A stretch of DNA of 64,000 nucleotides from Promethearchaeota archaeon (GCA_011364925.1 RDOA01000003.1:80068-144067); one strand, 5' to 3'; positions 1-64,000 are shown, numbered from the stretch's first letter. Notes: a model not told the origin generated them from the sequence alone. Numbers and translations: made by a program.

Positions 1-860
1 TCGCTTTCTACAATCTCATGTACCCAATAATCAAGCATTCTCTTCTCTATTTTGTAAAATCTCGAAAAATCCTCAAAAGATAAGTAATCAGGATAAAAAT
101 CGGGATGATTTATTGAAATAAAGAGCAAAATTTTGTAAAAATCCTCCTCATCTTTTAAGATTGAGTTAACTTTTAAATAATCTAATTTTAAAACCTTATT
201 GAGAAATCTAAATTTTACACGATCGTCAATAATATTGAACTTATCGAAGAAATGCGACGCTTTTACAGTGATTTCGTCTATTCGCTTTCTTTCTTCTTCT
301 AAAATTGTTTGTCTGTCTAAATTATAATTTTGTAGAATCCTCGAATATTCTATTTTCCCTAATTGAGTAATGATATATCTTTTGTTTTCTCTGACGATAA
401 ATCCCTTTTGAATTAATAAACTTAGAGTTTTTGATAAAGAGGACTGATTTATAGAGAAAGGTTTTTCAAGAAAATCAGACCTTTTACAAAACCCATTATT
501 GTACACCATCCAAATAATCCAGTGGGCATAATTTCGCCCTCTCTTCAAAATGACATCAGGGGGGAAACTTAGTTTTCGTTCCCTGGTTCTTTCTCTTGAT
601 AATTCTTGAAATTTTTGTTCCCCTTCTGGAGTTATCTGGTATTGTCCTCTAGAAAGTTTCTCTACGAAGCCTTTGAGGATTAATTTTGTTAAATGACGGG
701 AAATTGTAGATATGGGAATTTCAAGCGGTTTTTGTTCGAAATAGGACCATTCACAACTTTCATTATTCTTTAACATCCAAAGAATAATATGGTCATAGTT
801 TGGCCTTTTCAGTTTAGAGGAATTAAGAATCTCATCGGAAGGATAATTTATTTTGCTCAT
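1..860 (-). CDS. Partial (3'-truncated by window edge) tandem winged-helix domain protein, Lokiarchaeal type
   Basis: Not in ORF track. ATG at 860-858 reads MSKINYPSDEILNSSKLKRPNYDHIILWMLKNNESCEWSYFEQKPLEIPISTISRHLTKLILKGFVEKLSRGQYQITPEG..., followed by a second similar wHTH repeat (WIIWMVYNNGFC...SLSKTLSLLIQKGFIV...YIITQLG). Confidence 0.8.
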   Translation of the reverse strand, partial: MSKINYPSDEILNSSKLKRPNYDHIILWMLKNNESCEWSYFEQKPLEIPISTISRHLTKLILKGFVEKLSRGQYQITPEGEQKFQELSRERTRERKLSFPPDVILKRGRNYAHWIIWMVYNNGFCKRSDFLEKPFSINQSSLSKTLSLLIQKGFIVRENKRYIITQLGKIEYSRILQNYNLDRQTILEEERKRIDEITVKASHFFDKFNIIDDRVKFRFLNKVLKLDYLKVNSILKDEEDFYKILLFISINHPDFYPDYLSFEDFSRFYKIEKRMLDYWVHEIVES

Positions 861-914
861 GATAGTTGAAAACTTAGTCTTATGATTAATTATGAATATT
901 TATATTTATATCTA

Positions 915-965
915 TTTTTCGAAACTTCCACTTTTTTTCGGAATTTCCGTGGAATTATCGGAAGC
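915..965. promoter_or_regulatory. Candidate operator: array of GGAA/TTCC half-sites in a divergent promoter
   Basis: GAAACTTC (921-928), perfect inverted repeat CGGAA-T-TTCCG (939-949), TTCC-GT-GGAA (945-954) and CGGAA (959-963) in an otherwise very AT-rich spacer. Confidence 0.4.
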
Positions 966-1048
966 TTAATTATATATGCAAATTTATCTCAAGATTTAAT
1001 TAATCATCGTAAAGATGATAAAATCTAATATAACTGAAAAAAAAAGAG

Positions 1049-1597
1049 TTGATTAAAATTAATAGAACAAAATTAGTACCAAAATTAATACTAGTACTCT
1101 TAGTATTTACCACTATAACTGGCTTTGCATTTACTTTTGTTGTAGCTAAAGGAGATCAAAGGGCAAGTAGATTATCTTTTACAGCTACAGAAACTATGAT
1201 ATGGCCAGATGGTTGGGTTCCTATAGGTGATCCATGGGGTGATGGTAAGTTCATACATCAGATGTACTATAAAAAAGCAATTCTTGATGGCACAATTGAG
1301 GAAATAGGGGACTTTTCAGGGTATGATGAATTATATTTGCATGTTAAAATGGACCCAAATACCTTTGAGGTTATAAGCATTGGTAAAGTAACGATGTATA
1401 TCTTTTGCGATAACGGACTAGAAGGAACTTTTTATGGATCTGTTATTGCGAAGGGTACAGCTGGCTTTGGTCCTTTCGACGGTAAATATACGTTGCAAGG
1501 AGCTGGAGGATTTGAAGGAATGAAGCTTTTTGGTATAGTCTGGCTTGAAAGTGGTCTAGTAAACGGACTTTCTGGTACAATCTTAATCCCAAATTAA
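1049..1597 (+). CDS. Secreted hypothetical beta-rich protein
   Basis: N-terminal basic + hydrophobic signal; Gly-rich beta-strand body. Confidence 0.7.
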   Translation: MIKINRTKLVPKLILVLLVFTTITGFAFTFVVAKGDQRASRLSFTATETMIWPDGWVPIGDPWGDGKFIHQMYYKKAILDGTIEEIGDFSGYDELYLHVKMDPNTFEVISIGKVTMYIFCDNGLEGTFYGSVIAKGTAGFGPFDGKYTLQGAGGFEGMKLFGIVWLESGLVNGLSGTILIPN

Positions 1598-1621
1598 AAT
1601 CAAGAATAAAGGTGAATTCAA

Positions 1622-2710
1622 ATGCAAAAATCAATGCAAAGAAAACTATTGTTGATGTTTCTCCTTGGTTCAATATTTTTCGTAATTCCTATTGCGAGCT
1701 CTAATGGAACTACATTCACTCCAAAGAAGGTTGCAGAACAATCTCTGTCCGGTGCTACAACTCACGTTTATTTGGATGGAGATTACGCATTCATGGGAGT
1801 TGGAACATCCGGTCTGGCCATCGTTGATATTTCCCACCCGAAAAATCCAGGAACCCCGGTCTATAGAGACACCTCCGGCAGGGCGTATAACCTTTGGGTA
1901 GAGGGAGGCTACGCCTATGTGGCAGATTTTGATAAGGGTTTAGCTGTCATTGATGTTTCCGACCCAACAAACCCAGGACCTGCTACGCACGTACTAACAA
2001 CCCAAGCTTGTGGTGATGTATGTGTTAGTGGAAATTACGCTTATGTGGACGGTGGTGGCTTAGCGGTTATCGACATTTCTGACCCAGTGCATCCGAACCT
2101 GGTCGTAACCAAACCTTTAACTGGAATTCCGTATGGTCTTTGCGTGAGTGGAGAATACGCATACATAGCAACTGCTGATACTGGTTTGGCGATCGTCAAT
2201 ATTTCCGATCCGACCAATCCAGGAACTCCCATTTACGAAGATACGACCGGAACTGCGTGGGATGTGTGTGTAAGTGGCGGTTACGCCTATGTAACAACCG
2301 GTAGTACCGGTTTAGCGATTATCGATGTTTCCGACCCGACAAATCCGGGAACGCCTGTTTATAGAGACACGACAGGAACTGCATATTTTATTTTTCTAAA
2401 CGGAAGTTACGCCTATATAGCGGCTGATACTGGAGGCGTGGCGATCATTGATGTATCCGACCCGACAAATCCGGGAACGCCGACCTATATAGATGTGGAA
2501 GGTCAAGCAATTGATGTGTATGTCAGGGGAGACTATGCTTATGTGGCGGATGAACATTACGGCTTGAAAGTCTACGATCTTTTCTATACTACTCCAGAAC
2601 CTGGTATTCCATTCGATAATTTCTACTTATTATTTATTGGGTTTAGCGTACTATGCTTAGTATTCATCGTTTCAAAAAAACGCAAAATTACTAGTGAATC
2701 TCAAAAATAA
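1622..2710 (+). CDS. LVIVD-repeat beta-propeller surface protein with C-terminal IP(F/G)-TM-basic (Loki-CTERM-like) anchor
   Basis: About 7 repeats of G.YAYVA...GLA(I/V)IDVSDPTNPGTP; signal peptide; tail PGIPFDNFYLLFIGFSVLCLVFIVSKKRK. Confidence 0.9.
   Translation: MQKSMQRKLLLMFLLGSIFFVIPIASSNGTTFTPKKVAEQSLSGATTHVYLDGDYAFMGVGTSGLAIVDISHPKNPGTPVYRDTSGRAYNLWVEGGYAYVADFDKGLAVIDVSDPTNPGPATHVLTTQACGDVCVSGNYAYVDGGGLAVIDISDPVHPNLVVTKPLTGIPYGLCVSGEYAYIATADTGLAIVNISDPTNPGTPIYEDTTGTAWDVCVSGGYAYVTTGSTGLAIIDVSDPTNPGTPVYRDTTGTAYFIFLNGSYAYIAADTGGVAIIDVSDPTNPGTPTYIDVEGQAIDVYVRGDYAYVADEHYGLKVYDLFYTTPEPGIPFDNFYLLFIGFSVLCLVFIVSKKRKITSESQK
2330..2481 (+). repeat. Identical 26-bp intragenic repeat, 126-bp (42-aa) period
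   Basis: tccgacccgacaaatccgggaacgcc at 2330-2355 and 2456-2481. Confidence 0.85.
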
Positions 2711-2732
2711 ATCAAAAATCTAATAATTAATG

Positions 2733-2765
2733 TTAACACCTAATTGGTGTTAAACAAATTTTTTT
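2733..2765 (+). terminator. Hairpin plus T-run after the LVIVD gene
   Basis: TTAACACC-TAATT-GGTGTTAA (2733-2753), followed by a T-run at 2759-2765. Confidence 0.55.
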
Positions 2766-3026
2766 CTTATCTTTTACTGGATTTATAATGCATTTTATCA
2801 TTTATTTTCAGATTTTATTAATCTTAGAATTCATTTACTAATTCAAGTGATATATATGATTTTTAACGAAGTGAATAAATTGAACTTTATAGGGAAGATA
2901 CATTAAGGTTATCTCTCTTTTCAAATCAAAAATCAATTACATTTAAAATTATAACAAACATAATATTTTAATTAAATATTATACAATAATGTATCTTTTT
3001 CAATCCAATAATTTAGGGACAGGGTC

Positions 3027-5102
3027 TTGTCTCATTCAAAACCTCAAGAATTGGTTCAGGTAAAACGACTCATTGATCTCGTAAGATTTGATGAAGCTAA
3101 CCAATTAATTAAAGAGTTTGAGGAAAAACAAGGTCATGCTCTGTATGATGAAGTACTATGTAATCTTTTCATGTGTGACATATTATATTACCAAGGATTA
3201 TATGATGAGGTTATCAAGCTTGCGGAACAAACCTATAAAGAGAGTTTAAAATTAGGAAAAAACCTACTGTCAGTTGATGCCTTACTAAGAATGGCAGGTG
3301 CGTTATCTGGGCATCGTCAATGGGAAAAATTCTGCGATAGGATTAAGCAAGGAGAAGAGCTGTTAAAGTCATTGACACATGAATTACCAGAAGAATACAA
3401 ACGAAGAAAGGCTTATTTAGCTCAACTGAAAGGAGATTATTACGAAGTAAAAAATAAGTTAGATAAGTCAATACAGCAGTTTGAAATCAGTATATCATTG
3501 TACGAAGAACTTGGCAATAAAATAGAGATTGTTTGGCCTATTTTAGGAATTGCCACCGTGTTTTATTGGCATAAAGGCGATTTTGACGGTGCTTTAAAAT
3601 ATTTGGAGCGAGGGCTAGCAATCGCTAAGGAAAGCGGAAATATAAGGTGTATCGGGGCTTGTCTTAACCAGATGGCATATGTTCATTTTCTTAAAGGTGA
3701 GTTTGATCGCAGTATTATGCTTTTTGAGAAGAGCTTGACAATCTTCGAAGAAACTAACCTTGACCTCTGGAGAGCAAGAATTTTTTGTCTTCTAGGGGAA
3801 TGTTATGCAATGAAAGGGGAAATTAATCGTAGCATTAGATTTTTCGAACAAAGTTTAGAACTTTGGAAAAAAATAAAACATAAACCCATGATGGCTGATA
3901 TCTTGAATAATGTATCTGAGTGTTATAGAATGAAAGGAGAATTTGAACATGCGTTAGAGTGTATAGAACAATCAATGGAGTTAAATCATGAGTTGGGAAA
4001 CTTGGAAAGATTAGCTAATAATCACCTCTATTTTATTAAGATTTTAATTGATAGGGGTGAACTTACACGAGCATGGAGCTCTCTTCGTGATTTGGAGCAA
4101 TTGAACAATCAATTAAAAGACAAAAAAATAAATTATTATTATCTATTTGTTAAAGCTTTACTATTGAAAACAAGTATGCGAGCCCGTAATAGAGTAAAAG
4201 CTGAAGAAATTTTCAATCAACTCCTCGAAGAGGAGTTATATATGGATTTAGATTATGAATTGAATATGGGATCTCTTTTAAATTTATGCGAATTACTCCT
4301 TATTGAATTGCGCCTGATTAACGATGAAGAAATACTAGACGAAATTAATCCTCTACTTGTTCAACTATTGAACAGCGCTGAAAAGTCAAATTCATACTGG
4401 ATACTTGGTGAAACCTATCTGCTGAGAGCAAAACTCTCACTTTTAACCTTTGATGTTAAGAAGGCACAACTATTTTTAACCCAAGCTCAGAAGATCGCAG
4501 AATCGCACGGGATTAAACGACTAGCAATGCAAATTTCATATGAACACGATGAATTGCTTAAAAAAGCAAAAGTTTGGGAGAATTTAAAAGAGACAGAAGC
4601 ACCATTATCAAAACGTTGGGAATTAGCTGGGTTAAACGAACAAATAGAGAAAATGGTTTGGAAACGAATAGTAGAATCTCCTGAAATCTCTGAAGAAGAC
4701 CCCGTTATGATATTAATCTTAACTGAGGGTGGTAATCTTTTGTTCTCACAAAAATTTGTATCGGATTTTTCTTTTGAAGAAGATCTTCTGGGGAGCTTTT
4801 TAACTACGACACATTACTTTATTAATGCCGCCTTTTCTGAGGGCCTTGATAGAGCTGTTTTTGGTCAATATACTCTTCTTATGACGCCCCTTCAACCGTT
4901 TTTAATATGTTACATCTTTAAAGGGCACTCCTATTCTGCTCAATTTAAAATTACAAGTTTTATAGATTCTATACAAAAGGATAGAGATGTTTGGCAAACC
5001 TTACAAAAATTCTTCCAATTGAGCAGATCTGTTCACATAAACGATGTACCGATGCTAGATTCATTGATATCAAATATCTTTACTAAGAAAGTTTCTCAGT
5101 AG
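3027..5102 (+). CDS. TPR-repeat protein with C-terminal longin-like domain
   Basis: Multiple TPRs (KGEFDRSIMLFEKSL, KGEINRSIRFFEQSL); C-terminal PVMILILTEGGNLLFSQKF...LLGSFLT...LICYIFKG longin-type pattern. Confidence 0.85.
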   Translation: MSHSKPQELVQVKRLIDLVRFDEANQLIKEFEEKQGHALYDEVLCNLFMCDILYYQGLYDEVIKLAEQTYKESLKLGKNLLSVDALLRMAGALSGHRQWEKFCDRIKQGEELLKSLTHELPEEYKRRKAYLAQLKGDYYEVKNKLDKSIQQFEISISLYEELGNKIEIVWPILGIATVFYWHKGDFDGALKYLERGLAIAKESGNIRCIGACLNQMAYVHFLKGEFDRSIMLFEKSLTIFEETNLDLWRARIFCLLGECYAMKGEINRSIRFFEQSLELWKKIKHKPMMADILNNVSECYRMKGEFEHALECIEQSMELNHELGNLERLANNHLYFIKILIDRGELTRAWSSLRDLEQLNNQLKDKKINYYYLFVKALLLKTSMRARNRVKAEEIFNQLLEEELYMDLDYELNMGSLLNLCELLLIELRLINDEEILDEINPLLVQLLNSAEKSNSYWILGETYLLRAKLSLLTFDVKKAQLFLTQAQKIAESHGIKRLAMQISYEHDELLKKAKVWENLKETEAPLSKRWELAGLNEQIEKMVWKRIVESPEISEEDPVMILILTEGGNLLFSQKFVSDFSFEEDLLGSFLTTTHYFINAAFSEGLDRAVFGQYTLLMTPLQPFLICYIFKGHSYSAQFKITSFIDSIQKDRDVWQTLQKFFQLSRSVHINDVPMLDSLISNIFTKKVSQ

Positions 5103-5202
5103 CATTATCTTTTTCTGTTAGTTTAATTTGCCAAAATTTTATATTAAACTAAAACCAATCTAACATTAAATACTTATAATTTGATTTAGATATAGAAATC
5201 TA

Positions 5203-5757
5203 ATGAAACCCTTTGAGGAATTTCGATTTAAAATTGTAATCTTAGGAGATGGTGCAGTAGGTAAAACATCCCTAATTCAGAAATTCACTAAAGGGGTATT
5301 TGAAAAAGAATATGTAAAAACAATCGGAGCTCAGTTTTCAAAATACAACAAAAAGATTGATGGAGATATAATTAGATTAATATTTTGGGATATAGCAGGT
5401 CAGATAGATTTCAATTTTCTAAATCACTTATTTTATAAAGAAGCTAAAGCAGCAATTATAGTATTTAGTCTCGAAACTAATGATTTGGGTCAAAAAAGTT
5501 TCATCCATATAACAAACTGGTATAAGGAATTAGAAAAGTATTGCGGTACTATTCCTGTTGTTACATTTGCGAATAAAGTTGATTTGGTGGATAAAAATAG
5601 ATTAAATGAGTCTAAAATCCAAAAATTAGCCAAGGAAAATAACTTCCTTGGATATTATATCACCTCTGCAAAAACAGGAGAGGGCGTAATAGAAGCTTTT
5701 AATGCTATTATTGATAAATTATATTTTAAATATAAAAAATTATCATCAATTGATTGA
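5203..5757 (+). CDS. Rab-like small GTPase (Ras superfamily)
   Basis: G1 GDGAVGKTS, G2 TIG, G3 WDIAGQ, G4 NKVD, G5 TSAKTG. Confidence 0.95.
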   Translation: MKPFEEFRFKIVILGDGAVGKTSLIQKFTKGVFEKEYVKTIGAQFSKYNKKIDGDIIRLIFWDIAGQIDFNFLNHLFYKEAKAAIIVFSLETNDLGQKSFIHITNWYKELEKYCGTIPVVTFANKVDLVDKNRLNESKIQKLAKENNFLGYYITSAKTGEGVIEAFNAIIDKLYFKYKKLSSID

Positions 5758-5920
5758 TTTACAATTAATTCTCAAAGAATCTTAACTATGGGAATCTAAA
5801 AATAAAGCGAAGTAGAAATTAATTACATTTAATTTTATAAATTGTATATAATTTTAATAAATAAGTTTAATCTGACTTACAAAGATCAAGTCAAATTTAA
5901 CTCTTTTATGGTTGAATTAA

Positions 5921-7378
5921 ATGAGTGATTTAATATGCGTATTTGATATTGGCACCACAGGTGCTAGAACAATTGTTTTTGATGTTTATGGTAAAGAAAT
6001 TGCAAGAAGTTACGAAGAATATCCAACTATTAAACAGCCCGTAGGTGTTTCAGAGCAAGATCCTGAAGTATGGTGGAACAGTGTAAAAAATACTTGTAAC
6101 CGAGTGATGAATAAAGTAAATGTCAACGATATTAGAGCAATAAGCGCCGGTATATTGCGTGTAAATTGTACCATATTAGACAGAGATAGAAAACCATTAT
6201 ATCCAATGATAATTGCAATGGATGAGAGGGGAGTAGATTTTGATAAAGAAGATGGATTAAGGTTATCATTACCCAAAATCTTATGGATAAAGCAAGAAAG
6301 ACCTGATTTATATGAAAAAATCTACAAAATTACTTTTCCAGATACTTATATTTATATGAAACTATGTGAAAACGATCTCCTAATCACAGAACCAACAAAT
6401 GGAATTTATGGTATAATGGATATCAAAACTCAAAAATGGGACCAAGAATTAGCCAGTAAGTACGATTTACCAATAGATTTATGGCCTGAAATCCGTACTC
6501 CTGGAGAAATACTAGGAGATATTTCCGCTAAAACTGCGAAAGAGCTTGGATTGAAAACCAATATTCCCGTTATCTTAGGTGGAGGAGATCAACAATGTTC
6601 TGCTCTCGGAATGGGTGTAATAAATAAAGGTCAAGCTAAAATAACTATGGGAACGTATACTTTTGCTAATTTGGTTACTGGAGATGAGCCAGCTGTCCCT
6701 CCAGGAGGAGACATTCCAATCTTCTCATTTCCCCATGTTATTAAAGGGAAATATATGCTAGAAGGAGCAATGCCAGGAACTGGAATAGCCTTAAAATGGT
6801 TTAAGGATAACTTTTCACGTCTTCTTATTAGGAAATCTGAGGAGAGTAATCTAAATATTTACGATCTTCTGAGCCAGGAAGCCAAGGAAGTAAAACCAGG
6901 AAGCGAGGGTTTATTATTTATCCCATTACAGATGTTCAGGAAAGGAACAATCTATGGTATGGGGTGGAATCATACTCGAGCTCACATGGTTCGATCAATA
7001 ATGGAAGCATCTGCTTTAAGCGCTCAAATGTATTTAGGGCTAATCGAAGCAGTAAATCGCTCTAAAAGCACAGAAGTGGTAGCTGATGGTGGAGGAATGA
7101 ACAGCGATGTTTGGGCTCAAATACTTGCTGATGTGACAAATAGAAAGATAATTATTCCTGAAAATAAAGACTGTTCTGCATTAGGTGCTGCTATTTTAGG
7201 ATTTTGGGGCAATGGGATTTATAGTAATATTGAAGATGCCATACAAAATATGGTCAGATTCGAGAAAGAATTTAATCCTATTCAAGAAAATGTCAAGGTC
7301 TATAAGAAATTAAATAGATTATTCATGCCTACAGTTTTAGATCTCTACAACAAAAATCGTATCACTAAAAATCTCTAA
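5921..7378 (+). CDS. FGGY-family carbohydrate kinase (xylulokinase-like)
   Basis: FDIGTTGAR, EQDPEVWW, GGGDQQCSALG, DGGG...WAQILADV, SALGAAILG. Confidence 0.9.
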   Translation: MSDLICVFDIGTTGARTIVFDVYGKEIARSYEEYPTIKQPVGVSEQDPEVWWNSVKNTCNRVMNKVNVNDIRAISAGILRVNCTILDRDRKPLYPMIIAMDERGVDFDKEDGLRLSLPKILWIKQERPDLYEKIYKITFPDTYIYMKLCENDLLITEPTNGIYGIMDIKTQKWDQELASKYDLPIDLWPEIRTPGEILGDISAKTAKELGLKTNIPVILGGGDQQCSALGMGVINKGQAKITMGTYTFANLVTGDEPAVPPGGDIPIFSFPHVIKGKYMLEGAMPGTGIALKWFKDNFSRLLIRKSEESNLNIYDLLSQEAKEVKPGSEGLLFIPLQMFRKGTIYGMGWNHTRAHMVRSIMEASALSAQMYLGLIEAVNRSKSTEVVADGGGMNSDVWAQILADVTNRKIIIPENKDCSALGAAILGFWGNGIYSNIEDAIQNMVRFEKEFNPIQENVKVYKKLNRLFMPTVLDLYNKNRITKNL

Positions 7379-7525
7379 ATACCCTAGAGAAAAAAAAGCA
7401 ATTTAGCTTTAATTTTTTTTAATCCTTTTACTATTCTATCATACCATAAGTATAAAGGCAATAGCATCTTCAATTTTTAATGGTCATCTGTATTAATGAC
7501 AAAAAAGTAAAAATGGTAGTAGATA

Positions 7526-8047
7526 ATGGAACAAAAAATGGAACAAGATATTTTTTTAAAATTTGATGAAGCTATTCAGAAACTGGAAAAGAATTTACCA
7601 AATGAAATGCCTAGTGGGTGTGCAGAAGCAACTATGAAAAACATTTTGAACATATTAGGAATGGAAGAAACATTGATAGATAATATTATGATCCCCTTAT
7701 CTGGGGGATTTGGTGGCTACAAGTCAGAAGAGGGGAGGTTTGGACCATGTGGGGCTGTAGTTGGAGGCTGTGGAGCTGTTGGGTTAATCTTAGCTGGAAA
7801 AGAAAAAATGGATCAAAGTAAAGTGCTTCCTGCTTATTTAAAATCAGCACAATTTGCTAAAGAATTCGAGAAGGAATTCGGTTCAATAGTTTGTCCAAAT
7901 CTATCTGGATATGATTTCAGTGATCCTAATAATATTATGAAATACATGGAAGAGGGAGTCTGGGGGAAAAAATGCTATAAATATGTGTTGTGGGCAATTG
8001 ATAACATAAGAAAACTCATGAGAAAAGAACTGAAAAAGAATTGGTAA
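7526..8047 (+). CDS. C-GCAxxG-C-C family redox protein
   Basis: GCAE, GFGG, GPCGAVVGG, FGSIVCP and terminal C motifs. Confidence 0.85.
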   Translation: MEQKMEQDIFLKFDEAIQKLEKNLPNEMPSGCAEATMKNILNILGMEETLIDNIMIPLSGGFGGYKSEEGRFGPCGAVVGGCGAVGLILAGKEKMDQSKVLPAYLKSAQFAKEFEKEFGSIVCPNLSGYDFSDPNNIMKYMEEGVWGKKCYKYVLWAIDNIRKLMRKELKKNW

Positions 8048-8283
8048 ATTGCTATTTTCATTTTAAATCATCTATTTTTTTTAATTTTATCTATGAATAA
8101 TCACTTTAATGGTTAAAAGAAATCAACAAACGAGATCGTTTAAACGAAACTTTGATCAACTAATTTTTTTGAATACATGAAAATAAATACATAAATTCTT
8201 ATATTTAACTAATAATTCAATCTAATCAAAACAAATGTTTTTAATAATTCTTTGATGATAAAAACTTTAGATCTGAAAATTCT

Positions 8284-8562
8284 ATGGGAAATGAATCTAA
8301 ACCAGAATTAGTTAAAAGAATTAAATCCGAATATCATAAAAATCTGAAAGATTTAGAAGCAAACTTAGCGGAACAGCATAAAGAGTTAAGTCAAATTGAA
8401 CAAAAATTGCAGCACGAATCAAAAAAGAGGTATACTTCAACTACTTCCATGCTTTCTAAACTTAAAGCTGAAAAACTCGATGTAAATTCTAAGATTAGGA
8501 GCTTAAAAAAAGAGATCAAACGCCTAAGAGCGGATTATCTCAAAAAGATAAAAAAAATATAA
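8284..8562 (+). CDS. Small coiled-coil hypothetical protein
   Basis: 92 aa, heptad-rich, basic. Confidence 0.6.
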   Translation: MGNESKPELVKRIKSEYHKNLKDLEANLAEQHKELSQIEQKLQHESKKRYTSTTSMLSKLKAEKLDVNSKIRSLKKEIKRLRADYLKKIKKI

Positions 8563-8640
8563 TAAATTGATATTCCCTCTTTTCTTATAATTAGGAAAAA
8601 ACATAAATATTGATCACATAATTAGGTCTATTGAATAACC

Positions 8641-8793
8641 GTGAAAAAGAACAATAACTCAATCCATATCACAAAAGCAGACGTAGAAAGAGCATTTAAA
8701 AAAGCAGAACAATTCAAACGCTTGCTTAAGCAAGGAAGAACTAAGGAGCATATATTTAAAGAAATGCTGAGGTTGATTGAAGGTGGAGAGTAA
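8641..8793 (+). CDS. Small helical protein (50 aa), possible antitoxin/partner of downstream nucleotidyltransferase
   Basis: Not in ORF track. GTG...TAA: MKKNNNSIHITKADVERAFKKAEQFKRLLKQGRTKEHIFKEMLRLIEGGE; overlaps start of the next gene. Confidence 0.55.
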   Translation: MKKNNNSIHITKADVERAFKKAEQFKRLLKQGRTKEHIFKEMLRLIEGGE

Positions 8794-9376
8794 TTTAACT
8801 CAAACTATTTTTGGCATCACAACCCACCTCAAAATTCCAGCGATTATTCTTGGCGGTTTAGCTCTTCCAGCATATAATGTGTTCAGAACAACTTTGGATG
8901 TTGATATATGCGTTTTTATAAAAACTCAAGAGAGATTAGATGAATTAATTAACGCTTTAAAGAAAAAAAATATAATAACTCTACAACAACCTAAAATCCA
9001 TCACGATTTGTTTACTGTTTTCAAAGATAATTCTGAGGCTGAAATATGGTTAAAACCATGTGATGCGTTTTCATGGGATCAACAGATGGTTGAAAAAATT
9101 CAGCATTATACTGATGATGTCTTTGTCTTAGCTATAGAAGATTATATCTTAACAAAGTTAGCAAGAAGCGATCGCAGCTCGATTGATATTGACGACATCC
9201 TCCAGATCTTAATCAATAATCATAATGAGATTGACTGGAAATATCTACACTTTAGAATAGAATGGGTAAATTTCGTGCAAGACTTTAAAGAAATTTTACG
9301 AGCTTTTGAAATTGGTATAGATAAAAAGTTCCAAAAAATTGCTAAAGAAATCATTGAAAAATTTAATGAAAAGTAA
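8777..9376 (+). CDS. Pol-beta-superfamily nucleotidyltransferase (DUF6036/AbiEii-like); start may be GTG 8783
   Basis: IILGGLAL...RTTLDVDI motif; EDYILTKL...R..DIDDI C-terminal motif. Confidence 0.85.
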   Translation: MKVESNLTQTIFGITTHLKIPAIILGGLALPAYNVFRTTLDVDICVFIKTQERLDELINALKKKNIITLQQPKIHHDLFTVFKDNSEAEIWLKPCDAFSWDQQMVEKIQHYTDDVFVLAIEDYILTKLARSDRSSIDIDDILQILINNHNEIDWKYLHFRIEWVNFVQDFKEILRAFEIGIDKKFQKIAKEIIEKFNEK

Positions 9377-9450
9377 AAATGGGCTATCCCCTGTAAGAGG
9401 AAACTGATTAAACCAGCTAAGTCATTAAATAGTTTTTTCGTCGTTTTAAT

Positions 9451-10557
9451 TTAAAACAAGAAGTTTATGGGGAGTCTTTTAGGATGGTCATTTTTTACTT
9501 TAACCATTTTAATTGCGTTATTAGGACAATTCGCAGCGCAAACACCACATCCTACGCAGAATTCTTCTCTGACTTTCATTCTTTCGTCTGATAGATCGGG
9601 TTTACTTGGCCAAAGATGATAAATCGCTTCATTTTGGCATTTGTTCATACAAATTTCGCATTTTGTGCAGAGGTCCATGTCAAATCTAGGAACAAAATTT
9701 GTCTCAACTACACCCTTATAGTCGTATTTCTTTGCTGGAAGTAATACTCCACAATGACAACTGCAACAGTTACAAATAAACCGTGAGCTTTCTTTACTCG
9801 TATCCGCAATTGTATTATGAATAAGACCAGCTTTCTCAGTTTTTCTAAGAAAGTCAATAGCCTCCTCTTTAGTTAACCTTCTTGCCTTCCCTCGATTAAT
9901 CCATTTTTCTGCGCCTTCTCCAACAACAAAACATCCCAATTCGGAACTCGCGACTTTACAAGGTTCTCCCGTTAATTCTCCAATTAACCGGCATTGGCAC
10001 GGAATGACTGCAAAAGTATCGTTTTTATCAATCATATCTTTTACTACCTCAAAAGGGAGAACCTGATTCTCGACCTCAAAGGATTCCTCCACTTTAATTA
10101 GCTTTTCTTCAGAATCGTATGGAAGTAATGGACGGAATCCTTTTCGAATGCTATTAACATTCTCCAAATCGGGTGCCTTATTTTTAAAAATGTATCGGTA
10201 TAATTCAGCTACTTTTAGTTGATTTTCTTCGGTATCTTGACGTTTTATAAAATATGATTCAAATATACCAGGGACAAGAGGCATTAACCTATAGTCTGAA
10301 TCGGTCTTTATTATCGTTCCAATATTTACTGATCTCTCTAATATTTCTTCTATTTCTTGTTCTGGAATACCAGTCTTTTTGCTTAAATTTTTTAGTGAAT
10401 TTTTTTTGCCAACACTGTCAAAATGGGAAAGTAATTTTATCTCTTCTTCATTCCAGAGGATCTTCATCAATTTGAAAATTTCCTTGCGGTTAGGTGCTGT
10501 AATTCTTCCAATTTGCAGTTTTTGCCTTACGTTTTCGTAATTATCAACTTCAGTCAT
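9451..10557 (-). CDS. 4Fe-4S binding protein (N-terminal HTH-like region, C-terminal ferredoxin)
   Basis: PCQCR, ICNCCSCHC, CTKCEICMNKC, CVGCGVCAANCP. Confidence 0.9.
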   Translation of the reverse strand: MTEVDNYENVRQKLQIGRITAPNRKEIFKLMKILWNEEEIKLLSHFDSVGKKNSLKNLSKKTGIPEQEIEEILERSVNIGTIIKTDSDYRLMPLVPGIFESYFIKRQDTEENQLKVAELYRYIFKNKAPDLENVNSIRKGFRPLLPYDSEEKLIKVEESFEVENQVLPFEVVKDMIDKNDTFAVIPCQCRLIGELTGEPCKVASSELGCFVVGEGAEKWINRGKARRLTKEEAIDFLRKTEKAGLIHNTIADTSKESSRFICNCCSCHCGVLLPAKKYDYKGVVETNFVPRFDMDLCTKCEICMNKCQNEAIYHLWPSKPDLSDERMKVREEFCVGCGVCAANCPNNAIKMVKVKNDHPKRLPINFLF

Positions 10558-10751
10558 ATTATAAAGAACAGTAAGATTGATTTAAAGCTTAACGGTTTTG
10601 ACATTATTGACAAAAATGTGAATTGTAAGAATTCTATTGAAACGCATTATTATACGTTTAAATATTTTTTCTTTTCTTGAAAAATCTTGAATCAAAATAC
10701 CTCCTCATAACCAGTTTTTTCTTTTATAAGTAGAAACCTGAAGATAAATTT

Positions 10752-12218
10752 ATGAAAGGAATGGAATTAGAAAGAGAATTAAATTCCAAATATGGGTTAT
10801 GTCTATTTTGTGGGTATTTTGAAAATGATTTTTGCTATAAATATTTATTACCTAGAAGTCCTATAGAAGGAAAATGTTGGAAATTTAAGAAAAGTATTCT
10901 GTTTTTGCGTAAAAAAGTTAAATCTCGTAACTTTCTTTTAATTTTCTCGCTTTATTTTATGATTTATTTCTGTGTAGGGATTATACCTCCAAATATTGAA
11001 GGTATTATAAACTCTTTACCGTCAATATCTGAGTTTTCAATAAGCACGGCAATATTATTTTATCTAATATGTAATTCGGTAAGTGTTCTGTTTTTTGGTT
11101 ATTTTAGAGAGAGGATTTTGCATACTCTAAGTAGTAAAATCTTATTTTTGTTAACAAATTTGCTCTGGATTACAAGTTTTGGACTTATATCCATTTCTTT
11201 TAGTTATCCTTTTTTCTTCAGCTTGCTTATGATTAGTGCTATCGGGACCGGCGGATATATCCCCTTAGGCTTTTCTAAAATCGGAGAAATGTTTCCAGCC
11301 CAAGAACGAGGATCAAGATTCGGGCTAATGCAGTTTGCTCTTATTTTAGGAAATGGAATTGGTATCATAACAGGTTCAATTTTACATTGGCGTATTGCTT
11401 TTAATTTAGGATTTTATATTAGTATGATAGTTATCATTATTTATTTTGTACTCGCATTGGATTCATCACATAACACTTTAAATAGAGGAGATCAACTAAA
11501 TCCTAATAGCTACAATTACAAGTTATCGCGTCATGATCTAGTCTCTTTATTCAAAATAAGATCGGTTATAAGCATTCTATTTTATGTACTCACCGGTGGA
11601 CTTGTCGTCTCTGTTCTTGGTAATTGGGGGATCTATATCTTGAGTTCTAACTTTAAGAATTCAGATCTAGCTACATTAATTTATCTAATAATTGGTATTG
11701 CAGCCCTTCCAGGAGCAATTATCGGAGGAAAAATAAATGATCGTTTGTTTCGAAAAAGAAAACACCAATTACGCTTTTTAGTTGCTATGATAGGAGTTTT
11801 AGGAGGATCGCTCTCCTTATTAATTTTTTATGTCTTTCCATTCGCTATCATGGTTTTCACGCTCATGCTTGGATTCATAGGATATTTCTTTACCTCTTTT
11901 ACTACAGGTACCCAATTTGCCGTGTATTCTGAAGTATGCCTTCCAGAAACCCGTAGTACTGCTAATGCCTTGAATGGTTTAATGGTGAATATAGGAGGAA
12001 TATGTGGGAACTTTATTCTTTCCATTATTATCTTCCATGAAGGCTTGTCTATCCAAAATGCAGTGTTTCTAATACTTTTAGTGTGGTTAGCTGGTTCACT
12101 TCTTTGGCTATTCCCTATTTTTTATTATCATAAGGATATATTAAAACAACGAGATCGTCAGATAAAAAGAAGAATTGAAAAAAGTATATATCCAATAGTT
12201 CTGGATAACAGTACTTAA
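10752..12218 (+). CDS. MFS transporter with Cys-rich N-terminal extension
   Basis: About 12 TM segments; EMFPAQERG, GGKINDRL, PETRSTANAL motifs. Confidence 0.88.
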   Translation: MKGMELERELNSKYGLCLFCGYFENDFCYKYLLPRSPIEGKCWKFKKSILFLRKKVKSRNFLLIFSLYFMIYFCVGIIPPNIEGIINSLPSISEFSISTAILFYLICNSVSVLFFGYFRERILHTLSSKILFLLTNLLWITSFGLISISFSYPFFFSLLMISAIGTGGYIPLGFSKIGEMFPAQERGSRFGLMQFALILGNGIGIITGSILHWRIAFNLGFYISMIVIIIYFVLALDSSHNTLNRGDQLNPNSYNYKLSRHDLVSLFKIRSVISILFYVLTGGLVVSVLGNWGIYILSSNFKNSDLATLIYLIIGIAALPGAIIGGKINDRLFRKRKHQLRFLVAMIGVLGGSLSLLIFYVFPFAIMVFTLMLGFIGYFFTSFTTGTQFAVYSEVCLPETRSTANALNGLMVNIGGICGNFILSIIIFHEGLSIQNAVFLILLVWLAGSLLWLFPIFYYHKDILKQRDRQIKRRIEKSIYPIVLDNST

Positions 12219-12268
12219 TCAGACTTTTTAAAAAAAAGAATTTGTAAATTTATATTTGAAAAAGGAAC

Positions 12269-13927
12269 TCACATTTTCCGCTTTTTAAGGTAACGATATG
12301 CTATGGCAATCACGGCAATTCCACCTATTATAGAAACAACTACAATTACTATAACTATAGTTGGATCAAATTCTCCGGGAAGATTCTTCCCTATCGTTAC
12401 TTCAGCAGTTCCAATATTTCCTGCTATATCTATTGCGTAAAACTTAATTGTAATAGCACCATCAGACATAGCACTCCAAGCAGATTGCGAGATGGTATCA
12501 TCTTCTCCGGTAAACGTGTAATTATGCAAGCCATCGTCAAGCGTGTACCACATCGAAACTACGTAAATATCACTGGCTGTTATAGAGAAAGTTGGCGCCG
12601 TATTCCCATATTTGCTGCCGTCTTGCGGAGAATGAATAGTAAGAACTGGCGCTCCATCTTCCGCTAAAGGAAAATAATCAATGCTTCCGGCAGATCCACC
12701 TATATAAGTATAGGGATCGTCAACGATACCATCTACCGGACTAAAATCCGGATCAGTATGATTGTCCCAGTAATTACCGATAAAAGTGCTGCTCCATGCA
12801 TTATCAATTCCATCATCGAACGCATGCACTCCATTCTTTGAAAAGACATTTCGTTCATATATCGTGTTATTATCACTGTTATCAATATAGACACCAATAG
12901 TGTCATTATAGAGTAAATTTCTACGAACAGTATTACGATCCGAAAAATCGTATATCCCTATTCCGTTTAATCCATTATAGCTTACGATATTATACGAAAC
13001 TTTGTTGCCCTCACAATAATCGTACAATTCTATTCCAATTTCTCCGTTGTAATTTGCAACATTGTTGTTAATGGAATTATCTTGACTATACCAATGTAAT
13101 GATATTCCATAATCTTGAGTATCGTTTATGAAATTATTCGAAATCTCATTATCCTCACAATAATAATATAAATATATACCATTATAGTTATTCTCTTTTA
13201 TTATGTTTCCCGAGATAATGTTATCATTACTATATTCTTCCAGATATATCCCAGAATCTCCGTTTTCATTAAATGTATTGTTTAAAATCTTATTATTATC
13301 ACAATTATACATATAAACCCCATTACCACCATTATTGCTGACGCTGTTTCCCGAAATTGTGGTTAAATTACTATCTACTAAATAAATACCATCTAGTTGG
13401 TCATATATTGTATTGCCCGTGATGTTTATATTATTGCAATCTTCTAACCTGATTCCATACCCTAAATGATGCATCATATTATCGGTTATTTGACCATGAG
13501 TTGTATTTCGTAAGTAAATCCCTGTCATGACTATTGTATTAGTTAATTCGTTCCATTTGAAAGTACAATTTCTTATGATGAAATGTTTACTTTGAGAGTT
13601 ATTAATTTTCAATCCGTCTATTCTCATAGACATATTCCAAATATTACTTTCAATGATATAGGGATCCAATAAGGTTCCTGACCCCGAACACCACTCTTGT
13701 GTCTCTGCCCACGCCCAATTACCTTCAGTTGTAGTATTAGAGATAAGAAGATCATCAATTATTATACTAGTATAAACTCCAGAAGTCTTAGGTTTTTTTA
13801 CATTATTTACCTCATTCGATTGACCTGGTTTCAATTCAGTATTGAAAAAAGAGTAATAATTAATAGTTAAAGAAAATACCAATCCGATTAAAAATAAGAT
13901 TGCTAGCCTTTTTGTTTTAAATTTCAT
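12269..13927 (-). CDS. NosD/CASH parallel beta-helix surface protein with Ig-like domain and C-terminal TM anchor
   Basis: GSGT..DPYII, repeated GIYL..S..N.ISGN, GNYW, FYAIDIAGNIG, TM + KKRK. Confidence 0.9.
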   Translation of the reverse strand: MKFKTKRLAILFLIGLVFSLTINYYSFFNTELKPGQSNEVNNVKKPKTSGVYTSIIIDDLLISNTTTEGNWAWAETQEWCSGSGTLLDPYIIESNIWNMSMRIDGLKINNSQSKHFIIRNCTFKWNELTNTIVMTGIYLRNTTHGQITDNMMHHLGYGIRLEDCNNINITGNTIYDQLDGIYLVDSNLTTISGNSVSNNGGNGVYMYNCDNNKILNNTFNENGDSGIYLEEYSNDNIISGNIIKENNYNGIYLYYYCEDNEISNNFINDTQDYGISLHWYSQDNSINNNVANYNGEIGIELYDYCEGNKVSYNIVSYNGLNGIGIYDFSDRNTVRRNLLYNDTIGVYIDNSDNNTIYERNVFSKNGVHAFDDGIDNAWSSTFIGNYWDNHTDPDFSPVDGIVDDPYTYIGGSAGSIDYFPLAEDGAPVLTIHSPQDGSKYGNTAPTFSITASDIYVVSMWYTLDDGLHNYTFTGEDDTISQSAWSAMSDGAITIKFYAIDIAGNIGTAEVTIGKNLPGEFDPTIVIVIVVVSIIGGIAVIAIAYRYLKKRKM

Positions 13928-13982
13928 AATCTTATTCCTATAGAGTGTTGAAGTACATTTATGTCAAGGATGTATATAAAAG

Positions 13983-14020
13983 TATGTAGAAGTATAAGTA
14001 AGATAAATATGTAGTAGTAT
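13983..14020. promoter_or_regulatory. 13-bp direct repeat upstream of NosD gene (candidate operator)
   Basis: TATGTAGAAGTAT (13983-13995) and TATGTAGTAGTAT (14008-14020). Confidence 0.35.
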
Positions 14021-14054
14021 CTTCCTTGATTCTATCGAGAACGATCGATCAAAA

Positions 14055-14138
14055 AAGGATGCTATAAAACAACGGGATCGCTTGAAAAAGGGAAAATTTG
14101 AAAAGTATATCTTTCCACTAGCTCTGAATAATAATTAG
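14055..14138 (+). pseudogene. Relic copy of the 3' end of the MFS gene (12132-12218)
   Basis: Translates KDAIKQRDRLKKGKFEKYIFPLALNNN* versus the MFS C-terminus KDILKQRDRQIKRRIEKSIYPIVLDNST*; ungapped alignment. Confidence 0.8.
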
Positions 14139-14698
14139 GTAGGCTTTCGTTTCCAAATTTTCATCGATTCAAAAATGAATACACAGGTGCAATAACTTAT
14201 AAAAAACAAAAAAAGTAGGCTAGCTGGATTTGTTATAAACACATCACCATACAGGATTGCAAGATATGCGTACAATATTACACCTAAAATATTAATAACT
14301 AAGTATAAAGAATATCGGGGAATCATAAGAGGTCCTATGCGAAAGTAAAAACCTAATATGCCTTTTTTAACTCCTTCCTTTACAAAATATTTACCATCTT
14401 TATCTTTTTTTGAAATAATCCCTGCTTTCATTAATTTATCTAATTGATATGCTACCGTTCCAGAAGAGACCATCTTTAATGCCTTCTGAATTTCCCTTAC
14501 TCCCGCGCTATGATGAGTCAAAATGTACCAATAGATTTGTAGAGTCTTTCCTTGTAATATTTTTTTATGATTATTCTTTAGAGCTTCTGCTTCTACCTCA
14601 AGATCTGACATCGCAAGGAAGGTTTCATTGTTTGATTTAGATGATATAGGTGTTATTGCAGGACTTTCGTTTATATACTTTCGTCTTCTTGGGGTCAT
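14135..14698 (-). CDS. Membrane-anchored winged-HTH transcriptional regulator (wHTH + 2 TM)
   Basis: GKTLQIYWYIL...GVREIQKALKMVSSGTVAYQLDKLMKAGII...GKYFV, then two hydrophobic helices; ATGA overlap with upstream gene (true start may be further downstream). Confidence 0.85.
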   Translation of the reverse strand: MTPRRRKYINESPAITPISSKSNNETFLAMSDLEVEAEALKNNHKKILQGKTLQIYWYILTHHSAGVREIQKALKMVSSGTVAYQLDKLMKAGIISKKDKDGKYFVKEGVKKGILGFYFRIGPLMIPRYSLYLVINILGVILYAYLAILYGDVFITNPASLLFLFFISYCTCVFIFESMKIWKRKPT

Positions 14699-16308
14699 AA
14701 AAACTCTATGTCCTCTTGAGGTTTTCTAAATCTTTTACGATTTTGATATATTATAAAAACAGAAACTGCAATGATTGTACTACTAATAACGAGAATAGTT
14801 GGCAAGTAATTTAACGATGGTGTAATGGGTGGGAGTGTACAATCATTATCTTCGATTACATTTCCTTGACAATTAAATTCAACGATGCATTCATCATTTC
14901 CTATTAAACTATTACCCGAAATAGTGTTATAACTACTAGTGTAAAGAACTAATCCCCACTGGTTGTAATTTGCGGTGTTTCCCGAAATGGTGTTATAAAT
15001 GCTTTCGATTAGAATTATCCCACATTCTATATTATTAAGTGCGGTGTTTCCTGAGAGGGTGTTATAACTGCAACCTACTAAACATATCCCACTCCAATTA
15101 TTGTTATTTACAATGTTTCCTGAAATGATATTATTTTTACTATTTTCAAAACAAATCCCATGAAACCTTTTAATGTTATTCGCCGTGTTTTCTGAAATAG
15201 TATTATTGTCACAATTGATTAAATATAGCCCACCATAATAGTAATTGTAATTAGCAACGTTTCCCGAAATAGTATTATTATTGCTATCCCATATCATTAA
15301 CCCCGAGCAATTATTAGTATTTGCGGCATTTTCTGAAATATAATTGTTATTACTATTGTCTAAGAATATCCCATAATAGGTGTTGTTATTCACGGTGTTT
15401 CCCGAAATAACACTATTATTACAATAATGTAATGAAATACCAATAGTAGTATAAGATATGTTCAAGTTTGATATTAATGACCCACTGCAGTTGACTAAAA
15501 TCAATTGTCCAGCATTTGGAAAATCGGTTGATCTTAGATTTTCTTGGTTAGTACAATAATATACTGGTTTGCCATTCACTAGATTTGTTGTATCTATCTC
15601 AGTTGAAAGTAATATCTCAAGATTTCCAATTATTCTAAACCCACATTCATACATTAAATTTTCCGTAAAAACATTATTAAAACCTTTAGTTTGGTCCGAT
15701 AGCCATCCCTGCAACGCAATTCCAGAATAGGTATTACTTATCGTGTTTCCTGAAATGGTATTGTTACCACTACCGTATAAAGCTATCCCATAACCATAAT
15801 TATCTTTTACGATATTTCCTGAAATGATGCTATTATTACAATTCCATAAACGGATTCCCTTATTGTTATTATTGGAACAATTATTGTTAAGTAGTTGTCC
15901 ATTATTTACATCAACTAATTTTATTCCAGCATCGTCAAAACCTTCTCCAGAATTAAAAAGAGTACAATTTTCAATTCGAAAATAAACTTCGGAATTATCA
16001 ATCCAGATGCAACTTCCCGAATTTTCACCATCTATTTCTAAATCTTCAATAATATAAGGATCAGAATAAATCCCATTCCCCGTACATATTCCATCTTCTT
16101 TAGCAACCGTCCAATTAATACTTGGATTGTCATCATCTATATGAATTTTTCCTGATACTGCTGGGGTTTTTGGTTTTTCGTTGTCAGAATCAATTACCTC
16201 ATTGTCATCAGGAATAAAACTTGAATTAATATTAATCATTCCCACTAAAGCGAAAATGATTCCTAAAGTGATTAAAACTGTTATTATTAATTTTGCATTT
16301 GATTTCAT
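14695..16308 (-). CDS. NosD/CASH parallel beta-helix surface protein, C-terminal TM
   Basis: CTGNG..SDPYII, many GI.L..S.NNTISGN repeats, NLVNGKPVYY, TM + NRKR. Confidence 0.9.
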   Translation of the reverse strand: MKSNAKLIITVLITLGIIFALVGMININSSFIPDDNEVIDSDNEKPKTPAVSGKIHIDDDNPSINWTVAKEDGICTGNGIYSDPYIIEDLEIDGENSGSCIWIDNSEVYFRIENCTLFNSGEGFDDAGIKLVDVNNGQLLNNNCSNNNNKGIRLWNCNNSIISGNIVKDNYGYGIALYGSGNNTISGNTISNTYSGIALQGWLSDQTKGFNNVFTENLMYECGFRIIGNLEILLSTEIDTTNLVNGKPVYYCTNQENLRSTDFPNAGQLILVNCSGSLISNLNISYTTIGISLHYCNNSVISGNTVNNNTYYGIFLDNSNNNYISENAANTNNCSGLMIWDSNNNTISGNVANYNYYYGGLYLINCDNNTISENTANNIKRFHGICFENSKNNIISGNIVNNNNWSGICLVGCSYNTLSGNTALNNIECGIILIESIYNTISGNTANYNQWGLVLYTSSYNTISGNSLIGNDECIVEFNCQGNVIEDNDCTLPPITPSLNYLPTILVISSTIIAVSVFIIYQNRKRFRKPQEDIEFL

Positions 16309-16399
16309 TTTGGTTTCACCATTATTATTTAGTGTTTCTAAAATTTGATTTTTAAGACATATTTGTCAAATAATTAATTAATTTATTATTTTAAAAAAG

Positions 16400-16439
16400 T
16401 ATTTTTTGAACACTCTGTTCTGAGATTTGAATAATTCAA
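16400..16439. promoter_or_regulatory. Candidate operator, copy 1 (GAACA/TGTTC half-sites)
   Basis: TATTTTTTGAACA-CTC-TGTTC-N8-GAATAATTCAA; same layout recurs at 17140-17189. Confidence 0.55.
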
Positions 16440-16535
16440 TACTATCATTTGATTATTTTTTTTGAATCTCTTTAACCAAAATTGAATTTTATAAGTCTAT
16501 GGCAAATCTTGTCTAAAGTACGGTTGTGCTGAACA

Positions 16536-17042
16536 CTACTTGATAGATGGATGATGTGGATCTCTTGTAATGTTAAAAGTAACTGTTACTGGATCTTGTA
16601 AATCATACCCGATCCATATCTTATATGTCTCTACCATATCAAAAATTACAAAAACAATTTTCGTCTTTGGGTCCCTATGAACTTCACCGCCTCTTATTTC
16701 AATAAAATATTCCGTACCATCCACATCCCACCAAAATTGAAACTTATATTCCCATGGCATATTGCGCCCAAAACTGTTCATAAATATCTTGCCAGTATGT
16801 TCTCCGCGAAATTCAGGTGAAAATTCATCAGACAAAGTCATCGTGTATTCTGGATTTGGACCTGCATTCGGACAACAGCCTGCTATTTCCTGTGAGCCTT
16901 CCAAGTCCCCGGTGAAGGTTATCAACTCGGTATTTGTTCCTCGTTTACTTAAACCAGAACTTACGAAAATCATAGTAATTGAAAGAATTAAGGTAATTGA
17001 AAGAATTACTAGTGAAATTCTTTTAGATTCCATAAAGACCAC
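16536..17042 (-). CDS. Secreted hypothetical protein (likely start ATG 17033)
   Basis: Signal peptide/TM, GCCPNAGP motif. Confidence 0.75.
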   Translation of the reverse strand: MVFMESKRISLVILSITLILSITMIFVSSGLSKRGTNTELITFTGDLEGSQEIAGCCPNAGPNPEYTMTLSDEFSPEFRGEHTGKIFMNSFGRNMPWEYKFQFWWDVDGTEYFIEIRGGEVHRDPKTKIVFVIFDMVETYKIWIGYDLQDPVTVTFNITRDPHHPSIK

Positions 17043-17139
17043 CTCCTTGTTTATTAGGTTTGAATGTGATTTTAAACTTTTTTTTCCATTATTGTATAAA
17101 ATTGCTTATTATACAATTATGTCTTTTATGTAATAATAC

Positions 17140-17255
17140 TATTTTTTGAACAACATCTAAATCACTGTTCAGTAATTAGAACAACTCAAAAATTCCCCTT
17201 CAATTGTTTTAAAAACGAGTGTTTTTTGCGAACAGTGTTAAACTCTTTTCTGTTC
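17140..17255. promoter_or_regulatory. Candidate operator, copy 2 (GAACA/TGTTC half-sites)
   Basis: TATTTTTTGAACA-N13-TGTTC-N8-GAACAACTCAA (17140-17189); further GAACA at 17230 and TGTTC at 17251. Confidence 0.55.
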
Positions 17256-17372
17256 ATTTAAGCTATAAGGAATTTCTCATAATATTAAGGTAAAAGTAAC
17301 TAATAAAATTGAAGAAGTTATTATTAAAAATAAAGCCTTCAATCAAGTTTGAGATTAAATGTTAATAAGACT

Positions 17373-17873
17373 CTATTCAGGTATGATTATTGATGTATCT
17401 TCCTTAATTCTATCAAGGACAATTTGAGTCTTTACTTCTTCCACTCCCGGAAGGTTTCGCAACTGTTTAATCAGTTCCATTGAATCTTCGTGATCCATAC
17501 ATTTAGCCATAACAAACAGAGGATATTCACCAGTTACTATGTATCCATATTTTATTTTTTCCATTTTTTCAATTTTACTCTTAATATCCTCAATTGGTTG
17601 CTTAGAGTTCACTCTCAAGGAAGCCATAACCATTTCCCGATATCCTAAATAACGACAATCTATTAAAGCAACGTATTTTTTAATTAAAAGTTCTTCTAAT
17701 TTTTGGACTCGAGCTCTAATAGCTGTCGCACTTTTAGGTTTGTCTAAGCCTAACTTTTCTGACACTTTTTCGGCAATCTTATTTATAGTTATTTTTCCAT
17801 CCTGTTGTAATAAGTCTAGGATCTCTCTATCAATCTCATCGATTTCAATTGGTTTAAAATTATCAGCTGCCAT
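17373..17873 (-). CDS. Lrp/AsnC family transcriptional regulator
   Basis: IDEIDREILDLLQQDGK HTH, VTGEYP, PGVEEVKTQIVL RAM domain; divergent from the tusA-hdr cluster. Confidence 0.92.
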   Translation of the reverse strand: MAADNFKPIEIDEIDREILDLLQQDGKITINKIAEKVSEKLGLDKPKSATAIRARVQKLEELLIKKYVALIDCRYLGYREMVMASLRVNSKQPIEDIKSKIEKMEKIKYGYIVTGEYPLFVMAKCMDHEDSMELIKQLRNLPGVEEVKTQIVLDRIKEDTSIIIPE

Positions 17874-18113
17874 TATAAAACTCCCAATTTTTGTTATTCA
17901 ATAATAAAATAGTGCACACTTATTTATAACTTTTTTCACTATGATCTGTGATCAACTTAGTTTTTTTTTGTGAATTTTGTGGGATTTATAAATAGAAAAA
18001 CTATTATTTAAATAGTGGGAAGCATTTTTGATCCACAAGGAATATCAAATTTAAACTTTATTTGGTATTAAAACTGAAAAAAATAGAAAAAATATCTAGA
18101 GAAGTTGAAAAAA

Positions 18114-18338
18114 ATGGCAGATAAAACACTTAATGCAATAGGTAAAAAATGCCCTATGCCTGTTCTCATGACCAAAAAAGAGCTAAAAAACATGAGTTCA
18201 GGACAAACTCTTGAATTGGTTGTCGATGATAAAGGAGCATTAAAAGATGTTCCGGCACTTATCAGTAAAACCGGTGATTCAATACTCGAGACGAAAGAAG
18301 GCGAAAACCAGATAACATTTATGATTAAAAAGGCTTAA
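18114..18338 (+). CDS. tusA: TusA/SirA sulfur carrier
   Basis: LNAIGKKCPMPVL CPxP motif; ATG 18114 preferred over TTG 18105. Confidence 0.92.
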   Translation: MADKTLNAIGKKCPMPVLMTKKELKNMSSGQTLELVVDDKGALKDVPALISKTGDSILETKEGENQITFMIKKA

Positions 18339-18367
18339 ACCAGAGATTAAAACACGCGTGATGTACA

Positions 18368-18736
18368 ATGACAACCTATTCTTTTTTTATTAGTACGGAA
18401 CCTTACAAATTTGAAGCAAGCGATTCGTTAATCGAAATGGGTAAAGCTTTAATAAAGAAGGGACACAGTATAAAGGGTTTATTTTTCTTTGGAACTGGCG
18501 TATATAACATCAAGGGCGATATTAGTAGTGGAAGCTCAATAAGAAACATTCCAAAAAAGCTTGAAGAGTTTGCGACTGAGAACAAGATTCCAGTGGTTGG
18601 ATGTTCCACTTGGGTAAGTTTGACTGGGTTAAAAGAACCAGAGTTTATTGAAGGGGCAACGGAAGAGGGATTAGGCGACTTTTCAAATTGGGCTGTAGAA
18701 TCAGACAAATTAATTGTATTTGGAGCGGGGTGTTAA
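18368..18736 (+). CDS. dsrE: DsrE/TusD-like sulfurtransferase subunit
   Basis: TEPY, GHSIKGLFFFGTGVYN, conserved active-site Cys in VGCSTW, GLGDF...SDKLIVF. Confidence 0.85.
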   Translation: MTTYSFFISTEPYKFEASDSLIEMGKALIKKGHSIKGLFFFGTGVYNIKGDISSGSSIRNIPKKLEEFATENKIPVVGCSTWVSLTGLKEPEFIEGATEEGLGDFSNWAVESDKLIVFGAGC

Positions 18737-19110
18737 AAATAACAATAGAATCTGTAGTAATAATAACTGACCAAGGACCGATTGGTAAAAATTCAGCTTT
18801 AGAAGCAGTCCGTATTGGTTCCGGATTCGTAGCACTCGGTGAATTTGTGGACTGCAAAATGGTATTTACAGGAGACGCAGTTTACTTGCTCAATAAAAAC
18901 GCAAAACCAGAAGCGGTTGGAATGGATCCATACGACGAGGTTATGGAAATTGCAGACTTATCAGACTTAGAATTATACGTTCTTGATCAAGCGTTACAAG
19001 ACGCTGGAATGAGTGCTGAAGATTTAGTTGAGTACGAAAATTTGAGCATAATTACATACGACGAACTAGTCGATTTAATTGAAAATGCAACTACGAGTTT
19101 TAGATTTTAA
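18730..19110 (+). CDS. dsrF: DsrF/TusC-like subunit
   Basis: QGPIGKNSALEAVR, VFTGDAVYLL, C-terminal SFRF; start moved to GTG 18730. Confidence 0.8.
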   Translation: MLKITIESVVIITDQGPIGKNSALEAVRIGSGFVALGEFVDCKMVFTGDAVYLLNKNAKPEAVGMDPYDEVMEIADLSDLELYVLDQALQDAGMSAEDLVEYENLSIITYDELVDLIENATTSFRF

Positions 19111-19126
19111 ACGAGGAGAATAAATA

Positions 19127-19468
19127 ATGGCTGAAAACAGAAAAATATTGTATTTATTTGGATATAGTGAAATAACAGGAACACATTTGAAGCGGTTATT
19201 ACCCATTTTAAAAGCACAGATTGCCAAAGGGTCTCAAATTGGACTCGTGTTGATTCACGACGGCGTAATCGGGATTAACAAAAAAGGGAATATCCCCGAG
19301 ATGATGGGCGAACTACTTAGCTTGAATGTAGCAATTTACGCAATGATACCTGATTTGCAAGCTCGAGGGATTGCTCAAGAAAGTATTCACGACAAGGTTA
19401 AGCCGATTGGATATGACGAACTAATCGATATTATTGATGTAACACCAAAAATAATATCTTGGATGTAA
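19127..19468 (+). CDS. dsrH: DsrH/TusB-like subunit
   Basis: LIHDGV, YAMIPDLQARGI, IGYDELIDII, ISW. Confidence 0.85.
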   Translation: MAENRKILYLFGYSEITGTHLKRLLPILKAQIAKGSQIGLVLIHDGVIGINKKGNIPEMMGELLSLNVAIYAMIPDLQARGIAQESIHDKVKPIGYDELIDIIDVTPKIISWM

Positions 19469-19582
19469 AAAGTCCAAGAAATCAAAATAGATTTTTTGAA
19501 AATTAAGGTAATAAAATATTACAAAATTTTGGAATATAAAATAATTAGAAATTAAAAAAACAAAAAAAAGAAGTGAAAAAAT

Positions 19583-19999
19583 ATGGGAGAAACTATTAAC
19601 TTTATAGTTAAGGACAAGTCATTCGAAAAATTCGCAATGATGATGCTCCTAGGTACCACAGCAGACGCGATGGACACTAAAACCAACTTTTTCTTTACAT
19701 TTTGGGGTTTAAAATTATTAACTAAGAAATTTAAACCGAAAGTCGCTGGTATGCCTTTTCCAATGAAGGGAATGGCTGCAGGCATGTTCAAGAAAAAGAT
19801 GGCTACATTTGGAATCGAAGATCCATGGGGTATGATTAAAGACGCTGTCGAGAATGGAAACATGAAATTATTTCCATGCCAAATGACAATGGATTTAATG
19901 GGGATTAAGAGAGAAGATCTGATTGACATTGTTGAAGAGCCTGTGGGTGCCGCAACTTTCTTAGAGATGAGTGAAGGTGGAAAAATAGTCTCACTATAA
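19583..19999 (+). CDS. DsrE2/DrsE-like sulfur carrier (soluble)
   Basis: FFTFWGL, PCQMTMDLMGI, VGAATFL. Confidence 0.88.
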   Translation: MGETINFIVKDKSFEKFAMMMLLGTTADAMDTKTNFFFTFWGLKLLTKKFKPKVAGMPFPMKGMAAGMFKKKMATFGIEDPWGMIKDAVENGNMKLFPCQMTMDLMGIKREDLIDIVEEPVGAATFLEMSEGGKIVSL

Positions 20000-20052
20000 A
20001 ATATACATTAAAATTTTTTTTTTTTTTCAAGATAATAAATTGGTGAATGTAA

Positions 20053-20613
20053 ATGTCTGATGTAGAAGAACAACAAAAAAATAGAGAATTCAAGACGGAT
20101 GATGATTTCGATACTGAATTCTTTAAGAGAATAGAAAATAGGTCAAACATTATGAAATGTATCCAATGTGGAACGTGTACCGCGAGTTGTGAAAGTGGTA
20201 GATGGACTGCATTAAAAACTCGTTCGATTGTACGAAAAGTTGTTCTCGGAGATTTATCAGTACTGGATGACCCGGATATTTGGCTCTGTACGACCTGTTA
20301 TCAGTGTTATGAGCGATGTCCACGGGATGTAAAACCAACAGATGTTATTATGGAATTGCGAAATTACGCAACCAAACGAGGAAATATCTCACCTAACCAT
20401 AGAGCTGTTGTTGGTTACTTAAAAAATTTTGGCCACGCAGTACCGATAAATGATGAAGTAAGAAAAAGACGAGTCGAATTAGGTTTAGAAGAATTACCTC
20501 CAACTGCTTTTAAATACAAGCAAGAAGGAGATGATAAAGACTTAAAAAAGATTGAAAAATATATGTTTGATTTACCTCCCGTTAAGGAGGAAAAAAAAGG
20601 AGAGGAGAAATAA
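20053..20613 (+). CDS. hdrC: Heterodisulfide reductase subunit C
   Basis: CIQCGTCTASC, IWLCTTCYQCYERCPR, GHAVPIN. Confidence 0.93.
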   Translation: MSDVEEQQKNREFKTDDDFDTEFFKRIENRSNIMKCIQCGTCTASCESGRWTALKTRSIVRKVVLGDLSVLDDPDIWLCTTCYQCYERCPRDVKPTDVIMELRNYATKRGNISPNHRAVVGYLKNFGHAVPINDEVRKRRVELGLEELPPTAFKYKQEGDDKDLKKIEKYMFDLPPVKEEKKGEEK

Positions 20614-20616
20614 ATA

Positions 20617-21531
20617 ATGGTTAAAGAACATACATTTGCTTTTTTCCTCGGATGTATCATGCCCAATAGATATCCTGCGATTGAGAAAGCAACTAAATTC
20701 GTGATGGAGAAGCTTGGATATGAAATATTGGAAATGGAGAGGGCTACTTGCTGTCCAGCTCCAGGAGTATTCCGTTCATTCAATAAATTTGATTGGATGG
20801 TTGCGGGAGCTAGAAATTTATGCATTGCTGAACAATTAGATGCTGATATTCTTACTGTTTGTAATGGATGTTTTGGTACACTCCAAGAAATTAACAAACA
20901 TCTTAAAGAAAACGAGGAACATCGAATACAAGTAAATGAGAAACTGAAACTCCTCGGAGACTACGAATTCAAGGGGATAATTGACGTTCGTCATGTTGCC
21001 GAAGTACTTGGATACGAAGTTGGACCTTGGGGGATAGAAGACCATATAGTAAGAAAGCTGAATTTGAAAGCTGCAATTCATTACGGGTGCCACTTTCTAA
21101 AACCAACCAGAATTAGAGAAATTGAGAGTTCAGAAGGACCTACAATAATCGAAGATTTCGTTGAAGCGTTAGGAATAGAGTCCGTTCGGTTCAAAGAGCA
21201 ACTTACTTGCTGTGGAGCGGGTGGTGGCGTAAAAGCTTATTCTGGCGATGCGAGCATGACCATATTCGGGGAGAAAATGAAAAATATTGATGAAGTTAAA
21301 CCTGATATTATATTAGATATCTGTCCATTCTGTCACTTACAGTTTGAGACAGGTCAAGATTATCTCAACAAAAATAAGGAATGTAATTACGATTATCCAG
21401 TGTTCCATCTTTCGCAAGTTTTAGCATATTGTATGGGAATGGATGTAGACTTTATTGGCCTTCAGTATCAAATGATGGGCAGGGACTTTATTTTTGGTGG
21501 AGAAGATGTTAAAAAAGAGGAGGCAATTTAA
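20617..21531 (+). CDS. hdrB: Heterodisulfide reductase subunit B
   Basis: FLGCIMPNRYP, CCPAPG, CNGC, HYGCHFLKP, CCGAGGG, CPFCHLQF (two CCG domains). Confidence 0.95.
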   Translation: MVKEHTFAFFLGCIMPNRYPAIEKATKFVMEKLGYEILEMERATCCPAPGVFRSFNKFDWMVAGARNLCIAEQLDADILTVCNGCFGTLQEINKHLKENEEHRIQVNEKLKLLGDYEFKGIIDVRHVAEVLGYEVGPWGIEDHIVRKLNLKAAIHYGCHFLKPTRIREIESSEGPTIIEDFVEALGIESVRFKEQLTCCGAGGGVKAYSGDASMTIFGEKMKNIDEVKPDIILDICPFCHLQFETGQDYLNKNKECNYDYPVFHLSQVLAYCMGMDVDFIGLQYQMMGRDFIFGGEDVKKEEAI

Positions 21532-23571
21532 ATGACTGTTGAAGAAAAAGTCAAAAAAACTGACGAAATTAAGGGCGGGGCAGATTCTAAAGAAGCAGAA
21601 GAAGAGCCTAGAATTGGTGTTTTTATTTGCCACTGTGGACACAATATTGCTGGTACGGTTGATGTTGCCAAAGTGGCAGAATACGCCAAAACTTTACCTA
21701 ACGTGGTTAAGGCCGAACATTATATGTTCATGTGTAGCAAACCGGGAGTTCAAATGCTTAAAGATTCGATTGAAGAACTTGGAGTTAATAGAACAGTTGT
21801 GGCTTCATGCTCAAAAAATCAACATGGGAGAACCTTTGCTAACGCGATCCAAGAAGAGGGATTAAATAAACATAGACACCAACAAGTTAACATAAGAGAA
21901 TTTAATAGTTGGGTTCATCAAAAAGAGAAAGATAAAGCCACAGAAAAAGCGAAAAAGTTAGTAGAAGCGGGCGTTAACCGAGCAAGGAAATTAGAGGATG
22001 TTGAAACTCGCAGAATTGCGACTACTAAAGCTGCTCTGGTTATTGGTGCTGGAATTGCGGGACTTCGCGCTAGTTATGATTTAGCTGAATTAGGGATACC
22101 AGTTTACTTAATAGAGAGGTTATCTACAATTGGAGGGCACATGACTCAATTAAATAAAACGTTCCCGACACTTGAATGCCCTCAGTGTTCCATAAGTCCA
22201 TTAACTAATGGAGTTGCGAACCATCCGCTAGTAGAACTTTATACAAACGCTCAGATTAAAAATGTTGGTGGCTCTATGGGGAATTTCGAAGTGGAAGTCG
22301 AGATTAAACCTCGATATGTTAAGGATAATTGTACTTCATGCGGTGAATGTTCAGCTCATTGTCCTGTTGAAGTGCCAAGCGAGTGGGATAGTGGAATGTC
22401 TATACGTAAAGCGATATATAAGGCTTATCCACAAGCGATACCTGCGACTTTTGTCAGAGATAAGAAGAACTGTATTGAATGCAACACCTGTGTTAACATA
22501 TGTCCGGTCAAAGCCGTTGATTTTTCGATGGAGACTGAGACCAAAACGTTCAAAGTCGGCTCTATTGTTGTAGCTGCGGGTTATGACGAATACGATCCTT
22601 CAGAAATCGAACCTTATCACTACGGACAAAAAGGATTCGAAGATGTCATTACACAGTTGAAATTGGAACGAATGTTAGCTCCAGGATCACTTACAAACAG
22701 TCAAGTTTTAAGACCTTCAGATGCAAAAATTCCGAAGAGTGTTGTAATGATCCAGTGTGTTGGGAGTCGAAATGACCAAGTTGGAAACGAATATTGCACA
22801 GGAGTCTGTTGTAAGTTTGCGATTAAGAACGCAAGAATTGTTAAAGAGATGTATCCTGACACTGACGTGACTATTTGTTATATTGATGTGCGAACTCCAG
22901 GGCTCAACTTTGAGGAGTTATATAAATCGGCTCAGGAAGTTGGAGTGAGATTTATCAGAGGGCGCCCATCAGAGATTGTGAGAGATCCGATATCTGGGAA
23001 TCTAAAGGTAATCGTTGAAGATACTTTAAGTATGACTCCATTACAGTTGAAAGCTGACATGGTGGTATTAAGTGCTGCGATGGTTCCACCTGAAGGAATT
23101 GGACCACTTGGGTCAAAACTTCAAGTATTAAGGTCAAAAGAAGGATTTTTGAAGGAATTTCATATCAAAATGAACCCTACATTAAGTAGCAAAGGTGGAA
23201 TTTTTATAGCTGGTGCGATTCAAGGTCCTAAGGATATTTCTGAATCGGTGGCTCAAGCAGGGAATGCCGCTGCGATCGCTGCTGCACCGTTGGTAAAAGG
23301 TTATATCGAAAAAGAAATGCTTATTCCTTCAGTTGATCTTGACCTATGCGTTAGATGTGGATTATGCAAAACTGTTTGCGCTCCAGCTGCAATACAAATT
23401 AACGACGATGGAACGCCGATGGTGAACGAAGTCGCTTGCAAGTCATGTGGTATGTGTATGCCTGCATGTCCTACAGGAGCAATACAATTATTAAACTTTA
23501 GCGATAAACAACTATTAGATGAAATTATACCAATAGCAGGCGGAGGTGCTGTATGCGAAGATGAGCTGTGA
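21532..23571 (+). CDS. hdrA: Heterodisulfide reductase subunit A (methanogen-type, Cys form)
   Basis: IGVFICHCG.NI, IGAGIAG, KTFPTLECPQC, inserted 2x[4Fe-4S], IQCVGSR, QGPKDI, C-terminal ferredoxin. Confidence 0.96.
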   Translation: MTVEEKVKKTDEIKGGADSKEAEEEPRIGVFICHCGHNIAGTVDVAKVAEYAKTLPNVVKAEHYMFMCSKPGVQMLKDSIEELGVNRTVVASCSKNQHGRTFANAIQEEGLNKHRHQQVNIREFNSWVHQKEKDKATEKAKKLVEAGVNRARKLEDVETRRIATTKAALVIGAGIAGLRASYDLAELGIPVYLIERLSTIGGHMTQLNKTFPTLECPQCSISPLTNGVANHPLVELYTNAQIKNVGGSMGNFEVEVEIKPRYVKDNCTSCGECSAHCPVEVPSEWDSGMSIRKAIYKAYPQAIPATFVRDKKNCIECNTCVNICPVKAVDFSMETETKTFKVGSIVVAAGYDEYDPSEIEPYHYGQKGFEDVITQLKLERMLAPGSLTNSQVLRPSDAKIPKSVVMIQCVGSRNDQVGNEYCTGVCCKFAIKNARIVKEMYPDTDVTICYIDVRTPGLNFEELYKSAQEVGVRFIRGRPSEIVRDPISGNLKVIVEDTLSMTPLQLKADMVVLSAAMVPPEGIGPLGSKLQVLRSKEGFLKEFHIKMNPTLSSKGGIFIAGAIQGPKDISESVAQAGNAAAIAAAPLVKGYIEKEMLIPSVDLDLCVRCGLCKTVCAPAAIQINDDGTPMVNEVACKSCGMCMPACPTGAIQLLNFSDKQLLDEIIPIAGGGAVCEDEL

Positions 23572-24010
23572 AGATATAGAGCCAGAAGTAATGGAAAAGA
23601 TCCAAGATATTGTTGTTTTTATGTGTAACGAATGTGGACAAGGATCGGCAAATACTGCTGGTGTAGCAAGAATGGCGTATAATCCCGCAATCCGAATCGT
23701 TCGAGTCCAATGCACGGGTCAAGTAGGACCTATTCAAATAATGGATGCTTTGAATAACGGTGCTGATGCGGTTGCTTGCGTTGGTTGTTGTCTTGGAGCG
23801 TGTCATTTCTTTAACGGAAATATTTTATCGATGCATAGAATCAAACTGCTGAAGAAAGTATTTAAAGAATTAGGGTATAGCGATCAGTTTGTTAATCAAT
23901 ACACATCACGAGCCGCGGAAGGAGAAACAGCTGTAGGAGATTTTGAGGATTTAGTGATACGATTGTCTAATGCAATTAGAGAGGAGGGGACAATAAAAGA
24001 TGGATGTTAG
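23561..24010 (+). CDS. mvhD: MvhD [2Fe-2S] subunit
   Basis: FMCNEC, IRIVRVQCTG, ALNNGAD, GCCLGACHF..GN; ATG 23561 preferred. Confidence 0.9.
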   Translation: MSCEDIEPEVMEKIQDIVVFMCNECGQGSANTAGVARMAYNPAIRIVRVQCTGQVGPIQIMDALNNGADAVACVGCCLGACHFFNGNILSMHRIKLLKKVFKELGYSDQFVNQYTSRAAEGETAVGDFEDLVIRLSNAIREEGTIKDGC

Positions 24011-25235
24011 AATTTTTCAATTTAATGGCTGCAATAAATGTTTCAACGAGACGATTCTCCTTAACGGTGAATCAAAATACAAGATTGAATTCATTGAAGA
24101 TCCGAAGAATTGGAAAGAGATGAAAACTGATGTTTCTGTTATAACAGGATACCTTTTACCTGAAGATAAAGATACTTTAGAAAAAATTAAATCAAATTCG
24201 AAACGAGTCGTTGGTTACGGAAATTGTACTACGATGGGAGGAATATTTGCTTTAGCTAATCAAAGAGGCTATGAAGTATCCCCATTGAGTAGTTTCATCG
24301 AAGAAACAGAGAAAGTAAATGGTTGTCTGGGAGAAATTGAAGAATTGAGTGTAGCGATTAACAGTGAGGCGGCTCCTAAATTACAGAATTTATGTGCGGT
24401 TTGCGCAAGAGAAACGACTTGCGATTACTTAGAAAGTGTTCATCGTCAAATAGAATTAGAAGACGAGACAACATGTTTTAACGATCTCGGATATCTTTGT
24501 AATGGTTTTGTTGCTAAAGAATGTAAAGAGCGATGTATCGATTATAACGCACCTTGTAGAGGATGTAAACCAATTATAGATCGTTCAGGGATTAGAATGT
24601 TAGGAATGTTCGGTACTCTAATGGGCAACATTGAGGTTGCGACAGAGCATTCGGAATTAGGCGCTACTGATAAGCTTGCAGATCGAGACGATGATATTAC
24701 AGATAGTTTACCTGATGTTTTAGGCAATTTCTTTAGATTTACTCTATCGACTTCAGGACTTCCCAGAGGTAGAATTCCTTCGTCAGGAAATATACTTAAC
24801 GATGTCTTTACTGGAAGATTAATAGAAGAGTTACCTCTGATTTCTGGGTTATTAGGTGGGAATCGTTCAATTTCCCTAACGCTAAAAATTATAGAAACAT
24901 ACGAGACCGCGAATAGCATTGAAGTAAGTGAACAAACAAAAAAATATCGTAAAGAATTGTTAGATTTGGAAAGCCAGTTGCAGGAAGCTATTAAAAGCAA
25001 AGATCCTAAGCAGTATAAAAAGATTACAGACGAAATCAGAAAAATAGGCGGAAATATGAATTTATCAAACGTATATTTCGGAGGATTCAAAGCTCAGATC
25101 GACGATAAAGACAATTTTGAAGATTATAAAGCCCACGTTTTTGATGTGGTTGAAGGAACCTATAAGAATGGTTCAGTAGAATTTACGATTGATCCAATCG
25201 GTATTGTAAAAGAAATAAAAATTAAAGAGGGATAA
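24000..25235 (+). CDS. MvhG/FrhG-like Fe-S small subunit with ~170-aa C-terminal extension
   Basis: GCNKC, YGNCTTMGGIFALAN, NGC, LCAVCAR, CFNDLGYLCNG...C...C...PCRGC. Confidence 0.8.
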   Translation: MDVRIFQFNGCNKCFNETILLNGESKYKIEFIEDPKNWKEMKTDVSVITGYLLPEDKDTLEKIKSNSKRVVGYGNCTTMGGIFALANQRGYEVSPLSSFIEETEKVNGCLGEIEELSVAINSEAAPKLQNLCAVCARETTCDYLESVHRQIELEDETTCFNDLGYLCNGFVAKECKERCIDYNAPCRGCKPIIDRSGIRMLGMFGTLMGNIEVATEHSELGATDKLADRDDDITDSLPDVLGNFFRFTLSTSGLPRGRIPSSGNILNDVFTGRLIEELPLISGLLGGNRSISLTLKIIETYETANSIEVSEQTKKYRKELLDLESQLQEAIKSKDPKQYKKITDEIRKIGGNMNLSNVYFGGFKAQIDDKDNFEDYKAHVFDVVEGTYKNGSVEFTIDPIGIVKEIKIKEG

Positions 25236-25237
25236 AC

Positions 25238-27700
25238 ATGAGTTTCGAATTATTAAGGAGCGAAATTATTGACGCAGGTTTATGTCAAGGTTGCGGTTTA
25301 TGTGCTGGTTCGTGCAAACACATTAATATGGAAATTGCCAGGCCGGTATTAAAAGACTATTGCATCCTTGAAAGAGATGGTGAAGATTGTGGAAAATGTT
25401 ACCAATCTTGTCCACAAGTGATCCAGAAAAAGTTTAAGGAAAAACAACCATTAGCCATATATTCGTTAAGAACAAAAAATCCTGAAATTTTAGCTAAAGC
25501 TTCTAATGGAGGATTTGTCACAACTATCGCTAAAGAACTGTTAGAAAGTGAATCTCTGAAAGAGATTGTGATGGTTCAAGAAGATGACGAAAAACCAAAA
25601 GCAGAGATAGTAACGAATCCCGATGAAGTTATTAAAAAAGCAGGAGTCGTCTATGGTCGTTCTGGGGTACTTGAGCGTTTAATAGATGTTACTGGAGAAA
25701 CCTTTGACCCTATTGGAATAGTGGGAGTACCCTGTGAAATGAGAGGAGCTGCGGAGATCGAAGAAGAAATGAATAGAGAAATCTTGAAGATCGGGCTTTT
25801 CTGTAGTTCCCAAATGCGAACAGCTGAGACTGATAAAGGTTTAGTCTGTTCTCCATGCTGTAACGGTTGCCCCTCAGGTGTTAATGCTCAAGGGTACGTG
25901 TCATTAATTCGTCAGGGAAAATACCAAGAAGCCGTGGATTTAATACGAGAAAATAATCCCTTACCGTCCATCTGTGGAAGAATTTGTACAAACGAATGTG
26001 AATACGGATGCACATTAATTGGAGACGATCATCCTGTTGCAATCAGAGAACTAAAAAAATTCGTAACAGAATGGGAAATGGAACATGGGAAGAAGAAGAA
26101 GAAAAAGGTTGCTAAAAAGAATGGTAAAAAAGTGGCTATAATTGGAGCGGGACCAGCGGGATTAACCGCTGCGCATTACTTAGCAAATAGAGGATATTCA
26201 CCAACTATTTTTGAAAAGACAGATCAAACAGGAGGTATGCTTCGATTTGGAGTCCCACAATTCAGATTACCTAATTATGTATTAGATTACGATGTAGAAT
26301 CAATAACAGATGCAGGTGTTGAGCTCGTTCTTAACAAACCTTTAGGACCTGATATGACGATCAATGATTTAAAAAAGGAAGGTTTTGAAGCAATTTTTAT
26401 TGCAACTGGTCAGTATAAACCAAGAACTTTGCACTTAGAAGGAGAAGACTTACCTAATGTTTACGTAGCTATTAACTTCCTTATGGACAGGAAGTATAGA
26501 TATTGGGAAAATAAAGAAGAATTTAATGGTAAAACAATTGGCATCATTGGGGGAGGTCCGGTTGCTGTAGATGTTGCTCAAACTGCGCTGAGACTTGGAG
26601 CGGAAAAAGTTCACCTCGTTGACATCATGAACGAAAAAGAACTCGAATTAGTCCTAAAAGATATCCCTGAAAATGAATACGAATATATGAAGTATCATTT
26701 TGCCACATCCACTTCTAAAATAACGCAAAACAAAGACGGAAAGTTAGTTTTGAACTGCTACAATATCGAATGGGGTGCTCCTGACAAGACGGGTAGACGA
26801 CCTCTAAATAAAGTTGAGGGTTCTGATTACGAGATACCCATTGATGTTATTATAATGGCAGTAGGACAAGCTGTTGACTTTGATTTAATCGATGTAGCAA
26901 CCGAAAATAAGATTGAAAAAGAGCGAAATAGGATCAAGATAAATCCGGTAACGTTTGAAACAAGTATTCCCGGAGTGTTTGCTGGAGGTGATATCGTTTC
27001 AAACTCTAAAGCTGTCGCGATTGCTGGTATTGCTCATGGGAAAGAAGCTGCGATTTCAATAGACAGATATTTGAACGGTGAGGATTTAGAAGAAGGCAGA
27101 AATTATCGAAGTCAAATGTTTTTTACTGGTCCTCGTAAACCACCTAAAGATTACTCTTTAAAACCAGAAAATTTAGAGGATGCTACTGAAGAAATACAGT
27201 GGACATTCGATGAAATTGATGAAATGTTCAACGAAGATATGGCTTTAAGGGAGGCAAGGAGATGTTTGAGTTGTAACCACTTCTGTTCCCATTGTCAAGA
27301 TTTTCCTGCCATATATTCTGACGTTACGGCAGGTGAAGTTGGTTCAGAAAAAGGTTATACAACGGTAGTTGCTTGGACAGAAAAAGGTAAAGAACTTGTT
27401 GATAACGCGATCGCGAAGGGATTATTTGACCAAGGAAAGGTTAACGAAGGAGAGTTAAAAACGGCAATAAACCTTAAATCGAAACGAGAACTTATGAATT
27501 TCGAAAAAACTCCACGAACTCAGGTATTAGACTACGTAAAAATCCAAGGACCAAGTACTATTAGCGATATAGCTCGAAATACTGGACTTGAGCAGAAAAA
27601 GGTCAGGTATGAAGCACTTCGATTAGTTCAGTTAATGGAATTTGAAATGAAAGCAGATCCTGATATGACCGAACCGCTGTTTTCTATTGTATGTGATTAA
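25238..27700 (+). CDS. Chimeric flavoprotein: ferredoxin + FrhB split by an inserted GltD/NfnB-like FAD/NAD(P)H module + C-terminal HTH
   Basis: FrhB motifs ASNGGFVT, GIVGVPCE, KIGLFC; GltD module SPCCNGCP...ICGRIC...IGAGPAG...GGMLRFGVP...GVFAGGD...EARRCLSC; FrhB resumes CSHCQDF...DVTAGEVGS..GYTTV. Confidence 0.85.
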   Translation: MSFELLRSEIIDAGLCQGCGLCAGSCKHINMEIARPVLKDYCILERDGEDCGKCYQSCPQVIQKKFKEKQPLAIYSLRTKNPEILAKASNGGFVTTIAKELLESESLKEIVMVQEDDEKPKAEIVTNPDEVIKKAGVVYGRSGVLERLIDVTGETFDPIGIVGVPCEMRGAAEIEEEMNREILKIGLFCSSQMRTAETDKGLVCSPCCNGCPSGVNAQGYVSLIRQGKYQEAVDLIRENNPLPSICGRICTNECEYGCTLIGDDHPVAIRELKKFVTEWEMEHGKKKKKKVAKKNGKKVAIIGAGPAGLTAAHYLANRGYSPTIFEKTDQTGGMLRFGVPQFRLPNYVLDYDVESITDAGVELVLNKPLGPDMTINDLKKEGFEAIFIATGQYKPRTLHLEGEDLPNVYVAINFLMDRKYRYWENKEEFNGKTIGIIGGGPVAVDVAQTALRLGAEKVHLVDIMNEKELELVLKDIPENEYEYMKYHFATSTSKITQNKDGKLVLNCYNIEWGAPDKTGRRPLNKVEGSDYEIPIDVIIMAVGQAVDFDLIDVATENKIEKERNRIKINPVTFETSIPGVFAGGDIVSNSKAVAIAGIAHGKEAAISIDRYLNGEDLEEGRNYRSQMFFTGPRKPPKDYSLKPENLEDATEEIQWTFDEIDEMFNEDMALREARRCLSCNHFCSHCQDFPAIYSDVTAGEVGSEKGYTTVVAWTEKGKELVDNAIAKGLFDQGKVNEGELKTAINLKSKRELMNFEKTPRTQVLDYVKIQGPSTISDIARNTGLEQKKVRYEALRLVQLMEFEMKADPDMTEPLFSIVCD

Positions 27701-27735
27701 ATTTAAACCAAAATAAAATCAAGGAGAGAAAAAAT

Positions 27736-27975
27736 ATGAATTTTGACCAAGAATTAAATGTCTGCGGATTAGTCTGTCCCGTTCCAGCGCTTAAAACCAA
27801 AAAACAATTAATGAAGATGCGCCCTGGAACCGTGTTAAAGGTAATAACAGACTATAAACCTGCAAGTGAATCTGTTCCAAGAGATTTAGCTAAACAAACT
27901 AAGCACAAACACTTAGGAACAGAATTTCTCGAAGACGAAGAACAGTGGTATATGTATTTTGAAGCTGTAAAATAG
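27736..27975 (+). CDS. tusA: Second TusA/SirA sulfur carrier
   Basis: LNVCGLVCPVPALKTKK, GTVLKVITD. Confidence 0.9.
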   Translation: MNFDQELNVCGLVCPVPALKTKKQLMKMRPGTVLKVITDYKPASESVPRDLAKQTKHKHLGTEFLEDEEQWYMYFEAVK

Positions 27976-28182
27976 GTTCACAGAAAGTTAAAATTATAAT
28001 ATTTTATAATTCTTTTTTTATTAATATTGCTATAGAATTCACCATGTAATGTAGTGTATTATGAGTTTTAGATTGGAACCATATTAACGCTCTAACTTTT
28101 ATGAATTTCAATCTCAGATGTAAATATTGATATTATTAACATCGTTATATGGATTAATAGAGAATCATCAGAAACTATTAAT

Positions 28183-29784
28183 TTGAAAAACATGGCAAAA
28201 CCTAATATTATCTTAATATTAAATGACGACATGGGATATTCAGATTTAGGTTGCTATGGAGGAGAAGTTCAAACTCCTAATTTAGATAATTTAGCAAAAA
28301 ACGGGATTAGATTTACTAATTTCTATAATACGGCTCGGTGTTCTCCTTCACGGGCTTCGCTATTGACAGGACTACATCCTCATCAGACGGGTATAGGAGT
28401 TTTGGTTAACAATGATGGTCCAGAAGGATATGCCGGTTCGTTAAACAATAAATGTGTTACTATCGCAGAAGTCTTGAGAGAAGATGGATACAAGACATAT
28501 GTAAGTGGTAAATGGCACGTCTCGAATTCTCCTTACAAAGAAGCTGATAGCTGGCCAACTAAACGCGGATTTGACCATCATTATGGCATCCTCCAAGGAG
28601 CTACTGATTATTTCTATCCTATTAAGTTAAGAAGAGATGGAAAAAACATTGAAGAGGAAGCGAGAAACGATCCTAATTATTATCTAACAGATGCCATTAG
28701 CGACCAAGCCGTAGCTTTCCTTAAGGAGCACCATCAAAATTTTCCAGAAGACCCATACTTCCTATATATTGCGTACACTGCCCCTCATTGGCCGCTTCAC
28801 GCTAAAGAATCGGATATCAAAAAATATGAAGGACGGTTTATCGTAGGATGGGACATTCTTCGCGAAGAAAGACTCCAAAGAATGAAAAAATTAGGTCTTT
28901 GTGATGAAAATTTAAAGCTTTCTGAACGCGATCCCACCCAACGAGCATGGGATTTAACTAAAAACAAAGAGTGGGAAGCTCGTAGAATGGCTGTATATAC
29001 TGCTCAAATTGACAATATGGACCAAGGCATAGGTCGAATTATTGCGGAAGTTAAAAAACAAAATCAGTTGGAGAATACTGTGATCGTTTTTCTTTCGGAT
29101 AATGGTGGTTGTGCGGAACCTATGGGTCGTGCCATGAAAAAATTGACAAATTTAGATGAGTGGAAGAGTGGTCGTATAAAAACCAAGGATGGTCGTGATA
29201 TTCTTTATGGGAATAGGAAGTCCGTTATTCCAGGACCCGCTAACACTTACGCAAGCTATGGTACAGCTTGGGCAAATCTTTCAAATACCCCTTTCCGGAA
29301 GTATAAACATTGGGTACATGAAGGTGGAATTGCCACTCCATTAATTATTCATTGGCCTAATGGCATAAAGTTTAAAGGGAAGATCTGTCATCAACCAGGT
29401 CAACTCCCCGATATCATGGCGACAATTATTGAAATTACACATTCTCCTTATCCTGAGAAATACAATGGAGACAAAATTCTACCTTTGGAAGGACAAAGCT
29501 TAGCTTTAAGCTTTTCTAGTACCACCTCTATTGAACGAACACTATTTTTTGAGCACGAAGGGAACGCAGCGGTAATACAAGGAAACTGGAAATTAGTTAA
29601 AGAATATCCCTATTCATGGGAATTGTATGATAGAGAATCTGACCGAACTGAACTAGATAATATTATCTCGAGATATCCCGTAAAAGCTCGAGAATTGGAA
29701 TTAGCATTTCACCAATGGGCTAAACGCTGTGGCGTTATTCCATGGGATTTATACCTTACAAATAACAGATTTATCCAATATTAA
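28183..29784 (+). CDS. Arylsulfatase (Cys-type FGly sulfatase), no signal peptide; start probably ATG 28192
   Basis: PNIILILNDDMG, CSPSRASLLTG, SGKWH, APHWPLH, SDNG. Confidence 0.93.
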   Translation: MKNMAKPNIILILNDDMGYSDLGCYGGEVQTPNLDNLAKNGIRFTNFYNTARCSPSRASLLTGLHPHQTGIGVLVNNDGPEGYAGSLNNKCVTIAEVLREDGYKTYVSGKWHVSNSPYKEADSWPTKRGFDHHYGILQGATDYFYPIKLRRDGKNIEEEARNDPNYYLTDAISDQAVAFLKEHHQNFPEDPYFLYIAYTAPHWPLHAKESDIKKYEGRFIVGWDILREERLQRMKKLGLCDENLKLSERDPTQRAWDLTKNKEWEARRMAVYTAQIDNMDQGIGRIIAEVKKQNQLENTVIVFLSDNGGCAEPMGRAMKKLTNLDEWKSGRIKTKDGRDILYGNRKSVIPGPANTYASYGTAWANLSNTPFRKYKHWVHEGGIATPLIIHWPNGIKFKGKICHQPGQLPDIMATIIEITHSPYPEKYNGDKILPLEGQSLALSFSSTTSIERTLFFEHEGNAAVIQGNWKLVKEYPYSWELYDRESDRTELDNIISRYPVKARELELAFHQWAKRCGVIPWDLYLTNNRFIQY

Positions 29785-29881
29785 TTAGGTACTAAAATTG
29801 TAAATAACACTAAATTCATTATTTATTCACATTCTTAAATTATAAATTCAAATGTAATTTTATAAAATTAATAGCGCTAAT

Positions 29882-30745
29882 GTGATAAACATGAATTTTG
29901 AGACCATTAAGTTTGAATTGCAAGAAAACGGAATTGGAATACTGACGCTTAATCGTCCTGAGAAACTAAACGCTATGTCCTTTCAAATGATTAAGGATTT
30001 ACACGCGTTATTCGACTCTTTAATGGTAAATTTAGACTGTCGCGTTCTTATCTTAAAAGCAGAAGGGAGAGCGTTTTGTGCTGGATTAGATTTGAAAGAA
30101 TCGACAATTTTACAATCGAAAAAGAAACCTCCAGAGTTAAAAGAGAAGTTTCATTTTCTAAACGCTCCCGATAAAGATATAATAAAGGCAAAATTGTACG
30201 CTCAATGGTATACCAGCAACATTATTGTGAAAATGCGTAAAATTAATCAACCAATCATTGCCTTAGTTCAAGGGGCAGCATCTGGAGCCGGATTCGCTTT
30301 CTCTTTAGCAGCAGACATTAGAATTGCCAGTAAAAACGCAAGGTTCAATAACGCATTTATCAATGTTGGGTTTTCCGGCTCAGACTTAGGATCTAGCTAT
30401 TATCTTCCGCGACTTATAGGGATGTCAAGAGCGGCAGAGATTCTATACACGGGAAGATTTGTAGACGCTTATGAAGCTGAAAGGATTGGGCTCGTATTGA
30501 ATGTCGTAGAAGAAGCGGAATTGCTCGATACTGCAATTAAATTAGCAGAAAACATGTTACATAAAAGCCCATTAGGGTTGCGTATGACTAAGCAAACGCT
30601 CAATTTATCCCTTGATTCTCCAAGCCTAGAAACCATTCTTCAGTTAGAAAACCGAGCACAGATGCTTTGCTCTGCGTCTGATGATATTATGGAAGGAATT
30701 CAATCTTTTTTTGAAAAAAGAGAGCCAAAATATCCGTTAACCTGA
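29882..30745 (+). CDS. Enoyl-CoA hydratase/isomerase family
   Basis: LNRPEKLNA, AFCAGLDL, GAASGAG, EILYTGR. Confidence 0.92.
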   Translation: MINMNFETIKFELQENGIGILTLNRPEKLNAMSFQMIKDLHALFDSLMVNLDCRVLILKAEGRAFCAGLDLKESTILQSKKKPPELKEKFHFLNAPDKDIIKAKLYAQWYTSNIIVKMRKINQPIIALVQGAASGAGFAFSLAADIRIASKNARFNNAFINVGFSGSDLGSSYYLPRLIGMSRAAEILYTGRFVDAYEAERIGLVLNVVEEAELLDTAIKLAENMLHKSPLGLRMTKQTLNLSLDSPSLETILQLENRAQMLCSASDDIMEGIQSFFEKREPKYPLT

Positions 30746-30781
30746 AAATCTAGATTATAGTAAAGAAATAGAAAAATAAAA

Positions 30782-31636
30782 GTGAGAAAGATGGAATATC
30801 AGACTATTAAATTTGAACTGAAAGAGAATGGGATTGGAATTTTGTCCCTCAATCGTCCTGAAAAATTAAACGCGATTAACTTCCAAATGGAACAAGAATT
30901 ACACGAGGCATTGGACCATTTAATGATAAATTTAGACTGTCGCATATTGATTTTACGGGCGGAAGGAAGAGCTTTTTGCGCTGGAACTGATTTACAAGAG
31001 GGTTTAATATTACACCAGAAAAAATTTCCAGAGGGATACGAGAAATATTATTTTCTGGAAGTTCCAGAACCGATTAAAAAGAAGATGTATCATCAATGGC
31101 GTATTAGCTCAATTTTCGTAAAAATGCGGAAAATAAGCCAACCGATAATTGCGTTGGTTCAAGGTGCGGCTGCCGGGGGAGGATTTGGTTTCGCGATGGC
31201 CTCGGACTTTCGGATAGTGGCTTCGGATGTTAATTTTATGAACGCCTCAATTAATATAGGCTTGTCAGGAGCAGATGTGGGAGGAAGCTATTTTCTTCCT
31301 AGATTAATTGGATCAGCTCGAGCGTCTGAAATTATGTATACTGGAAGATCTGTAGGAGCTGAAGAAGCGGTGAATATTGGATTAGCACTAAAATCAGTTG
31401 ATTCGGAAGAACTATTGAATTCAGCTCTGGAATTAGCGAATGGACTACTGAAAAAGAGCCCTTTAGGTCTTCGAATGACAAAACAAGCCCTGAATTTAAC
31501 ACTGGACTCTCCAAGTTTAGAGACTATTTGTCAATTAGAAAATTCCAGCATTGTTCTTACATTTAGTTCTAAAGATGTTAACGAAGCTTCAGCGGCTTTT
31601 TTTAGTAAACGAGATCCTAAATATCCACTTCGATAA
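30782..31636 (+). CDS. Enoyl-CoA hydratase/isomerase family (tandem paralog)
   Basis: LNRPEKLNA, AFCAGTDL, GAAAGGG; closely similar to the preceding gene. Confidence 0.92.
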   Translation: MRKMEYQTIKFELKENGIGILSLNRPEKLNAINFQMEQELHEALDHLMINLDCRILILRAEGRAFCAGTDLQEGLILHQKKFPEGYEKYYFLEVPEPIKKKMYHQWRISSIFVKMRKISQPIIALVQGAAAGGGFGFAMASDFRIVASDVNFMNASINIGLSGADVGGSYFLPRLIGSARASEIMYTGRSVGAEEAVNIGLALKSVDSEELLNSALELANGLLKKSPLGLRMTKQALNLTLDSPSLETICQLENSSIVLTFSSKDVNEASAAFFSKRDPKYPLR

Positions 31637-31866
31637 TTAATTACTTTACTACTTTAAGAGGATAATTAACGTTTTTGGTAAAAGATTTTATATAAATGAA
31701 ATAAATTAAATCTTAATTATCCTAAATTAATGCATATTCTAATTATAAGGCGAAGTTTTTAAAGAATACATAAAAATCTAAGTAAAAAAGCTTCAATCTA
31801 TTCAAGTGGAATTATTGATAATTCTGGAAATCCAAATATAAAATAAAATAAAATTAAATAGAGAAT

Positions 31867-32376
31867 TTAATCTCTAATTTGTAATTTTGGAGTAATAGGT
31901 GAAGCTCCACCCATATTTGTAATAATTGGACAGTGCGTAAAAACTTTTTCCATCATTTCTTCAATTTTTTCTTTCGGAGCATTTGCTTTAATTCTAATAA
32001 CAGGCTCGAGATTGTCGTATCCCGCGAGTTTACTATCGTCGATACCAAAGATCGCTCCAAGATTAATGTGCCCACGAGAAAACACTTTTAATTCTATAAT
32101 TTCAATGTCCATGATTTTAGCCCAAAAACGGGTTACTGCCACTATGCATGCCCCTACTGAGGCTAAAATTAGTAATAAAGGTGAGGGTCCTTCATTGGTT
32201 CCGTCTAAACCTGGAGGTGCGTCAATTAATATTTCAAAAGGTTTCGCTCCCATAGTACATTTAACTTGCATACCTTCTGGTAACATTTCGCACTCAACGT
32301 TGAAGTTTTTTTCGCCGTTGGCCCAATCTACTTTAATTGCTTCATACGTTTCTTTAAAACTTGGCATTTTTATCAT
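31867..32376 (-). CDS. OsmC/Ohr family protein
   Basis: DAPPGLDGTNEGPSP, ASVGAC, HCPI (both Cys). Confidence 0.88.
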   Translation of the reverse strand: MIKMPSFKETYEAIKVDWANGEKNFNVECEMLPEGMQVKCTMGAKPFEILIDAPPGLDGTNEGPSPLLLILASVGACIVAVTRFWAKIMDIEIIELKVFSRGHINLGAIFGIDDSKLAGYDNLEPVIRIKANAPKEKIEEMMEKVFTHCPIITNMGGASPITPKLQIRD

Positions 32377-32710
32377 ATTTTAATATTGTTTTACTATAAT
32401 GAATAATCATCCATTATTCAAAATATATACTTTAGAATTAAGAATCTTATATAAATTTCTCTAATTTGAGAACGACTTCCGAGAGTTGTATTTTCTTGTG
32501 TTTTACCATAATATCGGATTCTTTCTAGCTTTACTTCTTGGTTTCCAATTGAAACTTTTTTTGATGATCTCGTAGTAGATTGAAACTTGAAGGTATTCCA
32601 TTGTTTAAGTTGATCTATAAGCGATATATTTAAATACTAGTAAAGAGAAATAAATTTTAGATAAATAGAAATTCAAAGGTGATGTAAAAAAAGTAGAAAT
32701 TGAAAAAGCA

Positions 32711-33445
32711 ATGGAAATAGATGACAGCAATAAGAGATCTTTTATGATCTTTGCTGGGATTCTGGTTTTTACTTTATTGTCTATTTTCATGATAATCTTA
32801 TTGGGAGTTGGGAGCGCAAGAGTTTACAATCAAAACAGTATCACGATGTTAGGTGGAGACCTTCAGCAAAACATCACATTAAGTAACGGAAATAAGGGCA
32901 CAGGAAGCAAAGAAATCGAACTAATAGCTTATAGAGGTTTGGTCGATGGCCTAGACACAGAACAGGGTTATATTAAGGTTCTTGATTATAATTTTGATTA
33001 TCCATTACCTTTGCATCTATCACAAGAAGAAGTCTCTGATTGGTTTGTAACATTGGAAGTAAGAGGTGGCTACGAACCATTAGAAGGCTATATTGATATA
33101 TGCCAGAAAGGAGAAGACAAAGGAAGGCTTTGGATGGATTGGACCTACCTTGGATTAAGACCAAGCTGGTACGAATATTGGAATGTAACCTTCAAGCCTG
33201 AAGGAAATATCTATCTTGACAGCAATCAATTCCCTGCAGTGGATCATGATTGGTTCTGGATCGATAAAGATGGGGAAATCCCCGGTAAAGACGTCAAATT
33301 TGATGTTTATACCCTGTGGACTGGATGTGGCCAAGAAGATCAGAACTTCGAGATAATATTGGTTCAAACGTTTTGTTTCCAGAGTCCTCAACACCCGAAT
33401 GTGAAATTTAAATCACCGTTTGAATTTCTATTTATCGGTATTTAA
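32711..33445 (+). CDS. Membrane-anchored/secreted hypothetical protein
   Basis: N-terminal TM; Trp/Asp-rich body. Confidence 0.7.
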   Translation: MEIDDSNKRSFMIFAGILVFTLLSIFMIILLGVGSARVYNQNSITMLGGDLQQNITLSNGNKGTGSKEIELIAYRGLVDGLDTEQGYIKVLDYNFDYPLPLHLSQEEVSDWFVTLEVRGGYEPLEGYIDICQKGEDKGRLWMDWTYLGLRPSWYEYWNVTFKPEGNIYLDSNQFPAVDHDWFWIDKDGEIPGKDVKFDVYTLWTGCGQEDQNFEIILVQTFCFQSPQHPNVKFKSPFEFLFIGI

Positions 33446-33455
33446 GATTGCTTAG

Positions 33456-33490
33456 TGATCGACCTCGATCTTGGATTGATTGACCTCGAT
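33456..33490. repeat. 14-bp direct repeat, 21-bp period
   Basis: TGATCGACCTCGAT (33456-33469) and TGATTGACCTCGAT (33477-33490). Confidence 0.6.
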
Positions 33491-33656
33491 TATCGGTTAT
33501 CTTAAAACTTTTATTTAATAATTACTCTTTGTTAATATTTTAACGAATTATAAATAAGAGCCTGTATCTTCCTTCTTCCTCTTAGAATGTAAAAATAGAA
33601 TAGTCTTACTATAACTTTTTATTAAGCGAAACATAGAATAATGTATATTTTAATAG

Positions 33657-35000
33657 GTGTATGTGTTGGAAGAAGGAGAAAAAAAAGCTCAATTAAAACG
33701 AAGAGTAACCCTATTCGGAGCAACTGCCTACGGAGTTGGTAATATCTTAGGAGCGGGGATATATGCCTTAATTGGAATTGTTATAGGAGACACAGGAAAC
33801 TATTCGTGGATAATTTTTGTTATTGCTGCAATTATCGGAGCTTTTACTGGGTTATCTTACGCTGAGCTTTCTGCTATGTACCCTAAAAGCGCTGCTGAAT
33901 TTGTCTATACCGAAGAAGCTTTTAGAATTCGGATTTTATCGTTTCTTTTAGGATGGATAATAATTTTTTCGGGAGTTCTCTCTGCGGCTACGGTTGCATT
34001 AGGTTTTGCGGGGTACTTATCAAACTTACTTGGAATTTCTATGGAGATACTTATATCAATAATGGCTGTCATTCTGATCGTGATTTTAGGTCTTATAAAT
34101 TTCTTTGGTATAAGAGCATCTACATGGACAAATGTTTTGTTTACATTAATTGAAGCTTCAGGACTTATTTTAATTATCATAATCGGGATTCCCAAATTTG
34201 GTACCGTCAATTATTTCGTTTTACCTCCCTCTAGTTCTGTTTTTTCAGTTTTTTCAACGGTTGGTTTAGTGTTTTTCGCGTATATTGGGTTCGAAGATGT
34301 CGCAAACATCGCGGAGGAGGTGAAAAGACCAGCAAAAAATCTGCCGCGAGCAATTATTATTTCGATCGTTATAACAACTCTTTTGTATTGTTTTACTGCT
34401 ATATCCGTAGTGAGTATAAAACCTTTTGATACAATTGATCCTTCAGCCCCATTAAGCGATGTCGCCATAACAATACTTGGTCCAATCGGTGGCGTAATTA
34501 TGTCGCTTATCGCTCTTTTTGCCACTGCTAATACCGTTTTGATAATGTTAATTGTTACCTCTAGAATGATGTACGGTATGGCGAGGGATAAAGCGTTACC
34601 AGAAGGAATAGGAAAAATTTCTCCAAAGTTTAAAACTCCTGCTTTAGCTGTTCTATTAACAACAATTTTTACCATTATTCCGTTGTTTTTTGGAGATATC
34701 CGCCTTGTAGCTGATGCCACTGTTTTTGGTGTATTAGTTACTTTTTTCCTCGTAAATCTAAGTTTAATTGTTTTACGCAAGAAAAAACCCGAGCTAGAAC
34801 GACCATTTAAACAAAAGCCAAACATTAAATGGATGCCGATTATTGCATTCCTCGGTTGCCTTGCGTGTTTAGGATTGCTCTTTACTTTTGCGGATTTAAA
34901 CGGCTTATGGACTGTACTTATTCAAGGAATAATAATCGTGTGCGGTATAATAGTATTTTACGCAATGAAATCAAAAATCCAAACAAGTGTTAGAAAGTAA
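33657..35000 (+). CDS. APC-family amino acid permease
   Basis: GNILGAGIY, SYAELSAMYP, FFAYIGFE, AEEVKRP, SRMMYGMARD. Confidence 0.93.
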   Translation: MYVLEEGEKKAQLKRRVTLFGATAYGVGNILGAGIYALIGIVIGDTGNYSWIIFVIAAIIGAFTGLSYAELSAMYPKSAAEFVYTEEAFRIRILSFLLGWIIIFSGVLSAATVALGFAGYLSNLLGISMEILISIMAVILIVILGLINFFGIRASTWTNVLFTLIEASGLILIIIIGIPKFGTVNYFVLPPSSSVFSVFSTVGLVFFAYIGFEDVANIAEEVKRPAKNLPRAIIISIVITTLLYCFTAISVVSIKPFDTIDPSAPLSDVAITILGPIGGVIMSLIALFATANTVLIMLIVTSRMMYGMARDKALPEGIGKISPKFKTPALAVLLTTIFTIIPLFFGDIRLVADATVFGVLVTFFLVNLSLIVLRKKKPELERPFKQKPNIKWMPIIAFLGCLACLGLLFTFADLNGLWTVLIQGIIIVCGIIVFYAMKSKIQTSVRK

Positions 35001-35011
35001 CTAGTAAATAT

Positions 35012-35188
35012 TTATCCATACTTATCTTTCCATTTTTTTTGTCGTTCTTCTACGTCTCCTTTCATTTTACACGATTTATGTATCTGATCTTGCATTTCCC
35101 ACTGTTTTTCTAATTCATCCTCAAGATCATCCTTTTTCTCATTATTCTTGTTCTTATGTCCTTTATTTTTCTCGCTTATTTCACTCAC
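35012..35188 (-). CDS. Small charged hypothetical protein (58 aa)
   Basis: Not in ORF track. GTG...TAA: MSEISEKNKGHKNKNNEKKDDLEDELEKQWEMQDQIHKSCKMKGDVEERQKKWKDKYG; starts 3 nt after the stop of the upstream activase gene. Confidence 0.6.
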   Translation of the reverse strand: MSEISEKNKGHKNKNNEKKDDLEDELEKQWEMQDQIHKSCKMKGDVEERQKKWKDKYG

Positions 35189-35191
35189 CTT

Positions 35192-35950
35192 TTATTCGTC
35201 TAAATACTCGTATAGTTCGTTTATCTTACAATATCCAATTATATTATCTCTTAAATAGATCTGGAATGACAATTCCTTATTTCTATAAGGTTTTAGGATG
35301 TTAAGTAGCGTGATGTGTTCTGGCTGTTGGAATATTTCTTTATAATCCTCTCCAACACCTTCAGAGTATTGATATTGTTGGAGGACAAAATCACCCTTGA
35401 ACCGATTTTTCTTTAGAAATGCGATTATCTTATCGATATCACTTGGTTCTATTAAATTTTCCACATAAGTTGTCCTAATTTCAAAATCAATATCTTCATA
35501 ACTATTTACAATATTAAATGTCTGAAGAATCAAGTCAGAATTAACTTGGTTTCCCGTAATTTTCGCTAATCTTTTATTATTAAGAGGACCTTTCAAATCT
35601 AAAGCTATTCTGTTAATATGTGGCAATAACTCCTTAATAGCGCTTGGTTTTGTTCCGTTAGTATCAATACTAACATATTTTCCAAATTGATTAATCTCCC
35701 TACATAACTCCAATAGATCTTTTTGGAGGGTAGGTTCTCCTCCTGAAATACTAACTGCGCTAACTAGCATGTTACTTTTGATTTGTTCCATGAGTTCAGG
35801 AACACCGATGTCCCTTCCAACATCTTTATATAATAGATACTTATTGTGGCAGAATCCACAACTTAGGTTGCACCCAACAGTGAATATAACCATTGTTGAT
35901 CTATTAGGGATGTCTTTCGTCGAAATATCTACAATTCCACCGACTCTCAT
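35192..35950 (-). CDS. nrdG: Glycyl-radical activating enzyme, anaerobic RNR activase-like (radical SAM)
   Basis: FTVGCNLSCGFCHN, ISGGEPTLQ, DTNGT, EIRTT. Confidence 0.8.
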   Translation of the reverse strand: MRVGGIVDISTKDIPNRSTMVIFTVGCNLSCGFCHNKYLLYKDVGRDIGVPELMEQIKSNMLVSAVSISGGEPTLQKDLLELCREINQFGKYVSIDTNGTKPSAIKELLPHINRIALDLKGPLNNKRLAKITGNQVNSDLILQTFNIVNSYEDIDFEIRTTYVENLIEPSDIDKIIAFLKKNRFKGDFVLQQYQYSEGVGEDYKEIFQQPEHITLLNILKPYRNKELSFQIYLRDNIIGYCKINELYEYLDE

Positions 35951-36077
35951 GATAAAGATTAATTTTATGATTTTACGAGTTTCTTCGCTACTGTATGGTT
36001 TCTAAAAAGTATGTCAAATTTAAAAAATAATCCTTTATTTTAGATGTTATTAAATTTTAAATAAATTAAATCGTAAA

Positions 36078-37307
36078 GTGATGTTATTGGACGGACATGT
36101 TCATTTTGAGGATTTAAATATTGAATATGGTTATTCGTGCATGCCAGATAGGTTGCACTTCTATACAAAAGAAGAAAACGATTTCAGAATGGAAGTGCGA
36201 GAGTGGTGCAGAGATAATATCGAGCCCTATGCTGAGAAAATAGATCGAGAGAGAAATTACGACTTAGCGGTGGAAATCTTGCGTAAGATGAAACCATACT
36301 TAAATATTATTATCCCTGAAGAAGCAGGAGGGCTTGGGAAAGGAATTTTGTATCGAACAATATTTGGAGAAGAACTTACCGCTTTTAATTATGCTCTTGC
36401 AGGCATTTTTGGAGCTTCTTCGTGCTTATTTGCCGGACCTGTTATTGAATTCGGAACATTAGAACAAAAGAAGAAGTATCTCTCCGGTATAGCAGATGGC
36501 TCAAAAATCGGTGCGATTGGAATAACTGAGCCTACTGGGGGTTCTGACGCAATAGGCGGGATGAGACTGAAAGCTGTAAGAGAGGGTGATTATTACGTGC
36601 TCAACGGAGAAAAATGTTTCATCACCAACGGAAGCGTAGCAGATTACATCTGTCTATACACAAAAACAAACGATCAAGTAAAAGCACATCAGGGTATCAC
36701 CGCGTTTATCTTTGAGACTGACACACCTGGCTTTGAAGTGATAAAAAATTACAACCATATGGGGCGTAGAGGAATGCCTAACTCTCACCTACGTTTTACC
36801 AACTGTAAAGTTCCAGTTGAAAATATGCTTCATCGAGAGAATGAAGGTGCAGACGTTTTATTGTTTGGTCTTGATGGTGAAAGAACATTCACTGCGTCTC
36901 AGTACGTTGGACTCGCTCGAAGCGCTATGGAAGTCGCTTATAGATATGCTCACAAACGCGTACAGTTTAAGCAACCGCTATACAACTTTGAAGGAATTTC
37001 CTTCAAGATAGCTGAAATGTTTATGGATATTGAGTTAAATAGAATGGCTATTGCTCAAATCGCCAGAATGCTTGACGAAGGCCATAATTGTAGAGCCTCA
37101 GTTGCAGCTGTTAAAACGAGGATCGCTGACGCGACCGTGAGAATCACCCAAGACGCAGTTCAAATAGCTGGAGGTCTCGGATACTCTGAAGAATATCCCT
37201 TAGAACGATACTATCGAGATTCAAAGATTGGACAGATCTCGGCAGGCACTTCCGAAATTATGAGGTATATCGTAACAAGGGAAATGATAAGAATGTGGGG
37301 TAAATAA
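36078..37307 (+). CDS. Acyl-CoA dehydrogenase
   Basis: ITEPTGGSD, LNGEKCFITNG, RVQF, GGLGY, ERYYRD, AGTSEI. Confidence 0.93.
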   Translation: MMLLDGHVHFEDLNIEYGYSCMPDRLHFYTKEENDFRMEVREWCRDNIEPYAEKIDRERNYDLAVEILRKMKPYLNIIIPEEAGGLGKGILYRTIFGEELTAFNYALAGIFGASSCLFAGPVIEFGTLEQKKKYLSGIADGSKIGAIGITEPTGGSDAIGGMRLKAVREGDYYVLNGEKCFITNGSVADYICLYTKTNDQVKAHQGITAFIFETDTPGFEVIKNYNHMGRRGMPNSHLRFTNCKVPVENMLHRENEGADVLLFGLDGERTFTASQYVGLARSAMEVAYRYAHKRVQFKQPLYNFEGISFKIAEMFMDIELNRMAIAQIARMLDEGHNCRASVAAVKTRIADATVRITQDAVQIAGGLGYSEEYPLERYYRDSKIGQISAGTSEIMRYIVTREMIRMWGK

Positions 37308-37387
37308 GTTTAAAACGAATTTCTATTTTATTACCTTTTTAATTATTACTCAAAAAAAAAGAAAATATAAAAATATGTAAATAAAAA

Positions 37388-37654
37388 CTACTCGTAGATC
37401 AAAAGCGGATTTTCTTTTGCATCTTCATTGAGAATACTATCTAATATTCTCTCTTCAATTTTATATATACTTGAAGCTTCTGTTATAAAACAATTCCAAT
37501 CGTAACACTTACGGTCGTCTTCAAAAACAACTCCATGACCTATTGTAATTTTATCGCAATCAGCATATAAAGCGTGAATTCTACCGCACTTTTCACAATT
37601 TATCACTTTTTTTTTCACATCACCTTTTTTTTTTGAATGGGAAAAAGTTCCCAA
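37388..37654 (-). CDS. Small Cys-rich (zinc-ribbon-like) hypothetical protein
   Basis: CEKCGRIH...C...CYDWNC. Confidence 0.55.
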   Translation of the reverse strand: MGTFSHSKKKGDVKKKVINCEKCGRIHALYADCDKITIGHGVVFEDDRKCYDWNCFITEASSIYKIEERILDSILNEDAKENPLLIYE

Positions 37655-37948
37655 TTAATATAATAATAGACAAAATGATTTATAAATATTACTCCTTTTT
37701 TCAGTTTTTTTCAGCAATAGTTAAAAAAAAGAATTGCTACATTAGCATTATATTAAACATTTTTTAATAGAAAATTTGTTCTGATATACAAATCAACAAA
37801 TTTTGATCGAGAAAATAATGTAATTTGAACAGATTTCAGATAAAATCAGAGTAAAACGACAAAAATATAATTTTTTGATATATTACATCCATAAATCATA
37901 TCAAAATTGTGAAAAATTCTTAAAGAGAGTCATACATTTAAGTGATTA

Positions 37949-38161
37949 ATGAAGAAAGAACGGAAAAAAGCATTTTTTATTTACCTGTTGCTTTTTGTTG
38001 TTTTTTTAATTGGAACCGTATTCTCGATAATGTATCTTGTCGTGAAACAATTTGAGAATTGGGTGCAATATCAAATTGCTGTTATAGTAATGGTTAGCAT
38101 AATCTTTTTCATGGGATTTTTTTTCTTTTCGGCGCTCCATTATGTAATCCGGAAGGGTTAA
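37949..38161 (+). CDS. Small 2-TM membrane protein
   Basis: Two hydrophobic helices with basic termini. Confidence 0.65.
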   Translation: MKKERKKAFFIYLLLFVVFLIGTVFSIMYLVVKQFENWVQYQIAVIVMVSIIFFMGFFFFSALHYVIRKG

Positions 38162-38175
38162 AGTGATTGGATTGG

Positions 38176-38901
38176 TCATTTTCCATTAATGGACTTGAGA
38201 ATTGCGTCAACAAATGCTTTAACTAGTTTTTTCGTTTGTAAAGCATCAGTACGAATGTATTTTGCTACTTCTATTTGAATCGTGTTAACTTGCTTAACAT
38301 TATAAAACTGGTGAGTAATGTATCCTCCAGAATACGCTAAACTATATTCCGATTCGGCGAATCCGTTATCGATACTAAAGTGTTTTGAAATTTCCGCTTC
38401 TAACTGATAACAACCCCAAAATTTCTCGCAAGCTTTACTTGTATTATCGTGAACGAGATCAAGAGTTTGACCGAAGATGTGTCCAAAAATAACATCGGGA
38501 TAGGATTCATACGGGCGTGTAAAGCCGTGAAAGTCTATTACAAGAGCTTTTTCAAATTGAGCAATACAGTCTTGAGAGAATTCTATTAATTGGTCGTGAA
38601 AAGCGTGGAACACACCATTTGCTTCCGTAGAAGTTTTATCAAAAGCCATGGAAGAATGAGGTGGCCTATTCAAATCTATTTTACTCCTGTGAATTTTACT
38701 AAGAATATAGTAGATTTTGATTCCTTTTGCTTTGAGTAGATTGGTAATTAATTTTGCAATAAAATATGTGTTTTTATCAGCAATTCTTGGACCAAGGGGT
38801 TTATCTGGTATCCTTATAGGTTTTTTGTAACCACCGTGTGGGCATGATAGGATTACTGGCGCGTTACCTTCAGCGAAATCGAAATATTTGTGAAAATCCA
38901 T
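38176..38901 (-). CDS. N-formylglutamate amidohydrolase family
   Basis: ILSCPHGG, IDLNR, IDFHGF, YSGGYIT, IQIEV. Confidence 0.85.
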   Translation of the reverse strand: MDFHKYFDFAEGNAPVILSCPHGGYKKPIRIPDKPLGPRIADKNTYFIAKLITNLLKAKGIKIYYILSKIHRSKIDLNRPPHSSMAFDKTSTEANGVFHAFHDQLIEFSQDCIAQFEKALVIDFHGFTRPYESYPDVIFGHIFGQTLDLVHDNTSKACEKFWGCYQLEAEISKHFSIDNGFAESEYSLAYSGGYITHQFYNVKQVNTIQIEVAKYIRTDALQTKKLVKAFVDAILKSINGK

Positions 38902-39137
38902 TAAGATAAAAAATTAATTTCGCATTATAAAGTTTGATAAATAACTTTGAAGTTGATAAGGATAACGATTTTGAGGGTTTTTTAAAGTTAGAACGATTGA
39001 ATATAAATTTGTCGGTAAATGTCTTAAGTTGTTAATTATGGACTTAATAAATATTTCCAAAATGTTTAATAAATCTAAATTATTTATTACAAATAAGTAA
39101 ATTATAAAGTTACCATTTAATTGAGGTATTAGATAGA

Positions 39138-39425
39138 TTGACAATTGACGACTTAATAAGTTTCTTGAAAAAGAAAGGTTTTAGAGATACTTTAGAAGTG
39201 TTAATGAACACTAAAGGCCATAAAATTGACAAGCATGCGTTCTATAGCGAGTTGAACAAGTTTAGTTACTACAATTCGTATTTCAGAGTAAAAGAAGATT
39301 TAATCGACCGTGGCTTAATAGCTATTGAGCAGAATAACAAAAAGAAATTCGTTAAACTAACACCGAAAGGTTTAGATGTGTATAATAGGCTTGTTGAAAT
39401 CAATAAGCTAATTAATAACAAGTAA
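39138..39425 (+). CDS. Small winged-helix DNA-binding protein
   Basis: LIDRGLI...VKLTPKG wing motif. Confidence 0.75.
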   Translation: MTIDDLISFLKKKGFRDTLEVLMNTKGHKIDKHAFYSELNKFSYYNSYFRVKEDLIDRGLIAIEQNNKKKFVKLTPKGLDVYNRLVEINKLINNK

Positions 39426-39524
39426 AACGAACTTTTTGCTCTTTTCTTAAAACTTAGTAATAATTTTTTATTCATTCTTTCTTTTTTTATTATATAAACC
39501 TATTTATTTAGGAGTTGGGAACTG

Positions 39525-40157
39525 TTGATTTTTAGGAAATTAATTGTTGGACCTCTAGGGACAAATTGCTATATTTTCGGATCTGATGAGACTGGTGAAG
39601 TTGTTGTAATAGATCCTGGAGGTAACGCAGATAAAATTATCGCATCTATAGAGGAATTGGGGGGTAAACCAATAGCTGTTTTATTAACTCATGGACACTT
39701 CGATCACACAACAAAAGTTGGAAGGATGCTGCGACACTTCCAAATCCCGCTGATGTATAGCAGAAAGGAGTACGATTTTGGTACGTTTACGCAAAAAGAA
39801 GCTGATAGATGGTTAGTTGAGGGGGACATTATCAGTGTTGGTGAAATTACACTTCACACTTTAGAGACTCCAGGACATAGCCCGGGTTCTCTTTGTTTTT
39901 ATTCCACAGATGTTAAAGAGTTTAACGGTAAAGCAATAGATGGAATAGTGTTTTCGGGGGATTTAATCTTCAGGGGGAGCATTGGTCGTTCAGACTTTCA
40001 AGGTGGCGATCAAAAAGCTCTATTTTCAAGCATTAAAACTAAAATTATGTATAATAAAAATCTGACCGATAACATGATACTTTGTTCTGGTCACATGGAG
40101 TTAACAACGATAGGAATAGAAAGAGCGTCAAATATGTTTAGAAAATATTTCCTCTAA
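39525..40157 (+). CDS. MBL-fold metallo-hydrolase (glyoxalase II-like)
   Basis: THGHFDH, TPGHSPG, FSGDLIF, GH. Confidence 0.92.
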   Translation: MIFRKLIVGPLGTNCYIFGSDETGEVVVIDPGGNADKIIASIEELGGKPIAVLLTHGHFDHTTKVGRMLRHFQIPLMYSRKEYDFGTFTQKEADRWLVEGDIISVGEITLHTLETPGHSPGSLCFYSTDVKEFNGKAIDGIVFSGDLIFRGSIGRSDFQGGDQKALFSSIKTKIMYNKNLTDNMILCSGHMELTTIGIERASNMFRKYFL

Positions 40158-40218
40158 TGATTAATATCAACTCTGGATATTAAGGAGCAAGAGAGAGTTA
40201 AAATCCAAGAAGAAGATC

Positions 40219-40503
40219 TTACTTTAGGATAATTAGAATTAGTTGTTCTTCTAAAGCAATCATAGTTTCTCCTTTCGATGTCTCCAAGCGAATAAATTTC
40301 AGACCACCTTCTTTCAGAGCATCGACCACTTGTTTACCTTTACCGATGAGTGAGGTTACGTAAGCTGATATCTCTTCACTAATTTCAATATCCATGTTAG
40401 AATCGATTGGTAAACCGCTTGAATCACAAATTATCACACCGCGAATACCTTCTCGTTCTTCAAAGCGACGAATGATGGCTTTTACTTCTTGACGATTAAT
40501 CAA
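40219..40503 (-). CDS. Roadblock/LC7 domain protein (dynein light chain Roadblock-like)
   Basis: EVKAIIRRF...GIRGVIICDSSGLPI...LKFIRLETSKGETMIA. Confidence 0.9.
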   Translation of the reverse strand: MINRQEVKAIIRRFEEREGIRGVIICDSSGLPIDSNMDIEISEEISAYVTSLIGKGKQVVDALKEGGLKFIRLETSKGETMIALEEQLILIILK

Positions 40504-40785
40504 ATTCTAATTTTCACCATTTAGACAATAAATAGATTAAAATTTCAATTATATGATATAAATATAATATATTTAGTATTTAAAAAACTATCATCTTCTT
40601 TTAATGCTTTTAATAAGACGCAAATAATTTAAGGAAGTTTTAGTACTCAATATTTTAACGAAATGTCCTAAAATAAATTTAAATTACTTTAAAATATATA
40701 TATATTTAAGAATTTATCAGTTCAAATTTGAATAAGCTAATTCAGAAATCAAACTGATAAAAATACAGTAAAGAGTAGCGTTACA

Positions 40786-41139
40786 ATGGTAGACAAAAAT
40801 GTAATCGAACAGAAATTGGCAGAATTGATGGATATTGTACCAGAATGTGAAGGATTAATCGCTGCAGATCTTGAAGGTAAAGTGATTGTAGGTCAGACTA
40901 TTACTGAAATGAACCACGGTGAAATCGCAAAAAAATGCAGCACAATAGTAAGAGATTCCAATGGATTAGGTAACCACACGGGAAAAGGGTCTTTAAAATC
41001 TGCTACTATAGAGTTAGAAAGTGGATACGCTGTAATCGTTGGTTCTGACACTGGGATTTTGATCGCATTAGCAGGGGTAGATGGAAAATCCTCACTCTCG
41101 CTTCTAAAGAGAAATTTAGTTTCAATCTCAAACTTATAA
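40786..41139 (+). CDS. Roadblock/LC7 (MglB-like) domain protein
   Basis: EGLIAADLEGKVI, GKGSLKSATIELESG, SLSLL C-terminal helix. Confidence 0.82.
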   Translation: MVDKNVIEQKLAELMDIVPECEGLIAADLEGKVIVGQTITEMNHGEIAKKCSTIVRDSNGLGNHTGKGSLKSATIELESGYAVIVGSDTGILIALAGVDGKSSLSLLKRNLVSISNL

Positions 41140-41188
41140 TTTTATTTCCTCTTTTTAAAAAATAAGGATGAAAAGTTAAGTTAGAATC

Positions 41189-44100
41189 TTAATCTTTAAG
41201 ACCCTTTTCTTCTAATAAGGAGTCTAAATCTGTTTTTTCTTCTTCTTCTTCCTCAACTTTCTCTTTTTTAGCTTTCTTCTTTTTAATTTTTTTAAGTTTT
41301 ACTTCGCGAATTTCTTCTGTCTTTTCTTCTTGCACTTTGAGAGGTAATTCTCTCACTGAAACGTATTTTCCTCTCCTTGGTCGTGGTTTAATTGGTTCCT
41401 CAAGAGGAGTTTCAATTTTCCTGATTGTTCTTCTTATATAAAGCAAAGAGATCGCCCACACTATTACGAAAATGCCAATCATTATCAAAGCGAAATAGGA
41501 TATAAGCAACGAATCAAGTGGAGCATCGTAAATTGTAAAATCTACAGTTTTTTGGAACACTACATTCTCCTGTGTTTGTTCGTTTCTTGCATCAATCGTC
41601 ATGGAGAATGATATTTGGTCAACTGAAGATATATCTATTTTAACTATTATTGTTGTTATGTCATTTGGTTTGAATTCAGCTAATTTCATGAAGTTAATTT
41701 GCTCAATACTGTACGATAAAGTTGGAGAAATTTGAATAGTAATATTTTGGATTAATACTTTAAGTTCAGAATCACCAATATTACTTAATGTAATGCTAAT
41801 CGCCGACGGAGTGTTTTTAAACAACTGATCCACATCCTTAGTGATCCTCAACGAGATATTATTACGTGCTCGGAACATTGTTACAGTTATGTTTTGCGAA
41901 TTGGCGAGGGTGTATTGATCTCCTTGCCAACTTAATCGAAATGTAAACTCATCCTCATGAGGCAACAAGAGAGTGTCGATCTCAAAATTTGTTGTTCCAT
42001 TTTCGTCAGTCATCTGAGTCGAAAAGTTTTGCCACGCATTGTTATCAAAATAAAGGAGCGAGACATTCTTAGCGGGGAATCTATCTCCAAATTCAGTGCT
42101 TAACACGGAACTTATGTTAAATTTTTGACCATATATCGGTGTGTGAGGGATAGTTGAAATCTCTGAAAATTTGCTATTAATTTTCAATGAGAATGAGCTA
42201 ATGAAATCGTTATAACTGCTAACATAATTCTTATCGTAAATGTTAACGATGAATGTAGTTTTGTTAGGTAAGTATAAGCATTCGTCTCTTTTGAATGGCT
42301 TTAGGATCGATGCGCTTGTGACCTGTTTATCTTTTTTTAAGGCAATAAGGTATCCTTCAAATTCTGATTGAGTGCTATTTACGAGTAAGGATGTATCTGC
42401 ACTTTTATAAGTTCCAACTTCATGACTTTTCCCGCCGTATTCAAAGTAAATAGTAAATTTTGTCGTCACCCCTCCTTTTCTTACAGGTGCATTCACGCCC
42501 TTCCAAATTCCGTTTCCGAGAAGGTCTGGAATTGTGAGATCGACAAAGAAATCTTTCGTATCGTCCCCATTTGGATCGATACTTGGTTTTAACGTTTGAA
42601 TTCCTGTAGTTTTTTCAGCAATTATCCATTTTTCGTTAGCAAAAGAAACCAATTGAACTTTAACTTTGACCTTTAAATCAAGAAAATCGTGTAGATTATG
42701 AATTCTAGTGCCTATCCTTATGTCCTCATTCGGATTTAAGATGGTCTCGTTTTGCACAAAAGTTTCAACGAGAATAGGGATTTCTTCATTGTTTACCTTA
42801 TGAATAAATTCTTTATTAATGTTAGTTTTATTGATTGCGAAAAATCCGGGTCTATATCGATCGTCTGTCACATTAACAGTGCCAATTAAAATTGAATAGC
42901 TTTCATAGACTCTATCAACTATTCCAACCAAAATATTGCGATCTAGATTTTCTTCGTAGAAACAATCTTGTAAATTAACATCGTAAGAATCAATATATAA
43001 TTTAAGTTTTTGACAACCTATAGCAGATCCGTTCTCCCAAAAGAACCCTAAATAGTAGTTTCCGAGAAGAGGTGTAGCTTGATTAACATCTAAAATTGTA
43101 AGGTTGTTAAAGTCGTACTTAAGGTAATCGTCTACAATAACTCCCACTCCTGAATTCATTTCTGCTCCTGGAACTTTTGTTTTATTGTTTGGATAGAATA
43201 AAACTACATTAGCATTTCCATTGGTTGGGGGTTCCCCATCTGGTCTTTGAACATCGAGGCTAACAGAAATATTATCACCATACATAAATCCATTTGTTTC
43301 CCATAAAATGTCGTTATAGTTGATATAACTGTGCATATTGTAAATTAAATTACTGCTATTTAAAGCTAGAGAATATTGACCACTTATACCATTGATAATA
43401 TAATAAGGAACAGCCGTATAATCAAATGATGGTCTGGAAACCAACGAACGTTCTCCTCCTGTGTTGTTTATTACTTCTCTATAAATATCATCGTAATTAG
43501 GATTTGTTAAATTATGTGCAGCATAATCGTTGGGGTACACAAACCAAACTTCTTGAAATGTCCACTCGTTCAAGTTCGGATCGGCAAGATTTAAAGTGAA
43601 ATTTAGTTGCCATTCAGGAGTAGTATCATACGATACTTTATAATAGCTGTTCGCGTTTTCTATCCAATAAGCTCTTACCGTATATGATACATTAAATTCA
43701 AATCCTTTAATGACACTTTTATTCCAAGTGAGAACTATAGGAAAATTGTAAGAACCGTCATTGACTATCTCTGGTGTGAAGTGACTCGTCCATTGTCCTA
43801 AACCCCATGTTAAAGAGGAACTTACATCGTAAGGAGGAGCAGCAATAACGCTATTGTTTAATGGAATATTCTGAATCTTCAATGTATCTTCACTATCGTA
43901 TGGATTTATAAAATCCGACGGCATGTAAGCCCTCGTCACGTTCAATTTAAACGCTGCTGCGTCTAGTTGTTCCGAGAGATATAGTGGCACTGAAGGGACT
44001 TGTTTTTTAGCTATGTTCCATGTAGATCCACTATCTTCGGATAAAAGTAATTTATGGTCTATTCGATTATCGGGATCACCATATGTCTGTCGGGGTAACG

Positions 44101-45388
44101 TGACCAAACTGTAGACCAAATCTGTCCGATTAGATTTGATCACGATAAAATAATTATAAAGATTTAATTTTTGAGTGTTGCCAAGATTGAATCCAAAATA
44201 TGTAAGTGAATCACCATGATATTCATTAAAACCAATTATTTTTGAATCAATAAGTTGAGAATTATTAGGTTTAAGATTGTTTGCAATTAAATAGGATTGA
44301 GTTCGAGGGATTGTAGAATTTGCTTTGTATAACGAGATATTTAATTCTGCGTTTGCAGCTTTGGCTAAATCTAAAGTTCTTATCCACGCGTAAAATCCAT
44401 TTACTGTTGTACTTATTCCTTTTAGATCAAATTCCAACGCTAGTTGTTTGTTTTCGGTTATAGGTAAATCGAATCCGTATGTTGATACTAATTTAAATTC
44501 TCTTAAGGTGAGAATAAAATCACTAGAATCGTATTTCTGCACATAAAATTGAAGTTGGTTAACATCAGAACCATTAATGTAGTTTAAATTTTCGTTAATA
44601 ATGCGATCTTCAAACTGTTGCGTGCCCAGACTGCTATTGATGAACAATCTGTCAGTTACATTGACCCACATAGAATCATAGATATTATACATCTTCAGAG
44701 TTAAAAACACATCATTGTTAAGACTACCAGAAAAGGTCGATATCAACCCTAATATCAAGGATCTATTAAAGTCTACATTAAACACTGGTCCGTCAAAAAT
44801 CGTGTTAGTAAAGCTGGAATCGATTGTGAAATTCAATATTCCACCTGAAGAACTCAACCTTATGTATGTAGATGGATTATTATCAACTAACTTATTGAAA
44901 TTAATGGCATCTAAGTTTGTACCTGTATTGATGTTCATAAGCGATGCGTCTTCATCGTATGTAAACTTTATAAAATCATTTGCATATAGCGCACCCGTAT
45001 TTTCAATAATATAATCGGTTGTAAAGTTATTTTGAAAAGTGAAATTGAAATTCCCATATGAAAGGTATGTCGTGTCTGTAGTTGACATAGATGGAATGTT
45101 AAAAGAACCAACATTATTAGCATTAGAATTAGAGTTATTCAGCGCGTAAATTCTAACATCTTGATTGGATCCCGAGCCGGTTATGTAGTAATCTGTTAAA
45201 TATGGATCAGCAGCAGAAGATTCGGGATTCTCTTCACGATCGGACCAATATTGTTCTAAGGTATTGTTTGTATTGTGATTAAAATTACTGAAAATCTGAA
45301 TATTGGCTAACAACATAAAAATAATAAACATACTTGCCACAATTATTCTTGTAACATCATTTTTTCGGCGTTGAATCAAATAAACCAA
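41189..45388 (-). CDS. Large (1399 aa) cell-surface glycoprotein with N- and C-terminal TM and charged cytoplasmic tail
   Basis: N-terminal hydrophobic segment, many N-x-S/T sequons, TDENG Ig-like motif, TM then K/E-rich tail. Confidence 0.8.
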   Translation of the reverse strand: MVYLIQRRKNDVTRIIVASMFIIFMLLANIQIFSNFNHNTNNTLEQYWSDREENPESSAADPYLTDYYITGSGSNQDVRIYALNNSNSNANNVGSFNIPSMSTTDTTYLSYGNFNFTFQNNFTTDYIIENTGALYANDFIKFTYDEDASLMNINTGTNLDAINFNKLVDNNPSTYIRLSSSGGILNFTIDSSFTNTIFDGPVFNVDFNRSLILGLISTFSGSLNNDVFLTLKMYNIYDSMWVNVTDRLFINSSLGTQQFEDRIINENLNYINGSDVNQLQFYVQKYDSSDFILTLREFKLVSTYGFDLPITENKQLALEFDLKGISTTVNGFYAWIRTLDLAKAANAELNISLYKANSTIPRTQSYLIANNLKPNNSQLIDSKIIGFNEYHGDSLTYFGFNLGNTQKLNLYNYFIVIKSNRTDLVYSLVTLPRQTYGDPDNRIDHKLLLSEDSGSTWNIAKKQVPSVPLYLSEQLDAAAFKLNVTRAYMPSDFINPYDSEDTLKIQNIPLNNSVIAAPPYDVSSSLTWGLGQWTSHFTPEIVNDGSYNFPIVLTWNKSVIKGFEFNVSYTVRAYWIENANSYYKVSYDTTPEWQLNFTLNLADPNLNEWTFQEVWFVYPNDYAAHNLTNPNYDDIYREVINNTGGERSLVSRPSFDYTAVPYYIINGISGQYSLALNSSNLIYNMHSYINYNDILWETNGFMYGDNISVSLDVQRPDGEPPTNGNANVVLFYPNNKTKVPGAEMNSGVGVIVDDYLKYDFNNLTILDVNQATPLLGNYYLGFFWENGSAIGCQKLKLYIDSYDVNLQDCFYEENLDRNILVGIVDRVYESYSILIGTVNVTDDRYRPGFFAINKTNINKEFIHKVNNEEIPILVETFVQNETILNPNEDIRIGTRIHNLHDFLDLKVKVKVQLVSFANEKWIIAEKTTGIQTLKPSIDPNGDDTKDFFVDLTIPDLLGNGIWKGVNAPVRKGGVTTKFTIYFEYGGKSHEVGTYKSADTSLLVNSTQSEFEGYLIALKKDKQVTSASILKPFKRDECLYLPNKTTFIVNIYDKNYVSSYNDFISSFSLKINSKFSEISTIPHTPIYGQKFNISSVLSTEFGDRFPAKNVSLLYFDNNAWQNFSTQMTDENGTTNFEIDTLLLPHEDEFTFRLSWQGDQYTLANSQNITVTMFRARNNISLRITKDVDQLFKNTPSAISITLSNIGDSELKVLIQNITIQISPTLSYSIEQINFMKLAEFKPNDITTIIVKIDISSVDQISFSMTIDARNEQTQENVVFQKTVDFTIYDAPLDSLLISYFALIMIGIFVIVWAISLLYIRRTIRKIETPLEEPIKPRPRRGKYVSVRELPLKVQEEKTEEIREVKLKKIKKKKAKKEKVEEEEEEKTDLDSLLEEKGLKD

Positions 45389-45538
45389 CCGTATTTCTCT
45401 ATTTTTTAGTTATTAAATAATTTAAGAATATTAAAATTTGCTAATTTATATTAAATTTATTCGATAGATTACTAAATGACAAGATATTCAAATAACTTAA
45501 CGATAAAAAATTAAATGAAACCATAGTTTAATAAAATT

Positions 45539-46897
45539 ATGACAGAAGAATTAATTATCAGGAAAATCGATGAAGAAAAAGAAAAATACATCGAATTCTT
45601 TAGAAAACTTGTCCAATGCGATTCAATTAATCCTCCTGGAAATGAAATGAATGTAGCGCTCGTAGTGGAAGCGTTTTTAAAGGAGGTTGGAATTAAAACT
45701 GAATTATTCCCTTTTGGGAATAATCGAGCAAATTTAGTGGCATATTTAACTAATACTTTCAACGGAAAAAATTTACTATTTAATGGTCATATGGATACTG
45801 TTCCTCCTGGTACAGAAAATGATTGGAAATATCCTCCTTTAAGTGCTACAATTAAGCGAAATAAGTTAATTTTTGGGAGAGGGACCACTGACATGAAAGG
45901 GGGATTAGCAGCTATGGTCATTACTTTAAAAATTCTAAAGGAGTTAGATGTTCACATTGATGGAAACTTGATTTTAAACGCTGTAGCAGATGAAGAAATA
46001 GGGGGAGAATTCGGAACGGGTTGGAGTGTAGAAAATCCACTTAAGAATATAAAGTGCAATTTTGCGATTATAGGTGAAGCCTCGGCTCTTAGTCCACTTC
46101 CAAAAGCGATATTAGTTGGAGAAAAAGGACATCTTCAAATTAAAATTACTACCAACGGAATATCTGGTCATTCAGGAATGCCATCTATTAGTAAGAATGC
46201 AATTTACATGATGAGTGAAATAATTGAAAAGCTGGATAAACTTGATGAGCTGATTCCAACGCCTAAACCTCCAATGAGTTTAGAAAAAGTCAAAAGTTTA
46301 ATAGGGGTAGTCTTTCCTAGTAGGGAAATATTCGAAAGGATAATGAAGGAACAACCTGAATTGGAGGGAGTTATGCTATCGATAACATCATATTCAAAAG
46401 CACTTACCATGATTCGAGGGGGAGTCAAAGAGAATGTAATCCCAGACTCCTGTGAAGGAGTACTTGACGTTAGACTTCTACCTAATCAGAAGAGTGAACC
46501 GATTGTGGATGCTTTGAAGAAATTGATCGAAGAAGATGTTGGTTATGAAGTAAGAGATAAGGACTCTACCAGTCCAACTAAAATTTTTGTTGAACTTGAA
46601 GTAATATGTGACTCTGAAGGGTCTTACTGGGATGAGTGGGAGGATTCGGAAGACTTAAAGTTATTATACAGTATCGTTGAAGACATTTACGAAAAAAAAC
46701 CTTTTTACTTCCTACTGCCAGGTTCTGCCGACGCCCGTTATTTACGTAATAAAGGTTACTGTCCCCAAACTGTCCTTTTTGGCCCTGGTGAAGGAAGATC
46801 TGCCCACGCCGTAGATGAACACGTTGAAATTCAAGATTTTCTGAGATCGATTAAAGTTTATTCGATTTTTGCTTACAGATTTCTATCAAAAAATTAA
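45539..46897 (+). CDS. M20 metallopeptidase (ArgE/DapE family)
   Basis: NGHMDTVP, GRGTTDMKGG, DEE, GGVKENVIP, AHAVDE. Confidence 0.92.
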   Translation: MTEELIIRKIDEEKEKYIEFFRKLVQCDSINPPGNEMNVALVVEAFLKEVGIKTELFPFGNNRANLVAYLTNTFNGKNLLFNGHMDTVPPGTENDWKYPPLSATIKRNKLIFGRGTTDMKGGLAAMVITLKILKELDVHIDGNLILNAVADEEIGGEFGTGWSVENPLKNIKCNFAIIGEASALSPLPKAILVGEKGHLQIKITTNGISGHSGMPSISKNAIYMMSEIIEKLDKLDELIPTPKPPMSLEKVKSLIGVVFPSREIFERIMKEQPELEGVMLSITSYSKALTMIRGGVKENVIPDSCEGVLDVRLLPNQKSEPIVDALKKLIEEDVGYEVRDKDSTSPTKIFVELEVICDSEGSYWDEWEDSEDLKLLYSIVEDIYEKKPFYFLLPGSADARYLRNKGYCPQTVLFGPGEGRSAHAVDEHVEIQDFLRSIKVYSIFAYRFLSKN

Positions 46898-47003
46898 AAA
46901 GGTTGAGAAAAAGTTAAGTATAAAGAATCAGATTAGATTTTTATTAAGAGCCCTCCTATACTGAAACTTTTATTTTTAAGGTAGATATTATAGAGACAAG
47001 AAA

Positions 47004-48191
47004 GTGCAAGATTTAGTAAAGATTGAGGATTGTGTTATTCTTATAGATTCTTCAAGATCTATGGTTAGGAAAGATTTTAAACCAAGTCGATTAGCAATTG
47101 CCTTAGAAACTGCAAAAAAATTTATTCACGAGAAATTCCTAATAGATCCTAAGGATCGGATCGCGATTCTTTCGTTTGGAGCAAATGTTACTAAATTATG
47201 CCCATTCAGTTTCGACGAAGAAAAACTCTTGAATGCATTAAATCGAATTCAGGTATCTGGGAGCGGTACGCTTAATGAAGGTCTCGCGTTTTCAGTTCAA
47301 TATTTAGTAGGAGAAATGCGTAAACTTGGAGGTAAGACAAATAGAATTTTTGTCATCTCCGATAATAAAGTAGAATATACTGATAAGATAAGAAAAATCA
47401 TCAATATCGCTAATGGATTAGGCATTTACATTGACGCATGTCAATTAGGAAAGACCGAGGACCATTCTGAAAGTATTTTAAAGAAAATTGCCAAAACTAC
47501 AGGCGGAAATTTTGGTTTTTTCAATAATTCGAAAGCGATGTTAAATGCTGGAGCTTTATACGCATCAAAAAAAGAACTAAAAGAATCCATTGACTACTTT
47601 GGTCCAGAACAAAAGAGTGAGAATGCTCCACTTATCAGCGAGATCGCATTACAATTGAGAAGACCAAATGTTCTGGATATTCGTTTATTGATGAGTAGTA
47701 AAGAACGAGGTCAGGAAAAGTGTCAGATCTGTCACTCCACGAAATCTCAAATAACTGGCGCTGATTTTTACAGTGAGGGCCGATATTGCCCCTCATGTGA
47801 AAGACCTATGCATTTATCTTGCGTTGCTATGTGGGCTAAGAAAACTGAATACAAGGAAAATGTGTTCAGATGCCCGTTCTGCTTCTTCTTATTAGAACTC
47901 CCTCCTAGTGCGGTAAAATTGGTTGAAGAAAAAGTCCCAACGGAAGAACCAAAAATTAAATTAATCGATGAGAGTGGAATTAATATGGTCTATGTCAATC
48001 AAGTTCCAGAAGTGGAAATTGATGAAATTAACGCGTCTTGTACTTATTGTCACAGTATATTCTTAGGTGATTATAAGGTCTATCAATGCGAGAAATGTAA
48101 AGCATATTACCACGAACCATGTCTAAAAAAGATGTATAATGAAATCAGTGCGTGTAGAAATTGTGGAGCACAGATAATTATTAATGATTAA
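47004..48191 (+). CDS. VWA (Ssl1/Rpn10-like) domain + two RING-like zinc fingers
   Basis: LIDSSRSM..KDFKPSRL MIDAS region; CxxC..CxxC..HxxC..W..CPxC; second CxxC..CxxC..HxxC..CxxC. Confidence 0.85.
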   Translation: MQDLVKIEDCVILIDSSRSMVRKDFKPSRLAIALETAKKFIHEKFLIDPKDRIAILSFGANVTKLCPFSFDEEKLLNALNRIQVSGSGTLNEGLAFSVQYLVGEMRKLGGKTNRIFVISDNKVEYTDKIRKIINIANGLGIYIDACQLGKTEDHSESILKKIAKTTGGNFGFFNNSKAMLNAGALYASKKELKESIDYFGPEQKSENAPLISEIALQLRRPNVLDIRLLMSSKERGQEKCQICHSTKSQITGADFYSEGRYCPSCERPMHLSCVAMWAKKTEYKENVFRCPFCFFLLELPPSAVKLVEEKVPTEEPKIKLIDESGINMVYVNQVPEVEIDEINASCTYCHSIFLGDYKVYQCEKCKAYYHEPCLKKMYNEISACRNCGAQIIIND

Positions 48192-48373
48192 AAATATTCC
48201 GAGTTTCATTCATATTTAGATTCTATTTATTGTAAAAAAATTAATTCCACTCTAACACATAAATTTGAAATAATAAAGTAGATTACTTTAATTACTTTCA
48301 TAATCATTGATAAATGTTAAAAACATTATCGTAAGCTCACGCTGCTCCAATCAAATAAAGGAGGTAATGCACG

Positions 48374-50422
48374 ATGACGAAGAATGAAAAAAATAAATGG
48401 GTAATTACTTCAGCATGGCCCTATGTCAACGCTATACCACATTTAGGCAATATGATAGGAAGTGTGTTATCTTCTGATGTATTTGCTAGGTTTTGTAGAC
48501 TAATTGGAGACGAAGTTGTTTTTGTTTCCGGCTCTGACTCTCATGGAACTCCGGTGGCTGTAGCTGCAAAGCAACAAAATGTACCTGTAAAAGATTTAGC
48601 GTTCAAAAATCACGTTATTATTAAAGAATTATTTGAAAAATGGCAAATTTCTTACGATAACTATACTATTACACATACTCCAACTCATATCGATTTTGTG
48701 CAGAAATTCTATTTAGATGTTCAGAAAAACGGTTATATATTTGAAAAAGAGATCGAATCGTTATATTGTGAACCAGATAATCTTTATTTACCCGATAGAT
48801 TCGTAGAAGGAACATGTCCTCACTGTGGTGATGAGGGAGCAAGGGGGGATCAATGTGACACGTGTCAAAGACTTCTTACTCCCTTAGAATTGATTAATCC
48901 ACGTTGTGCGATTTGTGGTACTACTCCTTCGATAAAGAATACGAAGCATTGGTATCTGGATTTACCAAAACTCCAAAATCAATTAAAAGTTCTAATTGAA
49001 AAAAATGAGATCATTCCTTCTAATGCTAAACAAATGCTGCTAAATAGTATTGCTGAAGGATTACCTGCGAGAGCAATTACTCGAGATTTGGAATGGGGAA
49101 TACCAGCCAAATTTAAAGGAGCAGAGGGAAAAACAATTTATGTATGGTTCGAAGCAGTACTCGGATATATTTCTGCTTGTCAGGAGTGGGCCGAAAAGAT
49201 TATAAACAACCCAAAAAAATTTGATTATTTTTGGAAAGATCAAAAAACTAAGACAGTTTTCTTTATAGGAAAAGATAACATTATATTTCATTTAATCGTG
49301 TTTCCTGGGTTACTGTTAGGCTATAATGCAGATAAAATTGAAGGAGACAAATTTGTTCTCCCTTATAATGTATCATCGACAGAATGGTTAATGTATGAAA
49401 ATCAAAAATTCTCAAAATCAAGGGGAATCGGAATCTGGATCGACGAAGCGTTAAAGATAGCACCTTTAGATTATTGGCGATTTACTTTAGTATATAATCG
49501 ACCAGAAACTAGCGATACTAGTTTTTTATGGTCAGAATTTGAGAATAACATTAAAACATTAAACGATAACATTGGAAATTTTATTCACAGAACATTAACT
49601 TTTATCGACAAGCAATTTAAAGGAATCGTTCCTAAAAAACTAGAGTACGATGAGACAGATAAAAAGTTCGTTGATCTTATAAATAATATCGGCTTTGAAA
49701 TTGGAGAAAGTATAAGAAATTTTAAGTTAAGAAAAGCTATAAGAGACATCGTTAATTTTGGAAAGGAAGGGAACGTTTATCTTAATAGTAAAGCTCCCTG
49801 GCATTTGATTAAAAAGGATAAGAGTGCTGCTGGTCACGTATTCAATATTTGTACTCAAGCAGTTTACGCGTTTGGAGTACTCTTAAGTCCATTTATTCCG
49901 GGAACTGCTGAAAAAATATTGTCGTATTTGAATCATCCTAATTTGAGCGAATTAAGATGGGATTCAATTAACGAAAATTCTGTAAAAGAGGGTCAAAAAA
50001 TAAAACACCCAGAACCCCTTTTTCAAAAACTTGATATTAATGAGATAAAAATTAAACTTCAAAAAATAAGGGAAGGAACGGAACATATTGGTGGTAAAGA
50101 ATTGGTTTCTTACGAGGATTTTAAAAAGTTAGACATAAGAGTTGCTCTTATTGAGAACGTAGAAAAGGTACCTAAAGCAGATAAGTTGTATAAACTATCT
50201 ATTGATCTTGGAGATGAGAAGCGGATATTAGTCGCAGGGTTAGCCGAACATTATAAAGAAGAAGATTTAAAAGGTAAAAAGATCGTAATCCTCGCTAATC
50301 TGGAACCAAGGAAATTGAGAGGGATTCTAAGCCAAGGGATGCTGCTAGCAGCAGTTGAAGGCGATACTGTATCGGTATTAACACCTGAGAAAGATATTCC
50401 ATCAGGAGCAAAAGTAGAATAG
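48374..50422 (+). CDS. metG: Methionine--tRNA ligase
   Basis: AWPYVN..PHLGN, Zn knuckles, KFSKS, C-terminal tRNA-binding OB domain. Confidence 0.97.
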   Translation: MTKNEKNKWVITSAWPYVNAIPHLGNMIGSVLSSDVFARFCRLIGDEVVFVSGSDSHGTPVAVAAKQQNVPVKDLAFKNHVIIKELFEKWQISYDNYTITHTPTHIDFVQKFYLDVQKNGYIFEKEIESLYCEPDNLYLPDRFVEGTCPHCGDEGARGDQCDTCQRLLTPLELINPRCAICGTTPSIKNTKHWYLDLPKLQNQLKVLIEKNEIIPSNAKQMLLNSIAEGLPARAITRDLEWGIPAKFKGAEGKTIYVWFEAVLGYISACQEWAEKIINNPKKFDYFWKDQKTKTVFFIGKDNIIFHLIVFPGLLLGYNADKIEGDKFVLPYNVSSTEWLMYENQKFSKSRGIGIWIDEALKIAPLDYWRFTLVYNRPETSDTSFLWSEFENNIKTLNDNIGNFIHRTLTFIDKQFKGIVPKKLEYDETDKKFVDLINNIGFEIGESIRNFKLRKAIRDIVNFGKEGNVYLNSKAPWHLIKKDKSAAGHVFNICTQAVYAFGVLLSPFIPGTAEKILSYLNHPNLSELRWDSINENSVKEGQKIKHPEPLFQKLDINEIKIKLQKIREGTEHIGGKELVSYEDFKKLDIRVALIENVEKVPKADKLYKLSIDLGDEKRILVAGLAEHYKEEDLKGKKIVILANLEPRKLRGILSQGMLLAAVEGDTVSVLTPEKDIPSGAKVE

Positions 50423-50423
50423 A

Positions 50424-51656
50424 TTATAATTTAAGGGAAAATATTGGATTCAATCGAGCGATAATCTCACCAAGGTCCAATTGAAGCGTTTTGAGGATCA
50501 CATCTCTTCCTCTGTACTCGAATTGCAATTCTTTGACATTCCGGACGATTTTTAATTTATTCCTGTCTTTCATTAATTCACAAGCGAAGTATCTTTGATC
50601 TTTGTATTCTAGTACTTTTTGCACTTGACTAATGTCCGGTAACCTATATCCCCCTCCATGAGGCAACAAATTAGCGTTTAATAATAGGTCTAACATTTCA
50701 AGTCGGTTGGCTCTTTCCAAAAAGTCGTTATTTTTGAGCGTTGTTTCTGAAAAATTATTTTTCCCTCTAAACAAGTAACTTGATAGATCCGCTCGGAGTG
50801 TTGTCGGAAAAATATTAGATGAATCACTTTCAGTACAGTTGCTCCCTATATACATGTTGTTGTAATCCTTTAGGAATTGGTGCGCTGAATTACAAATAAC
50901 TGTAAATTTGGAGCTGAATAAATTCATAGCAACTATTTCTCTTTTTACATTTGAAAAGATTAATGCTTTTTTATTGAACTCGAGATATTCTTTTGCGTCT
51001 GAATCTAACAAAACAAACTGGGTTCCAAATTCAGTCGTCTCTTTAATTGCTCGGCTCATTAGAGATTTGGAACCATCGATATATAGTCCTATACCATACT
51101 TATCGTCGCGAAATTCTGGAGCAGAACCATGGATCATGAACATATACGGAGGAAAATCCAGATTAGAAAGATTTTTCGTTTCGTAACAGTTGATAAAGTG
51201 ATTAGAAATTCCATAATCCCAATTTATCAATATATCTCCACTATATAGTTCTGTACTCTTTACACTGTCTATTTTTTTAATGATCTCGTAGGGATCTGGT
51301 AGTTCTTCTAACCCGCCCACTAAAATACCGCAGCAATTTGGTTTAATATTTAAGAAAACTAATTTATCTTTCCCAGAACCCCAATTTAATCTCCCACCAT
51401 AACCAAGACCAGAGTTCCATCGAAAATTATTTTTTGAAATCGTTTCATCTGGGGATGAGATGAAGGTAGCTTTTGGTTCAAATCCATATTTCTCTTGAAT
51501 CAAGTGGAATTGCGCCAAACCGTATTTCATGTTCGCTCTGCATAATTTAGAAGCTCCATCGTTTAATCCCGTTGAGAAAATGAAATCATTTGCTCTTTGA
51601 AGTAAATCTGTCTTAGATAGTTCAGATACTTTATTGGATAACTCAAATGAACCCAT
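50424..51656 (-). CDS. Hypothetical protein, divergent RtcB-fold candidate
   Basis: Ordered motifs SPD, NCCG, SNHFI, MIHGS, SAHQ, PHGGG. Confidence 0.65.
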   Translation of the reverse strand: MGSFELSNKVSELSKTDLLQRANDFIFSTGLNDGASKLCRANMKYGLAQFHLIQEKYGFEPKATFISSPDETISKNNFRWNSGLGYGGRLNWGSGKDKLVFLNIKPNCCGILVGGLEELPDPYEIIKKIDSVKSTELYSGDILINWDYGISNHFINCYETKNLSNLDFPPYMFMIHGSAPEFRDDKYGIGLYIDGSKSLMSRAIKETTEFGTQFVLLDSDAKEYLEFNKKALIFSNVKREIVAMNLFSSKFTVICNSAHQFLKDYNNMYIGSNCTESDSSNIFPTTLRADLSSYLFRGKNNFSETTLKNNDFLERANRLEMLDLLLNANLLPHGGGYRLPDISQVQKVLEYKDQRYFACELMKDRNKLKIVRNVKELQFEYRGRDVILKTLQLDLGEIIARLNPIFSLKL

Positions 51657-51743
51657 TCTACTTAATAATTAGATATTATTATATTTATATATACGATAGT
51701 ATGTTTGTAAGTTAGGAAAAAGTAATCTCAATTTAGCATAATT

Positions 51744-52382
51744 ATGAGCGATCCAGACAACACAATTTTATTCGACTCGGTGAAAGGAATACAATTAGAG
51801 GGAGAGTTTGAAGGGTCCATAATTACCCGATGCAAAGACGATAACAATTCTATTATTTTTTCGGACAATCTTAAAATCTCTAACTCAGAAGGTATTTTTA
51901 TCGTCAACGGATTCAGAGTCGGCTTTGAATTAGATTATAATAAAAAGTCTGCTTTTTCTCGAAAAATTGAAGCGCAATGGTACGAGGATTTTGAATCCAT
52001 TGAATATTCAATACTCATTTCAGAAGATATAATGCAAATCTATGGAGAAGGCCAGTTTTCAGATGCTTACCCATATACTTTAAACAAGCTTAATACAGCT
52101 ACCCTTTATTTTGATGATTATGGACATAAAATTAACCATTTGGACTTCTTCAAGGGAGAAATGCTTAAGAATCCCATAGCTCTTGTGGGAAATGGCGTTA
52201 TAGTTGCAGACAGAGTTGTTATAGATGAAAGAATCGATCCTGTATTTTACGATTGTTTAATCGTTGGACGAGATGAAAATGAAAATCTTTCGGTGTCATT
52301 TGAACCATATATGAATGTGAAAAAATCTTTAACACATGTTAAATACATCATTATCTTAGGAATAGAAGAATTGAAACTTTAG
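51744..52382 (+). CDS. Acidic hypothetical protein
   Basis: 212-aa ORF with normal composition; no recognised motif. Confidence 0.7.
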   Translation: MSDPDNTILFDSVKGIQLEGEFEGSIITRCKDDNNSIIFSDNLKISNSEGIFIVNGFRVGFELDYNKKSAFSRKIEAQWYEDFESIEYSILISEDIMQIYGEGQFSDAYPYTLNKLNTATLYFDDYGHKINHLDFFKGEMLKNPIALVGNGVIVADRVVIDERIDPVFYDCLIVGRDENENLSVSFEPYMNVKKSLTHVKYIIILGIEELKL

Positions 52383-52508
52383 GTAACTCAGCAACTTATA
52401 TATTCTTGGAATTCTTGCAACTTTATCATCAATTTTATATTGATTAACTTGTAATTAAAGTATAATAGAGCGTAGTTAATTAAGATTTGATTATAAAGAT
52501 CTAAAAAG

Positions 52509-53744
52509 ATGATACTATACGAAAATAATAGCGCTAGATTGCTTAATATAATAAAGTGGGGAAATAATCCTTTCAAAAAGTTTGTAAGTACCAGTGAAAT
52601 TAAAGAAGAATTAGATTTTGTAAAATCACGGGAGGGTCTCATTAATAGAATTAAGACAATCGTGAAAGAAGACCGCAATTTTATCCTTCCCGTTATCGGG
52701 GAAGTAGGTTCAGGAAAGACTCATCTCTATTGGGCTCTAAAAAATAGTCTTTATTATTATAATACGTTCTATATCTCTCTAGAATCCGTATACAAAAAGT
52801 TTTTTTATAATATTTACTCTGAATTCATAGAAAAACTTGAAATAGCGCCCTTGAAATTCGTAGTGAACCAATTATGCGAAAATTGGGGTGCTTTAGAGAG
52901 GAAGTATGGATTTTTTCAAGTAGTTGACATTGAAAAAATTAAAAAGACGGCAATCAATCAGTTATCTGCTAAATACAGCGAAATCGAACCAGAAATTCTA
53001 AAGGACGCAATCACGGGGATTACAACCCATCAATTAGACCCATATAAAAAAATTGAGGCTGAAAGATGGTTATTAGGCAAATTATTGGACGCAAAAGAAT
53101 TGTCCATTCTAAATATTACTCACGATCTTCATAAGGGTAAAAATGCTTACGTTCTTTTAAGGCTCTTTATTGAAAATTCCAAGCTAGGAACGATTCTTTT
53201 TATCGACGATTTTGAAAAAATTGTTGGAATCTCGAATCCACAAGATGATTTAGTCGAAGAAGTGTTCGATCCTAGTTGGCTCTACGGAGCTGAAAGGTCT
53301 CCTAACGATATCGCTTCTGAAAAGATTTTTTCAAAAATAACCCAACTACAAAATATTGATGGATTACGCGTAATTATTACTTTAAAATCAATAGACTCAC
53401 TAGAACAAATCAAAAAAAAATATCAAGATATTGATTCCGAATTGTTACCACCAATAAAAGAACCCATTTTTCTTGAAAATTTTAGCGAAGAGGATATCTT
53501 CGAGTTATATAAGAGTACGATGAGGAATTTCTTCAACAATATTGAATGTAATGAATTTACAAAAGAGTTCGAGAACAACTACTTTCCATTAAATTCAACG
53601 ATATTGAAAAATGTCTTTAGACAGGCTCACGGAAATCCTAGGGTCATTATAAAGACATTAATTAGGATTTTCAACGAGATCATTGAAGATGAGGAAGATC
53701 TTGAGACAATTTTAAAAAATTATGAAAATTTAACAACCAATTAA
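52509..53744 (+). CDS. P-loop AAA+ ATPase (DUF2791/BrxD-like fold)
   Basis: Walker A GEVGSGKT, Walker B FIDDFE, lid motif GNPR. Confidence 0.82.
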   Translation: MILYENNSARLLNIIKWGNNPFKKFVSTSEIKEELDFVKSREGLINRIKTIVKEDRNFILPVIGEVGSGKTHLYWALKNSLYYYNTFYISLESVYKKFFYNIYSEFIEKLEIAPLKFVVNQLCENWGALERKYGFFQVVDIEKIKKTAINQLSAKYSEIEPEILKDAITGITTHQLDPYKKIEAERWLLGKLLDAKELSILNITHDLHKGKNAYVLLRLFIENSKLGTILFIDDFEKIVGISNPQDDLVEEVFDPSWLYGAERSPNDIASEKIFSKITQLQNIDGLRVIITLKSIDSLEQIKKKYQDIDSELLPPIKEPIFLENFSEEDIFELYKSTMRNFFNNIECNEFTKEFENNYFPLNSTILKNVFRQAHGNPRVIIKTLIRIFNEIIEDEEDLETILKNYENLTTN

Positions 53745-53764
53745 TACTTTAGATATAAATAGCC

Positions 53765-55174
53765 TTAAGAATCCTTTGTTTCTGTAGAATCATCTAAATC
53801 CAATGGGACATTAGAAATGTCTAAGTCTTTTCTTTCTTGTTCACCAGAATTTTCTCCTTGTTCACCAATTAACTTTTTACTTCTTAGGTAATTTTGGAAT
53901 TCCCAGTCGCTAATTTTGTTGGATTCAAGTGCGCCGCTATTAATAAGGTAATTTTTAAAATCAGAAACGATGTGAATGACTTCTTCTTGTTTAAATAGCT
54001 TTTTCACGATTAAACCTTTCTTCTCTAAAATATACTGCGAATAGATCCAGTAGAAAACGATGGTAATCAACAAGACCATGAAATTATTCGTTAGATTTAC
54101 TTGGCTGCGACTTGTGTACGTTCCCGAAATTGAGCCAGCTCCCGTTATCATAACTATCTGACCTTCAATATAGATTAATGTAAATGCAAATAAGAAAAAG
54201 GCTAAATTATTAGAATTAAATATTTTAAATCTAAATGTTCTATTACCTAAACCTCTGATGACCAGAATTGCAGTAAAGATCATTAATAACACATCAATAA
54301 CTGCCCGAAAAGCATCAATACCAACAGCCTGAGTAACGCTTCTAAAAGAATTTATAAAACTAAAGGATCGATACCAAATAATAATCCAAACTAAGATATA
54401 AAAAATTGAGGAAAAGACATTGTACGTATCGTTTTTCATACTTTTTATGTAAAGAAAAATTAGTCGATAAGAAATCAAAAATATAATAATGTACATAGCG
54501 ATGTTCCAACCATTAAACCACCAAAGAGATTCTAAAGAATAATCTGGAGGTTGAGGTTCAAAAAATGAAATGAACGAAAAATAGGTTCCTAACTGAGCTA
54601 AAACTGGGACTAGAACCGCGAGAATTAAAAAAACCATGCTAAAAATCTTAATTCTATTTGATCCTCTATGCGACAAAACCTTATTATCTAGACTTTCGGA
54701 AATATTTACGAAACTAGTCCTTAAAAAGAATATTTGCGCCATATTCCACCCAAAGTATAAAACGATAAAAAATCCTGGGAGGATATAATCCCATCCTAAA
54801 AATTGAATAGGAATTTGTGTAGAACTACCGAATAGAAAATATAAAAGAACGATAAGAGCACTTATACCTAACGAACCAACAAAAATCAACACTTTGTGTT
54901 GATCTAAGCTTTTAGTAAAAAGGAATCGATCAAATTTAGAATTGATGCCGAGAAACATTAGTACGATAAAGGATAGAGAGAAAGTAGTCGCTAAATACAA
55001 ACCAACATTGCCTAAACTTGTAGCACCTAAAAAGAAAAATAGAATCAAGGCCAGTACCTCAATGAAAAAGAAAATTGTATACGCTATATGACTCGGATTA
55101 AATATCTTGTGGAAATATTTATCCAGTTTAGCTCCTATTTTGGAACGTGCTATTGACTCAGACATAAAACTCAC
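53765..55174 (-). CDS. Multi-pass membrane hypothetical protein
   Basis: About 10 hydrophobic helices. Confidence 0.75.
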   Translation of the reverse strand: MSFMSESIARSKIGAKLDKYFHKIFNPSHIAYTIFFFIEVLALILFFFLGATSLGNVGLYLATTFSLSFIVLMFLGINSKFDRFLFTKSLDQHKVLIFVGSLGISALIVLLYFLFGSSTQIPIQFLGWDYILPGFFIVLYFGWNMAQIFFLRTSFVNISESLDNKVLSHRGSNRIKIFSMVFLILAVLVPVLAQLGTYFSFISFFEPQPPDYSLESLWWFNGWNIAMYIIIFLISYRLIFLYIKSMKNDTYNVFSSIFYILVWIIIWYRSFSFINSFRSVTQAVGIDAFRAVIDVLLMIFTAILVIRGLGNRTFRFKIFNSNNLAFFLFAFTLIYIEGQIVMITGAGSISGTYTSRSQVNLTNNFMVLLITIVFYWIYSQYILEKKGLIVKKLFKQEEVIHIVSDFKNYLINSGALESNKISDWEFQNYLRSKKLIGEQGENSGEQERKDLDISNVPLDLDDSTETKDS

Positions 55175-55349
55175 AGATCAAATATCACTAATATAATCTT
55201 GAATCTTCTAAATTAACTAATTAATGATATAAAATACTTATTCTTAAGCTTTAATGTTAACATAAAAAAGGGGACATAAATTTAAATAAGAAGTTCGTTC
55301 TTAAAGTCTTAGTAAATCCAAAATAATTTAATTAAAAGAAGTGTAAAAA

Positions 55350-57137
55350 TTGAGAAAATATAAGCAATTCATTACTGTTTTATTTACATTAGTTCTCTCT
55401 ATCACTGCAATAAACATCGGATTCTATTTATCTAATTTGAATTCAATAACTCCTATAACACAATTTGATGATTTTAACAGTCCAAAGACTTCAATGGTGC
55501 ATCATATTACAATTTTCATCGATGATACAAATCCTGCTCAAAACTGGGCAGCTGTAAAAGCAGCAGGAAATTGCACTGGTTCAGGGACATCGGGTGATCC
55601 ATATATTATAAGCAATGATGTATTTAACACAACTATCGGCAGTATTTGTTTGGATATTCGTAATTCTAGAAAGTATTTTCGAGTTCTTGACTGTGAATTT
55701 ATAATATCTGGGATTGCAGCAGGAATTTACCTTAATAATGTTACCAATGGTTTAATTCGAGGTAATCAATTGCCGAGAAACGTTTTCTATGGTATCTTTG
55801 TTGACAATTGTAGCCAAATAACACTCAGGGACAACAATTGTTCAACATGTCTTGCTGGTATTATTGTCGCGAATTCTAGAGACAGCACTCTAGATTCCAA
55901 CACGGTTAACAATAATGCTGGTCAAGGGATAAATCTAGACAATTGCAAAGATGTCGTAATTGAGAATAACGATGTTATAGAAAACTCAAATGAAGGAATA
56001 TACTATAGTGATTGTGTGTCTTTAACAATTAGAGATAATATCATAATAAATAATACTATTGGGATTAATACTTACATCTCAAACGATTCGCGAATATTAA
56101 CTAATACCCTTTCAGGAAACACTAACCATGGTATTCGAATTTTCCTAAGTCATAGGTGTGAAATTAAAGGTAATAATATCTTATTGAGTGTTAATGATGG
56201 TATCCGAGTTGAACAAAGTACTCATAATTTAATTGATTCCAATAAAGCAAACGAAAACTCGTATGGAATTCACTTAATGACAACCTCAAATTTTAATACT
56301 GTTTCAAAAAATACGGCTAACGATAACCTATTGGTTGGGATATACTTAAATGGTGTTTATTATAATAGTGTAGTTCATAATACTGGAAATTATAACTCAG
56401 CCGAAGGCTTTTGGACTAATAATGCTGATCATAATATAATATCAGATAACATCGCTTACCATAACGGGGGTTTTGGTTTCCGCTTCAATGCTGGTGTTAA
56501 TATAACTATTAACGATAACGAGGCAAGTGAAAATAGTGATGCTGGGATTCGATTATATAATATAGACGATTCAATAATTACGAATAATTACGCACATCAT
56601 AATGGATGGGACGGGTTTCGATTACGATCAGGAAGCGAACGGAATGTTGTTCAAGGGAATACTGCCATGTTTAATAATTTAAGTGGATTCTACATCTTTG
56701 AAAGTAGTAATCCATCTGTAATTGTCCAAAATGTTGCATCTAAAAACGAAGAGCACGGTATTTTTCTCGAAACTATAACAAATTCCCTCATCATGGGTAA
56801 TATTGCCGAGGACAATAATTTGAACGGAATTTACTTAAACACATGTGATGGAAATTCGATAATTGGAAATACTGCCACTGGGAATATAAACGGTACTAAT
56901 CTAATGTGGAGCACTAATAATATCATCTCTGGAAATCATTTGTATGGCAATGTTTATTGTATGAACGAATCTTTTAGTTCTGGAAACTTGTACTCAGATA
57001 ATCTTTGTACAGCACCTCCAAGTATAGCGGCACCCTTTGATCCCTTTATTCTGGGATTAATTATCGGTCTCGTAATAGGATTTGGAGCTTTAGCCGCTGT
57101 TTTAATTATTAATCTTATGAGAGGTAGGAAAAAGTAA
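55350..57137 (+). CDS. NosD/CASH parallel beta-helix surface protein, C-terminal TM
   Basis: CTGSGTSGDPYII, about 18 beta-helix repeats, PFDP-TM-RGRKK. Confidence 0.9.
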   Translation: MRKYKQFITVLFTLVLSITAINIGFYLSNLNSITPITQFDDFNSPKTSMVHHITIFIDDTNPAQNWAAVKAAGNCTGSGTSGDPYIISNDVFNTTIGSICLDIRNSRKYFRVLDCEFIISGIAAGIYLNNVTNGLIRGNQLPRNVFYGIFVDNCSQITLRDNNCSTCLAGIIVANSRDSTLDSNTVNNNAGQGINLDNCKDVVIENNDVIENSNEGIYYSDCVSLTIRDNIIINNTIGINTYISNDSRILTNTLSGNTNHGIRIFLSHRCEIKGNNILLSVNDGIRVEQSTHNLIDSNKANENSYGIHLMTTSNFNTVSKNTANDNLLVGIYLNGVYYNSVVHNTGNYNSAEGFWTNNADHNIISDNIAYHNGGFGFRFNAGVNITINDNEASENSDAGIRLYNIDDSIITNNYAHHNGWDGFRLRSGSERNVVQGNTAMFNNLSGFYIFESSNPSVIVQNVASKNEEHGIFLETITNSLIMGNIAEDNNLNGIYLNTCDGNSIIGNTATGNINGTNLMWSTNNIISGNHLYGNVYCMNESFSSGNLYSDNLCTAPPSIAAPFDPFILGLIIGLVIGFGALAAVLIINLMRGRKK

Positions 57138-57152
57138 TTAAACCTTAATCTC

Positions 57153-57902
57153 CTATTTTTTTTTTCCAGTTACACCTATATATATAACAGTTTCAGTTTT
57201 TCCATCAATTTCAAGGAATTGATTTAACTCATCGTCGTATATCGCACCAATGGTGCAAGCTCCTAAACCAAGCGCCTCCGCAATTAAATAAAAATTCTGT
57301 CCAATGTGACCTGCGTCTAAATAAATGTATCTATAGCATCTTTGGAGATATTTCCATTGAGAGCGCCCAATCATTGCGGTCCACAGGAAATTTATGGCAG
57401 ATGTAAACGCAATGTTTTGATCGAGACACCCTTCAGCTACTTTTCTTCTAAAATCTCCTTCCTTTAATACATTTAGAGAATGATTTTGGATATCGTAATG
57501 ATATAATCCCTTTTCTAATCCAGTTACGTTATTAATTACAGGGTAAGTTTCGGTAGGGTATAAACCTCCTGCTGAAGGAACTGTTCTAAAAGCAAATTGT
57601 GGAAAAATTCTGTTTATTCCCGACATACCATACAAAAGTAAACTAAGTTCCATGAAAGACAATGGTTCTGGAGTGAATTTTCTGCTTGAATGCCTATTTT
57701 TAATCACATTCCAAAATTCAATTGACGGGTTAAACTTAGGTTCTGGTAGTTTTATTTTTTTAATGGTATCTGAGTATACTTTATAGGTTTTAGGTTTTTT
57801 TGCCCAATTCAAAATGTGTCTGGGTAATTTATCTCTTACATATTTTGACTTTTGTTGAAAATTATCTCCATAATTCTCTAAATTGTCAGCCATAAATAAC
57901 AT
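57153..57902 (-). CDS. SagB/ThcOx-type nitroreductase family
   Basis: RHSSRKF, RTVPSAGGLYP, GLYHY, LDAGHIGQN. Confidence 0.9.
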   Translation of the reverse strand: MLFMADNLENYGDNFQQKSKYVRDKLPRHILNWAKKPKTYKVYSDTIKKIKLPEPKFNPSIEFWNVIKNRHSSRKFTPEPLSFMELSLLLYGMSGINRIFPQFAFRTVPSAGGLYPTETYPVINNVTGLEKGLYHYDIQNHSLNVLKEGDFRRKVAEGCLDQNIAFTSAINFLWTAMIGRSQWKYLQRCYRYIYLDAGHIGQNFYLIAEALGLGACTIGAIYDDELNQFLEIDGKTETVIYIGVTGKKK

Positions 57903-57963
57903 GATTTATTTTAGCTTAAAAATGTTGGAGTAATGTTTTAAAAGTTATTTAAAGTATTTCCCT

Positions 57964-59145
57964 CTACTCTTGTTTTGCTATTTCTTCTCCCTTTTTCCAT
58001 TTTGTTATTAAGGTTGCAAATAATATCGGAATTAGAAACGCAAAAATCATACTCGAAGCAATGATAACTGAGTACAAATCAGCAGTTATTAAATTATTCG
58101 CAAAAAATATTGCAATTATAACAATACTCGTGCTAAACTTTACCGATAATCCAATCCCTAGTAAAATTGAATCCTTTTTCCCAAGTCTTTTTTTTCCACT
58201 CAAATAACTCGCTAAAATTTTTGCTGCCATGCTTACCAATACAATTAAAATTATCAATAATGGAGCCATAACAAGAGATCCGATATCCATTGACACGCCT
58301 ACCATTAGAAAAAAAATGGGAGCAAAAAAACCGTAACATATTGTTTTAACTTCTGATTCTATAACTTTTAATCTTTCTGTTGGTAAAAACGTTCGTAAAC
58401 CAATCCCTGCGAACAGCGCAGCAAGTGCAGCGGCTTCAGCCAATACACCTATTCCAATAAATAAAAATAAAATAAAAACGACAAAAACAAAGAGTGCTTC
58501 GACGCCCGTGTGTTTAAATCTTTTACGTTTTTTTTTAAGCTTAATTAATCCAATCATTAGTAAAAATAAGACAAAAAGAGCAATTATTATTACCCATATG
58601 TTAAAATCTACTTGAGGAGCGTTCGATCCTACTAATATAATGACGAAAACTAAAGAAAGAATTTCAATTACATCATCTAAACTACCTACTCCAATAATGG
58701 TTTGTCCTAATGGTTTGTTAGTCAAATTGAATTCATCCAAAATAGGTATTAAAATTTCTTCTCCTACTGTTGCGAAAGATAAACTAACAATAATAGAGAT
58801 TATTAAGTCTACTTTGAAAAGAAAATAAATAAGCAGAGTTCCAAATACTGTGGCAAATAATATCGTTAAGATTGTTGATTTAATAATAAATTTACCCATT
58901 TTTTTCATTTCTTTTAGATCAATTTCAAACCCAATAATGAAAAGTAAAAAGTACATTCCCAATTGGCTAAAAAAGTCAAATATTGAGGAAGAAGTAATTG
59001 AAGAGAAAGGGTTATAAATCGCAAGAATAAACCCTATAATCAGTGCAGAAAAAATCCATGGAATGTGAATCTTTTCTATTAACATTCCAATGAGGTATGT
59101 TAATAAGAATATAGCACTCAGAAATAAAAAAATATTAAGTTCCAT
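57964..59145 (-). CDS. Cation:proton antiporter (CPA2/Kef-type)
   Basis: LFIIGFEID, LDDV, FAPIFF; about 12 TM. Confidence 0.9.
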   Translation of the reverse strand: MELNIFLFLSAIFLLTYLIGMLIEKIHIPWIFSALIIGFILAIYNPFSSITSSSIFDFFSQLGMYFLLFIIGFEIDLKEMKKMGKFIIKSTILTILFATVFGTLLIYFLFKVDLIISIIVSLSFATVGEEILIPILDEFNLTNKPLGQTIIGVGSLDDVIEILSLVFVIILVGSNAPQVDFNIWVIIIALFVLFLLMIGLIKLKKKRKRFKHTGVEALFVFVVFILFLFIGIGVLAEAAALAALFAGIGLRTFLPTERLKVIESEVKTICYGFFAPIFFLMVGVSMDIGSLVMAPLLIILIVLVSMAAKILASYLSGKKRLGKKDSILLGIGLSVKFSTSIVIIAIFFANNLITADLYSVIIASSMIFAFLIPILFATLITKWKKGEEIAKQE

Positions 59146-59290
59146 AATAACAATTAATTAAAATTAGGTATATAAGGATGATGAACCAACCTAAATTCTC
59201 GATATACACCAAATTATTCATTAAAAAATACTAAAAATACACTAGAACATCAATAAATTCAAAAAAGCTCATTAGCTTTCAAACAAGAAG

Positions 59291-61039
59291 TTATAGTTCA
59301 ACTAAAACCTCTTCCTCGTCAGATTTCTTTTTGAATTTCCGTAAAAGTTTTGAGAATCTCAGCGGTTTTCCTTGGTAATTTAGTTCTACAAGTGCTTGAT
59401 CTTGATAGATATGAAACAAATCGTGTGACAACTTCTCCCATTCTCTGCAAATTTCTAAGGTTTCTGTATCATTTCTTAAAAGAGAATCATGTGCAATTAT
59501 TCTCGACAGCTCAGTAGCAAAATATCTAACAGATTCTTGATCCACTCCCTCAAGCAAATCCCTAACAAATTCATCAGCAGAATACCATTCAGCAACTCTT
59601 TGAAAATCGCGATGTATTTGGGCAAGTAAGACATTTCGAGGGCCTTCCCATAATTCCATTATTAGAGAATCTCGATGTAAACGAGGAAAATCGATAAAAT
59701 CTTCCATAATTCCATGTCCACCAAAGAACGAGATTGCTTTACGGATTATCGCGGGGGCATCGTCAGCCACAACTATTTTTTGTAGCATTATAAGCTCTCG
59801 TAACCTAAAACGCCTTTTTCGTTCAGTTAAGTCTTCGATTTTTTGTAGTTCTCTTATTCCGCTAATAAGTTTTTCGTTAAAGTGGATGTATTCTGAATAC
59901 ACTTTGAACGCTCCTACAGCACTTCGCATTGCGTTGTGATTAACTTCATTAATTTGGTTAATCATAAGTGGAAATGAAGAGACAGGAACTCCAAAAGCAG
60001 TTCGAAACTGGGAATATAATATTGCTTCTCTGGATACTCTAAGTAACCCTGCAGCCATACCAAACGCAACGTGCAACCTAGATAGGGAAAGGACAATGCC
60101 TACAATATCCGCTAAACCTTTTTCAAGTGGTCCCACAGGATAAGCGACCGCTCCGTTATATGTAATTTCGGCTGTCGGAAGTTCAGCGGTTCCAAGTTTT
60201 TGTTTAAGTCTATCAATCGTAAAGGAATTTCTAATTCCTCTGTCTTTATTTCCTGGAAGCCATGCTGGAACTACAAAAGCGGCTACTCTTGTTGATGAGG
60301 GAACATTTTTTGGTTTGGCTGTCACTACTGCGTAATCTGCTTGCATTGCGGAGCAGAAAAACTTTTGACCATACAACCGCCAACAATTCGAAACACCATC
60401 GGGGCCTTCTTCTTCTTCATACACAGCTTCAACGAGATTTGCAGGAACATCGCTACCACCCTGAACTTCGCTAACAAACTGTGAACCTAATTTATAACCT
60501 CCAATACCGTTTCTTAATTCTGTTAAGGCATTATAGGCTTCTGGTTCTAGCTCGCTTTCATATTTTTGAAGCAGTTCTACAGCACCATGGGTACACGCTA
60601 TCGGGCACATGACTCCAGCTTCGCCAATTTGGTAGAGTAAAAACATTTTGATAAATTTACTCCAAGGACTGTTTCGCTTCGGATCGAATAAGCCTAAGTC
60701 AAAAATTTCTCGCTCAAGCGTTTCAGTTTCGGAGCACCTTTTTATTTGATCAATGCGATGATTATACGCATCGAAATGCTGAATAATTGTGCATTTTACT
60801 CGATTCTCAAGCCGAGTTGCCTCGTTAGCAAGAACTCTAAATCGAATTGATACGATGTCTGATAGGTCTCGCAATTCTGAATCGATTTTTTCAAACTCAT
60901 TAAAGGGGACATAATTCTTAACTAACGCTTGAAAAAATTCATCGTCTCGGTAAAAATTGAAATTATTCTTTACAAAAACATAATCATCAAATGAGTATGG
61001 ATTATTTCTATTTCCTTCCTGATCGCTCGTTCTTACCAC
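59291..61039 (-). CDS. Acyl-CoA dehydrogenase, AidB-like
   Basis: CPIACT, SEVQGGSDV, YGQKFFCSA, RLKQKLGT, FGGHG, WEGPRNV. Confidence 0.9.
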   Translation of the reverse strand: MVRTSDQEGNRNNPYSFDDYVFVKNNFNFYRDDEFFQALVKNYVPFNEFEKIDSELRDLSDIVSIRFRVLANEATRLENRVKCTIIQHFDAYNHRIDQIKRCSETETLEREIFDLGLFDPKRNSPWSKFIKMFLLYQIGEAGVMCPIACTHGAVELLQKYESELEPEAYNALTELRNGIGGYKLGSQFVSEVQGGSDVPANLVEAVYEEEEGPDGVSNCWRLYGQKFFCSAMQADYAVVTAKPKNVPSSTRVAAFVVPAWLPGNKDRGIRNSFTIDRLKQKLGTAELPTAEITYNGAVAYPVGPLEKGLADIVGIVLSLSRLHVAFGMAAGLLRVSREAILYSQFRTAFGVPVSSFPLMINQINEVNHNAMRSAVGAFKVYSEYIHFNEKLISGIRELQKIEDLTERKRRFRLRELIMLQKIVVADDAPAIIRKAISFFGGHGIMEDFIDFPRLHRDSLIMELWEGPRNVLLAQIHRDFQRVAEWYSADEFVRDLLEGVDQESVRYFATELSRIIAHDSLLRNDTETLEICREWEKLSHDLFHIYQDQALVELNYQGKPLRFSKLLRKFKKKSDEEEVLVEL

Positions 61040-61126
61040 CTATTAGATTTCTATACTGTTATCGAAATTAGCTATTATTAATAAGTTAAATGAATTTTTA
61101 AATAATGGCATTCAAAAATAGAAATT

Positions 61127-61906
61127 TTAAAGTATTAGAGAAGTTAATGTTTTTACAGCTAGCAAGAATAAAGTGTGCATATGTTCCTCAGTCAAGTGGA
61201 AATGTAACTCCCAACTATCTTCAGACAAATAGTCACTAATGGTAAAAATTGCGCCTGCATCAATGTTAAAAACTTTTGCTATCGTGAATATCGCAGACGC
61301 TTCCATTTCAACCGTTAATACACCTTCGTCTTTATAATGGTTTATTTCGGCTATTGTTTCTCGATATGGAGCATCAGTTGTCCAGGTTGTTCCAGTGTGA
61401 TAGTTTAGTTCCATTCCTTTTGCTGTTTCAATCAATTTCTCAGTTAACCATGGAGAAGGATATGCATACTTCTCAGTTAAAGCGTAGTGATGTGAAGTCC
61501 CCTCGTCTCTAATGGCTTTCGTACAGATAACAGTACTACCTAACTGGATGTTTTTTTGTAGCGAACCAGCTACCCCCATTGAGACAAAGTTCTTTACTCC
61601 AAAAGCATTAAGTTCTTCCATAAGAATTCCAGTAATTGGAGCTCCAACTCCCATAGCCCAACAGATGGCAATTTTTTTATCGTAATCGTTTAAAAGATAG
61701 AATTTTTTACCAAAAACATTATCTACTTTAGAAAGAGAATAATTTTCCACTATAAAGTCTATAAACGAGGGAGAATAACAAATTATTACTCCTTTAGGAG
61801 GTGTGATTTCTGGGAATATCCCTAATTCTTTCTTATACTTCCAGAAATCTTGAGCGTGTAAAAAGCTCTTCTCAGTGTGTTTGTTTGGATAGTTTGGAAA
61901 TACCAT
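61127..61906 (-). CDS. Nucleoside phosphorylase (PNP/UDP family)
   Basis: GVGAP, GVAGSL, AIRDEGTS, WTTDAPYRET, VEMEAS. Confidence 0.92.
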   Translation of the reverse strand: MVFPNYPNKHTEKSFLHAQDFWKYKKELGIFPEITPPKGVIICYSPSFIDFIVENYSLSKVDNVFGKKFYLLNDYDKKIAICWAMGVGAPITGILMEELNAFGVKNFVSMGVAGSLQKNIQLGSTVICTKAIRDEGTSHHYALTEKYAYPSPWLTEKLIETAKGMELNYHTGTTWTTDAPYRETIAEINHYKDEGVLTVEMEASAIFTIAKVFNIDAGAIFTISDYLSEDSWELHFHLTEEHMHTLFLLAVKTLTSLIL

Positions 61907-62095
61907 ATTTTTTTTAAGGATTGAAGAAATAAGAAACTTTTTGAATAGTGTTAAAACAGATCATTTTTGAATAAGATTGTTCTCAATTTTTGATCAATTC
62001 AAGTTCCTTATTTTTTAAAGTTTTAAAGTTCAAATTCGATTGTTGATTAATTATTTATTATTTATATTTCAAAGTGTTAAATTTCGGAGAAGAAG

Positions 62096-64000
62096 TTGAC
62101 TGTTAGCACACCTTCCAAACGGATATTTAATCTTAAAAACAACCTGCTCTCTAGTAAGTATGAATTGTGTATCGAGCGTATGAGATTCTTCACTGAAGTT
62201 TATAAACAATTTCCAGATGATCCCGAAATAATTAAAAGGGCGAAAGCAATCGCATACACTCTTAGAAATATGACAATTTTTATTAGAGACGATGAACTAC
62301 TTGTCGGAAACGAGACTAGTAAAAATTTAGGTGAAAAACTCAACCTTGATCTGCATTGCTACGATAACATCTTAGAGAAAAGAACCACTTACAAGAAACT
62401 ACGAAGAAGAAAAGTTCAACCTTTTATTATAGACGAATCTGATATCGATGAGTTGCTTGAAATTATTCCATTTTGGAAAGGAAAATCGCTATTAGATAGT
62501 CGGATTAATAAACAATTATTAAAAGAAAACCTTATAACTGGAGAAGATCAAATCGCTTCCTTAGCTCCGAATATTGCCGTTCAAGTTGGAACGACAGAAG
62601 GTCATTTATGTGCTGGTTATGAAAAACTGTTAAAGTTTGGATATAATGGGATACTCGAAGAGGCTGAATTATATCAATCTAAGTTAGACAAAAACGATGT
62701 AGAGTATCAAGTTAAATATAATTTCTATGAGGCTGTTAAAATCTATTATAGAGCAGCGAAGGATTTTTTAATTCGGTTTGCAAATCTCGCTCTTGAAATG
62801 GCAGAAAAAGAAAGAGATGAAATTCGAAAGAAAGAGCTTAAAATTATTGGAGCCATGATGAACAAGTTTACCAAAGAGATTCCCGATACTTTTTATGAAG
62901 CAGTCCAATTCATATGGTTTACTCAAAATATTATAAATATCACCTATCAAAGAAGTGTTGTAGCATTAGGTCGCTTAGATCAGATTTTATGGCCTTATTA
63001 TCTAAATGATCTCGAAAACGGGTTGATTGACAGAGAAAAAGCGTTAGAACTAATCGAAGAATTAAATCTTAAACTAACCTGGAATGTAACTATACTCCCG
63101 AACGATTTTACTCTAGTAGCAAATGCACTCGGTCAGAACACACAGACTATAACTATAGGCGGGATAGATTCGCGTGGTAATGACGCAACGAACGATTTAT
63201 CCTTCCTTTTTCTTGAAGCTTATAAAAAGGTAAAAGTATTTACAACTGATCTTTCGGTAAGAGTTCATACGAGCACTGCAAAAGAGTTTTTTGAAGAAGC
63301 AATTAAAGTTTTTAGACATACTTCCGGAATTGCTTTTTATAACGATGAAGTTATCGTCCCAGCACTTAACAATATTGGGTATAAATTAGAAGACGCGCGT
63401 CATTACGTCATTATCGGATGCGTGGAACCTACAGGACAAGGAAATAGCTTTTCGGCTACAGGACGAATGTTTATGAATTTACCCGGTGTATTGGAACTTA
63501 CTCTAAATAATGGTTTTAGCAATTTTTCTCAAAAAATTGATGGTTTACAAACGGGAAATCCAAAAGAGTTTGTCACATACGAACAGTTTTACGATGCCTT
63601 TAAACGCCAGCTTAAAGATAATATTGAAAGGTCGGTTAAAATCGCTGAAGTCGGAGATCAAGAAGTTATAAACTATTTTCAGCACCCATTCGTGTCAGCC
63701 ACGCTGGATGGATGTTTAGAAAGCGGGAAAGATTATGTGTGCGGTGGTGCTAAATACAATTTTTCTTCAATAACTGCTTATGGATTTGCAACCCTAGTTG
63801 ACTCGATCTACAATATTAAAAAAGTTGTTTACGATGAAAAATTGATGGAACTATCAGATTTCGTAGAAATTCTTAACTCAAATTACCAAGATAAAGAAAT
63901 TTTTCGTCAAAAATTAATTAATAATTACGAAAAATGGGGAAACGATCTTAAGGAGATAGATGCTCTTGCCAATGAATTATGGGACTTGTTCACAAAAGAA
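62096..64000 (+). CDS. Glycyl-radical enzyme (PFL-like family, lyase/dehydratase type), truncated by window end
   Basis: Not in ORF track. TTG 62096 after GGAGAAG; open frame with IRDDELLVGN, GH, TFYEAVQ, LGRLDQ, TITIGG, GCVEP, GGAKYN, KWGND. Confidence 0.92.
   Translation, partial: MTVSTPSKRIFNLKNNLLSSKYELCIERMRFFTEVYKQFPDDPEIIKRAKAIAYTLRNMTIFIRDDELLVGNETSKNLGEKLNLDLHCYDNILEKRTTYKKLRRRKVQPFIIDESDIDELLEIIPFWKGKSLLDSRINKQLLKENLITGEDQIASLAPNIAVQVGTTEGHLCAGYEKLLKFGYNGILEEAELYQSKLDKNDVEYQVKYNFYEAVKIYYRAAKDFLIRFANLALEMAEKERDEIRKKELKIIGAMMNKFTKEIPDTFYEAVQFIWFTQNIINITYQRSVVALGRLDQILWPYYLNDLENGLIDREKALELIEELNLKLTWNVTILPNDFTLVANALGQNTQTITIGGIDSRGNDATNDLSFLFLEAYKKVKVFTTDLSVRVHTSTAKEFFEEAIKVFRHTSGIAFYNDEVIVPALNNIGYKLEDARHYVIIGCVEPTGQGNSFSATGRMFMNLPGVLELTLNNGFSNFSQKIDGLQTGNPKEFVTYEQFYDAFKRQLKDNIERSVKIAEVGDQEVINYFQHPFVSATLDGCLESGKDYVCGGAKYNFSSITAYGFATLVDSIYNIKKVVYDEKLMELSDFVEILNSNYQDKEIFRQKLINNYEKWGNDLKEIDALANELWDLFTKE

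Follow-up and report, generated by a model that had tools for sequence, protein, structure and literature searches.

A GltD/NfnB-like flavoenzyme nested within an FrhB-type protein encoded beside HdrABC in Lokiarchaeia

The window analysed here is a stretch of 64,000 nucleotides of lokiarchaeal DNA, and its plus-strand open reading frame at 25238-27700 translates into a protein of 820 amino acids, P0001, which we confirm to be an FrhB-type iron-sulfur flavoprotein with a complete GltD/NfnB-like enzyme nested in the middle of its chain. In order, the protein consists of a 2x[4Fe-4S] ferredoxin domain, an FrhB N-part, the GltD/NfnB-like module, an FrhB C-part and a winged-helix tail, and our analysis supports a true domain insertion into the FrhB fold. 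On balance, we think that P0001 brings electrons into an HdrABC-MvhD-MvhG' complex that has no hydrogenase, as a subunit fed by NADH in this lineage, and that this complex follows the same logic as the methanogen Elp-Hdr and Fdh-Hdr complexes.

Genes for HdrABC are numerous in Asgard archaea, which, to our knowledge, make no CoM-S-S-CoB. The electron source and acceptor of their Hdr complexes bear on models of syntrophic, hydrogen-linked metabolism, and the P0001 gene probably supplies the input module to one such conserved complex, with NADH as the predicted donor in Lokiarchaeia. The protein is also a clean natural case of a domain inserted between two ligands of one iron-sulfur cluster, and the orthologous operons show insert-free, nested (NADPH type, then NADH type) and partial-loss states that form natural controls for one another. 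In the literature that we searched on FrhB/GltD and on Asgard Hdr, we found no published description of an FrhB-nested GltD; the nearest are type III HdrA and a preprint on TusA/DsrE and Hdr. The architecture, folds, motifs, conservation, synteny and order of evolutionary events are demonstrated below.

Results

Domain architecture

The gene has the following features, numbered from the first letter of the window.

25238-27700, plus strand: whole gene P0001 (open reading frame, domain map, full-length relatives)
25238-25423, plus strand: N-terminal ferredoxin domain, aa 1-62 (eight Cys, predicted 2x[4Fe-4S])
25424-25804, plus strand: FrhB N-part, aa 63-189 (PF04422, PF04432, invariant residues)
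25805-25846, plus strand: N-side junction, aa 190-203, SSQMRTAETDKGLV (homology to the loop of insert-free orthologues)
25847-26089, plus strand: insert part 1, aa 204-284, GltD/DPD-type cluster domain (PF14691 Fer4_20, conserved Cys)
26126-27082, plus strand: insert part 2, aa 297-615, FAD and dinucleotide domains (PF07992, NfnB fold match)
26534-26632, plus strand: second Rossmann beta-alpha-beta, aa 433-465 (alignments with relatives, paralogues and solved chains)
27083-27283, plus strand: insert part 3, aa 616-682, C-terminal arm ending in EARRC676LSC679 (permuted half of the GltD cluster motif)
27284-27472, plus strand: FrhB C-part, aa 683-745 (PF04432 profile 79-146, alignments with FrhB-type chains)
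27506-27697, plus strand: winged-helix tail, aa 757-820 (AF2 model of the tail, fold searches)

A sequence-only reading of this stretch had proposed the order FrhB, GltD, FrhB, with a complete GltD-like unit of about 470 aa in the middle. Every motif that it quoted sits where it was placed (GLFC at aa 186-189, GAGPAG at 303-308, GGGPVA at 438-443, HLVDIM at 459-464, EARRCLSC at 672-679, CSHCQDF at 683-689, GEVGS at 699-703 and GPSTIS at 771-776). The order holds, with the GltD module at aa 204-682 and FrhB again from C683, and the unit is complete, its size being nearer 479 aa. The Pfam families FrhB_FdhB_N, Fer4_20, Pyr_redox_2 and FrhB_FdhB_C are all matched, and the predicted structure superposes on both FrhB (Z 22.6) and NfnB (Z 35.7). 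The AF2 model of P0001 has a pLDDT of 77.7; the junction at aa 190-203 falls below 50, and the cluster loops are likewise low. All eight cysteines of the ferredoxin domain (16, 19, 22, 26, 42, 51, 54 and 58) are invariant in our alignment A2. The role of an N-terminal ferredoxin domain has been described for Fsr (PMC10229431).

The split FrhB fold and the F420 site

Pfam places FrhB_FdhB_N (PF04422) at aa 75-146, with 54.2 bits against a cut-off of 22. FrhB_FdhB_C (PF04432) scores 63 bits against a cut-off of 23.3 and is split into two stretches: profile positions 4-49 fall on aa 159-200 and positions 79-146 on aa 665-734, with positions 50-78 missing. The segment that follows the GltD module is thus FrhB_C, as had been proposed. 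The other FrhB paralogues of the same genome match positions 2-149 of PF04432 in a single piece.

Compared by sequence with FrhB-type chains of known structure (Fsr 7np8, 8rja_E, 8riu_B and FrhB 3zfs_C), aa 3-181 and aa 682-757 match opposite ends; the FrhB C-part aligns with residues 191-264 of FrhB 3zfs_C and also with 8rja_E and 8riu_B. In the predicted structure the two halves make one FrhB fold. The VIA comparison aligns it with FrhB 9r51_B at Z 22.6 (rmsd 3.4, 224 of 282 residues, model range 66..761), and further FrhB-fold matches are 8riu_E and 8rja_K, both at Z 21, and HCAR 5dqr_A at Z 17.8.

The FrhB N-part contains the flavin motif GG-x-VT (aa 91-95), G136..Y139, and the cluster ligands C166 (in VPC) and C189 (in GLFC), all invariant in A2. 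Mills et al. (2013) identified the [4Fe-4S] ligands of FrhB as Cys104/134/192/195; the FrhB-type ligands of P0001 are C166, C189, C683 and C686, and the latter two are invariant as well. In FrhB, the 163-IGKGK loop adjoins the ring and phosphate of F420, and S209 and V210 adjoin F420 (Mills et al. 2013). The FrhB segment that is absent from P0001 is the three-stranded sheet 148-172 with this conserved IGKGK loop, which bears out the suggestion that the insert occupies the place of an F420-site segment. Where FrhB reads GS209VGS, moreover, P0001 reads GE700VGS, so that Ser209 has become Glu700. The pattern G[ED]xGS occurs in 121 of the 122 nested sequences, the remaining one giving no match in the pattern search. 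Among the shorter orthologues described below, the Ser209 position holds Glu or Asp in forms with remnants of the insert, as it does in nested forms, and Phe in insert-free forms with a 17-residue loop. The FrhB flavin motifs GG-x-VT, G..Y, D688, D695, G699 and G702 are kept in all three.

F420 is available in this organism, whose genome encodes CofH/CofG and has GS[VI]GS in about nine canonical FrhB paralogues; the divergence from that motif is therefore specific to the clade. Since the F420 lid is absent and Glu700 is present, F420 is probably not the substrate of the FrhB pocket. The flavin pocket itself is kept.

The nested GltD/NfnB-like module

Fer4_20 (PF14691) is matched at aa 190-284 with 83 bits and Pyr_redox_2 (PF07992) at aa 297-596 with 96 bits. 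Against solved structures, the sequence of aa 182-621 matches NfnB, NfnA and GltD, and the best sequence match of the insert is NfnA (E 7.6e-90). The predicted fold of the insert matches NfnA, StnC and NfnB at Z 36-41: in VIA, NfnA 9n5v_A scores Z 40.6 and StnC Z 39.7, both over model range 189..684, and NfnB 4ylf_B scores Z 35.7 over model range 203..620, with GltD at Z 31.9. The curated NCBIfam models are not reached, the best being PRK12771 (395 bits, cut-off 516), with gltA (TIGR01316) at 309 bits where 472 are required.

The cluster residues of insert part 1 are C207, C211, C246, C250, C254, E255 and C258, whose cysteines are invariant or nearly so in alignment A1, free relatives included. 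C676 and C679 in the C-terminal arm are invariant, again in free relatives too. In the canonical tandem paralogue, the RCLxC stretch is N-terminal in the module and immediately precedes CxxxCP. The earlier domain description is corrected here: EARRCLSC belongs to the GltD module itself, of which it is a cluster-binding half-motif in permuted position. The FAD motifs GAGPAG (303-308), GG (332-333) and GGD (583-585) and the dinucleotide motif GGGPVAVD (438-445) are all kept, and their motif residues, among them G303, G305, G308, G332, G333, G584 and D585, are invariant in A1. With the motifs of both flavin sites retained, the proposal of a two-flavin subunit holds at the level of motifs.

The second Rossmann fold ends in KVHLVD462-I-M where relatives read YRR. 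YRR stands at the corresponding spot in all the solved relatives that we aligned (NfnA, NfnB and Xfn chains), so the acidic residue noticed in place of NADPH-specific YRR is real. The NADPH site YRRxxxEMPA that follows the second GGGxxAxD is absent, and the site reads VHLVDIMNEKELEL. HLV[DE][IL]M is found in 121 of the 122 nested sequences. According to the general rule for Rossmann folds, a beta2 strand ending in an acidic residue excludes the 2'-phosphate. The D-I-M site also lacks the EMPA motif; given that loss, it may bind nucleotide weakly or not at all.

Relatives and the order of events

Full-length relatives are 817-825 aa long, with 72-96% identity, and at least 120 clusters, defined at 90% identity and drawn from NCBI, JGI, ENA and Logan assemblies, share the architecture. 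The reading frame of the nested gene is uninterrupted in about 30 genomes. Basal nested forms, namely those of G270 (in a syntenic operon) and G285 together with the sequence P0122, keep YRR..MPA. At insertion the module was of NADPH type; its acidic motif evolved afterwards, on one branch.

In another Asgard family, the same operon contains insert-free orthologues of 343-355 aa in which the loop between GLFC and CxxC is 17 residues long, and the junction at aa 190-203 of P0001 is homologous to the first part of this loop. Since these orthologues lack the F420 sheet with no insert present, the sheet may have been lost before the insertion, which thus need not be the cause of that loss; evidently, a lidless FrhB works without GltD. 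In the tree, whose root rests on two long-branched paralogues, the 17-residue-loop forms are sister to all nested forms; they may represent either the state before the insertion or a clean deletion of the insert. The sequence-only reading had the insertion rewiring an F420 input module to NAD(H). The insertion is real, the F420 sheet is gone and YRR has given way to D-I-M; what is not supported is the attribution of these changes to the insertion, because the sheet is missing from insert-free orthologues too and the switch towards NAD(H), if it is one, was not original to the insert.

In some species of the same genus, the same operon holds a form of only 380 aa in which remnants of the insert persist. 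Short relatives of this kind (366-399 aa) retain GCTLIGD..ELK.. (cf. aa 257-283) and FxEI..C..C (cf. aa 656-679), and in the tree the remnant forms are a single clade within the nested forms. Their candidacy as pre-insertion forms is ruled out by the remnants and by this position inside the nested clade. They are deletion derivatives, in which most of the insert has been lost again.

Operon context

The neighbouring genes of the operon are as follows.

18105-19999, plus strand: sulfur-carrier genes tusA, dsrE, dsrF, dsrH and dsrE2, head of the operon (Pfam TusA, DsrE, DsrH, DrsE_2)
20053-20613, plus strand: hdrC (Pfam, NCBIfam)
20617-21531, plus strand: hdrB (Pfam, NCBIfam)
21532-23571, plus strand: hdrA (Pfam, NCBIfam)
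23546-24010, plus strand: mvhD (Pfam, NCBIfam)
24000-25235, plus strand: mvhG-like gene (MvhG') with a long C-terminal extension (Pfam, NCBIfam)
27736-27975, plus strand: second tusA, 35 nt downstream of the nested gene (Pfam TusA, 63 bits)

Upstream of the nested gene, the genes hdrCBA-mvhD-mvhG' (20053-25235) abut or overlap. The MvhG-like gene stands here without a hydrogenase large subunit, and the operon of the nested gene holds no other dehydrogenase gene. A divergent upstream gene encodes an Lrp/AsnC regulator. The order hdrCBA-mvhD-mvhG'-FrhB-type gene is conserved in G065, G270, G055 and G075, which represent two Asgard families; tusA follows the FrhB-type gene in all four of the compared operons, and the tusA/dsr sulfur-carrier block is syntenic in G065 and G270. 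No separate GltD gene lies within 8 kb downstream of the remnant-form gene in G065.

Proposed electron path and known systems

For P0001, which cofactors are bound, which nucleotide is preferred, which way electrons flow and whether a complex forms are matters of inference. In the scheme that we favour, NADH (in this lineage) or NADPH (in basal nested forms) would reduce the FAD of the inserted module by hydride transfer, and electrons would leave singly through the module's two [4Fe-4S] clusters, reach the FrhB-type [4Fe-4S] cluster held by C166, C189, C683 and C686, and continue through the two ferredoxin-domain clusters and MvhG'/MvhD to the bifurcating flavin of HdrA. Insertion between the ligands of one cluster would have been possible because the module is a circularly permuted form of GltD, both ends of which meet at a cluster. 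FrhB C189 is separated from module C207 by 17 residues, and module C679 from FrhB C683 by 3; such short spacers should keep both clusters within electron-transfer distance. Electron flow could also run in reverse, reducing NAD+.

The closest known system is ElpB/FdhB of the Elp-Hdr and Fdh-Hdr complexes, for which we take as references Elp-Hdr of M. marburgensis (PDB 8RVU) and Fdh-Hdr-Fmd of M. hungatei (7BKB/7BKC). There, FrhB-type subunits feed HdrA via MvhD/ElpC, beside a degenerate catalytic subunit (PMC12350162). P0001 is likewise an FrhB-fold iron-sulfur flavoprotein (Z 20.3 between the model and ElpB 8rvu_E), and it is likewise encoded with hdrABC, an MvhD homologue and a degenerate scaffold, which is ElpA there and MvhG' here. 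ElpB and FdhB oxidise F420H2 at the FrhB flavin, whereas P0001 has no F420 lid, has Glu in place of Ser209, and carries an NAD(P)H flavoenzyme between cluster ligands 2 and 3 as well as a winged-helix tail. Its partner scaffold, moreover, is a relative of the hydrogenase small subunit and not of FdhA, its operon contains TusA/DsrE sulfur carriers, and its host is not a methanogen.

For the inserted module, the best sequence and fold matches are NfnA (NfnABC of T. sibiricus, 9N5U/9N5V, and of C. saccharolyticus, 9BOV) and StnC (StnABC of S. ovata, 8OH5). These share its permuted order, with the RCLxC half-motif after the flavin domains, but they are linear multidomain chains with an NADPH-binding YRR, whereas the module of P0001 is nested and reads D-I-M. 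Canonical NfnB, GltD and the N-terminal half of DPD (4YLF, 5JCA, 6S6S, 1GT8) have in common with it Fer4_20, the two-dinucleotide-binding flavoprotein fold (Z 32-36) and the same FAD motifs; in contrast to P0001, they carry the RCLxC half-motif N-terminally, and their NADPH site reads YRRxxxEMPA.

The FlxABCD-HdrABC system of sulfate reducers is reportedly NADH-dependent and is said to have been proposed to reduce DsrC and ferredoxin. There too, HdrABC is fed by a flavoprotein that oxidises NAD(P)H, together with iron-sulfur subunits and a homologue of MvhD, in a sulfur-carrier context; FlxA, however, belongs to another flavoprotein family and has no FrhB fold. Type III HdrA resembles P0001 in that a subunit of an Hdr system has received a GltD module, and the paper on it, in which FrhB hosts are not described, proposes that the complex can thereby draw directly on NADH. 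In that case the module sits in the ferredoxin domain of HdrA, whereas here its host is the FrhB-type donor subunit.

Possible additional roles for the FrhB pocket

The operons with 17-residue-loop forms and those with 380-aa remnant forms contain neither a GltD module nor any other obvious donor gene. It follows that the FrhB part must be served by its own donor or partner; NAD(P)H may come in addition to this, and not as the only input. We tentatively entertain a broader reading, in which the FrhB-winged-helix proteins encoded in these Asgard Hdr operons form a new branch of the FrhB family that does not use F420 and whose exposed pocket and tail serve another partner or substrate, such as ferredoxin or TusA/DsrE-bound sulfur species; the pocket would then have been the socket for a permuted GltD module, which later went from NADPH to NADH and in some species was cut to a one-cluster stub. 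A preprint on another Asgard archaeon draws TusA/DsrE persulfides as Hdr substrates. If the broader reading is true, these operons provide a three-state series of donor-module exchange in bifurcating Hdr complexes, and the donor and substrate of a non-methanogenic Asgard Hdr become directly testable.

The lidless FrhB flavin might instead oxidise F420H2 or another hydride donor while the GltD flavin handles NAD(P)H, both either feeding Hdr or exchanging reducing equivalents between F420 and NAD(P). We regard this as unlikely. It is consistent with the conservation of the FrhB flavin motifs across nested, remnant and 17-residue-loop forms, with the fact that the insert-free orthologues are the sole candidate input genes of their operons, and with a genome that makes F420 and also encodes a linear Fer4-FrhB-GltD fusion, so that the pairing of these modules recurs. 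The absence of the three-stranded sheet with its IGKGK loop argues against it, as does the replacement of the small Ser209 beside the F420 ring by Glu/Asp in nested and remnant forms or by Phe in 17-residue-loop forms; the canonical paralogues in the genome of P0001 retain GS[VI]GS.

The winged-helix tail

Modelled by itself with AF2, the tail reaches a pLDDT of 88.6 with the topology H-b-H-H-b-wing-b. Foldseek gives TM 0.70-0.74 with Zalpha, MarR, ArsR and AspA, and VIA gives Z 8.7-10.6, the best 50 matches all being winged helices. The suggestion of a wHTH-like C-terminus is thereby borne out as to fold. The Pfam matches of the tail to HTH families are all sub-threshold (HVO_A0114 at E 0.011, HTH_5 at E 0.025), and the fold matches are generic and point to no specific winged-helix subfamily; DsrD is absent among the matches listed.

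A tail that binds DNA would make the subunit a redox-sensing autoregulator of its operon, with a logic like that of Rex. We consider this improbable, even with a confirmed fold whose best matches include the DNA binders ArsR, MarR and Zalpha, with K787, K788, R790 and R794 in helix 3 of the Loki forms, and with a few homologues that JGI calls 'predicted transcriptional regulator'. The tail is acidic to neutral. Its net charge is about -1 in P0001 and the Loki forms and lies between -2 and -6 in distant orthologues; there, helix 3 reads DDIIYHLLVLQ with no basic residue at all, which tends to argue against a DNA-binding role. The operon already has its dedicated, divergently encoded Lrp/AsnC regulator, the HTH matches in Pfam stay sub-threshold, and protein contacts are another use of winged helices. 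Because the tail is acidic, we conclude that it is most likely a docking or structural domain rather than a DNA binder.

Remaining explanations and annotation

The FrhB part could be a mere scaffold and iron-sulfur wire with an empty or vestigial flavin site, P0001 then acting in effect as an NAD(P)H dehydrogenase of GltD type, attached to Hdr through an adaptor of FrhB shape. The features of the F420 site are indeed lost, and degenerate catalytic subunits such as ElpA serve in this way in related complexes, as the MvhG-like gene without a large subunit may here. We nonetheless find this highly doubtful: the flavin-binding motifs are invariant across deep divergence, and the retention in the operon of remnant and 17-residue-loop forms without GltD is hard to explain if FrhB is inactive. 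A chimera of assembly or gene calling, an idea that stems only from the odd architecture and for which we found no support, is rejected with near certainty, given the at least 120 clusters of relatives from several collections of assemblies, the intact frames, the syntenic operons and the single fold made by the FrhB halves in the model.

Automated annotation calls P0001 'FAD-dependent oxidoreductase' or 'glutamate synthase beta subunit-like'. Metabolic reconstructions would be led astray if it were scored as an F420 enzyme, as a glutamate synthase or as a regulator.

Domain architecture and predicted fold

The window (about 31-41% G+C) is part of contig C48 in G000, a genome of 3.9 Mb that is 100% complete by marker genes; homologues point to Lokiarchaeia/Promethearchaeota. 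The ORF at window:25238-27700 (+) encodes a protein of 820 aa (P0001). Pfam places FrhB_FdhB_N at aa 75-146, Fer4_20 at 190-284 and Pyr_redox_2 at 297-596, and a genome-wide scan finds FrhB_FdhB_C in two pieces, profile positions 4-49 falling on aa 159-200 and positions 79-146 on aa 665-734. The other FrhB paralogues of G000 match this profile unbroken from 2 to 149. When P0001 is compared in sequence with solved structures, aa 3-181 and 682-757 align to both ends of FrhB-type chains, and aa 182-621 to NfnB, NfnA and GltD.

An AlphaFold2 model of P0001 (56 sequences; mean pLDDT 77.7, the less reliable regions being mostly the loops that bind clusters, the ferredoxin domain at the N-terminus and some of the C-terminal arm of the module) was searched with VIA against 48,161 representative chains. 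It matches NfnA (9n5v_A, Z 40.6, 448 residues, model 189..684), StnC (8oh5_C, Z 39.7) and NfnB (4ylf_B, Z 35.7), as well as FrhB (9r51_B, Z 22.6), for which 224 of 282 residues align over the model range 66..761; the next FrhB-type matches are 8riu_E, 8rja_K, the ElpB/FdhB-like 8rvu_E (Z 20.3) and HCAR. From these sequence and fold matches, the FrhB pieces, 490 residues apart, are predicted to make one FrhB fold around a complete GltD-type insert. A sequence-only reading had proposed such a split, and the Pfam map, the sequence comparison and the fold search of the model agree in confirming it; the segment after the module is the C-terminal part of FrhB by both profile and fold match, and the motifs quoted in that reading all occur where it placed them.

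The same reading had allowed for an assembly chimera absent from relatives, which is ruled out by more than 120 clusters of P0001-type proteins at 90% identity (817-825 aa, 72-96% identical) from NCBI, JGI, ENA and Logan assemblies, together with uninterrupted full-length frames in about 30 of 301 sampled Asgard genomes. In that sample nearly all such frames come from the family of the window, where at least 16 of the 27 other genomes of its genus have one, and a few from a sister family; other Asgard families give matches to the GltD part alone. A library clustered at 50% identity contains only two further full-length clusters, P0121 (55%) and P0122 (45%), all remaining matches being confined to aa 201-688. 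On full-length homologues 78-82% identical, NCBI labels read Heimdall-, Thor-, Odin-, Hod- or Hermodarchaeota; in the species-representative genome sample nearly all full-length forms fall within one family, and the submitters' phylum labels on these MAG proteins look unreliable.

The F420 site

In FrhB, the cluster is bound by Cys104, 134, 192 and 195, and a three-stranded sheet (148-172) has a sole conserved part, 163-IGKGK, which turns beside the F420 ring; the lysines of this turn likely bind the F420 phosphate, and S209 and V210 adjoin the cofactor (Mills et al., eLife 2013, PMC3591093). Alignment equates the four ligands with C166, C189, C683 and C686 of P0001. The profile positions missing from P0001, 50-78, are the three-stranded sheet, so the earlier suggestion that this segment helps to form the F420 site was right. 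FrhB S209 aligns with E700, and the position is E or D in 121 of 122 family members (the other gave no match to the search pattern), whereas the canonical FrhB paralogues of G000 read GS[VI]GS. The flavin-side motifs are invariant (GG-x-VT 91-95, G136..Y139, D688, D695, G699, G702). With genes for CofH/CofG and for about nine FrhB paralogues that are intact in G000, F420 is available and the divergence is specific to the P0001 clade.

The inserted module and its nucleotide site

The closest relatives of the insert are a large group of multidomain proteins, among them PRK12771-like ones, StnC and NfnA of NfnABC (about 40% identity over aa 201-688). In canonical NfnB/GltD the stretch FxEV...E..RCLxC is N-terminal, directly before CxxxCP; a linear Fer4-FrhB-GltD paralogue in G000 retains this leader, to which BLAST aligns P0001 aa 642-683. 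Since the stretch is C-terminal in the insert, the sequence identifies the module as a circularly permuted GltD, both of whose ends would meet at a cluster, and such geometry is a requirement of domain insertion. On the N side, FrhB ligand C189 is followed after 17 residues by module ligand C207; on the C side, module ligands C676 and C679 are followed after 3 residues by FrhB ligands C683 and C686. This spacing would keep the FrhB cluster near the first cluster of the module.

The solved relatives and the free ones all read YRR(S/T)xxEMPA after the second GGGxxAxD, where P0001 has VHLVD-I-M-NEKELEL, and HLV[DE][IL]M is present in 121 of 122 nested sequences. YRR..(M/L)PA is kept in three nested forms, P0122 and those of G270 (same family, syntenic operon) and G285. 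A tree of modules unites those of nested and HdrC-GltD-HdrB proteins (87) and separates them from free relatives (94). The YRR forms are basal; P0121, the P0001 group and a 919-aa HdrC-GltD-HdrB protein of G000, all acidic, share one branch (100). An NADPH-type module was therefore inserted first, and the acidic pattern came later. By the classical Rossmann-fold rule an acidic residue here excludes the 2'-phosphate and favours NADH, and we infer that the later modules prefer NADH; they may instead have lost tight nucleotide binding. The proposal that the insertion rewired an F420 input to NAD(H) thus stands as to the acidic residue, but not as to the module's arrival.

Two module-bearing paralogues and a neighbour lie together in G000, on contig C38 (locus L001):

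L001:5416-8175 = G000:C38:185415-188174 (+), 919 aa, HdrC-like 2x[4Fe-4S], GltD module and two HdrB-type CCG domains
L001:8315-9199, 294 aa, NfnA/PyrK-like (FAD_binding_6 and DHODB_Fe-S_bind), directly before the next gene
L001:9204-11933 = G000:C38:189203-191932 (+), 909 aa, linear fusion of Fer4, intact FrhB and canonical GltD/NfnB

The module of the 919-aa protein is 56-60% identical to the P0001 insert, shares the acidic motif (DLVDIL) and falls among the modules of nested forms in the tree; it seems to derive from the nested acidic lineage, and the same GltD module has apparently passed from one Hdr-related gene to another. Proteins of about 920 aa with this HdrC-GltD-HdrB layout occur in many genomes of the family. 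The 909-aa fusion (FrhB_C profile 2-149, YRR NADPH motif) is not nested, and with its NfnA/PyrK-like neighbour may be an F420-linked Nfn-type enzyme.

Relatives lacking the full insert

A search for shorter relatives returned two kinds. The first (366-399 aa, 70-78% identical to the P0001 N-part) retains, between GLFC and CxHCQDF, 52-71 residues left over from the insert: RCGCTL[IL]G..ELK.. corresponds to aa 254-283 and, in longer forms, PFxEIEK..GKxCxxC to aa 655-679. Four extra Cys (CxC and CxxC) are kept in all 20 remnant forms examined and may still bind one extra cluster. In G065, a genome of the window's genus, a 380-aa remnant form stands where P0001 does in the window: the rest of the operon is syntenic, its proteins being 58-96% identical to their window counterparts, and no separate GltD gene was found within 8 kb downstream. 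After tusA2, G065 has an extra pair of HdrC-like (171 aa) and HdrB-like (290 aa) genes at L034:6594-8000 (-), where the window has a sulfatase gene; this HdrB-like protein is 36% identical to the operon's HdrB.

The second kind (343-355 aa, 38-46% identical), from another Asgard family, has exactly 17 residues (SNNNRxxEDGKxEKLGS) between GLFC and CxHCxDF, beginning much like P0001 aa 190-203, and shares the winged-helix tail and the operon Lrp / hdrCBA-mvhD-mvhG'-gene-tusA, mvhG' being the MvhG-like hydrogenase small-subunit relative. In a maximum-likelihood tree of the FrhB core with the insert removed (46 rows, 328 columns, LG+G4, SH-aLRT), the 17-residue-loop forms are one clade (98), sister to nested and remnant forms (99), and the remnant forms are one clade (98) deep within the nested ones and hence stem from one partial deletion. 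The tree is rooted on two long-branched paralogues. The 17-residue-loop forms call for no more than a single event, an insertion or a clean deletion. It follows that the lidless FrhB-winged-helix protein is the conserved core subunit, functional without GltD. Nor does the loss of the F420 sheet have to be an effect of the insertion; it may have come earlier.

Operon and proposed role

The plus-strand operon is compact, and the P0001 gene comes last among its large genes; the order by Pfam/NCBIfam is tusA, dsrE, dsrF, dsrH, dsrE2, hdrC, hdrB, hdrA, mvhD, mvhG-like, P0001 gene, second tusA. Its flanking and partner genes are:

Upstream of the operon, divergent, Lrp/AsnC regulator
window:18105-19999 (+), TusA, DsrE, DsrF, DsrH and DsrE2 genes, head of the hdr operon
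window:24000-25235 (+), mvhG-like, 411 aa, Oxidored_q6 match restricted to aa 22-110, extension of about 200 aa
window:27736-27975 (+), second TusA gene, operon end

The ORF listing shows no [NiFe] large-subunit ORF within the operon. In both Asgard families examined mvhG' adjoins the FrhB-type gene (identity 37-78%), and in every operon compared the second TusA follows it. The TusA/DsrE gene content points to protein-bound sulfur as the Hdr substrate, as does a preprint on a different Asgard archaeon, in which TusA/DsrE persulfides are shown as the substrates of Hdr.

Among characterised systems, the nearest is Elp-Hdr of Methanothermobacter marburgensis (PMC12350162), whose logic the Asgard operon shares, with a degenerate hydrogenase small-subunit relative, MvhD and the FrhB-type P0001. 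P0001 would be the input subunit to Hdr: NADH would reduce the FAD of the module, whose two clusters would hand the electrons to the FrhB cluster; the ferredoxin domain at the N-terminus, with two clusters that correspond to the relay of Fsr and FrhG, would carry them on, via MvhG'/MvhD, to HdrA. In type III HdrA, a GltD insertion has been proposed to let the Hdr system use NADH (PMC12054007); there the host is HdrA, whereas here it is FrhB. The main rival reading is that the two flavins serve dual input or F420:NAD(P) exchange; the existence of insert-free orthologues makes this, or a different substrate for the FrhB pocket, a serious possibility. P0001 belongs, as a variant, with two groups already known, the FrhB-type donor subunits of Hdr and the mobile GltD modules. 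The literature searched contained no description of FrhB split by GltD, P0001 reaches no curated NCBIfam model, and databases name it only 'FAD-dependent oxidoreductase' or 'glutamate synthase beta subunit-like'.

The winged-helix tail

Folded alone from 30 diverse sequences, the tail (aa 745-820) gives a model with pLDDT 88.6 and the order H-b-H-H-b-wing-b, and the C-terminal wHTH noted from sequence is upheld: Foldseek matches Zalpha, MarR, ArsR-type and AspA (TM 0.70-0.74), and the best 50 VIA matches are all winged helices (Z 8.7-10.6), among them the non-DNA-binding ones of SelB, ESCRT-II, RPC39 and RPC62. Pfam HTH matches are sub-threshold only. The tail carries a net charge of -1 in P0001. 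In distant orthologues the charge is -2 to -6 and helix 3 (DDIIYHLLVLQ) lacks basic residues; the conserved positions are hydrophobic, plus R760. We read the modelled tail as a docking or structural domain; that it binds DNA seems to us unlikely. The former is a reasonable reading because DsrD, a winged-helix protein of another sulfur redox system long taken as a DNA binder, was later shown to activate DsrAB allosterically (PMC8794893).

Minor features of the window

The mvhD ORF as listed has a GTG start at 23546 and overlaps the end of hdrA by 26 nt (window:23546-23571); as Pfam FlpD starts at residue 22, its true start may be a later codon. The mvhG' gene overlaps mvhD by 11 nt. A pair of neighbouring paralogous ORFs (287 and 284 aa), alike throughout, lies at window:29882-30745 and 30782-31636 (+).
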